A stretch of 64,000 bases of DNA from Auanema rhodensis (taxonomy: Eukaryota > Animalia > Nematoda): contig OZ059897.1 in assembly GCA_964057225.1 (NCBI GenBank), forward strand, positions 8,184,001 through 8,248,000. The letters are read 5' to 3'. Each line of letters starts with the position of its first letter. Position 1 is the first letter of the stretch. The notes beneath the pieces are model-generated. The model had not been told where the DNA came from. It did no database searches and saw nothing but the letters and a program-made list of their open reading frames with translations. Positions 1 through 64,000 of this stretch are shown here, in pieces. The position numbers and the translations under genes were made by a program.

Positions 1-711
1 TATGTCTACATATCATGTTTTTCTGATAATAGTTGTTGTTTACAGATGTGTTGTTATAGTTTGTTTGTTAGTGATTACAGATGTGGATATGTGGGAGCAC
101 ATAGACGAATACGAGCCGGAATTTCTTTTAATTATTCTGATTAATGATGATGTTGAAATGAGTACGATCAAGCAAGATTCAGCAGATTTGTTTAAAAATA
201 ATTTTCAAAAATCGAGCCGAAAATGAGATTTGGTGATGATTCATTGAATCGAGAAAAACAATCGTCAGTTGGTTGTGGTGGTGGTGGTTGGTGATGGAGA
301 TGGTTGTTCACATGTCCACTTAATGACTCATTTCAACCGAAAAATTTTTGTGTTTTATGTGTTTTTACGAGAAGAGAATTGAATATTATCTAAGATGATA
401 CACTGACTCATCAAATAATTTAGATATCTTTCAAAGAATTTAAACCATTTTCTCAGATTATTTAGTCGTATAGCATTGAAAAATCGTTATTTCTTATTAA
501 ATACTCTAGTAATACTATACATATATAGTTAATATAGTATTTTTGAAATTCATTACAAATCACAATTACTTCAACATGAGCTTTCTATAAGAACTTCTCT
601 CTCTCTCTCTATCTCTGGTAACGGGTAGTATCGTATTTCGTGGTTCCAGAAGTAGGTACAAACCTACGACAACTAGATGATGATTGACAATACAAATGGC
701 GGCAGAACTTA

Positions 712-740
712 CGAGAGAGAGAAAGAGAGAGAGAGGGAGG

Positions 741-771
<31 letters not shown>
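712..771 (+). repeat. (GA)n imperfect microsatellite, with a (CT)n tract at 596-610
   Basis: Directly visible dinucleotide runs. Confidence 0.9.
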
Positions 772-772
<1 letters not shown>

Positions 773-1026
773 AACATAATAAAAGAAGAGTATAAGGAAG
801 ATAGAAGAAATATGTTTCTGAGTGAGAATAACAGCAGACGAAAACGAGCGCGAATTTTATAGGAAAGAGGAAAGATGATGACGAGTTGAGTGTGAGATGA
901 TTGTCCAAGGACAATTGTTCTCATCTTGATAATATTACCAAATATATAATTAATTCAAAATAATAATAATAAAGAAAATTTCTTTTGAAATAAAAATTTA
1001 AAAAATAAAGAAAATTTCAGAATTAC

Positions 1027-3858
1027 CTTCTAAAATTTTAGTTCGACGTTCTAACATAGCATTCAGCTCATCTGGATTTTCTACTTTAGGGCTACATTTC
1101 TGAAATAAAAAAGAAATTAAAGTATTAAAAGGAAAGTTTTTATTGCATTCGATCTAGATAAAGATGAATTAACCAACCACATGTGGTAATCATTTATATT
1201 TTTAAAGAAAAACATATGTTAGCACGAGTATTGTAAATACAATGAATATTACTTGTCTTTTCTACAAAATTTTACAAGAAAAAAGCTTTTGTTTTTGTTT
1301 AAAGCCTTGTTAACAAGCCAAAAACTGCGAAACTTACTTTGATGGGAGGTGAAGGAATTGGCTTTTCATCTTCAACTGACATCAGGGGATCACACAACAA
1401 GCCCAGAGGACTTACGATAGGCTTCTACAAATATTATTTTTGTAATGTTTTTAGTTGAAAGATATTGGAAACAATTCGTTTTTTTTTTGTTTTAAATGCA
1501 CTTAGATTTTCTTTTCTTTTTCTCATTTTGACTTCAAAAAGACAACAAAAGTTTTGTTTGTATTGTTTATGACCTGAGGGATTTTCAGGAAAATTGTATT
1601 TTTCCTAAAATTTAAAAATATTTAAGCTAAAGAAAGTCTATGAAAATTAAATTAAATTATAAATAAATTATCGTTCTATATAAATGGCGCTAGAAAATAT
1701 CAAATATCTTACTCGTACTACTGGAGATTGAGGACGGCTTTGAGGCTTGGGAGGCGGAACTGGTGGTGGTGTAGATGGTCTCGATGAGCTATAATGAGCA
1801 TCGTATACTATTCCAATTGCAATTTCTCGGAGAAAATGAAGATAAAGACAACTAAACTTACTTTCCACATTCTGTTTTGATCATTTCAATGAGAAGAGGG
1901 GACGGTACGTTTCTTAGTGCTGTCCTCAAAAGTTCTGGAGATTTTGCCGGAGTGTATGGACGATCGGAGATTTCTTCCAGCTTTTGTTGGGTTGCTTCAC
2001 GTTGTTTAGCCTCTTCTTCCTCTGCTTCTTTTGCAAACATTTCTTCCAATTCTTCGAATGAATCCTTTTTCCTTGGCAGTTCCACATCTTCAGAAGGGTC
2101 AGATGTATCCACGACCATTGTCTTTGAGTCCTCTTCTGGAGCAGATGGTTGCGGAGGGAGAGTTGTGGCATTCACTTCTTGATCTTCTTGAACTCTAACC
2201 GGCTTTGGAGGAGGTGGAGGTAATGGCATATCGGATGATGCTACTTCGCTGGATGCTGGAGGAGAGAAGGGTGGTGGTGGTGGAAAATCTGGCAACATTG
2301 GTGTAGTTTGAGTTGTGTCATCCTTAACTTCTGGAGCTTTTGGTGAAGTGCATGGCTTTGCTGGCGTAGGTGGAGGGCAATTCGACGCTACTGTCGATGG
2401 CTGGTCGTGAGAATAAATCAGATTATTCGATGTGTCTTCAACAAGAAGAGGATTTATGATCTTCTTGTTTCGCTGAGCAGCTAGCTTTTTCTCCAACTCG
2501 CTGCCATCCGATTCGACCTCTTTCCTAGTTGGGGTACTGGATCGTTTATGATGTTGAATAGATACTATTGGACATTTAGATTGTACTTGAATATTTTGTA
2601 AGTTGTTATCATATTCCTTCTGAAGTAAATCACGAATTGTTGTCTTTGGTGGAATTCCTTGCGCTGGTTTTGCAGTAGACGGAGAAGGTGAGCAAGGTGT
2701 GGGCACGGGAGAACATGAAGTAGGAACCGGTGATGAATTAGAAGAAGCTTCAACTGTTGAAGGAGGAGGCGGAGGAGGAACAGTTGGAGAGCTAACGGCT
2801 TTAGTTGGGCTTAGACTAGCTGGAGCTTCCGAGATGGCACTTGGAGGTATAGGTGGAATAGGTGAAGAAGGTACTGGAGGAGGAACCTGAAAAAGATGCA
2901 ACATCACGATTCGCCGAAGCATTACGTAAGAGCAAAAAGACGTTTTCGGTCTTTTCTTCGGTAGTCATTACTAACACCAAAGCAATTGCTTCTCTCTCTA
3001 CTGTGATCTGTCTATTTCTTTACAGATGACATAACCGCACTTAGAAGAAGCCAATGTTGTAATATAGTGGTGGCTCATCACATTTTCGTAAGAACACGAA
3101 ATGATCTTTCATACTATACATTCACATCTACATATATTTTGAGAAAAAATATTATATTTTACGTAAAAAATGCTTTTTTCTAGAAGAAATATTTGAAAAA
3201 TTCAAAATTTTGTTCAATTGAACGGGTCAGACAGCTCTTATGCTCTGAAGAATTATTTGTTTAAAGACGAGAATTTGCATAGTTCCTTGATCGTCGATGT
3301 CAAGAGAAGATGATTTTTAAAAATAAGCTTGTACTGATTGAACATGAAATTTTAAAACTTTTAAAGCATAATTCAGCAAAGTTTGATGGAAATTATTTGA
3401 TATTTCATACAGAACATGAACATTCCCCCAATTTCGCACGTGTATTTGAGCAAAAGGTTACATAGCATAAGCATTTGTAAAACTTTTTTTACACTTGAAA
3501 CTTAAAACTTAGAAACGATGCTAGAAAACCTTTGATCAAATAAATCATGATTGAAGACAAAATATAACAAATACAAAGGAACAAACTTACATTATTATTA
3601 TTTTCTTCTTTTCTTTCAAGAGTTTTTTGAATTAAATCATCAATAGAAATAGAATTATCAACTGCTACATATGGATTTTCAATAATCTGAGATATTTAAA
3701 TGGTTATTTTCAAAGAGAAATTAATAAAAAACCTTTTGTGGAATAATTGGAACCGGGGGAGGTGGAACTGATTTTAACTGATTTGCATCTTCAGCTTCTG
3801 GCTCTTGGACACAAGCAAGACGTTTTGCTAGTTTAGCAGCTAATTCTCGATCTGCCAT
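1027..3858 (-). CDS. efhd-1: Proline-rich EFHD/swiprosin-like protein, 5' part; the 3' exons probably lie beyond position 1
   Basis: ATG at 3858 after a TTTAAG acceptor. N-terminus MADRELAAKLAKRL resembles EFHD2 MATDELATKLSRRL. A large Pro-rich exon spans ~2888-1861. The exon ending at 1027 encodes PDELNAMLERRTKILEG, resembling the segment that precedes the EF-hands in EFHD proteins. The EF-hands themselves are not seen in the window, so the symbol is tentative. Confidence 0.6.
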
Positions 3859-5320
3859 GAAAATCTTAAAAGAAATCGTAAACTGAAAGAATTTGAAGGG
3901 AACGCAGAATAAATCCTGGAGAGACGTGTGAGTGTAGTTTGTGTAGTTATAGTTAACAAAACTTAATGATATATGAGGATAAGTAAGCAAATATAAGAGG
4001 AAGAGTCAACGAGTTTTTAGCAAAAAAAATTAAAAAGAAAAGAAAATTTGAAAAAAAAAAGAATAAACGAATGATTAAAAATTGAATATTTTATATGAAA
4101 ATATTGAATTAAAAGTTATAGAAAAAGAAAATCGCTGAATATTTAGAAATTTTGAAGAAAAAATTGAAGTAAAGCTAAGTTTTAGTTTTAAAGCTTTGGA
4201 GTCTTATAGCTAAGTTACTTAAAGTCACTAATTCACACATATATATTCAACAAACAACTAACTATTTCCAAAACTATAAACTTGATATCTTGGAATTGTT
4301 GAGAGGCTTCAAGGTGACGAATAACCGGATGAGATAGGATCTGTTCAAGTCGGATTGGGCGGAGTTTCTACGGACTCTGTCTGCACCAGCTCTTTCGTTC
4401 AGAAACTCAGCGCGCAAGAGATAGAGGAAGAGAGAGAGGGAGAGAAGGAAAAACTGAGAGCAGCTGAGTCTCTGTCACGGATGAAAGAGATGGAAATATG
4501 CAGTGATACAAGAGAAGAAAAAGCAGTGATTGATAGAAAGAGCAAACGAGATTAAGAGACAGAAGCCAGGTAGAGATATAAACAGGAAAGTCCATCGGTT
4601 AGAGGGCAATCAGCTGTTATCCGACTGGACACAAAGACTTTTTACAATACATATAAGAAGCCATGTGAGAAAAAGACTAATTTCAATCGAAAAAAAAACT
4701 TTTCCCATTGATAATATAGCTTTTTTCTAAAACTAATTCTCAAAATTTTGACGATTAAACAGAAAAAATTACAAAAATGTGAAGTAAAGTCAGATGAGTA
4801 GTTAACAAATCTCACTAACTTGATGAGATGAATCATAGGATAAACAAGCATACCGAAGATTCTGGAAATCCATTCAGCGTCTATAATTCCAATGGACATC
4901 AGTTGTCAAGCTTTTTCACGCCTATCGCTTGTAGAACAGCAGCTCATTTGAAAAACTGAAATTTAAGTTCCCAATTTGCTGGCCGAAGTCCATTCATCTA
5001 GTGTAGGTCAGCAGTTTTCTCAGATTTAAGGTATTCATCCGATGACTTTTGGTTGTTGAAGTCATTTATAGACCAAATAAGATTTATAAAAAATTTATTA
5101 ACAATCTCTTATTAAAATGCATAAAAAGCTAAATCTTTTGATCGTTCAGTAATTGTTTAATTTGTTTTTGGGAAGAAAAAAAAAATTCTGTAAACATGAT
5201 CTAGATTAGGAAAATACCCGAACTTTCAGTTTAATCAAGAATCTTAGAAGAATCAGTGATTAACGTATATTGAGACAAGGTAGCAAGTACATTGAATATT
5301 AGTTGTTCTTATCAATATCA

Positions 5321-10704
<5,384 letters not shown>

Positions 10705-11511
10705 TGCAACTTTAAAAATAAAGAAAAACCTTTAGAAATAACAAGAATGACAAAAAACTTCATTTTTTGGTAACAGAACTAATAAATTATTAGAGAAAAG
10801 TAGTGTAATAGCTCAAGCCCTTTTAGGACAAAGCCGGTTCCGATTTTAACAGACGAACTTCAGGTCAGAGTATAGTGGTAAGATGATAAAAAGGTAAGAC
10901 AAACGAAAAAAATGGAAAAATAGAAGTCAATATCATATTGTATGTGTATATAGGCTCAACAACTGATCATATTAGAGAATTTTGATAGTATGGATCATTT
11001 TGTGGTTTGGTCTGTCTTTCGTTTGATTTGAACCGCTGGATTGAGTATAGCTTGGAAAACTGTTTTTTATTAAAATCACGTTAACACCTAATATGAAACT
11101 AAAAAAAAACAAAAAAGCATCTTGTAAACGAAATTTGTACGACTAAATAAGATTCATCAAAAACGAATTAAAATGGGCAAAAAGCTGATAACGATAATAT
11201 CATCGGTACGACCCCTTTTTGAAACTTCTGATACCGTGTCTAATCAAAAACCTTAGCTGTAAGCTATATCTATTTAATTTCATGATATAAAACGTTTTCC
11301 ATATGGATGTTTATCTTCTATGTCAATACTACATACAAATTCTTGTTAATTGAAAGATTTGTACTTAAATTATTTATATAAAACCACCAAAAATGAAAGA
11401 AATAACAGGAATCATACGATATAGCTTACAGGTTCCTGTGGGAAACCGGACACAATAATCTTGTCCTACAATTTAGTGAACAAGTAAAATCGAAAGACAT
11501 GCCATCGGATC

Positions 11512-13089
11512 TTAATGACCTTCATTCTTAGAGTCGTCATTGTGAGTACTATCCTCATCTTGTACATCACTGGGAGTCTGGAAAAGTGCCTGATAAGTTT
11601 AAAAAATATTTTGTGACTTACTTCTGATGCATTAGAAACGTCATGAGCATCTGATGCATCTTCCGTTGATGTATCAGGATCCACTACTCCCTTCTTTGGT
11701 AAAGATTCATCTTCATTATCCAATGCCTAGAAATGAACTATTCATGAACAGCACTCATAGTGACACACCTTGCGTTTTCGGCCACCGTTCTTTTCAGACT
11801 CAACAGCATAAGCATGCTTGAGAGAGTCAAAAAATTGTTCTACATTAATATCAGTTTTCTAAAAAATAAAACAAAAAATAAACAAAATAAACGAAAAAAC
11901 CAACAGAAAATCCGATAGTAATGAGGAAAATTTGCATATGAGGGGAATCTGGACCCATTCCACTAATTTTTATTCGTTTCTGGTCAACCCTTTCTAAGAT
12001 CATATCATTAATAATTTTGGTATTAATAACAACACGATGGTTTCCAGCAGTACGAGCAACTAAATCATAGAAATAAAAGACGAAATTCAAATGAATATTA
12101 CTAATTCTATAATGAACTTCTCCTTCTCCTCGTCTTTTATTCAACTTGATATGACTGAGACCCTTTTCAACCCATTTACTTTTCTCTTTATCGAAGATAT
12201 GTAGTTTGCAAGCAGTCTGAAATATACCTTTAAAATAATCATCAAAATAGTTGACAAACCTGATGAACAACTTCATCATCTTCTTCTCCAGTTGTAACTG
12301 TAACACTTGTACTCGCTTGTTGCCTTTCTTCATTCTTCAATTTTTCAGCAGCAGCTGCAGCTTCAGCTTCCTCACGGAATTTAATAGGATTCTAAAAAAT
12401 CTACTTGATTTACATTTAGAACAATGCAATACTTACGCTCTCAGATTTCTCCTCAGGCTTTGAAGCAACGTTTTTGAATTGTTCTTCTGCTTTTACTGGG
12501 GCACTGTCACAGTTCTCAGCTGTGCCTTCATTTTCCTATAACATTTTTAATAAAACTCTATTTTCACACATTTTAATTGCCACCGAACCAAAGCTTAAAA
12601 TTATGATATTGATTGGATCATTCAGTGAAAACGCACAGCCGGTTATGCAACCATTCAAAATGAATTGACGCGGTTTTCAAAGTGACGATACGGTGCACAT
12701 TCAAATTTTCTTTTCAGTTTGACTTCAAATGACAAAAACTCGTGAAAGGATACAAAATCTAATTGAATCTAACAAAAAAGAAACTTACCATAATGACACG
12801 AGAAGCTATATTAGAACCGAAAACAAAAGCTGGTTGATCTTTAGATTTTTCTTCTTTTTCCCTCTTCTCAGCAGCCATTTTTGCGAGAACATCACTGAGA
12901 TTCTTCTTTTCCAGAACCAAATGCTTAGAAGCAGATGATGAATCAAAATTTTTCTTAGCTTAAAATTTTTAACCATTTAAGAATCTTACGAAAAAGGGAG
13001 AACTTACTCTGTGACCACATCTCATCAGCCTTCTTGGCCAATACAGAAGCCCGGAACACAGGCTTTTTAGGTTGATCTGAGTCGCCCAT
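11512..13089 (-). CDS. ran-5: RanBP1-domain (RanBP3-like) protein
   Basis: TTTCAG directly before ATG 13089. FGSG/FVFGS FG-like motifs. RanBD segment CKLHIFDKEKSKWVEKGLSHIKLN...RIVARTAGNHRVVINTKI, then an acidic tail and stop at 11512-11514. As recalled, the C. elegans ortholog also neighbours gldc-1. Confidence 0.8.
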
Positions 13090-13357
13090 CTGAAACAATC
13101 ATTATAATGAAATGCATAAAAGCTTCATAGCAACAAGAGATATAATAATACCACCTATGAGGAGCTCAATCTATTCAAATTGGAAGCATAATGCATAAAA
13201 GTTGAATATAGTAATAAAAATTAGTAAAATCAATTGATTTTCTTATAATATACTAATGAGTAACAAATAAAAGATAAAAATGATCAGAAAAAAGAAACAA
13301 AGTATAATTTCCGACAAAGGAGAGTCACGAATAGATAATGAAAGAATTCAAAACTGC

Positions 13358-13384
13358 ACTCTGTTTACAGCCTGTAAACAGAGT
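13358..13384. promoter_or_regulatory. Perfect palindrome with two inverted forkhead (TGTTTAC/GTAAACA) sites in the ran-5/mrps-16 divergent promoter
   Basis: ACTCTGTTTACAG-c-CTGTAAACAGAGT, almost midway between ATG 13089 (-) and ATG 13629 (+). Confidence 0.55.
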
Positions 13385-13628
13385 ACTCACTTTGTTCCCA
13401 CCGCCTTGAAGTATTCAGCTTTTTTAGTTTGGAAAGCTTGTAAAATTAAATGAAGCCACTTTCCATTTCAAAAGTTCTATTATTTTTTCAATATAAACTT
13501 AATTGATATCCATTTAACCCTGCATGTTCTTATTTAATTTTTTTTTCTTTATTAGATTGCTTTAACTCTTACTATTTACAGGTTATTGTTCCGTGTCGCA
13601 TGTTTTGTGAATTCTTAAAGTTTAAATT

Positions 13629-14173
13629 ATGCGAAAATTAGTTATCCCTAAATACTACGGTCGTCCTTCCATCGGTTTAGCACTATTTGGATGCACTAAC
13701 CGACCTTTTTACCATATTTGCGTTTTTCCTGATCGAGCATTAGGAAGAAGGTACGAAAGTAATATAATTGAGCAGGTATATTATATGAAAATTCAATAAT
13801 GAGACTTGTAACGTGTGACTTCAGATTGGAACTTTTGATCCACTACCAAATTTCAATAACGAAAAGCTAGTCGCCCTCAATTTTGGAAGAATTAAATATT
13901 GGATTGGTGAAAGAAACGCTCATATCTCTGTTCCTGTCCTAGAACTGCTTGGTAAGTAATTATTTTATTGTTATTTTGAGTTTAATTTCTTTAATTAAAT
14001 TTTAGGATTATCTGGACTATTCCCTATTCATCCTAAAACCTATATTAGAGCTCGTGATAACAGGGAAGCACTTCTTGCTGAAAATACCAAAGAAGCAAGT
14101 GAAGAAGAGGTTTGTATGATTCTCTTATTTTGAATTTCAATAGCATTTTCAGGTTCAAGCTTCTCAGCAATGA
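13629..14173 (+). CDS. mrps-16: Mitochondrial ribosomal protein S16 (bS16m)
   Basis: [43 protein letters not shown]...[12 protein letters not shown]...[38 protein letters not shown]. Stop is TGA 14171-14173 if the 43-nt intron 14110-14152 is removed, or TGA 14131-14133 if it is retained. Confidence 0.95.
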
Positions 14174-16657
14174 TCTCCTCTCAAAATAGTAAACTCTTGT
14201 TTTCAAACTTAGTCTTTTTATTTGTTATATGTTGTACGTTAGAAGATACTTGTTTTCAAAACGTTAAAATTTATCACAATTCCAATAATAGCAATTTCTA
14301 TGATATCATAGGAAGTTCTTCAGAATGTTCTAGATTAGTTCAGTCCAGAAGTATGTTTATTTCTCATTTACGTATTAATCTCGATTACTTCTAGGTTCCT
14401 CTGAGCCAAAGCCATGTGACCCCAGTATATTAACCATGAGCATATCCCCAAATTCTTCATTTTATCAGGGAAATGTGTATGTTTTTTAGTTCATATTTTA
14501 CTTTTTAAATTTTGCGCTTTAGTATTCCCGATGTCAGGTTAAACTTTTCTGTTTTGATTTTTGAACATGTTGAAACGGTAGATTTTCGTCTTCAATGCTT
14601 ATATGCTCCTAATCACGAAGATACCTATTGTCATGACTCCACCAAGTAAGTAAAAATAATTTTTTCTTTTCATCAATTTTTTTTTAAAGAATGATTGTTA
14701 ACAATACTTGGCTTTGGCCTTGTAGAATGTTACAATTTCGTGGTAAAGAGGAAGAAGTTCGTCTTCCATTTTCATTTGGTTATAGCTGTTTCCGTATTTA
14801 TGGTCAATCCCATTATATGGTTAATGTAACACTACAACCTCAGAACTGCCGGTATTTTCTTATATTATTTATTTTGTTTTAACAATTTCGGATTATACAG
14901 ATCGTCGCTAATTTTTACGGCCCCAGATGACATTAACCTCTTCCCAGACATTGCTGATTTCTACAAAGTGCCGTTTGTATGGTCGCCTATGTTGATTGTT
15001 GATACATCCGAAGACGATGGCATTTGGTTTAGAATTGAAAAACCAAAAACAATTTATCGTATGCTCTAAGTTTCAATTTTTGAGTAACTTATTCTTTCTT
15101 CAGCTTATAATGTAAAAATTGATTTGTTCAAGTATTTACGAATCAAAGATAAACCTGGTCTTCAACTTCATGATAGCTTCATGATATCAACTCCTTCCCT
15201 CGGTTATAAGGTAAATTAGCTTTTTTAAACACAATATAGTCATTATTTTAGATAAGAAACACTGTAAAAGGTGACTATGTTGCTTATGCTTATGTCCCAA
15301 AATACGATTGCCGTCTTGTTTGTCCATCTTCTGATTTGCCATCTGATGTGGAGTGCCGTATATGCCAGCATACGAAGCTAAATTTTACAATTGACACTTC
15401 TAAAGGAGATTTCTTCTGGAAAAGTCTAGTAGCTGTTGAGGATTCCTGGGTTGTTATAGTTATATTCTTGTTAGGTATGCTCAAATTGATTTTTTTCATA
15501 AATGTAGTTTTCTTTGTAGGTGTATTCACCGTTTGTTTCTTGGGTATCGCCTCATTTCTCTGTTTTCTTCGCAAAAAACCAAATAGAAGTGTGTATGTAG
15601 AGCTTGTTGAACGACCTACAGTATGTATTTTTGTATTTTCTTTGAAATTATCTAATATTATCTAGGTTTTGGTGTTATATTCTGATGACACAACGGAGCA
15701 TTCTCATGCTGTTGCTAAATTTGCTGATTTACTAGCTTCATCAGCTAATGCTTCTGTTCGTATCGATATTAATGAGCTTATTTCAACAGGTTTTTTAAAA
15801 TTTATAGTGTTTTTTCTTATTTTGAACGTTTGTAGGCTCGTTGCCGTCTCGATGGCTTATCGAGTCTATGGGAAAAGCGTCTAGTGTCTTACTTGTATTA
15901 TCTCAAGCATCAGAAGGAATTTTGAATGGTCGTAAATTAGTTCAAAGAAGACCGTTTCCTGATATGTTTTCTATTGCTTGTGATTTGGTTATTCAGGTAG
16001 AAAAAGTTTTTCCAATTCCTAATCATTATCATTGTTTCCTTTAGGATTGTACAACTCATCCATCAAGCAAATCCAAGTTTGCCACTGTTCGTTTTCCATA
16101 TTCTCCTCAATCTGTTCCATATCATCTTGAAATGTTGGGTCTTCAGAATTTTGATGGTATCATTTCTGTATCAAAGATATATTTCAAGGAGTTTTTTGTT
16201 TCAGTTCCGAAGGATCTTGCTCTTCTTACAGCCTTTTTACATAGACTGAGTCACTCAAATGTTGAGCAAGATATGAGCAATTCATCTTCACTTCAAACGT
16301 TTATGGAATCTTTGACAGCTGCACAAGATTATATGAAAAATAACCCAGATTTTTTCGAAAATATGTGGCAGTTTGTGAGTTGATAGTATCCAACTTTTTC
16401 TATTTTAACTTTTACTTTCAGGAAACTACTACTGAGACACTAGATATCAAAGATTTACCTCCTAAGAATGATCTAACTGTTCAGGAGATTAATCCTGACA
16501 CTGAGGGACTGTTATTACCTGATGATGAATCGGTATGTTTTAATAGTTTCACAATCTGTGATTAATGTTTTTCTTTCAGAATGATGAGGGGTCGTACAAT
16601 AGCCAGGGCTCGTACAACATCCTACCACCTGGTTCTGATGACTCTGACATAGATTAG
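14170..16657 (+). CDS. ilcr-2: IL-17 receptor-like type I membrane protein with a cytoplasmic SEFIR domain
   Basis: Signal peptide from ATG 14170 and in-frame splicing through a Cys-containing ectodomain. TM segment WVVIVIFLLG..VFTVCFLGIASFLCFL, then SEFIR-like VLVLYSDDTTEHSHAVAKFADLL...RIDINEL...PSRWLIESMGKASSVLLVLS...RRPFPDMF. Stop TAG 16655-16657. Position between mrps-16 and a zinc-finger gene matches the recalled C. elegans F56D1 order. Confidence 0.82.
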
Positions 16658-16781
16658 TTTTTGCTATTATTAAATGTGATAAATAATTTCTTAATTAATG
16701 TCCTTTATTTATTTTTTTCGGTTAAAACCGACTTTATATTTGATTGTTTTTTCTATTATTTCTAAAATATCAGCATTGTAG

Positions 16782-18899
16782 ATGGAAGCAACTAATACTG
16801 AAGAAGAAGGAGAAGAACCTAAGTTACTCAAATTCCATGATCATTCTTATTGTTCCTCAGAAGGAACATCATTTTCCACTCAATGTGATGGCCTTGTTAT
16901 AGAGGGTCTAGCTGAGTTTTCTGATTTGGAAAATGATTTACCTTTATCCGTTGATATTGATAAGGATTCGGTAGCAAACACAGGAACATGTGAAACGACG
17001 ACAGCAGAATCTAATGACATTGCGGGGGAACCGCATTGTTCTGGCAGTTCTTCTGAGAGTGAAATAGAAGATGAAGTAATAATATCCTCTAGTTCAGGAG
17101 TAGAATCAGGTACCTATAAAAAGTTTTTTCATACCGTTCACGTTTTTTAGATGATGACGATGATGATGATGACGACGATGACGATGATGAATTTTTGGAC
17201 AATATCTCAATCAAATCGAAAAGAGGAAAAAGGTTGCCTCAGAGAGGGTCAAAAGAATATAAAGAAAAACGAAATAGTGAAAATAAAGCAAGGCGATTAG
17301 CTGCTTACGGCAAGCATGTGTAAGAGTTCTCATAATTTGTTGATTTGTATCATTTATTAATTTCAGATGTTCTGTTTGTGGGTATAAAGCATCTTATCCT
17401 AATAAGTTGCGACAACATGCTCAAATCCACAAAAAAGGTATTTCAATATATTTCTTTTTGATGTTTCATTCACGAGTTCAGATCGTTTCTGTTGTACATA
17501 TTGTAATATTTTTTTTAATGAACATCACGAACTACGAAAACATGTAGGGGAAAAACATCCGAAAATTCATCACTGTTCTATGTGTGATTATTCTAATACG
17601 GTAATTCAATTTTCTTTAAAACTTAAATTCAAAAATGCTTTCAGAAACTTTTTTTTGTCAACCGACATTATCAAAGTCAGCATGTTCATGGAATTCCCTG
17701 TCCCATAGCAGGGTGTAAAGCTATTTTTTCCAAAAATTTTCTGAAGTTTGCCAAATTTTGCTAAACAAATTTATACTATTTATTTCAGATCTCATATTAA
17801 ATCAGCTCATAGTGAAACTCTGCCTGAAGAAAGAGTTTCTCTGAGAGCCAAGGTTGATGTGGATGTTAAATGTGATCAATGCAGTTTTTTGGCAAAAAGT
17901 CGGTTAGAAATGGATAAGCACGTGGAACGGTATTACAACTATTTATTCAACAAACTTATAAATTTCATTGTGTTGTTTTAAGAATCCATGTAGGAATAGC
18001 ATGTCCGATTCTAGGATGCTCAGCTTTAGTTAAAGCTCCTGATTTCGAAGCTCATATTGTACTTGCTCATCCAGAAAATGAAGTTTCAGATGATCTTAAT
18101 ATTACACCAGCGGAATTTTTCGGTTTGCTATATGCATGATGTTCCCGATTTATGATACCCATTTAGATCGTTCCGCTAATGGAAGTGAAGTTATGACGGA
18201 AGAAACCTCCCTCACTGGCTTGGATGATGGGTTTTCCACAGCTGGCACAATAGAGCATGATCCTACTTCTGAAATAAACGATCTAATTGAGCGTCATCAT
18301 GATGATTATGATGATGATGAAGATTATGGAGATGATGGTTCATTATCCAACGGTGACGGCGGTGTAACACGTATGGGTATTAGAAATTTTTATGGTATGG
18401 AAACGCTTTGAAATTAATTTAAAAAATATTTTTCATTTTCCAGGCGAATTTTTATGTGAATGTGGTAAAGGTTTTAAAACAAGATATTTATTAAACAAAC
18501 ATTACAAATCAGTAAGATCTGCATTTTATTTCATACAAATATTAAAATTAATTTTAGGTACATGCAAAAGTATATAAAATTGCTAAAAGAGTTTCGACTC
18601 ATAAGTGCACGTTTCCAAATTGTACAAAATTGTTTAGAACTGAAGCACTTTTAGAAGATCATTTAAATATGCACAATAGTAAGGACACTTTACAGTATTA
18701 GTTAGATCATGATCAAACTTTGTTTTCAGACGTAACTCCATTCAAATGTGTTAGTTGCAATTTATCATTTTTCGCTAGAGCACGACTTGCTGTTCATTTG
18801 AGGAAATACCATAAAATAAGTATCAAGAGTTATACAGAAATACAAAGAGATCTACCTCAAATGCGCTCTGAAGAAGTTGAAGAAGTTACTCTTAGTTAG
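16782..18899 (+). CDS. Multi-C2H2 zinc-finger protein with acidic N-terminus
   Basis: TTGTAG acceptor directly before ATG. Poly-Asp tract at ~17150-17190. Fingers include CSVCGY..HAQIH, CTYC..HVGEKH, CDQCSF..HVERIH, CPILGC, CECGKGF..HYKSVH, CTFPNC..HLNMH and CVSC..HLRKYH. Stop TAG 18897-18899. Confidence 0.9.
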
Positions 18900-19033
18900 T
18901 TATGTTTTAGGCCTTCTCTAATCTCACTTGTTATCGTTATCAGTACTTGTTGCGGCTTTATTTTTGTTGAAAGAGTTTTTTTCTTTAAGAAATCTTACGA
19001 ATGTTATAAACTTTTATTTCATTTTCCCATTGT

Positions 19034-20636
19034 TTATGATATAAGACCATTAACACACGAATCATAGGTAGGAATAACGTATTTGATGTTGATGAAAGCA
19101 TTAGGTCCTCCACTTCTCTCTAACTCTTGTAGACAATGATTGATTTTTGTCTCAAGTATATCATGCTCTTTCGTATTTGCTCTTCTTACTTGTCCTGTAA
19201 CTTATTTGCTTCAAGTAGGCAAATTTATATTTAAAAACGTACGTAGAGGTGGTAAAAGCTGACGATAAAACGGGACTAGTAAAGGACCACAATCTTGGAT
19301 TCTTGTAACTTTAGTAAGTAAGTTAAGAGCAAATTTCTTTTTGTTTGTATCAAATGAATAGAGACTAGCGCGTATTCCTCTAACCTAAAGATTATCAGTG
19401 TTTTTCATCCTCTCTCGAAGCCTAAGCTTACAAGTTGTGGTAAAGCTTGAGAAATCTGACTTCCATCTGTGGTTGCATCCAGTAGATCATGAATCGCCCA
19501 TTCGGCTATGTTTCGATAAGGCTGAAGCAAGCTGTTTAACATTCTCTACAAAATATCATTCGTTACTTGGTCAATAATAGATAATCCAGCAGAAAATTTA
19601 GCTACAAGATAACATATTGATTCAGGCTTCATCAAACTTGGATGCTTCACCCATCGAAGTAAACGAGGCTGGCCACCAGAAGGTACATTATGATCTATAG
19701 CCACAGGAAGATCTCCTCGGCTATACATCAAGCGAAATCGTGATGTTTCATCGTGCTTCAACAAATTAAAATAGTTTTTCATCGTTCTAATCTTTCACTA
19801 GATAAAGACATAATCTCAGAAAGGTTTCTATTACGACTAGATACGTATAAGATTATACAAAGGAGATTTGATTATTCATTCATATACTGAGGAAATGAGA
19901 AAAAAACTTTGAGCAATTTACCATAGGATCCACTGATCTAGATCGTCGTCCAATCTCCGGAGGCTCGACCACTTTCGTATTGTTTTGACGAGACTGAACA
20001 GTAAAAGCAGGGACCTACACCAAACCGAAGATTAAGAATGGTTTTGACTCTAGCTAACCCGTCGAATTTCAGATTTCTGGGATGCAGGAGGAACTTTAAC
20101 AGCTCGAATGTTCTCCTTCATAATGTTTCTAGGACCATTATAGAAATTCTTTCTAGACCATCCAACGTCGTCAATAAGAAATTGATAAGGTTTTCTGAAA
20201 AAAAAACTTTTGTTCAAAGAAGAAGAATTTAAGTCAAAGTTTTAAACATAAAATCTAAAATGTTTAGATAAGAAGCTTCTGAGATTATAAATTATTCAAT
20301 TAGATATGTATGTATATGCTATTCGGAAGATACATATGTATATATACATAGAAATCAGATAATCAGATGAAAAAATTATATTTTTGATAGTTTTTTTGGA
20401 AAAATATTATATTTCCGGTGAGATATTAACATTAAAAAACCAAAAATATATATTTTTATAAAGTCTTTAACGATTATTTAACTATTATATTTGAAAAAAA
20501 ATAAAACTATTCGAATAGAAATTCAAAGAGAAGAATATTCTGATAAAATTTATGAGAAAGGAAAAGCGAGAACATACCTGAATTCAATGATGGGGATTGA
20601 GGCTTCCGATCGACAAGGACGAGGAATGCGAGCCAT
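19034..20636 (-). CDS. pcrg-1: PACRG (parkin co-regulated gene) ciliary protein
   Basis: [64 protein letters not shown] and [26 protein letters not shown] are PACRG signatures. The ATG at 20636 is the less certain end. Confidence 0.9.
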
Positions 20637-21217
20637 TTTGTTAATTCGGATAAGATATGATGAAAAGGCGGATGAAGGGATTAGGTTATTGAGATGTTTA
20701 TATTATTATCTAATAATTTTATAATAAAAAATGTTTATTTTAAAACTATATAGATATAGATATGTTAAAATCTCATTTATTTACTGTGACATATACGCTC
20801 GAAAGCCTTAAATATCCAACTTAATGTTCATATGTTGTTCGATGTAATGAAGCATGTCGTAAACGTCTCCACCTCTAGGTAGGGTATATTAATGAGTTTT
20901 GACTTCTCAGAAATTCATATATAACTTTGAGAAATTTTCTTTTTCTTCTGAATTTTTGAAGAACAAGTTGTGTTTGTATCAAGTTTTTAAATTATTTTTC
21001 AACTTTGAAAATGCTTTAAGTTATAAAATAAATTTATTAAAATATTGATCACAATGAGATGGCGGTACAAAGAGAACTATAAAGATATGAAAAGACGGTG
21101 AAGAAAAAAAAGATTTTGTTTGTTTATTGGTTTGTTTATGTCACATATAATAGTATAATAAAAATATAAAATATAAATAATCAATATCTACTATGATAAA
21201 TTTCTCTGTGATGAAAG

Positions 21218-23097
21218 TTACTCCTCGTCGCTATCTAGATAAATACTCCAATAAGCGAAATTAAAGAGAATAAAGCAAATCGGAAAGATTATTCTGAAAA
21301 TAATGAATGTATTGCTTGAATTTTTTCCCTTTTACAAGTATTTCTGGCTCACCTTGCAATGATATCTATTCGTTCTGCACGTCCTCGAGAGGATAATACA
21401 CTGCACCATCTAACCAATTCTACCCGTTTCCTCTGGCCAATATAGACCAAATCTGTTGTGTCCTGAAGACGATAAAACGATTTTGTTTGTCTAATTGCAT
21501 CACGGATGGGCTTTGAGCAGCTTGTATCATTGTGAACTTACTTGAAAAGTCCAGCCTTCTTCAACCATGCCAGCATTACGTGGAGGCCCTAGATCGGCCA
21601 TTTCCACTTGATTAGTCCCTCCATAACTCTGTTCTCGTAATTCGAATGATTTCTTACGTTTCCGTCGAAGCAAATGCTGGAAAAACATGAAAATCTAATA
21701 TGCTTCTAATGAATGTGCAATTAACCTTCTTTTCCTGGGGGCTGAAACCTCCCATAGAGGTTGGTGAAGTCATAGCTTCTACAGATTGCATATAAGTATC
21801 TGTATCCATGACATTTGAAAGTCGACTTCGATTACAAGCCGCTTTTCTCATTTGTCTGAAAAAATCCACGAAAAATCACAAACGTTTATCAGTTATCTGA
21901 TTCAAACCTGTGTTCGTCCATGATACCCATATAATTGACTACAGCATACTCAATCAAAGAGAAAAAAATGAAAACTGCAAGAGAAAAATTAATATTTGAT
22001 CAAAAACAAATGGAAAATTTTCAAATTTTCGAAGAAGTAACGTACCGACACATGCTCCAACCCAAATATCTATAGATTTAGCATAAGATACTGGAGGTAG
22101 ATTAGAGTTTACAGCTGAAATCATCAATATAATATTAATGAAATATATTTTATTTAAAATATTAATTGTTGTTTTTTGTGCTGACTGAATTGTCTGTTTA
22201 ATCAAAAATACAGGAATGAAGTCAAATTTTGAAGATTCTTATTGAAAGATATTAATCAAACATTCGATTAAGTTTTAAGGTTTCAATCATCATGACCGAA
22301 CGAGGATTTTTCTTTTGATATTTGATCTACTTACCATGGGAGGTAGATATCATTGTGAGCAATGTAATAATAGCTAATGGAACTCTAGCTGCTGTACTTT
22401 TCCAATCAATCCAATATGAAATCCAAGCTACTCCAACAAGCATAGATGAAGGAATGTAAAGCTGGAGAAGAAAGAACGAAAAAACTCGACGTAATTTCAG
22501 TTCAACTCTCAGACACGAATATTCACCTGAAGATAAAATTATATTTTATATATAGCTAAAAGCTCACACCTGTATTAGTTTTCGAATGGCATGTACCATT
22601 TACGAACTTAGCAATTTCAAAATTTGGTAAAGCTCCATTAGCTCCTGGATGAAACTTGATGGAATTCTTATCCCATTCATATTTGATATCATCAGTAGTA
22701 TATGCATCTATAATGTGATTAAGTTAGGTAAGTTGATAAGGTTAGAAGCTTACACGAAGCAAAAGCTATTTCACAGTTCTGAGTATCCATGGGATATTTG
22801 GAAAGATGCATAGAGCAAGCCAAATGGAGTGTTAACCTGAAGACAAAAGAATAAATTTTTAAGTTTTAATGAACAAATCGAACATATTTCAGATTTCAGA
22901 TTTCAATTTTCAAATATTCATCCTTATAATCAAAAGCAAAGCCGAAAACTTCACCTGTTATCGTTATTTCTGTTTTATTCATTTGAGTAAAATCTTAGCA
23001 TCCCTTCTAAATCTATCTCTATCCATCTTTGCAGTTTCATCAAATCATCAGAAACTCTCGTATTCCGAAGAGCATATGATGAAAAGTCTGTTGCAAC

Positions 23098-23151
<54 letters not shown>

Positions 23152-24685
23152 TCTCCGTCGTTCATTCTCTTTCCACTTCTCTATAATTGGATCTACATGG
23201 CGAACAGAGGAGTTTTAAGCTACACCATAGACTTATGCATGTATGTATGTATGCCTTCCGAAAAAAAAAGATTGACAAGATTCCGAAAGACATTTAATAG
23301 AGAGGTTGCTTGTTAACTTTATAAATTTGCTTTCCTGCCTTACTGCACACTCCCTCTTCTACATTTTCACTCTGTCTCTATGGGCTCTCTCTCAATATGA
23401 ATTCTCCTATCCAAAACGAAATCCGGTGAATCAGCAGGTTCTGAATTCATTCTTTCATCAACAACGATACAATATGAATAGATGGATTCAGAGCCCGACA
23501 AAATCTAATCGTCGCCATTTTGCACAGCCCTTTAATTAACTTGTCGATGAAGAACTTCTTTTTCAAAATTTTCTTTGTCTTTTATTCACCCAATTTCCTT
23601 TCCTATACTATCAAAACGATTTTTTTAGCCACACGTGAGTTTCCACGTGAATACGATTAAATATGCAAAACGTCATTTCGTTATAAATTTTTGAATAGAG
23701 CGGTTGCGTCAGAGCAGTATCTTCAACCAACAATAAACACAAAAAAAAACTTTAAAATAATAAAAAAAGATAAATAAATTGAAAAAAATTACCTTCTATC
23801 GTAAATAAGTTTTCCATCAGAGCGTATCTTCAAGAACTTATTTTCCTGTAAAATAAAAACAATTTGACTCAATGAATCGGTAAGCAAGCTGCAAACCTGA
23901 TCCAACATGTGGTACCATCCTTTCCGCTCATTTTGAAAAAATGTATCCGGAATCCATAAACGCTGATCTCTAGCTACATGAATAAACTCAAAGTTTCGAA
24001 AATCTCGTGATGTATGACTCTGAATTACAATATTATATTGAAATGAATTCAATTTAAGTAATGTACTTACATCTAAGTGATGTTCGATAAAACGCAGACG
24101 ATCGTCGTACCATTCTTGCCTGAAGCGAAATTGAGCAACAAACTCCTGAAAGGAATATTACTTCATTTCTTGCCAAGTCTACTTAGTTCAATTTATTGAA
24201 TCATTCGCAAATTTATTATACTATTACATTGTATATCCGGTATTTTTAGATTTATCTTAATGCATTTTTAAAAATCTAATCATTGACTAAATTTACTAGG
24301 CTTTTAAGCCCATATATTACTGAACCGGAACATAAACTCAAAAAAAACTTAATTTGAATCTGTAATCTAATAGAGGCTTTTAGATTAAACATCGTTTAAT
24401 ATAAGTAAAACTAACCATGTTCTTCTCCGAAACTGCTGATATGGAACGAATGTCCAAGCTAGTTGTGACTGTTACTGGTCCTCCTGAAACACAAAGACTT
24501 TATGATTTAAGCAGATAAAGTAGTTTAAGCATTAGCTAAGAGCCAAAAACTCACGTTCAGAACTAGCCGGTGTTCGACCTGACGGTCGTACAGCCGGATC
24601 GTATTCTGCCAATAGGTCGCAGACTGTCATCTGCTCCCTCCATGCTTGATAATTGGTTGTACGCCTATTGAAAGCAGTACGTTTG
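21218..24685 (-). CDS. lgc-34: Cys-loop ligand-gated anion channel subunit, GluCl-related (lgc-34-like); signal-peptide exon(s) upstream not resolved
   Basis: [24 protein letters not shown], Cys-loop [15 protein letters not shown], second loop [14 protein letters not shown]1 [12 protein letters not shown]2 [17 protein letters not shown]3 [17 protein letters not shown] and M4 [16 protein letters not shown]. Stop 21218-21220. The family call is firm; the symbol is tentative. Confidence 0.85.
23100..23149 (+). repeat. (CT)~25 perfect microsatellite in a channel-gene intron
   Basis: Directly visible. Confidence 0.95.
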
Positions 24686-26659
24686 CTGAAAGAAGTTTAT
24701 TCATAATTGAATTTTTGCAAAATTTTATCAAATTTCAAATATTCTATTCATATCTTCGATAAAGCTTTTATGAAATAAGATTTTCATTTGATTGAGAAGC
24801 TTGTCTGTATGACGTCGTCGGCTATTCAGACTTCAATTGTCTGACTATGCTGAAGACTCTTTATGAATTCATGAATTATCTCTTCACATTCTGCTCCTAA
24901 TTCTCGTTTGTTTCCATAATTCTTCAGATAAAACTGATTTGGTTTCCTTTCTCTGAAAGCTAGCATCATAAACCCCCCTCTCTCCTTCATTCTCTGCATG
25001 TGATGACACATATGTATATTCATTGAATATTAATTTAAACAATTTTTCCTTTACATTCTTTGTGGTAAAGTAAACATCTGTTATTATTTTCTTTTCTTCG
25101 TTTTCTTTCATTCGTTATATGATGAAATAATATCAGAAAAGATAAAGCCTCATAGAATAGACAATTCTCAAAAGGTTTTTGAAGAGAAACGAAATGAAAA
25201 TACATAATCATTGAGCAAAAATCTTTAAGCATTTTTATATACCAAATTGAAACATTGATACACAATGATTTCTATACTTTCAATTATTCCCACAGCTTTG
25301 CTGTTTTTTTCTTTCTCTTTCATATAGGAAGGAAATAAAATATTTGAATAAAAAAATTGGGAAGAATGAATAGAAGCTTGAGTTTGAGTTTCAGAATTTT
25401 AGATTTGAAGAATTTGAAGAATATAATTTCAAACTAAAACTTTTTGGTCAAATGGTTTCAAAAGTTATAAAGATTTGAACAAGTAAATACATTTGAATGG
25501 ATGAATTTAAACAAATTGCTTTTGAAAAAAAGTGTGAAAATCTTATTGGATAGAGTTCATATGATGTACTTTTTGAGTTATCACTAATTCAAAGAATATA
25601 TTAAATAACTTTCTTATTATATTATCTTATTTTCAATGCTTCTCTCGAAATCTTTTCATGCAACTGAGAGCAAAAAAAAAATTTCATTCGTCGTGTCCGG
25701 CTTCCAATTTTTTTTACTTCAAGCTATTTGCATATAAGGCGGCATTTTTAAGAACAAGCGTACCCATGACGAACTGAAAAGATCCCAGCTAGGCGAACGA
25801 TTGAATTTTAAAGTCTCAAAGTTGAATATACTGAGAGAAAGGACTTGTCCTCATCTACTTGTCCTCATCGTCAGATTCCGGATCGAGTTTCAGCGCACAT
25901 ATGATGATGAGATCTGAACACGATGGAAGAAGAAGTAATAGCTGATGACGAAATGAAGCTTGAGATGAGTCGACGAGGTAACACCTGCTGGCGAGTTAGA
26001 AAACCTTCTGGTCGATAAGGTTGAAAGATGAAGATAAACGAAAGAGCTAACAGACACGAAATGATGAATCATTGAGTCTCGAAATAATATTCAGCAAGAA
26101 ATGAATAATTAATAGCACAATTGCTATTTTTCTGAATGTTTTCAAAGGATTTAACAGATATGAAGAGAGTGATAGAGGTAGATAAACAGAAGTAAGAGAG
26201 GGAGAAAGGCTTTTGGTCAAAGATATAATATGATACTTGAAATTAGGGATAAGATGTTCTCATCAGTTATTCTTTTGTTACACCAATATTCTAACGATAT
26301 TCAGTTTCATGATTTATGATTTTTTAGAAGATTTCAATGTTACTATTCTACTGTATTATCTATTCAATTTTTTAAACAAAAACATGTGAGAATACTAATA
26401 AGTTTGTCTGCTTCTTCTTCTTCTTCGTCTTTTCCTCCTTTTTTTGGTAGGAAATGTTAAGTTTTGAAATAATGCTTTAAAGGTTAGTCAGCTGTTACAA
26501 GAGAGTATAAGTGAGCCTCTTGAGGGGTAAAATTTTCTTAAAGCAAGCAGAAAAACCTAAAATAACGATAAAAGATGAGAGACAAAGCAGGCCGCTGATG
26601 AATTTTTGAAGGCATTTGAAAGACGAACAAGGAGAAAATGAGTTAAAGAGACACACAAA

Positions 26660-26668
26660 GAGAGAGAA

Positions 26669-26705
<37 letters not shown>

Positions 26706-26728
26706 AAGAGAGAGAAAGAGAGAGAGAG
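26660..26728 (+). repeat. (GA)n imperfect microsatellite
   Basis: Directly visible; similar tracts at ~29341-29367, ~29961-29980 and ~32322-32378. Confidence 0.9.
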
Positions 26729-28267
26729 TGAGAGTTTTTAGAAAAAATGCTTGTATGTGCTATGCTGACTAGTCCTCCTACACACAGACACTTTTGTAAG
26801 AATTTATACTTCTATCGGTTCGAAGATTGCTAACTCAATGTAAAATTCATGATAAGTAGATGGGGGAGGCAAAGACCGTGCATACATTCCATTTGAACGG
26901 ACGCATGGATGGACGGGCAGAAGAAATCTGACAACTACATGATTACATCATGAAATATATTTTAGAAACAATCATTCAGCGTTATCAAAGATGAATAGAA
27001 TAGTTAAAACAAATAGAATAAGTTAAACTAACCAAGATTTGTTTTTCGCTCTTTTACATTCAGACGGTTGAATTATGAGAAGGAAAAGTAGGAAACAAAA
27101 CGAAGCATATAGAAAATAATTATTCATTATTTCCTTCTTTCCAACGCATTCTAGATGAGACGTATCCTGTTCTACCGTACCATGACTTTCTCTAATCTAT
27201 CGTCGTTTTTTCTCCTACAGATTGAGAAAAAAGTGAAAATCAAGGAGAGCTCGCTTAGCTATCTGCAAGAAAAGTAATTATATTGTTGAGAGAAATGCTT
27301 AACAAATGAAAATATTCTATAATTATGTGATGACGATAAACATAATGTGACTAGAACATCAATTTAAAAGTTCAAAACAATTTAATGAGGCTGGGCATGA
27401 TTGGATAGAAGAAGTAGAGAACGGAGGAATGGAACGATGAAGGGGGGAAGCGATTGACACTGGGGCAGCTGTACTAGGTAAAGTACGTTTTTCCAATACT
27501 TCTTAGAGACAGAGAGACTAATCACGACTCAATCAATGACAAATTAGGAGAGAAAGTGAAGAAAGCATTCATGAAAACATTAAATTGTATTAACTATATT
27601 AAACAATGAGATAATTGGTTGATGTAATGTAGTATCTGATGTATATGGTAGTAGTAGAAGCAACAAAATCTTCAAAATTGAGTTAGAGAGAAAGGTACAA
27701 AGAGAAAAAGAAGGATTGAGAGATGAAGAAGAAAGAAAATAGGATAAAGAAGAAAAAGAGAGAGAGAGCGATGAAGAGAAGGGGAGGTAGTTAGGAAGGG
27801 AGGGAGGGAGTTAGAGGGGGGGATCTTCGAAGAGAAGGGGGGTTGGAAGACGGAGAGGGTGAACTGAAGATGATATGGAATGAAATTCAATGAGTGACAT
27901 TTTGAAGGAAAATGAAGCGAAAGCAAAGAAAAAGAGAAAACGGAAATGAGAAGATGGTGTGTGATGTGATGTGTATGTCAGAAGACACGAAAATCGACAG
28001 AAGACACCAACACTAATTCCTTTTCTATTTTTAAAAACAACAGTTTAATCACATAAGTGTGAGCTTCAATTGAGTCATGCAGATCTATAGAACAACACAG
28101 CATGATCGGCTCAACAAAAAAAAGCTGGCCACTCCTCTATTATATCAAAGGCTGAGAACTCAACATACTATAATATTCTTATATCCTATTTTTGTTAACT
28201 TTGACATCGGAAAAATGAAAAGACGAAGATACAACAGAGAGAAAGAATTATTAAAGCTGATGATGTA

Positions 28268-28299
<32 letters not shown>
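28268..28299 (+). repeat. (GAT)10 trinucleotide microsatellite
   Basis: Directly visible. Confidence 0.9.
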
Positions 28300-29336
28300 G
28301 TAAAGAAAATAAAAGCACTGACTGGTAGGAGTAAGAGCTCCAGCTGCAGCTTTGTTGTTCAGATTATCAAGACACATGAATATGAATCTATTTGTTTCAA
28401 TATTGAGAGAGAGTAAGAGAAAAAGAGACAAAAAGATAGAGAGGGAGAGGATATAAGATAGGACAAAGGGAGATTTGAATAGAAATAGTATGATTACATC
28501 AGAGAATTGAGAGAGAGAGAGAAAGAGAAGAATCACAGATTCTCTAAGGTAGAACAACCGTTCTTCATTCTTTAGCATCTAATGAACGGCAATTACGTAA
28601 CCCACGTGGCTGTCGTACGTGAATATTTTAAAATGTTTAGAGTTGTTATGCTAATAACACACGGCAGATACTCCTGATGTTTGAGTAAAAAATCGGTTAG
28701 AACATCAAAGAGAAAGAATTATATTTTTTGTTTTTTAAAATTATTGTCCGATTTTTCATGGATGTATTAAATTTTTTGTGAAAAAAATTGAAAAAAAAAA
28801 GATGAAAACTAGCATAATTGAGAAGAAATAACAACAAAATGTGAATTTAAGTTTTTATACGATTATCGAAGCTGCTATCAGTATTCTACGTCATAGTGTG
28901 ATGTATAAGCTGTGCCAAAGCCTACAATATCTTTGGCGGTTCAAATAATAAATTTGTTAATTTAAAAGAGTTTTTGTTCTCTTTTTACTCTTTAGAGGGT
29001 AGATGAAGAAGAAAGTAATGGAGATGTCTAAAGATTGGCAGAATATAGAAAAAGAAAAGAAGAAAAAATTTTTTTTTTGAAAAATAACCTTGCAAGGGAA
29101 TGAAAAATAAGCTGAAACGAGTGAGTAGAGATTCTGAAGAGATGAATGGACCATTAGCGAAAGCTGTTATTTTTTTCTCTCAAAATTTTTTAATTCACTA
29201 TAAAACTTCTTTGATTGAATATTAAACGTTATTGCCATTCTAGGTATAAAGCATTTTGCATATAAATTGATGAAATGAATTGAAGGGTTGGGGGAGCATG
29301 ACTAAGCGAGAGACTTGAACGAAGAGATATTTGATT

Positions 29337-29370
<34 letters not shown>

Positions 29371-32347
29371 AAAAGAAAAAAATTATTTTGAAAATGAAGA
29401 AACCGTATATGTAATGAGGATAATCCGAGCAAAACGAAAATGAGAGAATGACTTGAAAGATGGATAGAGATAGAGGACTATGACAAAGACAGAAAAAGAT
29501 GGAGTAAACTAAGTAGAAGTAAGAAAAGCTGTAATCCGTTATTACGAAGAACTTTCTGCTAACACTTGGTTTGCATAAAACTAGATCAAGATCATCTATA
29601 CTATTGGTGTAGAATGGAAGGATTATTACATGTAAGTATAAATGAAATAGTCTAAGCTAAAAGTTGCTGCCCGACGAGATTCGCAAATTTCATTGTAAAA
29701 TTCAATAATATCTCGAAAATCATCAGGTATGACTGCTTGCTCATATTTCGAAATTAGTATATAATCAAGCAAATAAAAATATTTTCAGACAAGAATTATG
29801 ATAAGACGAGCGGAAGTAGGGACTATCTGTGAAAATGAAATGATATGATGATAATGATAATGATGAAGTAAAAATGATAACGTTAGAATAAGAGAGAGAA
29901 AGAAAAGAGAAAAATAAAAAAGTCTAATGAGGTAATAACTAGAAGAGAATATGTATAAAAGAGAGAGAGAGAGAGAGAGAGGGGAAAGAGATACAGAGAG
30001 ATGAAGAAGATTAATTTAAATGACACAAGCGACACAAAGAAGTTAGAGAGATAGGACATGGACACCTAAACACAGAAGATAGAGAATATTAACATGAAGT
30101 ATACAGATATAATCAGATGAATATGAATGGAGTTTCTTCATCGAGCAACATGCGAAAATAGAAGAGAAAGAGAGATGAATGAGATAGAAAATGGGTGAGT
30201 AAGTGAAGAGATTTTGGTACTTAGAAGCAAAAAAATATAGAAGAGTTAAGAACTAAGACGATATCAATAGTAGTGCCAGACTTCTATTTTCGAAAAACCT
30301 TTAGAGATTTACTCGACTTTCGTGGCTATAACGGAGGGAAAAGCTATGTCTGCTTTTCCCTTTTAGGTCGATACTGCGACAGAACGGACGGAGATGTGGG
30401 CAAAGGAAAGAAGGAAGAGACAGGAAGAGCAGAGAGGACAAATGCATTGGAAGTTGACGAAGGAAAAGAAGAAGAAGCTGAGAAGAAGAAGGAAAAGCAG
30501 AAAGAAGAGAAGAAGAAGCAGAAGAAACTACTGAAGAGTAGAGTCAAGAAATCCATCTAAGATTCACCCTCTATACGTAGGTAAGTGCTTTCCCAAGGCT
30601 TTCATTCCCTCGTTGGATACAGCTATACTCCGTTTGGTCAATGCTAGAAGTATTTGAGAAGAACAACCATCGTCAGCTTGCCTTCATTCGCTCAAATCAA
30701 TGAAAACTTTTTAGAATAATCGAGCATGTGAATAGAAATAGAAGATGATTTGAAAGTTTTGATTTCCGATCAGTCTCAAACTATAAACGGAAAAAGTAAA
30801 TCAGTTTATTACTTCAAGCTATAAGCAACAATGTTTGAAAAAAAAGCTGTAGGTGTTGGTCATGTTGTTCGAAATAACTTAAGGCTTGGAGGGTAGTTCA
30901 AACACATGTTAAACAGCTTGACGATGGGATGCTTTACTTCTATGACAACACAGAAGAACAATGCTTTTCGCACACTTTTAAGCATTAATTGAAAGTTTTG
31001 AAAAGAAAAATGTAAATTATTTGATAAAAAAGAATGGAGGACCAAGGAATATGTGGTTAATAAGTGGGTGGACAAGAAAATACACATAGAAAGCGATACG
31101 AGCTCACTTGGAAGCTTTCAATCAGCTAATTATTTAATTGAACTTAACGATTTATTGCAACAGGAAACGAAATATTTAATTTAGGCCCTGGAAATGCTTT
31201 TCATCTTCCAACTTTAGCCTAGAAGCCAGCAGAAAATAAATAATGAAATTCGAGCAGAAAACTAATAGAAAAAATATTTGTAATAGCTAGAAATAGGTAT
31301 GTGGTAGGTGAAACACAACCGTTTATCGGGTCTAAAGTGTGAAAAATGCAGTTGTGCTTGCGTGACTTGGCGTGATCAGGTGGAAATATATGGAAATCAT
31401 GCAGATGAGATGTTCACGTGGATTTTAGTAAGCGAGGCATGCCACGTAAAAGTACAAAACATTTTAAGTTTTAAGCTTAGCAAAGTAACAAGTTGATTAC
31501 TACTCGTTGGTCTTCAGCCTAAAATATCAACTAAGCCAGATAGCCATCATACAAGATAGAAGATGGTCTACTAGTCAATGCCGCTTATTTCGCTTTCTCC
31601 GAGAGAAGGACTGAGAAGAAGAAGGAAAATGAGCAGAAGCAGGAAAAAGCATTGAGCGTATGATAGAAAATGAGGAAGAGAGTAGAAGAGAAAGTTAATC
31701 TGAACACTATATGGAAGCGGAATACAGCAGAACGAAGACACCACGACTACATATTGAGCTTTAACGAACATATATCGAAATAATGAATGGAAGCCATAAA
31801 TGAAAATGGTTGCTTCATAGAATAGATGGACCACCCTCCTCCGTTCATCCCGATGCTTTCGTTCATCTCGTCTCGACGCTTTTCAGGTCTTCAAACGAGA
31901 AAAGTAAGCGAAATGTGGGAGGAGTTTGGCACAAGCCGATGAGGTTTCTTGGGATGTAACTAAGAGAGTTAAAAGAAGAAGACACAGAAGTAGAATGAGA
32001 GAAGACACATCTAAGAGTCCGCGGGACGGAAAATGAAGAAGACGGGAGTAATTGAGGCGTTGAAAGGCTCAAGTCATGAAATGACAAGGCTCGCAGCAAG
32101 ACCATGAGACGTTAAACTAAGGATAACAGACGTCAAAGATATGGATGAATACACTCCTGAATGCAGGCACGCGCGCAAGAGTGCTTGGAAGTAAACTTAA
32201 AGCTCGTTTAGCTTATAAGATGTAATTCACGAGATTAATTTTTCGTCATAACACATAAAATGGAAAATAAAAATGGTTGGCGAGTGTTGTAAGCTTACTG
32301 ACCATTTATGGATAGGAAAATAGAGAGAGAGGGAGAGAGAGGGAGAG

Positions 32348-32378
<31 letters not shown>

Positions 32379-33760
32379 ATAATACAGAGGACTTGAAATT
32401 CAACATTCACGAAATTGTCAATCGAAAAGACGGTTTTAAAGAAGATAAACAGAAAAACAACAACAAAAAAAAGAAGGACAATGAGAATAAGTAAGGAGGA
32501 GAAGAGCAAATGAACAAAACCGACGACTAAAAGAGAGGAATTCTGACAAAGTTCACGCCACCAAAAGACAAGAATAAAATGAAAATTTTAAAGAAAATGC
32601 TACGGAAATGGAAGAGAAGGTAAAATTTTAAATGATCCGACTAAGACATACAAATCGCTACGAGATGCAGACAACTAAATACAAAGAATAAGCCAAGAAA
32701 GCTTGAGAATTACCTTCAATTCGACATATGTTTATTAGTTCTCTGTTCTTTTGTTATTCACTCGCACACAATGAAGCTATGCTACCTCTGTCTCCAACTC
32801 TACAGCTTCCAGCTCCCCTTCCTCACTCTCACCCCGTGCTTCTATCCCTATTTCATGTTTTCTCTCTATCCTCTCCATATGGCTGCTTACTCTTTAGTCA
32901 CATTTCTTGTTCTTTTACTAGCCAACTTGTGCAGATTAATGCCTTTTTGAGCTGTCTCAAATATAATCTCATATTCATGATGTTAAATTTCAACAGCATT
33001 GCTAGCAACAGGTGTGTACATGCGTGTGTGTGTGTGTGTGTATGAGTGTGTATATTTCCTTAGAACATTGGATGTTTACATCGTTGCATCCTCTTCATCG
33101 TTCTGTACATTTCTCAGTCTTCATCTACTTCATCTACTTCATCTTCTTCTGGCACACCCCTTTTGAAGTTGACCTAGCATGTCCTGATACAACTGAAGTA
33201 CTACCTACATTCAGTTATTATTCCAATTGTTTTGTGTAAAACCTTGAAATGTTTTTCATCATATTTGGTATTAAGTCATTCATTGATTTTCTGGATGACT
33301 CTAGATATGAGGATCCTTGCTTTGAAAAGAAAAATGACAATAATCGTAATAAAAAAAAATAATAATAATATAGATAACCATAATATAAATAAAAAAAACG
33401 ACAACATTATTCTGGGAATAACAAAATCTTATGATTCTATATGTTGGAAACGGATAATGGGAAGATGAAGGGACATAAGACTGTAGATTGAAGTACTAAA
33501 GCAGGCTGGGGCTCCATGCCCAATTACGATATGATTTGGAAGAAACACAGGTAGAAGTAGTACAATGAAATGAAAGACTGAACTCTGTAAAAGCATGCAC
33601 AACATCCAAAAATAAAAAAAAGAGGCATGAAGGTAGAATATACTGAATGAACGGAATGGCATTGCTTGATGTGACAATTGAAGAAGAAGAATCAGAATAA
33701 GTTCAAGAATATGAATATCGTTAAGTTAAAAAAGACAAATATTGCAATTAATTGAAAATT

Positions 33761-36258
33761 TCAAACTCTAGTTAAGTCTGGATGATATGAGACATCAAGG
33801 CAGTCAACAATTTTTGAATCACATTTGAGAATATCAAAAAAGGTAATCATTACATATGAATTGATCAATACATTTACTTGTTCCTGAAATTAGAAAACTA
33901 TAAATATGTTGAGAGAAATGCTGAAGAAGTAAGCTGATATTTCAATTATTCTCTCATCTACTATATAAAGATATTCAATTTCATGCTGACGACATGCTCT
34001 ATTTGATATCAACTTCAAGCTTCCAGGTAAAATTATTTCAGTATAAAGAAGGGTATTCTAGAGCTCTTCTTTGTAATAAATCAAATTATTGCCATTGAAA
34101 CATGCTTCAATTCATCTTTTTTTCTCCAAAAAAAAAAGATGGAAATCGAAAAAAACTAAAGAGCCAAAAAAATACTGAGCATCGGAAAAGAAAAAAAAAG
34201 ATTCCCTGCCAGCCGGAACCTTCTTTCCCACTTTTTTGAATTTTAAATAAACTCACGATTATATAATTCATGGAAAGAATTAGTGCTCCTAAACGTTGTG
34301 CTGGATCTTCCCCACGATCTAAGCATAGACGATAAAGTGCAGATATAATTATATTTCTCTGCTCACAACAAATACGTCGACCATTTCCTGACAACTTATA
34401 AAAACCTGAAATCATGCTGTGTTCAGTTATTCAGTTTCTTTTCTTCTTTTTTTCATTTTCATTGTTTTGTGTTTTGAAACAAAAAAACCAACAAATATAG
34501 AGCAAAAATATGTATTTATGAGGTTGTGGGAAAATAAAAACTGACTGATCTGCCATATAGTGAGAACTTTGAGCAATGAAAATTCTTCGAAAGAGACATT
34601 AAGCTCATGGAAAGGTATTGCCATATACTTCCATTGTCGATGCTTGATTGGCATTAAGGACCTGGAAAATCATTATCATCATATCAAAAAGTTTATAAAG
34701 CTTTCTGTTTATCATACTTGTACTTAATGTAATCTTGTGACGTTTGAAACAGATTTTCTGCTCCTTCTTCCTCGCCAGATAACGGTAGAGGATTCATTGA
34801 TAGATATTCTCCGTTAAATAGAATAAGAAGAGAATCTTTAATTCCTAAGCGAGAAGTATAATAAGCTGAATTGATCATACAATCTACAGCGCAGCTAAAC
34901 CTATAGACGACGTTCTGAAAAACAAAATCTTTAATTTCAGCTATTAGGTGATAACGAGCTAGATAGTTGACAACAATCATATCAAGCTAAACGCCGAAAA
35001 ATACCTTTTCCGGTGTAGTTAAGTCTTCAAAACCCTTTATAGCTCTTGTAAAATCATATAGCATAATGAAATCAGCTCGATCAAATCCAGAAAATGTGCG
35101 ATAATCAAACGGACGTAAATGTATTTTTTCATATGGCTGTAATGAGCGGCTATAAGAGGATTTTTAAAAATAAAGATTTATTTTGAAACTTACACATTCA
35201 CATAAACAGCTGAATACGTCTCTCATACGTACTTCTGTATACATCATACGGCGACGATCATTCATGGTTGCTTCAAGTTTTACGTGATAATCGATTACAG
35301 CTGCACTGTATGCATCATCATATTCAAAAGCTGCAAAAATGATCGCACTGAACGCTGTTACTTTGTACTAGCACGTAAACGCGCAGAAACAAAACATACA
35401 CGGAGCTGATATTATAGTTCGTGATTGTATTTCGGGACTCTGGCTAGTTGACGGCTGTTCGCATGATTCCGGTGATGTAACCTGCGTTGTCGTACCGGAA
35501 GAGGTGTAACGCAATCGTCCGCAGACTGTCCGCTTATTGGCAGAATTGCTATCAGATGTACCTACAACTGGACCATCTTCGCGTTTAGCTTGAACCACTG
35601 AAAGCTGAATGTTGACAAAATTGTTCAGAAAACATCCAAAAATATGCATACAATCTCTATTCATGCCAGCGCGAAGACATTTCAGAAAGCGACACTGACG
35701 ACATAGCATTCGAAGTTCTAAAACCTGGACAGTAGGAGAACGAAATTTGTGAAAGAACCAAAATTACCATGGTGTATTCGACATATAGTTAAGCCACCAT
35801 TAATACATTCATAACCCATATTCATAGAGACAGTTCTTCGAAAAAAAGCGGCACAAGCCTTGAATAATACTAATTAAAAACAAAACCAAAATAACATCAT
35901 GATTATGCAACTCTATGGCTAATATGCACAAATATGTTGCAAATAGGTTAACAGTAAATTAGCATAAAATGACACTTTTAACACATCAGTTTCATTTGTT
36001 TAAGATAGCGCGTGCAGAGCGGTTGGTTTTAGTCAGCTAAGATAGGAATTCATTTAAAGTTCTTTGAACAGTTTATCAAATCATGATATGAACTGGAGCA
36101 AACTTTTCTTTTTAAAGACGTTTAAATGCAAAAATGCAAAATGAAAGAAAAATAAAAGAAGAAAATATTAAATAAGTTAAACAAACCTTGCAAGATCGGC
36201 CACCAAAATGTAGTGTGGTAGCATTTGGAGAATCACAGACCTCACAGTCAAATGACAT
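33761..36258 (-). CDS. Nuclear hormone receptor (nematode supplementary NHR, C4 zinc fingers plus ligand-binding domain)
   Basis: [30 protein letters not shown] (P-box CKACAA), C..CRIHHELRMLCRQCRFLKCLRAGM and an LBD with EEFSLLKVL and AQRLGALIL. Stop TGA 33761-33763. Further 5' exons are possible. Confidence 0.92.
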
Positions 36259-37933
36259 TCTGAAGTATAAAATGAAATAATGAAATATTGTAAGAAGCGA
36301 ACTATATAAATAAGAATAAATAAGGAACAATTATATAACTATGATTTATCGTTCCTAGTTTTCCGGTACGATATGAAAATCAAAGATATCGAGCAAGAAT
36401 CAAACACACCCAAGTAGTAGCAAACTCTCATTCTCTATCTCTCTCTCTCTATCTTCTTAGCTATCTATATGATTATCTATCTATTTATCACTCTTTTCTT
36501 ACATAATTTGCCACTCCTTATTTCTCGATGTTTCCTTGTTTCGATTCTGATTGTCTTTCTCAATCTCTCTACTTCAAACTCCTTTTCTGGTGCTCCAATC
36601 AATATAAAAGAAAAAATCGTCTGTACACAGAAGAAGATAAAATTCTACGTGGTTAAGAGGACCGAGATAATAATAAGAAAGGCTGAGACAAGAGCCAACG
36701 ATAAGTCTACTTAAAAGGTTAGAATGTTAGTAAAAGGAACCACCACAACGTAGAAGAAGAAAAAGACGAAGAAGAAGAAGAAGAAGATGATGATGTTGAT
36801 GAAGTAAATATAAGCAAAAAGGGCAAAACGAAGAAAGTAATAAAGAAGCCAGAGAAACTGAATGCGTTATATGACTTTCAGGAGCAAAAGCTATTCATCA
36901 TCACTGCATGTGAAGATTTGTTAGATTTCGTCTAACTATAAAATAAAAAAATATATTTATATATGGAATAGAGGATAAAATATAAAGAAAAAAGTACATA
37001 TTGAACATCGAATGATCACGCAATTTCATGCCGAAAGACTATAGTTAAGTCTTCAGTCCTCAATGAGACCATCATTCCGTATTCTTCTCCATCTATCTTT
37101 CTCAAACTTTCGCTCCATCTCTTTCTGTCTCTTTCTCTCCACTCTTCGAACCCGGTCTATTTTCATCTTCTCGTTCTCTTCCTTGTTCTTCATAGCAATT
37201 AGCCTATACAGTTTGACTAATTCCAACTGAACAGATAACCTGATTGGTCGCAATCACTTCATATGAATCTGATGTGACTTCAAGAATCTGATCAAGAGAA
37301 CAACTCCTATTTTGCAATTACTACTGCACAATATGTTGCTTCGTCGTGCTGGCGCGCATCGTCGAACATCCATAGGACGACGATCATTTTTCGCTGACGT
37401 CATGCCACCCATTAGGTAGTCAATAGACAAGATAGCAAATGTACCAAAAACGAATCTATTGATCATGTACTTTGTACCTATTTGGCTGGTTTTTAAGTTG
37501 CGACGACATGTCGTTCGATTCTACTGAAGATTTTTAGAGAGAGAAACGAGATATAAAGGAAATAGATAAGATCAAAAAGATTAACAACACTGAAAACATA
37601 TGTCAGATATATATTTTAGAAATTAATTTTTATTTCAAAAAATAAAAAAAACAGAAATCGTTAGTAAATGTCAAATTGAAAATTAAATCCTTGATAAATA
37701 TCTGTTACTGATAAGACAAAACCCAGAAGAAAAAGTCATCTGTGTCATCTAGTCTAACAGTTGAGTATGCAGAACGGCAATCAAAAATAGCTGATTTTGT
37801 TGAAAGGAGAGGAATATTTAAGATCAAACTACGAGTGAAATAGAAAAAAAACGTGACAAAACTAACTAGAAAAGAAATAAACAAAAAGTAAATCAGCAGA
37901 AGGAAAGAGGTAGAGAGCAAGAAAATGAGCAAA

Positions 37934-38031
37934 AGAGAGAGAGAGAGAGAGAGAGATAAAGAAAGAGAGAGAGAAAGAAAGAGAGAGAGAGAAAGAGAGA
38001 GAGAGAAAGAGAGAGAGAGAAAGAGAGAGAG
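37934..38031 (+). repeat. (GA)n/(GAAA) purine tract in the nhr-dhs divergent intergenic region
   Basis: Directly visible. Confidence 0.9.
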
Positions 38032-39104
38032 AATTGTATAACAGAAAACTGAGCAGAAACTCTTGTTATAGCCATTTCTTAATACTTTTAGTTGATGTTC
38101 AAGATTCTTAGTACGAAAATATAAGTATTGATAAGATAAAGATTATTGGCCAACGGTCAAAAAGATAAAGCTGATTAGAAATGTTCAAATATTTGACATT
38201 AACATAGATATATCTCAATTATATATATATAAATATATGTAAATACTACTTATATTGAAAAATATAGAAAACAATATGCTTTGTATGGAATTTATAAAAG
38301 AGAAAAGAAATAACATATAACTCTTAATACTACAAATGTTAGAATTACGAACTATAATAGACTTATTTCAAATATTTTTTGTAAAACATTCGAATGGAAC
38401 AAGTTTGTTTGAATAGTAATTCTTGCGAATCTAAATTAAAATTAGAAAAGATATGATTAAAACATATTTATTTGTCTATATATGTACATGTATATTATAA
38501 TAAAAATCTAGAAAATAGTGTTCAAAGCTACAATTTTCTTGTAATTTTTCAAATTTCCGAGGTCAAACTGAGAACATGAATAGGTGGTGAAACATCAACG
38601 AGGAAGAAGGGTGCAAAAGCAGCTTCTAATAGTTCTAACATCATAATTATTTACAACGATTAACTATAAAAGGGCAAAAAAGTATGAAGAATATCAATAA
38701 CGTTTTTAAATTTAACTTGTAAACATGTTTAAACTATAAGTTATATTCTTGTATTGCGTCGTCGTTGAGCAATACTTACTCCTGTCTCGCAACTGTTGTT
38801 ATGTTAACCGTTTTTGACTAGTTTTCTGTTGTATTTGAGTGTACTTTAGTAAAATACACATCTATTTCTATGCTATATAATATATAAATTAGATAATGTT
38901 ACGTTTTATCATTTCATTGTTCTTTTCAAAATCTTCTATTAAGTTTATATATTTTTTAAATTATGTGTTCAATTATATCAGCTATGAATGAGGATGAATT
39001 TATGTATTTCTGTTTCCGTCTTTGTAAACTGATAAGAAGCTCAATTATCGATGACATGAAGAATTATTTGATGCTAACCGAATTAATATGTTTTAAGACT
39101 GAAA

Positions 39105-40678
39105 ATGAAACCACTTTCCGGAAAAGTTGCTCTAGTAACCGGAGCTAGTCGCGGAATTGGTTTGGATAAGATAATTGTAACTGTTTAATAAATTTTACCT
39201 GCTAACAGGAAGAGGAATTGCTTTACAACTTGGACAATCAGGAGCACTAGTATACATAACAGGACGTAAACCAGGAACTAGCTTAACAAGCACTTTTAAG
39301 GAATTGCCATCACTTCAGAAAACAGCAGAAGGTATGCTACTGAATATACGTTATCATTATTTTTGATTAAAGAAATTTCTCATCGTGATGCCGAATGTAT
39401 ACCAGTCTATTGTGATCATTCCAATCCTGATGAAGTTAAAGCTCTGTTCGATAAAATCGATCGTGAAAACAATGGCAAATTAGATATACTAGTTAATAAC
39501 GCATATTCAGCTGCTAATGTAAGTATTTTATTGTATTTTTTAAATTTCTTAACTAATTTCTGAAAGTTAGCTATAGTTTGTAGTATATTGCCTCCTTTTT
39601 TATCCAAGAAAAACAACCGTTTTGTGCAAACTCAAGGAATAAAATGAGTTAAAGCTTTACGCACGTGATGCACGCAGGGTTTTTGTTTTGCCGAACAAAC
39701 GTCACGTGAAAATGAAAAGCTACATTTTCACGTCTCAACTAAAAAAATGACCAACAAAAAATTAATTTTATAACTCTGTTTTCAAAATATTTATTTGTTT
39801 ACTTGAATAGGAAATTGGTGAAAATGCTTCGAAAAAGTTTTATGATTTGGATCCAATGTTTTGGGATTCGGTCAATAATGTTGGTTTAAGAAATAATTAT
39901 ATTTGCTGTACGCTGGCAGCTAAGCTGATGGTACCCAGGAAGTAGGTTTTATTGAGTATTGATCTTACGAAAAAAGTAAATTTAATGATAAAATCTATAA
40001 TAGATCTGGTTTAATTGTGAATATTTCTTCACTTGGTGGTGCACACTATGCTTTCAATGTAGCATACGGAGTGGGAAAAGCCGCGGTAAATGATCATGAA
40101 GCATATTCAGATCATAAGGATTAAATGATTATAGGTTGATAGATTGACAACAGATATGGCTTTTGAACTAGAAGGAACTGATGTAAGCATTGTCACTCTC
40201 TATCCTGGAATAGTAAAAACGGAAATGACGGAAGTGTTCAATGAAAGTGGAGCTATCAAGAGCATGATGAACAACATGCCTCAAGTAGACACGAAAAATG
40301 AAATACTCTCTAAATAATATAATTTCAGGATCAAATTGATGCCACGCTACAGAACTGTGAGTCATCTGAGTTTTGCGGCAAAGGAATAGTTGCTCTAGCT
40401 GCTGATCCGAAAGTTAATCGCAAAAGCGGCAAAATAGTTTTTACATCAGATCTTGCAAGAGAATATAAATTCAAAGACACCAATGGTGAATATATGAGTT
40501 CCATTCCAAGTTTTAAAGTATTGTTTTTTTAGGAAAACTTCCTACCAACTCGAAGTCCATAGCAACTCTACTGAGATTGAGCGGATGGCCTAGACTTGCC
40601 TCCTTTATACCATCATGTCTCAATGTCCCAACATTCATATTTCACATAATTTCATATAAATTTTATAAAATTTTGTAA
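39105..40678 (+). CDS. Short-chain dehydrogenase/reductase, DHRS1-like (dhs-9/dhs-26 family)
   Basis: GKVALVTGASRGIGRGIALQLG, CDHS, LDILVNNAY, NNVGLRNNY, IVNISSLGG and catalytic YGVGKAA, then ESSEFCGKGIVALAADP. Stop 40676-40678. Confidence 0.93.
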
Positions 40679-41363
40679 ATAAATCTGACGATGTTAAAGT
40701 AAATGCTTGTATGATTTCAGCCATTCACCAAAATATGTATATTTCGATTGTATAAAAGTTTTTTTTACTGATGATTTTAGTTGAAAGACATTGAAAAAGA
40801 ATAAATGTTGATAACCTTTGAATGGAAATGATTGTAATGAAAATTGTTCGAAACAAACATTTTTAGAGAAAAGATTAATGAGCTATCAGAAGCTTTTGTC
40901 TCTCTCTCACTCTCTCTTACCTTTAGATTCCAAGAAAAGAATAGAACAAAAACTGACTATTATCATAAACTGCCCCGCTTTTGTCTAACCCCATTGACTT
41001 CGGTCTCTAAGGTGCCTTTGATAGTTTACTTAACTATCTCTACATGCTATCTTCTTCAATTTCAGACAATGACCTTGTTTTGATGTCCCCCTCCCACTTC
41101 TGCCATAACCGGTAGTTTTTCCTTATATTGCCTGGCTTTTAAATCACCTTTTTTTCATCTCATTGTATTCACACCTTTCAATCTGTGATGTGTTGTGGCT
41201 GAACTTTTTCTGCCCAAGTATTCCTTGTTATTAGACTATATTACTCTGTAGATTCTAAAACCCTTTTTCTTCTTTATTTAATCTTATTTCCCAATATTCT
41301 TCTTCTTTTCTTTTTTTTATTTGAAAAACATTTGATTAATCCAAAATCAAACATGATTATAGA

Positions 41364-42016
41364 ATGAAATTGTTCATCCTTGCCGTTCTTGCCACTGCCG
41401 TTGTTGCCCTTCCATTCGGAACTCATCAATCTGTTTCCGTCAAAGGAAAATTGACCTGTAATGGAGCTCCAGCTGAGAATGTTAAAGTAAAGCTGTACGA
41501 GACTGAAATCCGTGAGTTTCATGAGCATATTTAAATGAAATATACATACATGATTATCATTTAAGTTTTGGATAAGCTGTTGAGTGAGAAATTCTCTGAT
41601 GCTAATGGACAATTTACCATGGCAGGTACCAAGCAGGAAGTTACTAGCATTGACCCCAAAGTCAACATCTATCACAAATGTAACTATAGCGGAGTGAGTT
41701 ATAATTTGTTTTATTAATAAATAACATTTAAGTAAATATTATTTTAACTCAAAAGCATGAAAAAGATTACTGACCCCTCTATTTGCTTGTATGTTACTGT
41801 ATTTTTGTCTGTAACAACAACAACAACAGCAGCTAAAATAGAATGCTTATGCTGATGTAATTATGATATTAATTTCAGAAATGCTTCAAAAAGATCTCTA
41901 TCAAGATTCCAAAGAACTTCATTACTGAAGGAGAAAAGGCCGAGAAGACTTTCGATATCGGAGAGCTTAACCTTGCCGGAGCCTTCTCTGGAGAATCTAC
42001 TGATTGCTTCAACTAA
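41364..42016 (+). CDS. Transthyretin-like (TTR-52/DUF290 family) secreted protein, copy 1
   Basis: Signal peptide, QSVSVKGKLTCNG..VKVKLYE, IDPKVNIYHKCN and FDIGELNLAG..ESTDCFN; 3 exons. Confidence 0.93.
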
Positions 42017-43151
42017 TTTGTAAATATATAAATAAATTTTTTATAATTTTAAAAAATATATTTGATGAGTAATCTATTTACATAAGATGATTAGAACAAA
42101 GATTGTCGCATGATGTCAAGTGATCATTGATGATTATTGATCTTCACAAATACTATAAAACATATAATAATGACTAAATGAGATGTCAAGGTACTTACTA
42201 CTGACGAGAGATATTGAGAATCTTCTTTCTTTCTTTTTTTTTGAACATGAAAACCTGTACAAATCAAATATTATTGACTAATATTCATAAATAGGATGGT
42301 GAAATCATTTTGGTGACTCAACAAAATCAAAAAATCATATGTATTGGTCACATTGTGATCAGATCAAACTACTCACTACTAATGCTTCTGAAAATGATTT
42401 TTGTTCACATTGTGGTTTCTTTTTTCTTTTTTTAAAATAAAAATGACGTCAGATTTCTAGATAGATTCTGGTATGACATGCGCACACATACTCTCACAGA
42501 CACACATATGCTCAAACACAGACATATCCTTCCTGTATGACATACGAACAGAAGAAAATAGACATTCGGCATACATTGACATAGAAATGATGCTGTGTGA
42601 TTTTCACGTCTCTCAAAAAAAATCGGAAAGAATAGTTTAAAATGTTGATAAAATACTACAAATAATAAATGTAGATACACATATTTCATATAATATTTGT
42701 GCAAATCAAATGCCGAATTTTGGCTTCTCCTTCTTCTTCGGCATCGTAATCATCTTCATCTATCCACACCTTTGACTTCTTCTTCCTCTTCGTCTTCAGT
42801 GTGTAACAGTCAAATGGCAAAATCAAATATTGACTGCTTGGGAGGTTTTTTTCTTTTCGTGTCCTCACCCCTACCCCTCTTTTAGCTTACGATCTCTTAA
42901 CCTCCAATCCAGTTCACTCTCTGTTTCTCTTTTTCTGTTTCTCTCGCAATCAGACAAAGATGATAAACCGCACAACTTGTATGAAATTCAGGCCGATGTT
43001 GACTCATGGAGGTTGGCACATCAACAGGTATGTATATGCATATATAAACCTTTGGGCAAGCGGTACATTATACTTTCTGAGCTCTTTCAGTACATTATTT
43101 CTCCCTATTTCCAAAATAATATTTCGATATTCAACCATTTTTCTTCAGATA

Positions 43152-43699
43152 ATGTCATCCTCATCTATTCTCTGCATTCTTGTTGTCTCTAGCTGCTTAA
43201 TTTCAACATCAGCTCTTCTTGGAATAGGAAGAACTCAATCTGTTGCTGTTCAAGGTAGATTAATCTGTAACGGACAACCAGCTCAAAACATCAAAGTCAA
43301 GCTTTACGAGAAAGAAGCAAGTAAGTTTAGTTTTCTCTAGAATCTCATACATCATCCTTTATTCTATATTTATAATTCTATTTTTAGCCTTCGATGTGCT
43401 GTTAGATGAAGGTAAGAGTAACAACAATGGAGAATTCCGTTTGTCTGGATCCAAAACTGAAATTACTACCATCGATCCAAAGGTCAACCTTTACCACAAA
43501 TGTAACTACAATGGAGTAAGTATATCCACCTAATATCATCCATCAATCTCTTCTCTTTCAGCTTTGTTACAAGAAGATTGGAATTACCATCCCTGATAAC
43601 TACATCACCAAGGGAGCTAATCCACAAAAGGTTTACGATATTGGAACCTTGAACTTGGCCAACAAATATACTGGAGAAACAACTGATTGTCTTAACTAA
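43152..43699 (+). CDS. Transthyretin-like secreted protein, copy 2
   Basis: Signal peptide, GRTQSVAVQGRLICNGQPAQNIKVKLYE, IDPKVNLYHKCN and YDIGTLNLANKYTGETTDCLN; 3 exons. Confidence 0.93.
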
Positions 43700-43954
43700 G
43701 CCATATGCCAGTGGATGGTATTCAAGCCTATACTTCTCATTCCATCAATCTCATGTACTCATTTGCAAATAACTGTATCATGTTTATAAAACAAAATTTG
43801 TATATGAATTCCAGGTCAAAATAAATATTTTTCATTCAATTTGTCTTTTTTTTTATTTTAAATTTATGTTTTTTCAACAACAAAAAAATCAATTTACCTG
43901 ATCTTTCTAATACAAATACAGAGATTATTCAACCTCGTCAATTTGAGTACAAAA

Positions 43955-45050
43955 AGTAAATTTCCTGACGTTTGCGATCAAGTTTTTGAACTTCAACTAC
44001 TTTTTGATGTGTCATAAAATTGTTGTAAATAAAGTAAATAGATTATATAGTTAGAGTAGTTATGGATTTATATATAAAAATTCTAAAAAAAAAAAAATTA
44101 TTACTATAGGTGACTAATCTTTGATATCTACCAGTTCACTAAATATCGGTATGACACATCATGATTGAGTGAGCGCAGTCCTTCCGAGTCTGATGGCGTT
44201 CAAATGATTTTAAAATGTAAAATTGAGAGTTTTTTTGTAATTTAAATGGAATATTTTAATATTTCACTTAATTCCATTAAAAGATTTCATATAATATAAT
44301 GAAATTAAGTTATTTATATAAGTTCAACAATCAAATAGCAAAGAAGGCTGGGTGAAGGAAGTTTGTAGTTTCAAGTGACTCTTCATATTGCAAAATTCCC
44401 GGAACATCAGTAATATTTCAATTTGTCTTCTTTCAACTGTTTCATGAATCAAAAAAAACATCTGCTATATTTGGAAATACTAGGCAAACTTAAACTTAAA
44501 TGAATGCTTAAGTTACTTAAGATGATTATAGTTACAACTTTAATATTTCTAATAGCTAAGGACTTTCCAACTTTAGAAATTAGACTTATCAATTCTTAAA
44601 GTTTCATTTAATGATACCAAAAAGAGTTAAATATAACTTATCAACTGTAAATATCAGATGCTTTCACTCATAAGATAACTGTTCCTGTCAGTAGAGGATT
44701 ATACATTGATTAATTCTTCACAGTTTTCTTCATTTAATATATTTTAGGGACCAAATACTTATATAATTATATTAAAAATATAATTTATAATGAATATAAC
44801 ATGAAAAAAGTTTATTTTTGTTATTGTATAGTTGTTAAAAGTTTATACTTTTACAAGAGCTAATCCAGTCTGTTTAACTTTAAGGGAAAAAAATTTCATG
44901 TTGTTTGCTATCAAGTTTTTGAACTTTAACTACTTTTTGATGAATCACATAACAGTTATAACCATAAAAATACAAAAATAAATAAATTATATAGTTAATA
45001 TAGTTATAAATGTATATATTAAAGAAAAATTATCACCATATATGACTAAT
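43955..45050 (+). repeat. Two diverged direct copies of a ~160-bp non-coding segment (about 43955-44118 and 44888-45050)
   Basis: Shared blocks GTTTGC.ATCAAGTTTTTGAACTT.AACTACTTTTTGATG, ATTATATAGTTA.. and AAAATTAT.AC.ATA..TGACTAAT in both copies. Confidence 0.8.
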
Positions 45051-45458
45051 GGATGTCTCATTAAATGGTCAAAACATCTTGAAATGTGTGCTCAATGTAA
45101 ACATTGGAGTAGAAAACAATCAAGTTTTAAAAATAGTTCGTTAGCATAAGAGTTAAATCAACTTATGAAATGAAACAATGAATCATGAAAATGAACTTGA
45201 AAATCTGGCAAATTACTCTCATCCATCCGTTCATTAACGAGAACTATTTTTTGTATTTCCTTATCTGATTGGTCATGCTTCTCTTGAAGTTTGCCCGTTT
45301 TTTTTTCTTTGTTTTTCATCTCAAATCATCGTTCTATCCTTTCTAAATTACACTCTGATTCTCTTTTACCTTCATTTAGTGTCAACGAGTTTCCCAAACA
45401 ATGAATAGATAGCACTATAATAATTGTCCTACCTATTACTCTCTATCTAACATTTCCG

Positions 45459-45463
<5 letters not shown>

Positions 45464-45489
<26 letters not shown>
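45464..45489 (+). repeat. (AT)n microsatellite
   Basis: Directly visible. Confidence 0.9.
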
Positions 45490-45490
<1 letters not shown>

Positions 45491-45600
45491 CAAATATAGA
45501 TAATTATCTTTTATTTTCTCTTCTTGGCTAACCTATTTCCATGTTCATCTCAAATTTATTCGTGTAAACAGTTCCGTTCTGAATTCATTCACTTCAGATT

Positions 45601-46209
45601 ATGATTCGCTCAGCTGTCATCCTTCTTCTTCTCGTTGGCTCATCAGTAGCTCTGTTTGGTCTTGGAAAGAAGCAAGTAAGTATCTTCCGTACATGATTAC
45701 AACAAATGCTTTTCTCTTTTATGAAGTTCTCATTTGTTTTTTCATTTTTAGGCAGCTGGTGCTAAGGGAAAGATTATTTGTAACGGAGAACCATTAGCTA
45801 ATACCAGAGTCAAGCTTTATGAAAAAGAAATAAGTATGTTATTCTTATAACAAATTCTTTCTAATTAGTATTTTATCTCTTTAGCTTTTGATGTAAAGAT
45901 GGGAGAAACTACTACCGACGAAAATGGTGAATTCGAAGTTTCTGGATGGAAGACAGAGTTTACTCCAATTGAGCCAAAAATTAACATCTATCACAGATGT
46001 GGATATACTGGAGTATGATATCCTCAATTCCTTTCTATTATTCATATTTTTACTTTCAGTTCCTCTCCAATACATGTTACAAGAAGTTCTCTGTTGCTAT
46101 TCCAAAGAACTTCATCGCCGCTGGTGAACAACCAGAAAAGATTTTCGACATCGGAACATTGAATGTTGCTGGACGATTCAGCGGAGAATCTACTGATTGT
46201 TTCAATTAA
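45601..46209 (+). CDS. Transthyretin-like secreted protein, copy 3
   Basis: Signal peptide, QAAGAKGKIICNGEP..RVKLYE, IEPKINIYHRC and FDIGTLNVAGRFSGESTDCFN; 4 exons. Confidence 0.93.
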
Positions 46210-47061
46210 TACTCCTTGTTCAAACCAAGTAGAAAATTATTCTTCTTAATTAAAACAATTTACATCATGTAAAATATTTCTTCTGTATTCCTTAGACAAA
46301 TATTAGCTCATTGCTGACAAATGTTTCACATTGTTGTTAACATAACATAATTCATCGTTGCAAACGAAATAAAAATAATTTTTATTATTTAAAATATTAC
46401 TGTATTCATAACTGAAATAACATATTTGAGTCAAACAAATACAAGAGTTCTATCAATCAATAATGTATCAATAGTCATTAGCATTTTAACTAGACTGCGT
46501 GAAGTTCACGTAACCTCCGTACTTCACGTCAACAGTTATTTGTTTGAAAATATGAGGTGTATCAGGTTGTTTTCGCTGTGAGTGCGTTGATATATATATT
46601 TTCTTTGTAATTTGCAATATCTCGATCCTTTTTCTATTTGTCAGCTCAACAACATGGTGTTGTAAGTGCAAATTTAGCAATATACTTAACACATGGCTAT
46701 GTTCTGGTACGAAGAAAAAAAACCTTTTCACTGTATGCCCAGAATAAAGGGATGTATTATTGTAATAAAAAAAAATAATTGCAGGAACAAATATTACGTT
46801 CCGTAAACTATTCACTTCCACTCAATCAGGGAATTCTATAAAGATGTATCTTATAAGATTGATTGATGAGACGGTGCTTTGATGAACAATAATCTAACTG
46901 CTTTTTGCTCTTATATAATGATAGCAAAACAAGGTCGTTTCAAGTTTTTTTGAAGTAATATAGTCTTCGTTTATCAAATTGAATCATAACCTCCCACTGC
47001 CAAACTCCTCATAAAGCTGCCTTATAGAAATTATTATCATCATCGTTCAAGTATACCGAAC

Positions 47062-47610
47062 ATGAACTGTCTATATACTCTCATTATTTTGTCTGTGGTA
47101 ACTATAACTTCGTCTCAAATATTAGATTCAATTATTGATATTGTTGGCGAATCTCGAGAACAGGCTATTCATGTTATTGGAAAATTAAATTGCAACGGAG
47201 AGCCAGTTGATAAGGCTAAAATTAAGCTGTATGAAGATGAACTAAGTATGTTACCTATTTTTGTATGAACTCCTTCAATATCTTATCTAATTTAAGTTCT
47301 CGACGTACTACTCATGGAACAATATACTAATTCAAGTGGCATTGTGGATGTTCGTGGAAGTAAATGGGAAAGAGGATGGATTGAACCAAAAGTGAATGTC
47401 TATCACAAATGTGATTACACGGGGGTATGCAAAATATGAAATTCTTCAAGAATCCCTCTAATTTTTCAGAGCTGTTACCGAAAATTCAGCATTGCCGTCC
47501 CTACTGAATATATCGAGCTGGGTAATCGAGCAGAAAAGAAAGTTTTCGACATAGGAGAAGTCAATGTTGCTGCAGTATTCAAAGGCGAATCTGAAGATTG
47601 CTATAACTAG
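47062..47610 (+). CDS. Transthyretin-like secreted protein, copy 4 (most divergent)
   Basis: Signal peptide, QAIHVIGKLNCNGEP..KIKLYE, IEPKVNVYHKCD and FDIGEVNVAAVFKGESEDCYN; 3 exons. Confidence 0.9.
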
Positions 47611-47885
47611 AATTAAAATTTAATTATGTAATCTTTACTCATGAATACTGTATATATCATAAATCAATTGATTAGACAATTCGTTTATGGCATTTTTATT
47701 GTAAGAACAAACGTGATCGTCAACTAGCAATGTCACGCACTTTACGTTATTCCGTATTTCGTTGACGTTGTGTGTCTTATCGTTCTCAATCAATATCTCT
47801 CTCTGATAGATGTATCATAATGAATGTTGTTGTTTCTATAAACTTTCTTCCTAAACTGTTCATTCTTTGTTTTTTTTTTCAAAAA

Positions 47886-47912
47886 TCACTCAGTCACTCA
47901 GTCACTCAGTCA
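47886..47912 (+). repeat. (TCACTCAG)x3 tandem repeat just upstream of the ttc-36 acceptor
   Basis: Directly visible. Confidence 0.85.
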
Positions 47913-47928
47913 TTTCTTCAGGACAAAG

Positions 47929-48604
47929 ATGACAACTCGAAACGATGCTGCAGTTCTTAGTGCTATCCTGAATCCTATGATGCCAACCGAGGTGGCAACT
48001 GGTGATAACGTCATTCAAGCAGATGGTTTGATAAAATTTCACACTTCCATATAGTTACATTTATAGAGCCAATTGAACATCCAAACATTGAGGAGTCAAG
48101 AAAAACAGAAGTTTTGGGTGTTAAAGAAGCAGAAGCTGGAAATATTGAGCATTCTATTGTCTTATTCAATAAAGCTATTGAAATTTGCAATATTAACCCA
48201 TCGGCTTACAATAACCGAGCCCAATCTTATCGACTTCTAAATAAGACAGATGGTAGACATCTTTCAAGACACAAATCCTACTTTGAAACTCGTTCCAGAA
48301 GCCTTGGCCGATTTGGAGCAAGCTATTACCCTTAGCCATTCGAAAGGCAAGAGTGGATGTCAAGCATTGGTGCAGAGAGCTTTACTTCAGAGACGATTGG
48401 GAAATGACGATGCCGCAAGAGTAAGTGAAACAGGCATTTCAATTCAAGTTTGAACTCTTATAGGAAGATTTTCAAAAAGCAGCTGATTTGGGTTCGTCAT
48501 TTGCCAAGATGCAGGTTGTAGCCTTGAACCCATATGCTGCTATGTGCAATCAGATGTTAGCTCAAGTTTTCGAAGATCTCAAGCAAGGAAAGAAGACTGA
48601 ATAA
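47929..48604 (+). CDS. ttc-36: Tetratricopeptide repeat protein 36 homolog
   Basis: [41 protein letters not shown] and [31 protein letters not shown] match the TTC36 signature. Confidence 0.93.
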
Positions 48605-48692
48605 TGCTTTCAAGCAGATCTTAATGTATATTTCATAGAATTCTACAAAATAAATAAAACAAAAAAAAACAATTATTATCAACAAAAACTAT

Positions 48693-51326
48693 TTACATTT
48701 GAGCTCTTTCCACAGCTTGTATGGGTGTTGATTTTCGAAGATGCCGTAATAAAATAACAATAGCTTCAGGTGTTATACCAGGGATTCTAAACCTGGGTAT
48801 ATATCGTGAAAGCACAATCTGGCTCACCTGGATGCTGCAGCAAGATTCAATGGTCGAGCTCTATCAAGTTTTTCCATGCATTCCAAGCTAAGACCTTTAA
48901 GGGTGCTATAATCTATATCTTCAGGAACTACAGTTTGAGATTCTCTGTCGATTTCTGCGATCTAAAACTTTTTGATTATCACATAAATTGATCGAGAGAA
49001 AGATTAATTTAGAAAGTACCTTGCTCTGCATTCTCTGATGATCCAAAGCATAACTTCCTTCATTATATAGCCTTGTATTCAAAGATTGTAAATCTCCGGA
49101 AATCAAAGACAGTTCTTCTGGGAATGCCTGCTTTAGTTCTTCCACAGATATATTGTGTCGATGAATGAGATCATAGCCAGTCAGAACTATAAAATAGAAA
49201 TATCAACCAGAAATTTCTCAAACGATCTTGGTACCCTTTGAAAGATTTTTACTTTGCAGTTGAGGTAGTACTCTAACCCATTTAGCTATGCTCATCTTAA
49301 TATCGGAAAGAGCAGATGTAGCTATATCTAGCTGATTCTTTGATTCCAAAAATTTATTCCATCTCTCATCACCAACAGCACCAAACTTTCGTCCTTGTGC
49401 TGTTAGTCGTAAGTCTGCATTATCAGGACTGAAAAGACGCTATTTTAAAATGAACTGCTGGAAGAAGTTTTACCGTAAATGTAAACGACATTCCGCTCGT
49501 GAGGTGAACATTCTGTAAGGTTCATTCGTTCCCAAACTAGTTAGATCATCAACAAGAACTCCAATGTAAGCTTCTGTTCGCTTTATAATCAGTCCCTGTT
49601 CCTTCTTGCAAAATGAAGCAGCATTGATTCCAGCTAAGATTCCTAAAATCTTGGTACGATAACAGCAATGAGAATTGCTCACCAACCTTGAGCTGCAGCT
49701 TCTTCATAACCTGTTGTACCATTGATCTGACCAGCCAAGAATAAACCGGCTACATTCTTAGTTTCTAGGGTAGGTTTCAACTGCTTAGGATCAACAAAAT
49801 CATATTGAACACCATAACCAGGTTGAGCTATTTCTACCTAAATACAAATTTGTTTAATACAACTTCAGAAGATATACATACTTTCTCAAGACCGTTTATA
49901 CGTCTCATTATTTCAAGTTGGACTTTAGGGTTGAATGTCATAGACATACCTTGTGGATATATTAAATCTGAATCTAATCCTTCATGCTCAAGGAAAGTCT
50001 GCAATAAAATAAATTTTTAAAAATATTACTTAAGCATAAACTACTCGATGCTTTAACTGAGGAAACCGAATAACTTTGGATTCGAGAGAAGGACAGTACC
50101 GAGGTCCTGATGTATCACTAGCAACATGCTCATTTTCGTTCAAATTAGCAAGCACGATATCTCTAATAGTATCATTTGTCTCACCGAGATATGTTGGTAA
50201 CTAAAGAATTCATATTTTTAAAATATGCATAATTGCTTCTTGAAAATACCTGCTGCTCAGGAGAAAGCCAAACTTTATTAGTCATAAAAGAAAATGGTAT
50301 AGGATCAACATCGGGGGGCATTAATTCGAATTTTGAAAAATCAATTGTATTCTATAAAATTTTATATTTGATTGTTTATAATGTGAAAAAACCTTAAATA
50401 TTCTAGGTGGAGTACCGGTACGTAGCCTTCCAAGACGGAAACCCAATTTTTTAAATGAATTGGATAAACCTAATGAACTCTAAAACATTTGGATTTAACA
50501 AAAAAAAATAAAAAAATAAATGCCTTTTCTCCTATTCGACCAGCTTTCCATCGTTCAACTCCAAGAAAAATTTCCCCTCCTAGGAATGTCCCAGTGGTTA
50601 TAAGAATTGATTTGCAACTAAAAACAAAATCAAATTCTAAATTATGTAAGATATTTTACCTTATTTTTGAATTATCTGAAAGCACTACTCCATTTATATA
50701 AATCTTATCATCAGACGATTTAACCAGCAATTCTTCAACGCTACCCTCAAGAACTGTCAAATTCCGGGTTCCATTAATTTCCTTCAAATAAGAAGAACTA
50801 TTCTTTGGAAAATTAAAAAATATATGCCTTCTGCATTTCTTTTTTATATATTGAACGATCTATTTGAGCCCTTAAACCTAAAACTGCTGGCCCTTGTCCT
50901 CGATTTAAAGCTGAAAACCTGGTATGAGCAATTGCAGTTGAATCTTCTAACCTTGATAGGTAATAGCTGACTTATCGCATATTCTACTACATATTCCATC
51001 TAAGGCATCAATTTCTCTAAGTAAATGCCCTTAAAACGCTGTTGAATATTGTTAAACAAGAAATCCGTACCTTTGCCGATACCACCAAAGCTGGGGTTGC
51101 AACTCATTTCTCCAATTGTTCCGGCATTATGTGTTAACAACAAAGTTTTAGCTCCAGAACGAGCTGCAGCAGCTGCTCCTTCACACCCAGCATGGCCACC
51201 GCCTAAAAAGTGTGTATATTCATTATTGGAACTAAGCTTACCAATTACGATTACATCGAAATCAAAAGAACTTGAAAATTTCCTAATTTGATAGTATGAT
51301 TTTCCACATCGTTTAAATAATTCCAT
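48693..51326 (-). CDS. mtcu-2: MTO1/GidA(MnmG) mitochondrial tRNA U34 modification enzyme
   Basis: [89 protein letters not shown] and [15 protein letters not shown]. Stop 48693-48695. Confidence 0.95.
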
Positions 51327-52064
51327 TTAATTTAATAACCTACTCTGAAGAAATAATTTATGAACATAATTCTTTAGAAAAACAAACCAAATTGGATAAA
51401 AAAACTCCAAATATAATATGCAAGAAGTTGTAACAGACTAATGTTTCAAGCAAGCGCGCTACACTGATAAAATCTCCGCCCATTTACAAGTGCAACATCT
51501 TCATTACAGGTTTGACTTGAAGCCCAAAGAGTAAGGAAAATAACAAAGAAGAAACAAAGAAGATGCTTTAGAATTTTCCAAAAGTTTTAAAAGCATTTTT
51601 TTCGTTTTTTCTAAAACTTTTATTTGCCTTTTGTATTTCGGTTTTTAAATACTTTGATCTAACGCGATAACTTTTAGTTCTTGAAGAATAGTTGTTCATA
51701 ATATTGAAATATTTTTATCTCACACGAATTTCATTTTTCGAAATCTCTGAAAAAAAATCTGTAAAATATCACAGAATACTTGCATTATTATTTTTTTTTC
51801 TGCAAGGGTACAGAGCGGTTGCAATTGAGTAGCGTTACACCATAAGAAAAATATTAGCGTTAAGCTTATAGCCCTCCGAAAGCCTTGTTTTAATTTGACA
51901 ATTCGACAATCCTTTAAGTTAAAAGTTATTATTTCTTAAATAATAAAAAATAAATAAATTTATTATACTGTATTTTAAGGCAAACAATATATCCCGTGAT
52001 TTGAATGAAATGGCAAAAATAGAACAAACGATAAATAAATGACTTCGATCTTGATACAAGATAT

Positions 52065-55000
52065 TTAAGGGTTTAAGAATGATACAAGAATGTATCTTGT
52101 TCCTTCAGTAGTAGGTAAACCTTCGTGCATGTGCGTCAAACGTCCTGGGAACATCATACCATAGCCAACTTCATCGGCTGGTACGGTACAATTGTATCGG
52201 ACGTAACGGACTCCTCCACCTTCATAATCAACTCCTCGCTTATTTAAAGCAATATCAATGCTAAAAATATGATTTATAACTGGAGAACTAGCTGATTTGA
52301 CTCTACCTGTAAGTGCTAGCATCATGGTGAGGACGGAGCGACGCTTGCTCACTTGGCTTGTATCGAACGACAAACATCATATGAGATTCAATAGGCTAAA
52401 ATAAAGAGTTATTCAATCAGCAGAAACGGCAATTTCTCACTTTATGATAGTAACCAATAAAAATCTTCTCTTGGACTGGCCTAACATATTCATCTAAGAA
52501 GTAGAGCCAGTGTCGATCATAACCAATCTGGTTCATATGAATATCACGAGTAGGAACGTTCTCATATCCACCAGCAATACGCTTGTCCTAAATGATTCTT
52601 TGTTAAAGCCTTAAAACCAAAATAAGAAAAACCTTGTTGCTTCCATCACTCCATCCTCCGAAATTCTCCATCTCTTCAATCATCTCGGCGGCATAACGCT
52701 CCGACATGAGGGGAATATCAAACACGTCGGTACAAGGCTGATCAAACTTCTCTGTATCATAAGCCTCATGGTATTTAGGGTGAAGATAACGTTTCTCGAA
52801 TAACTAAGAATAGAAAGTAAATGTTGGTATCGTGGAAGACAAGCCTTACATCACGGTTGCTGAAAATTTCCCACATTTCTGGGTGAAGATAGCCGGCATT
52901 AGAATTTTCAGCAAAGTCATCACTGACAATGAGAGATCCAATAATAACCTCGTTATCAACGTACATAAAGTGACCCTGGAACAGTACGATGAGTAAAGTC
53001 ATTAAAATATTCCGAATTTTACATTATCTCGAGCAAACTTGCAGAATGACATATCCGGATCCATTTGACGATCGTAGGAGAAAGCACCTTGCACAGCAGA
53101 TATTTTTTCTTTATTAATAAGAAGCAACGAGGTAACAAATGGAACCTGATGAATACAAATTAAAAATTTAGAAAGGAAAACAAACAAATTTACATTGAAA
53201 TATCCGATTCTCTTTCTTTGAACAATGGCCATATAATCCTCACTACGTGCATAATATCCATTCTGAGCCACAGCTCCCCAAAAGTTTGAAAATAATTTTC
53301 CTGGTTGGTTTATGAATGGTGCAACCATTCCACTAGAATGCTTCGTGTATTTCAATAATTTGAAGTAGTTACTTACAGCTCATAATTGGCCGAATATTCG
53401 ATGAGATGATGAAGTACCTTCTTGTCCGAAATTAACACATCGCCATCGAAGAAAAGAATATAATCAGATGATGTACGCTCAGCAAAGGCTCTAAAGTAAA
53501 TATTCAATAAAAATTAATGGATTTCATTTTGGCATACAGGGCTTCGTTACGAGCATCTCTTTCCCCAATATCTTCAACACCGTTGATAATTTTTTTGACA
53601 TGGAATTGCTTTCCATATTCAGCAATAAAGTCCATAACCTGAAGAGGTGAATAAGACTCAGAGAAGATAGATCGAAAAACTCACATTCTTGATATTGTAT
53701 TTCTGTGAATTGTAGATAAAAAGAGCGATTCTGCTTTTTGGATATTCCAATTCAGCGAATGCTTTTAAAGCCTCTTCGATAAAAGGAATGGGCTTAGCAA
53801 TCGTGAATGCAATAGTAACTAAAGGTAAATCTTCCTCTTTGGTTATTTCCTAAATTAGCAAAATTAATTTATAACGTTTAGGAGAAAAATACCTCCAGAT
53901 TCAAGCGGCTTTTGTCTCCACAGTTGAAGCAGCCAGTGGCCGAAGACCATCTTCGTGCCACATAGTTTGCCAAATAGTTCAAATATTTCTTGCTTGGGCC
54001 GTTTCCATGAATGATTACTGGATGAGTGTTATAAGCAGCATTGTAAGGCTAAAAATCAAATTCAATAACACTTAAATTTGGTTATAAAGGTTACTAGAGC
54101 ATTTCCGTCATCGTCAAACTGCAGTTCGACATCATGAACTACTCCGTTAAGATTTTGGAAAATACGAGACATTGAATCTAGTCCAATGGCTAAGTTATGC
54201 TAAAATAATCTAGTTAAAATATAAGTTCTATGCAAATATCCAAACCCTTAGTTCAGGATTCAAATACACATGAGTGTAATACAACTGATCGTCATCTCCA
54301 TCAGATACTTCTTGGACGGTAATCATCTTATAAACTTCAGGTGCGTATCCCATGAATAACCCAGAGTTCAAGAATCTGAAGTCGTTTAATATAGTTTGAA
54401 ACGGCAGATAATTAGTACCTCTTTCCGAACTCTACAACCGGATAGTCAGTTGCAAGAGATTGGTCTGGCCAACAGAACGGCTCGGCACCGAACAAAATCT
54501 TTTTGTCCTCATAGTGTTCAAAGAAACGATATATTATAGTATCTAGTCCAGCGGTGAACACAACATCATAACTGAAATATAAAAAAGTTATATAATAAAA
54601 GAAAGCTATTTGAATGCAATCGGCCGATCTAGTGAATTTTCAGAACGAAAATGAAAAAACGATTGCGTTCAAGACGTGAAAAATATGCTAATTAATCAAC
54701 TTACGCATCCACAAAAATAATAAGAGTGTTGCTTTTATCCTTATGCTCCTCCAATGCATTTTTCAAAATTCGCACCTTTTGTCCACCTCCCTAAATATTT
54801 CAAAACTGTATTATGTGAATTTATACAATTTGTGTAAGAATGTTCAAAGCCTTCTAGAACATTCTAGAAAAAGAGGCATAGGGGCAGTTATCTAACCTGT
54901 TCTACTCGAGTGTCGCCTCCTCTCCATTCTTCACCAAGTCCAAGAACTTTAATATTGATGTTAAAAGTTTCTGCAGAAGCTAGTAATCTATTCAGTCCAT

Positions 55001-55100
55001 CTGTTTCCTCTGTTGCAACTGTATAAACGATTATATCTGGCACTTCATGTGCAGCTATTGTTGAAAATAGTAGTAGGGGTAAAAGCACAATCGGCTTCAT
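52065..55100 (-). CDS. let-268: Procollagen lysyl hydroxylase/glycosyltransferase (PLOD)
   Basis: Signal peptide, [81 protein letters not shown] (HxD) and [29 protein letters not shown]. Confidence 0.96.
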
Positions 55101-57476
55101 TCCTGAACATACAAAGGATCAAAAAATCTAATAATAAACTAAGTTGGATGAAAAGAGAAATTTGTAAAACATCAACGTGAAATTATTCTATTAAAAGTCC
55201 AATAGTAGGTGAGGAAATAGGTTTTTAGGAGAGATTAGTGATGAGTGATGAGTAATGAACGATGACTTTGAAATGTCTTTTTCTGTTCCAATCTTGTAGA
55301 AATGAAAAAAATATAAATGTAAATTCATTCAAAAACAACCAAGGCAATTAGGAGAATAAACGCAATTCAGTGTTGGAATCCATCTTGCTCAATATTCTGG
55401 GCAAATCTTATGAAGACGGCAAAACGATTTTTAGAAAAAGTTTTGAAAGATTTTTGTTAATTTTTTGTGGCAATTGAGATATGAAATAAGAAGCTGGTTT
55501 TGAAGAAGTATATTAGTAATCGATGTCTCAATAAGAACGAATGGGAAGGAAAATTAGAAGGCGATGGAGAAGAGGAAATGCAATGACTGAGGTAGTAAGT
55601 GGTGCTAGGATGGAAGTGAAGAAACGAGTGCAGGAAAAAGGACAGCTGGCTGTGGCCTTTGAAATCTTGAAGCCCAATAGTTTAGTTATCGATCAAATCG
55701 TCAAAAAAAACTTTCGGCTTTTTATATTTAAATTCAAGTTGGGCCACCAGCTGTTTTGTGTGTAAGCTATAGAGTTTGGCCAAGAATACTGCATATTTGT
55801 TTTAAAAAAATTAAAGCAAGGATGAACGCATCATATAAGTTGCAATTATTATAAAAGTGCAGTAAACACAGAAGCTCCAGGAAATGTAAACGAATTAAAA
55901 AAAATATATAACAAAGGAAATCAGGAAGAAATTCAAGAGATAAAATAGAGTATCATGAAGTTCAAAAAATTGAAACAACCACCGACATTCTACAGTTGCA
56001 TTCTGAACTTACTGTAAAACAACCAGCAAATTATGTGTCTGTTTCTATTGAATAATCTATCAGAAGTGGACTAAAAGTTTAGATGAAGCAGGGGGAGGGC
56101 CATTGTGAGGAATCGAAAGAATGTCACTGTTTACGGCGAGATGACCCGGCAGAGTATACAGACGCCAGACGCACCGTAAGCAGTTGCATTACACATGTTG
56201 TTCTGTTCTTCAGAAACGCACGTTCCCTTGGATCAGCAATACTTATAGCAGATGGCATTTCAGAATATAAATACCATTAGATGAGTCATTAGTAGCTCTT
56301 TCGGATAAGTAAATAATCTGATTAAAGAATACAAAAGTTTGACTTGACCATACAAGTTAGTGACGACCATAAACGAATGTATCTTCGTCCATATTATCCT
56401 AAAGATTATGGGATGTTTTCGAGAACCTTCTAGAATACTTTAACTACTTGATTCGCCGATATGGAACAGGATAAACAGGGAAGCAATAAAACTAAACGAG
56501 AATAAGGCATATTTTCAAAAATAGGTTAAACAACATCTTAAAATGTTTATAAATCTATGTTGTAATATTGTCAAAGCTTCATTATAATCACTCTTAAAGC
56601 GTGTAAAACCTCTCGTGTACTTATCTTCCGTCATCTATGATGAATCGAAATAGGTATTCCTCAGTAGTATATAAAAAGTTGACACTGGGACAACATTTTG
56701 CCCAAATGCGATTTTCTACATTTTTGCACCGTTTTCATGAAAGAGATTGAGGTAATTCAAAATATACGAAATGCTGTCTCAGCCTCAACTTTTTTGCAAC
56801 ATACAACTTTCTTCAACTAATATCTCAAGTACTATAAGTATTCCAAGTCAAAACATAAAAATAGATCTTTATTAAAGAATGGTGTTTGACTATCTGATAA
56901 ATTGAGTATTGCCCTAACAGTATGCTCACCAGGAAGTTTCCTAAATTTATTTTCAATAAATCAGTATTTAAGAGAGAATTTGTCATATTTAGATTCAATC
57001 AAGCTATTCTCCAACAATTTCTTAATATCAATTCTCAATCTATACTATCATTTACTATTGTCGATAAGACTTTTTTTTTCATTTTCATTTATAACACAGC
57101 TGAGTTTCTTAGAAACGGTTCAAACGATACAGCATTTGATAAAGTGTGTACTTCACAATATTTGATTCATCAGTATCAGATACATATAATCTTAAATGAT
57201 TTTCAACTTTTTTTCTTAAATGAAGGTCGCTACAACAAATCAAGTAAACGTTGTAAGAGAATCCCCTTCTTACTCTCCAGATTTCTTTCTGTATCTCCTT
57301 TAATCTAAGTCGATGCGGTAGATAAAAGGAAAACACAATGACTATCCGATTGAAGCAGATAGGCGGGTATGAACCAGCCTAGTATTACTTATATATATAG
57401 TAAAACATTCTTAAAATTTAAAATTTACAACATCTGCAAGTAACAAGTACAAACACAAAAATCACTCGAAATAATA

Positions 57477-59133
57477 TTATTCTTCGAAAATATCCTTAGG
57501 AATTCCAAGGATTTCAGTAAAACTGCGAAGTTTATGGTGATCCTGTTCAGTTAGTGATGGAATCTGTAATATTCAAACAGTTTGAATCACTGATAACCAA
57601 ATTACCTCAATCTCTTTCAATTTGTCTTGAGACAAAAAGGAATCTTTCTGTGAATCTTCAGATTTACAACTCACAGCAGCTGGAACACAATCCATAGGTA
57701 GATCAATCTGATGTGATTATATTTGAAAATATGAAACATAATTCATAAATTACCAGCTTGAACAAACTTTCAAGAGTTTCCTGTGTGTTATTGATGATGT
57801 CATGATGCCAGATAATCGGAGCACAATAAAGATGTTTGTTTTTTTCATAAAATGATAGAGGACATGCATAAATCAGAGCTGATGAATGCTGCAACATGCT
57901 TCAAATTAGTAAAACTTGAGCATTAATCTTACAAGTAATGCTTCTGCTTTACATTTACGTATGTGTTCACCTTCCATTGCAATTAGACGTCCAATAAATC
58001 TTGAAAGACTTGGATTCAACAGGTACAACTTGAACAAACACCAATTCAAAGCTTCGGATCTACAAGTTGGAAATAAGATTCGAAAACGAAGACAACAGAA
58101 AACCTGAGTGTCATTCTTCGTACAGATTTTAATCCATTTTTACGGAACATAAAGATATGTTTTAAGTTTGAAATTTTAGAGCAATACGGTACTAATCGTG
58201 CTTCTCCCGACGTCGTTTTCAGAACACAAATCTCATTTTCTGGTGTGTGAGCTCTAAGACACGTTATAGTTGCTTCCAGAAGAGTTTCAATTGTCTGAAA
58301 ATTCATGAGGTTTTATAAAGTAAGATGACATAAAGTTTACCTCAGCCCCAAGAATCTTCTCGTTATCCATCATAGACAAGTTGGTAAGAGCATGAGGTTC
58401 TGCATAACAAATTGAAGTTCCAGGATGATGAAGCATCTTCGCCATCAAAGTTGATGCACATCGAGCAGTATTTGTGGTAAGAATCTTAAGTTGAAATTAT
58501 TTATTTTAACTTGGTTTTTTATTTTATTACCGTTTTTGGCTGTGGCTTACGTCCAAAATATTTTCCAAGTTTTATCAAATCATCATGACGTATCTGTGCT
58601 ACATGTATTGCCTAAATCCAAGAAATTAAAAAACAATATTTACCCTCCTAATATAGTATATATAAACAAAAAATTTGAAATGTTTACCTCACGATGTATA
58701 ACTTCAAACATGAAAGGACAGTTAGCAACGCTATAGTTTGTGATAGGATGTTTCAAGTAAACAAAAGTAGCAAGATTCTATAAACAAAGTTTTAATGGTA
58801 AAACGTAAAACATATTCTTACCTCCTCAATACAATATAAATGCCAGTTAGGATGATCAAGTTCAAAAAGATCACATAAAGCTCCAGGGGTCAAAAGAAAA
58901 TCATTAATTCGTGAAACTTCAGCTTCATTAATTTTGTATCTGAGAAGAATTTTTCGAATTCTTATAAAATTAGGCGGAATGTGTCCAAAGAAAATCTTAA
59001 AAGCAGTATCAATATCAATAATACTTCGTAATTTTACCTTGACTAAAAATTCATATGCATTAAGAAAGAGTAGATATTGAAAATAAAGAATAAGTTTTGA
59101 AACCTGAACTAAATAGCTCACGATTCCGACCAT
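57477..59133 (-). CDS. Sulfotransferase-like P-loop-fold protein of unknown function
   Basis: Hand-spliced product contains PNWHLYC, ILTTNTARCASTLMAKML (5'-PSB-like), YAEPHALTNL, CVLKTTS, KHIFMFR (3'-PB-like) and EDSQKDSFLSQ. Stop at 57477-57479; start ATG 59133 is tentative. Confidence 0.7.
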
Positions 59134-59831
59134 CGTAACCACAGTTCTGACAAGGCTCTACACTGATTACTATGAATCTTGGTATCCCAGACGGAATGAA
59201 TCGTGTTATTACACGTCACGTTAGCAGCGGTTAATGCCAACCTCTTCAAATTTCGAAATTAGCTATTTTGTAATCAATATCATGTAGAAAACAACACGAA
59301 GTAAAAGGCTGAAAGGTCAACTTGAACTTGGAAAGATATAACAACATAATTGTTTTGATTCAGTGCCAGAAGGTGTCGGTGCTTAAATATGTAACAAAAC
59401 TGGCCATAATTAGACTTAAATAATTATCCGTTCATATACTTGCTAACATAAGGCAATTTGTAATAAAATTAAATTAAAATTACAACATTCCAAAATAATT
59501 TGTTTTGATAAAGTATATTATTTTGATTTGAATTCATGCCATCATATAATACAAATGATTTTTTTCTCTAATTCAATACCAAAGCGTAGAAACGCAATTT
59601 ATACCAATTACTTAGAAACACAATGTATATCAATTATATAATAATTAGGTTCAAGCCTTATAACTCCAACTTCTGCATCAAAGTTTACGTTTACTGTAGC
59701 TTTCGATACGTAGGCTTCTTTTCATTTCGACGAGCAGAAAAAAATTATTTTATCCTAAAACATTGAATTTAAATTTTTTTCAAATTTTCAACCTTTTCTC
59801 ATCTGTATATTTGCAGTATTAATACAATACA

Positions 59832-62077
59832 ATGGCCAAGTATTGTTTAAGTAAGTTTGAATATTATATATCTTTTAAAGAGGTTCGCATCTTCAGAAAA
59901 GGCAAGTAAAAGAGTGTCTTGCTCAAAAAGGTATAAAATTGAGAAGAAAGTTAGAGATCACAATAAAAAAGTAAAGAGGCAGTCCAAGAAAACAGGAGGT
60001 TTTTTTTTCATTTTTTGCTTGCTTAATTAATTTTATTTAGGAAATAAAAAAAAGAGTGAGCAAACATTGTCAGTACCGAAGTCATGTCCGTTCAAAGAAG
60101 ATATTCTTATTGAAGCGGAAAAGACCAGAGAACGTTTAAGGGCTGAAGCTGAAGCTAAGAAGGTATTTTGTAGTGATATATTTCATTATATTCTAGTTTA
60201 TATAGGAAGCAGCCAAAGTGCTTAGAGCAGAAAGGAAGAAGAACGTCCCAATTGATATCAACTCTCTCGCTGCCAAAGCCTCGAAAGATGTAAGATTTGA
60301 TAATTTAATTGATTATTTATATTTTTTTCTAGGCTGCTGAGTTTTCTAAGAGACAACAGATTGCTGAAGAAAGAATTAATACTATGGATGATAAAACTAT
60401 TCGCGCGTACGCCAGTGAAGTTCGCAAAACTATCGAAATTGCTGATGTTATTATTCAAGTAAGAATGAATTGCAGAAACTTTTTAATATTTTTTTACATT
60501 AGGTATTAGATGCTCGTGATCCACTTGGAAGCAGAAGTGCTTCTGTTGAGGAACAAGTTATTGCTGGAGGAAAGAGACTAGTGTTCTTAATTAATAAGGT
60601 ATTGTATCTTTCTTCTGCTATCCTAATTTTTGTTTTCAGATTGATCTTGTTCCTAAGGATAATGTGCAAAAATGGCTAGCCCATTTCCGTGGTCTATTTC
60701 CAACTATTGCCTTCAAAGCTAGTACCCAAGATCAAAAAAAGAACTTAGGAAGATTCAATAGCTCAAACTTGAATAACAGTGGAACTGCTAAATGTATCGG
60801 AGCTGATCTCGTAATGAAACTGTTGGGTAATTATTGCCGTAACAAGGATATCAAGACCAGTATTAGAGTAGGAGTTGTTGGTATGGTTCCTCAAAGCTCA
60901 TAAAATTACTGATTTTTTCTTTTCAGGGTTCCCCAACGTAGGAAAGAGCAGTGTCATTAACAGTTTAAAGAGAAGTCGTGCCTGCAATGTTGGAGCAATG
61001 CCAGGAATCACAAAGGAAGTTCAGGAAATTGAATTAGATAAGAATATTCGTTTGTTGGATTCCCCTGGAGTTGTCCTCATTAGCAACAAGGATCTTGACC
61101 CTATTGAGGCAATAAAGCTATTTTTGAAACTTGAACTAACCATTATTTTATTTAGGTTGCTTTAAAAAATGCTGTTAGAGTTGATTCTCTTATCGATCCT
61201 GTAGCTCCTGTTCATGCTATTCTTCGTAGATGTAGCAGAGAAATGGTAATATTATTTTGTATAATATATTGTTTTATCTCTTTTTTCAAGCTTATGATGC
61301 ATTATAACATTGCTGAGTTCAAATCTGTTGATCAGTTCCTCGCTCTCGTTGCTCGTAAACTTGGTAGATTAAAGAAGGGAGCCAGACCAGATGTTAATGC
61401 TGCTGCTAAACACGTACGTTAATATTCTCAATTATTTAAAAATATGTTCTCTATCTACAGATTCTAAACGACTGGAATTCTGGAAAGCTCAGATATCACA
61501 CTCTCCCACCAGAAGCTGACAAGAAGGAGAACTTACCTCATGCTTCTGCCGAAATCGTATCCCAATTCAGCAGAGAATTCGATATTGATTCTCTTCTCAC
61601 AGAACAAAATGAAATTATTGAAAGTAAGTTTCAGTTTTTTTAGTTTATCATATAGTACATGTATATAGGCATTCCACACGTTGATGAAGCAATGATAACA
61701 TTTGATGATGCTGAGGATGATGACGAAGAAGAAGGAGATATGGAAATTGATGGATCAAGTAAAATATTTATAAGTTATGAGAGAATTGTTTTCTTCTTAT
61801 GTTTTAGATGGTACCACAGTCGTAACCAGTGGAAGAAAAAGAAAGGAAGTGAAAGACGATGAAGAAAATGCTATTGCCAATCCAACAAATTTCGAAATTG
61901 ATGGTAATGTACAATTAAATAAATTTATCAAGAAGGCTGTGAAAGGACAAAAGAAGAAGCAGAAGAAACAAGGTTTGTTTAAAAATTAAAAGTTTCTTCA
62001 CATCTATCTATCTATACGTTTTAGCCCGTAAAGCAGATGACTTGGCCAATTGCATAGAAAGTATGGATACCATTTAA
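59832..62077 (+). CDS. nst-1: Nucleostemin/GNL3-like circularly permuted GTPase
   Basis: [81 protein letters not shown] and LNDWNSGKL. Stop 62075-62077. Confidence 0.96.
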
Positions 62078-62287
62078 AAAATATAAAATTGTTATTTTTT
62101 TTTGTTGATAATTTACTGTTCTTACTACATGTTAAGTTGATCGTTGATTTGAATTGTTGATTAGTTGTTGAAAAATATTTTTACGGTCCATATTACTGTT
62201 TTTTTTTGTCACATTTGTTGTGATGGACATGGGATCATAGGGAGAGCTTATGAATAGATATGAAAAAAAACAACAAGGGTCCGAATC

Positions 62288-62295
62288 TATATAAA
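62288..62295 (+). promoter_or_regulatory. Candidate TATA box of the astacin gene
   Basis: TATATAAA about 40 nt upstream of ATG 62328, with no TTTCAG acceptor in between. Confidence 0.55.
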
Positions 62296-62327
62296 TGCTG
62301 GGAAGCTCTGGGGATGAACCCATCACC

Positions 62328-64000
62328 ATGAAGCCTGGTCTCAGCTTCCTGGTACTATTCTCTGTCCTTTTATATACTGTTAGATGTCAAGATGATGATA
62401 ACGAAGCTAACGTTGAAGAGGTCATTTCTGATAAAGTAGTTACTCTTCACGTCATGTTTACAGATTCAAAACGAACTACTTCATGAAGAGACAGATGGAC
62501 CTTCGAAGGATGAGTTGAATGAGGTTCATATCATCATTTTTGAGAATGTAGAATATATTGTTTTAAGATGATGGAAGGTATGGCTCTGCTTAGGCTTAGA
62601 AGAACTGCTCTCAACCGAAGATCTGCTGCAGAACAGACTGACACCATCGACATTGTACTCAGAAATCTGTCGGATCTCTGAAATCTTATTATTTCAGGAG
62701 AGTTACCGTGCTTTCTTCGGACCAGCTGATGAAAATGCTACATCTTCCGTTGTTGCTGAAAACACAGCTTCTCTTAAGTCACTTGCCCTAGAAGGAGATA
62801 TGATTCTCAACAGAGAGCAACTTGAAGTTTTGAACACTGGTGGTAGTGGTATAGTGAAATTTTATTTTTCTTCCTATGAATTTGTTACTCGATAGAAATT
62901 CTCGAAGATGGTCCTGGTCGTAACCGAAGTAAAAGAGCTGTTATCACAGATAGAAGATTATTATGGAGTCCTTCCACACCAATTTATTATTACCTTGATC
63001 CATCTAGCAGTAAGTTATCACAAAACTGAACTAACAGTTTGATATCAACTCAGATTATGCTTCTGCTGTTATCAGACGAGGAATCAAATTCTGGCATGAC
63101 AACACTTGCTTGACCTTCCAAGTATACATTACAGTGTCTATACTATATTTGAAAAATATTTTTTTCAGGAAAATGCCATGGGCCCTAACAGACTTCGGTT
63201 TTACCGTGGAAGTGGATGCTTCTCTTACATTGGAAAACAAAATTGGGGAGGCCAAGATGTTTCTATCGGAACTGGATGTGAAAACGTATATCCTTTCAAT
63301 CACTATTCCTAATTTAAGCTTGAGTTCAGTTTGGAACTGTCACCCACGAAATCGGTCATGCTTTGGGAGCATACCATACACAATCTCGTTTCGATCGTGA
63401 TAACTTCCTTGCAATTAACTGGAATAACATCGATGGAGCTCAACAGTACAACTTCCAGAAGGTAATAACATTTTCTGAGACACAACATGTACATATTTGA
63501 AATTGTTCAGGTTGCTGCTGCGGCTGAAACTAGCTTCGGTTTGGCTTATGATTTTGGTAGTGTTATGCAATATAATCCATGTGACTTTAGTGATGTCATA
63601 AATGCATTAATCAGTAAGCTTTTCCAGACGCTTTCGCTCGTGATACACGTGTTCCAACATCTTATGCTAAAGACCGTAATTTCCAAAACATGATGGGACA
63701 ACGTGAAGGACCAGCGTTCTCCGATATCAAGATGATTAATACACTCTACCAATGTGATAGTATGTATTAGTCATATTGTTTCAACTTATACTGTGCATTT
63801 CTAGAAAGATGCGGCGCAAATGCTCCAATTTGCGGAAACAAAGGAATCCCTAACTCACGTAACTGCGCACAATGCCTGTGTCCAAAAACCTTTGGTGGAA
63901 AAACTTGCAATCAATTGGATGGTGGAAACGCTCCTATTTGCAATGCTGAAAGTCTTACTGTATGCTTTTTCCAGAAAGCGATCATTTTCACATAAATTTA
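62328..64000 (+). CDS. Astacin (nas family, M12A) zinc metalloprotease with an EGF domain; runs off the window
   Basis: Signal peptide, prodomain EGDMIL, furin site RSKR, GSGCFSYIG, HEIGHALGAYHTQSRFDRD zinc motif, Met-turn YDFGSVMQY, MGQREG and EGF-like CLCPKTFGGKTC. Confidence 0.95.

What the first reader, a model, noticed from the sequence alone, without database searches (positions are those of the whole stretch)
14101..14200. IL-17 receptor start codon overlaps the mrps-16 stop codon (ATGA) after one shared TTTCAG acceptor
Seen: ...GAG|gtttgt..ttttcag|GTT CAA GCT TCT CAG CAA TGA ends mrps-16 at 14173. The A at 14170 begins ATG ATC TCC, the only ATG that gives the SEFIR receptor a signal peptide, and this frame splices cleanly into the following exons. 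Even if mrps-16 keeps its last intron (stop 14133), only 19 nt separate that stop from the acceptor. Known: typical SL2 operons have about 100 nt between cistrons, while rare SL1-type operons have none. Inference: the 14152 acceptor is either cis-spliced (mrps-16, with its 3' end formed inside the receptor's first coding exon; a variant signal AGTAAA lies at 14188-14193) or trans-spliced (receptor with a 17-nt 5'UTR). Each pre-mRNA would then choose between a mitoribosomal protein and a cytokine receptor. An alternative is a dicistronic mRNA with stop-restart translation.
Basis: partly seen in the sequence, partly recalled or inferred. Interest (0 to 1): 0.8.

Follow-up and report, generated by a model that had tools for sequence, protein, structure and literature searches.

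The report
Two genes sharing one exon
In this roundworm the gene for a mitochondrial ribosome protein runs by normal splicing into the first exon of an IL-17-type receptor gene and stops on the receptor's start codon, and RNA data plus nine other roundworm loci suggest that both proteins are made from one messenger RNA.

Summary
Its TGA (14171-73) overlaps the ATG (14170-72) of a signal-peptide/TM/SEFIR receptor, probably the ilcr-1 ortholog. cDNA contigs from four runs of one study carry an SL1 tail at 13582 and every mrps-16 junction, including 14109|14153. They then continue through all receptor exons.

The pairing is old. The receptor lies directly behind mrps-16 in nine species or contigs, with stop-to-ATG gaps from -4 to +119 nt. 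In four genomes the mrps-16 stop and the receptor ATG share one exon.

Where the receptor follows directly, the mrps-16 ORF is almost free of ATG. Out-of-frame ATGs number 3 against 19.9 expected, P<1e-4, and there is 1 internal Met. Six of the nine 5'UTRs carry a short uORF ending at or over the mrps-16 start. Two species with a different gene order lack the uORF, and one of them has normal ATG density.

Best reading (about 0.5): an SL1-capped dicistronic mRNA whose receptor ORF is reached by scanning ribosomes. This is a new nematode variant of dicistronic mRNAs known in flies and algae.

The parts
13570..13581 (+). SL1 trans-splice acceptor (tactatttacag); the mature mRNA starts at 13582
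   Evidence: a loose end CCAAGTTTG sits before 13580 in 4 runs, and the following 'ag' matches the SL1 3' end; canonical SL1 genes are present in this genome.
13600..13641 (+). uORF of 13 codons in the +1 frame. Its ATG has C at -3. It overlaps the mrps-16 start and ends at TAG 13639-41.
   Evidence: Overlapping uORFs are also present in C. nigoni and Mesorhabditis (ending at the same TAG) and in Pristionchus.
13629..13775 (+). mrps-16 exon 1
13691..13699 (+). The only ATG between the mrps-16 start and the receptor start. It opens a 2-codon mini-ORF (ATG CAC TAA).
13825..13951 (+). mrps-16 exon 2
14006..14109 (+). mrps-16 exon 3
14110..14152 (+). Last mrps-16 intron, 43 nt, GT..AG. It is removed in the RNA.
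   Evidence: joint 14107>14151 (cut +2). Introns at the corresponding position (between the conserved core and the short C-terminal tail) occur in C. nigoni, Pristionchus and H. polygyrus.
14153..14350 (+). Shared exon. It holds the last 6 codons and stop of mrps-16 (14153-14173) and the first coding exon of the receptor (14170-14350).
14170..14173 (+). ATGA: the receptor start overlaps the mrps-16 stop
14188..14193 (+). AGTAAA, a possible weak poly(A) signal for a short mrps-16-only mRNA. Its use was not tested.
   Evidence: Sequence only.
14170..16657 (+). IL-17-receptor-like (SEFIR) gene of 14 exons: 14170-14350, 14395-14476, 14523-14645, 14690-14851, 14901-15058, 15104-15210, 15252-15474, 15520-15620, 15666-15789, 15836-15996, 16045-16156, 16205-16374, 16422-16532, 16580-16657
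   Evidence: One search gives joints for the first 12 introns. The last intron was read from the sequence. One search shows the open frame and the SEFIR match.
16780..16784 (+). Acceptor 'ag' followed by the ATG (16782) of the next gene, a C2H2 zinc-finger gene. A separate RNA contig starts here.

Best explanation
mrps-16 and the IL-17-receptor-like gene form one conserved transcription unit, and the last mrps-16 exon is also the receptor's first coding exon. The primary transcript is SL1-trans-spliced at 13582 and all introns, including 14110-14152, are cis-spliced. Both steps are shown by RNA contigs.

The product that continues to the receptor's poly(A) site is a mature dicistronic mRNA. 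This is inferred from contigs and is not shown on single molecules. Most ribosomes start at the mrps-16 ATG. A minority bypass it, either by translating the short uORF that ends on or over that ATG and then resuming scanning, or by leaky scanning. They then travel through an ORF kept almost free of ATG until they reach the receptor ATG (inferred).

In this species the spacer has shrunk to a 4-nt overlap, so termination-reinitiation could add to the yield. Use of the weak AGTAAA inside the receptor's signal-peptide codons could produce a short mrps-16-only mRNA and so set the ratio of the two products. That step is speculative.
For: 1. RNA. One contig per run in 4 runs goes from the SL1 tail through 14109|14153 and all listed receptor junctions. 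The next gene, behind a gap of about 85-125 nt, sits on a separate contig that starts at its acceptor.
2. Intron-free contigs from three other unnamed nematode data sets also carry both ORFs. L004 has an SL1 tail and a 73-nt spacer included in the contig. L005 and L006 have 2-nt gaps.
3. The Mesorhabditis 52-nt spacer contains no AG, so no trans-splice acceptor is possible there.
4. ATG desert. In nine mrps-16 ORFs followed directly by the receptor there are 3 out-of-frame ATGs against 19.9 expected under synonymous-codon permutation. None of 10000 permutations reached a value that low. There is 1 internal Met in 3837 nt.
5. The same null is unbiased on receptor ORFs: 31 observed vs 29 expected, 39 vs 31, and 37 vs 34.
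6. In the window there is 1 ATG in 392 nt. The receptor's own ATG density would predict about 10.
7. A uORF ends between -6 and +16 nt of the mrps-16 ATG in 6 of 9 species or contigs. All of these uATGs have a pyrimidine at -3.
8. Controls. Halicephalobus has the order mrps-16 > ZnF > SEFIR, no uORF, and 5 internal ATGs including 3 Met. Steinernema has SEFIR upstream of mrps-16, no uORF, and an AATAAA 3'UTR.
9. AUG-poor first cistrons are the recognised mark of leaky-scanning bicistronic mRNAs in green algae and in Drosophila stoned and Snapin (PMC11892635).
Against: De Bruijn contigs merge any transcripts that overlap by 31 nt or more. In the window, a short mrps-16 mRNA and an SL-spliced receptor mRNA would give the same contig. 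SL tips and poly(A) tips are clipped, and no raw reads were available.

In the six contexts listed, the mrps-16 ATG has a purine at -3. This is not the weak context typical of leaky-scanning bicistrons.

The uORF is probably absent from the mature H. polygyrus mRNA, because its acceptor lies 4 nt before the ATG. Its status is unknown for L006 and S. ratti.

There are only two control species, and Steinernema is itself ATG-poor (1 observed vs 2.7 expected). The C. nigoni, L004 and S. ratti spacers do contain acceptor-like sites, so ordinary trans-splicing may operate there. No translation data exist.
Confidence: 0.5

Rival explanations
1. One reading: the 14152 acceptor is used either in cis, giving mrps-16 mRNA polyadenylated inside the receptor's first exon, or in trans with SL1 or SL2, giving a monocistronic receptor mRNA with a 17-nt 5'UTR. 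Each pre-mRNA then yields only one of the two products.
For: The acceptor is a good TTTTCAG lying 17 nt before the ATG. AGTAAA followed by a U-rich stretch lies 15 nt after the stop. Contigs cannot exclude SL-joined molecules. H. polygyrus, Pristionchus and C. nigoni also have an acceptor shortly before the receptor ATG. SL1-type operons show that 3'-end formation and trans-splicing can compete at one site (Williams et al. 1999, as described in PMC9258526).
Against: The acceptor has its own donor 43 nt upstream. By the outron rule that context directs cis-splicing (my own knowledge, not checked here). Only the cis product is seen. This model puts no selection on ATGs inside mrps-16 or on a uORF, yet both features are conserved and tied to gene order. 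Mesorhabditis has no AG in its spacer and no last intron.
Confidence: 0.22
2. Dicistronic mRNA with termination-reinitiation: ribosomes that finish mrps-16 at UGA restart at the overlapping AUG, as at the viral AUGA and UAAUG junctions.
For: ATGA overlap in the window, a 0-nt gap in Pristionchus, 2-nt gaps in L005 and L006, and continuous RNA contigs.
Against: The gap is 17-119 nt in five other species or contigs, so the overlap is not the conserved feature. Reinitiation after an ORF of about 130 codons is normally inefficient without a dedicated RNA element (my own knowledge), and none was sought. This model does not require an ATG-free first ORF along its whole length.
Confidence: 0.13
3. 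Two ordinary mRNAs. The receptor has its own transcription start or a downstream start codon, and the continuous contigs are assembly merges or pre-mRNA.
For: Contigs across two genes do not prove a single transcript (caveat). The L006 contig also carries 1.7 kb of non-coding upstream sequence, so unprocessed RNA can enter these contigs.
Against: There is no room for a promoter: the stop and start overlap. ATG 14170 is the only start that gives a signal peptide, and it aligns with orthologous starts. The contigs do break at the classical junction before the zinc-finger gene.
Confidence: 0.05

Closest known systems
Leaky-scanning bicistronic mRNAs (Drosophila stoned and Snapin, Wall et al. 2005; green-algal bicistronic loci, PMC11892635)
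   Same: Two unrelated ORFs on one capped mRNA. The first ORF is short and nearly free of AUG. The inter-ORF distance is short. The arrangement is conserved over long evolutionary distance.
   Different: Here the host lineage normally resolves polycistronic RNA by SL trans-splicing. The first start codon is not in a weak context. A uORF ending at or over the first start is the more conserved bypass candidate. The two ORFs meet inside an exon created by splicing.
C. elegans SL1-type operons (mes-6/cks-1; Williams et al. 1999, described in PMC9258526)
   Same: No intercistronic region, and the upstream 3' end and downstream 5' end compete for the same few nucleotides.
   Different: In SL1-type operons the upstream stop and poly(A) signal precede the trans-splice site. 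Here the upstream stop lies 21 nt after the acceptor, and the acceptor is shown to be used in cis.
'Alternative operons' (Morton and Blumenthal 2011; recalled from memory, not read here)
   Same: One acceptor can join upstream exons or begin a downstream mRNA.
   Different: Those have 3'-end formation plus SL2 trans-splicing inside a sizeable intron. The window's intron is 43 nt, has no poly(A) signal, and is removed in the RNA. The putative 261-nt Pristionchus intron does contain AATAAA about 140 nt before the acceptor, so this mode may exist in that lineage.
uORF-controlled delayed reinitiation (GCN4/ATF4 type; my own knowledge)
   Same: A short uORF ends at or over the main start, so ribosomes that translate it skip that start and reinitiate further downstream.
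   Different: The bypassed ORF here is a full housekeeping gene and the distant target is a second gene. No link to eIF2 phosphorylation has been tested.

Membership tests
bS16m / Ribosomal_S16 (mrps-16) | Pfam PF00886 match and orthology to annotated bS16m | tested here: met
   Exon-wise hits score 18.9 and 25.1 bits, each below the 27-bit whole-protein cut-off because the domain is split by an intron. Exon 1 is 86-98% identical to four nematode proteins later named bS16m/S16 or MRPS-16-like. The intron-free ortholog in L004 scores 50.6 bits.
IL-17 receptor-like (SEFIR) family, probable ILCR-1 ortholog | Signal peptide, single TM segment, cytoplasmic SEFIR domain, and synteny with mrps-16 and a zinc-finger gene | tested here: met
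   SEFIR scores 25.2 bits on a single exon against a cut-off of 23. The leader and TM segment are seen in the translation. Orthologs carry SEFIR and IL17R_fnIII_D1. In C. elegans mrps-16 and F56D1.2 are drawn as the two genes downstream of clr-1 (PMC5482996). That F56D1.2 is ilcr-1 is from memory.
Classical SL2-type operon junction | Poly(A) signal of the upstream gene, a spacer of about 100 nt, and SL2 trans-splicing of the downstream gene | tested here: not met
   Stop and start overlap, with no spacer. SL2 use cannot be tested with contigs. The next junction, receptor to zinc-finger gene, does have this layout.
SL1-type operon | The upstream poly(A) signal and site lie immediately before the trans-splice site, and the downstream gene is SL1-spliced | tested here: not met
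   The mrps-16 stop lies after the acceptor, which is cis-spliced in the RNA. The SL status of the receptor is not testable here.
Dicistronic mRNA translated by scanning | A single mature RNA molecule carrying both ORFs | tested here: inconclusive
   Contigs are continuous in four data sets, but contigs can merge overlapping transcripts.
Dicistronic mRNA translated by scanning | First cistron and spacer depleted of AUG | tested here: met
   3 observed vs 19.9 expected, P<1e-4. Controls: 3 vs 5.2. The null was calibrated on receptor ORFs.
Dicistronic mRNA translated by scanning | Weak start context of the first cistron | tested here: not met
   Purine at -3 in all six start contexts listed. The H. 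polygyrus start also has A at -3. The weak contexts belong to the uATGs instead.
Dicistronic mRNA translated by scanning | Second-cistron protein output depends on upstream AUG content | not testable with these tools
   Needs reporter or ribosome-profiling experiments.
Termination-reinitiation junction (AUGA/UAAUG type) | A conserved stop-start overlap with a reinitiation-promoting upstream element | tested here: not met
   The gap varies from -4 to +119 nt among the species and contigs. No element was searched for.

The most novel reading that the evidence does not exclude
A dicistronic mRNA conserved across clade IV and clade V nematodes in which a short uORF divides ribosomes between two fates. 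Ribosomes that skip the uATG make the mitoribosomal protein bS16m. Ribosomes that translate the uORF bypass the mrps-16 start, cross an ATG-free ORF and reinitiate at the IL-17 receptor. Receptor output would then track translational state, such as ternary-complex availability or stress, linking mitochondrial or translational status to neuro-immune IL-17 signalling in a phylum thought to resolve its polycistrons by trans-splicing.
Probability: 0.2. Interest if true: 0.85.

Novelty: new variant of a known kind. Interest (0 to 1): 0.62.

Why it matters
Nematode polycistronic transcripts are generally taken to be cut into monocistronic mRNAs by SL trans-splicing. A conserved pair in which the two ORFs meet inside one cis-spliced exon, with an AUG-free first ORF, would be a clear case of a mature dicistronic mRNA in nematodes.

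The pair is testable in C. elegans, because the orthologs mrps-16 and F56D1.2 are adjacent there and mutants and tagged lines for ilcr-1 exist (PMC7190641, PMC7847803). The architecture also explains annotation errors, namely fused or truncated models in Heterorhabditis, Mesorhabditis and C. nigoni. It suggests that expression of an IL-17 receptor, a neuromodulatory and immune component, is set at the translational level together with a mitoribosomal protein.

Notes from this same scan list several similar junctions in this genome, so this may be one member of a class.

Tried and rejected
1. Literature. No held paper links ilcr-1 or mrps-16 to an operon or describes their junction. The C. briggsae TEC-RED paper lists other SL1-type operons but not this pair. 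Allen et al. 2011 is not held.
2. The intron-retained mrps-16 form (stop at 14133) was not seen in contigs. Contigs drop rare forms, so this is not evidence of absence.
3. An SL loose end at 14153 was not reported. The same caveat applies.
4. Codon-order shuffles and dinucleotide shuffles were also run. They give the same direction of effect, but I report the stricter synonymous-permutation null.
5. Per-species tests are individually weak (P from 0.01 to 0.5). Only the pooled result is strong.
6. Poly(A)-signal hexamer spotting in the spacers was too permissive to use as evidence.
7. The look-up of encoding contigs had no record for P0006 (Panagrolaimus) or P0038 (A. ceylanicum). The C. elegans locus itself could not be fetched.
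8. Joined spliced proteins of the window were not sent to any search tool. Exons were searched one by one by reference. Exons were joined only transiently inside scripts, to check frames and count ATGs.
9. Structure prediction, complex prediction and Rfam were not relevant and were not run.
Full report
OBSERVATION. The window is nematode DNA with about 33% GC and introns of about 45 nt. The mrps-16 reading frame is ATG 13629, then exons 13629-13775, 13825-13951 and 14006-14109, and a last exon 14153-14173 encoding VQASQQ plus stop. Pfam Ribosomal_S16 matches exons 1 and 2. Exon 1 is 86-98% identical to four nematode proteins later named bS16m/S16 or MRPS-16-like. TGA is at 14171-14173. The ATG at 14170-14172 opens [22 protein letters not shown]..., a signal peptide. 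If the last intron were retained, the stop would be at 14131-14133. AGTAAA lies at 14188-14193.

RNA. Four runs from one study hold the locus. They are recorded as "RNA?", but they are clearly cDNA because the introns are absent and a spliced leader is attached. In each run a single contig of about 2.4 kb starts with CCAAGTTTG. Together with the genomic "ag" at 13580-81, that is the 3' end of SL1. The contig crosses 13775|13825, 13951|14006 and 14109|14153 and then continues through the receptor junctions (twelve are listed) to about 16690. Canonical SL1 genes are present in this genome. The mrps-16 mRNA is therefore SL1-spliced at 13582, its last intron is removed in cis, and its stop lies inside the receptor's first coding exon.

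The receptor frame from ATG 14170 is open through every RNA-supported exon. It contains a TM segment and a SEFIR domain and ends at TAG 16655-57. The next gene is a C2H2 zinc-finger gene whose ATG (16782) follows directly after an acceptor. It lies on a separate, lower-depth contig that begins at 16780. So contigs break at that classical operon-type junction but not between mrps-16 and the receptor. One caveat is important. Because the two ORFs overlap, a short mrps-16 mRNA and a separately started receptor mRNA would assemble into the same contig. Contigs also clip SL and poly(A) tips.

COMPARISON. Starting from exon 1 and a full-length ortholog, I fetched ten loci. The receptor lies directly downstream of mrps-16 in the window species and in eight others. 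The distances from stop to ATG are:
- Window species: -4 nt.
- Pristionchus fissidentatus: 0 nt, TAG followed directly by ATG (the last intron is inferred).
- Intron-free contigs L005 and L006: +2 nt each.
- Heligmosomoides polygyrus: +17 nt.
- Mesorhabditis spiculigera: +52 nt.
- RNA contig L004: +73 nt. It carries an SL1 tail, and the spacer is included in the contig.
- Strongyloides ratti: +89 nt.
- Caenorhabditis nigoni: +119 nt.

In the window, Pristionchus, H. polygyrus and C. nigoni, an intron sits at the corresponding place, between the conserved core and the short C-terminal tail. There the mrps-16 stop and the receptor ATG lie in one exon. The Mesorhabditis spacer has no AG dinucleotide, so it cannot hold a trans-splice acceptor. 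Receptor N-termini align as a signal peptide followed by an invariant Cys, which supports 14170 as the true start. In C. elegans, mrps-16 and F56D1.2 are drawn as the two genes downstream of clr-1 (PMC5482996). That F56D1.2 is ilcr-1 is from my memory.

ATG DESERT AND uORF. In the window's mature mRNA, the region between SL1 and the receptor ATG contains only three ATGs:
- a uATG at 13600, opening a 13-codon uORF that overlaps the mrps-16 start and ends at 13641;
- the mrps-16 ATG;
- one out-of-frame ATG at 13691, opening a 2-codon ORF.

Keeping each protein sequence and codon set fixed and permuting synonymous codons, the nine mrps-16 ORFs followed directly by the receptor have 3 out-of-frame ATGs against 19.9 expected. 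None of 10000 permutations was as low. They have one internal Met in 3837 nt, or 0.10 ATG per 100 nt. The same null is unbiased on receptor ORFs from the same RNAs (31 vs 29, 39 vs 31, 37 vs 34), which carry about 2.6 ATG per 100 nt.

Two species with a different gene order serve as controls. Halicephalobus has the order mrps-16 > ZnF > SEFIR and 5 internal ATGs, including 3 Met. Steinernema carpocapsae has SEFIR upstream of mrps-16, one ATG, and an ordinary AATAAA 3'UTR. Pooled, the controls show 3 vs 5.2 expected, or 0.68 ATG per 100 nt. By my own binomial arithmetic, the difference in ATG density between the linked and control groups has P of about 0.004. It rests on only two controls.

A short uORF is present in six of the nine. 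In the window, C. nigoni and Mesorhabditis it is in the +1 frame and ends at the same TAG at +10 to +12. In Pristionchus it overlaps the start. In L004 and L005 it ends 5-6 nt before the start. All of these uATGs have a pyrimidine at -3, whereas the six mrps-16 ATGs listed have a purine there. Neither control has a uORF after its predicted acceptor. In H. polygyrus the predicted acceptor is 4 nt before the ATG, so that mRNA probably lacks a uORF.

MECHANISM. Shown: SL1 trans-splicing at 13582, cis-splicing of all mrps-16 and receptor introns, and the stop-start overlap in a shared exon. Inferred: the RNA that reaches the receptor's 3' end is a dicistronic mRNA, and the receptor ATG is reached by 40S subunits that did not start at mrps-16. 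An ORF kept free of ATG in all frames is what selection would produce if scanning subunits must cross it. It is the recognised signature of leaky-scanning bicistronic mRNAs in green algae and in Drosophila stoned and Snapin (PMC11892635; Wall et al. 2005, cited).

Because the mrps-16 start context is not weak, I favour the uORF as the main bypass. Ribosomes that use the weak uATG terminate on or next to the mrps-16 ATG, cannot use it, resume scanning and reinitiate at the next ATG. In the window they would first meet the 2-codon mini-ORF at 13691 and then the receptor ATG. This step is a hypothesis. The 4-nt overlap may add termination-reinitiation in this species, but the overlap is not conserved. 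Whether a short mrps-16-only mRNA ends after AGTAAA is unknown.

The cis versus trans choice at the 14152 acceptor is not excluded. It is disfavoured for four reasons. The acceptor has its own donor 43 nt upstream. Only the cis product is seen. Mesorhabditis has neither the intron nor an acceptor in its spacer. The model leaves the ATG desert and the uORF unexplained. In species with longer spacers (C. nigoni, L004, S. ratti), acceptor-like sites exist, so mixed modes are possible. The putative 261-nt last intron of Pristionchus even contains AATAAA about 140 nt before the acceptor, which is an "alternative operon" layout.

RELATION TO WHAT IS KNOWN. The junction fails the defining features of SL2-type operons, because there is no spacer. 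It also fails those of SL1-type operons, because the stop lies after the acceptor and the acceptor is used in cis. It works most like fly and algal leaky-scanning bicistrons, with a GCN4/ATF4-like uORF twist. No held paper describes this pair. Notes from this scan list similar junctions elsewhere in this genome. I treat them as leads, not as support.

LIMITS. Only contigs were available, so there are no per-molecule, 5'-end, 3'-end or abundance data. The RNA evidence comes from one study for the window species and from three single contigs elsewhere. There are two control species. Joined sequences were used only inside scripts, for frame checks and ATG counts.

VERDICT. The most likely reading is a conserved dicistronic mrps-16/IL-17-receptor mRNA read by scanning ribosomes (about 0.5). 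This is a new nematode variant of a known kind, and it is experimentally testable in C. elegans.

Noticed in passing
G000:C3:6741531-6770267 and beyond (loci L011, L012): A very large tandem array of canonical SL1 genes. There are 1178 forward and 80 reverse exact matches to the 22-nt SL1 plus GT, spaced about 252 bp apart.
   Followed up: no
window 16655-16790: The junction from the receptor to the zinc-finger gene looks like a classical operon junction. The stop is at 16657 and GATAAA and AATAAT lie near 16678-16686. The RNA contig ends at about 16690. An acceptor 'ag' at 16780-81 is followed directly by ATG 16782, and a separate RNA contig starts there.
   Followed up: partly
L008 (Steinernema carpocapsae), L010 (Halicephalobus sp.): The three genes mrps-16, SEFIR receptor and C2H2 zinc finger stay clustered, but their order differs. 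It is SEFIR > mrps-16 > ZnF in Steinernema and mrps-16 > ZnF > SEFIR in Halicephalobus. An EF-hand gene lies downstream on the minus strand in both C. nigoni and Steinernema.
   Followed up: partly
P0067 (Heterorhabditis), L003 5691-10255 (Mesorhabditis), L002 5001-5057 (C. nigoni): Public gene models are distorted by this architecture. The Heterorhabditis model joins the MRPS-16 N-terminus to the receptor's signal peptide. The Mesorhabditis model fuses the receptor and the zinc-finger gene. The C. nigoni mrps-16 model starts upstream of the likely trans-splice acceptor.
   Followed up: partly
L006 1-1767: This intron-free contig carries 1.7 kb of sequence with no long ORF upstream of mrps-16. 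It could be a long 5'UTR, an unprocessed outron or an upstream operon member's UTR. It shows that such contigs can include unprocessed RNA.
   Followed up: no
window 12990-13095, minus strand: A divergent gene starts at about 13090 (ttcag|ATG GGC GAC TCA...) and has its own RNA contig. The roughly 490 nt between it and the mrps-16 SL1 site is presumably a shared bidirectional promoter. In C. elegans mrps-16 is instead drawn as lying downstream of clr-1 (PMC5482996), and in Mesorhabditis the neighbour on that side is a minus-strand gene with DSPn/DSPc phosphatase domains.
   Followed up: no
window 17150-17195: A run of GAT/GAC codons (poly-Asp) lies in the zinc-finger gene region. It is read as a Ser-rich run on the opposite strand in the ORF list.
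   Followed up: no
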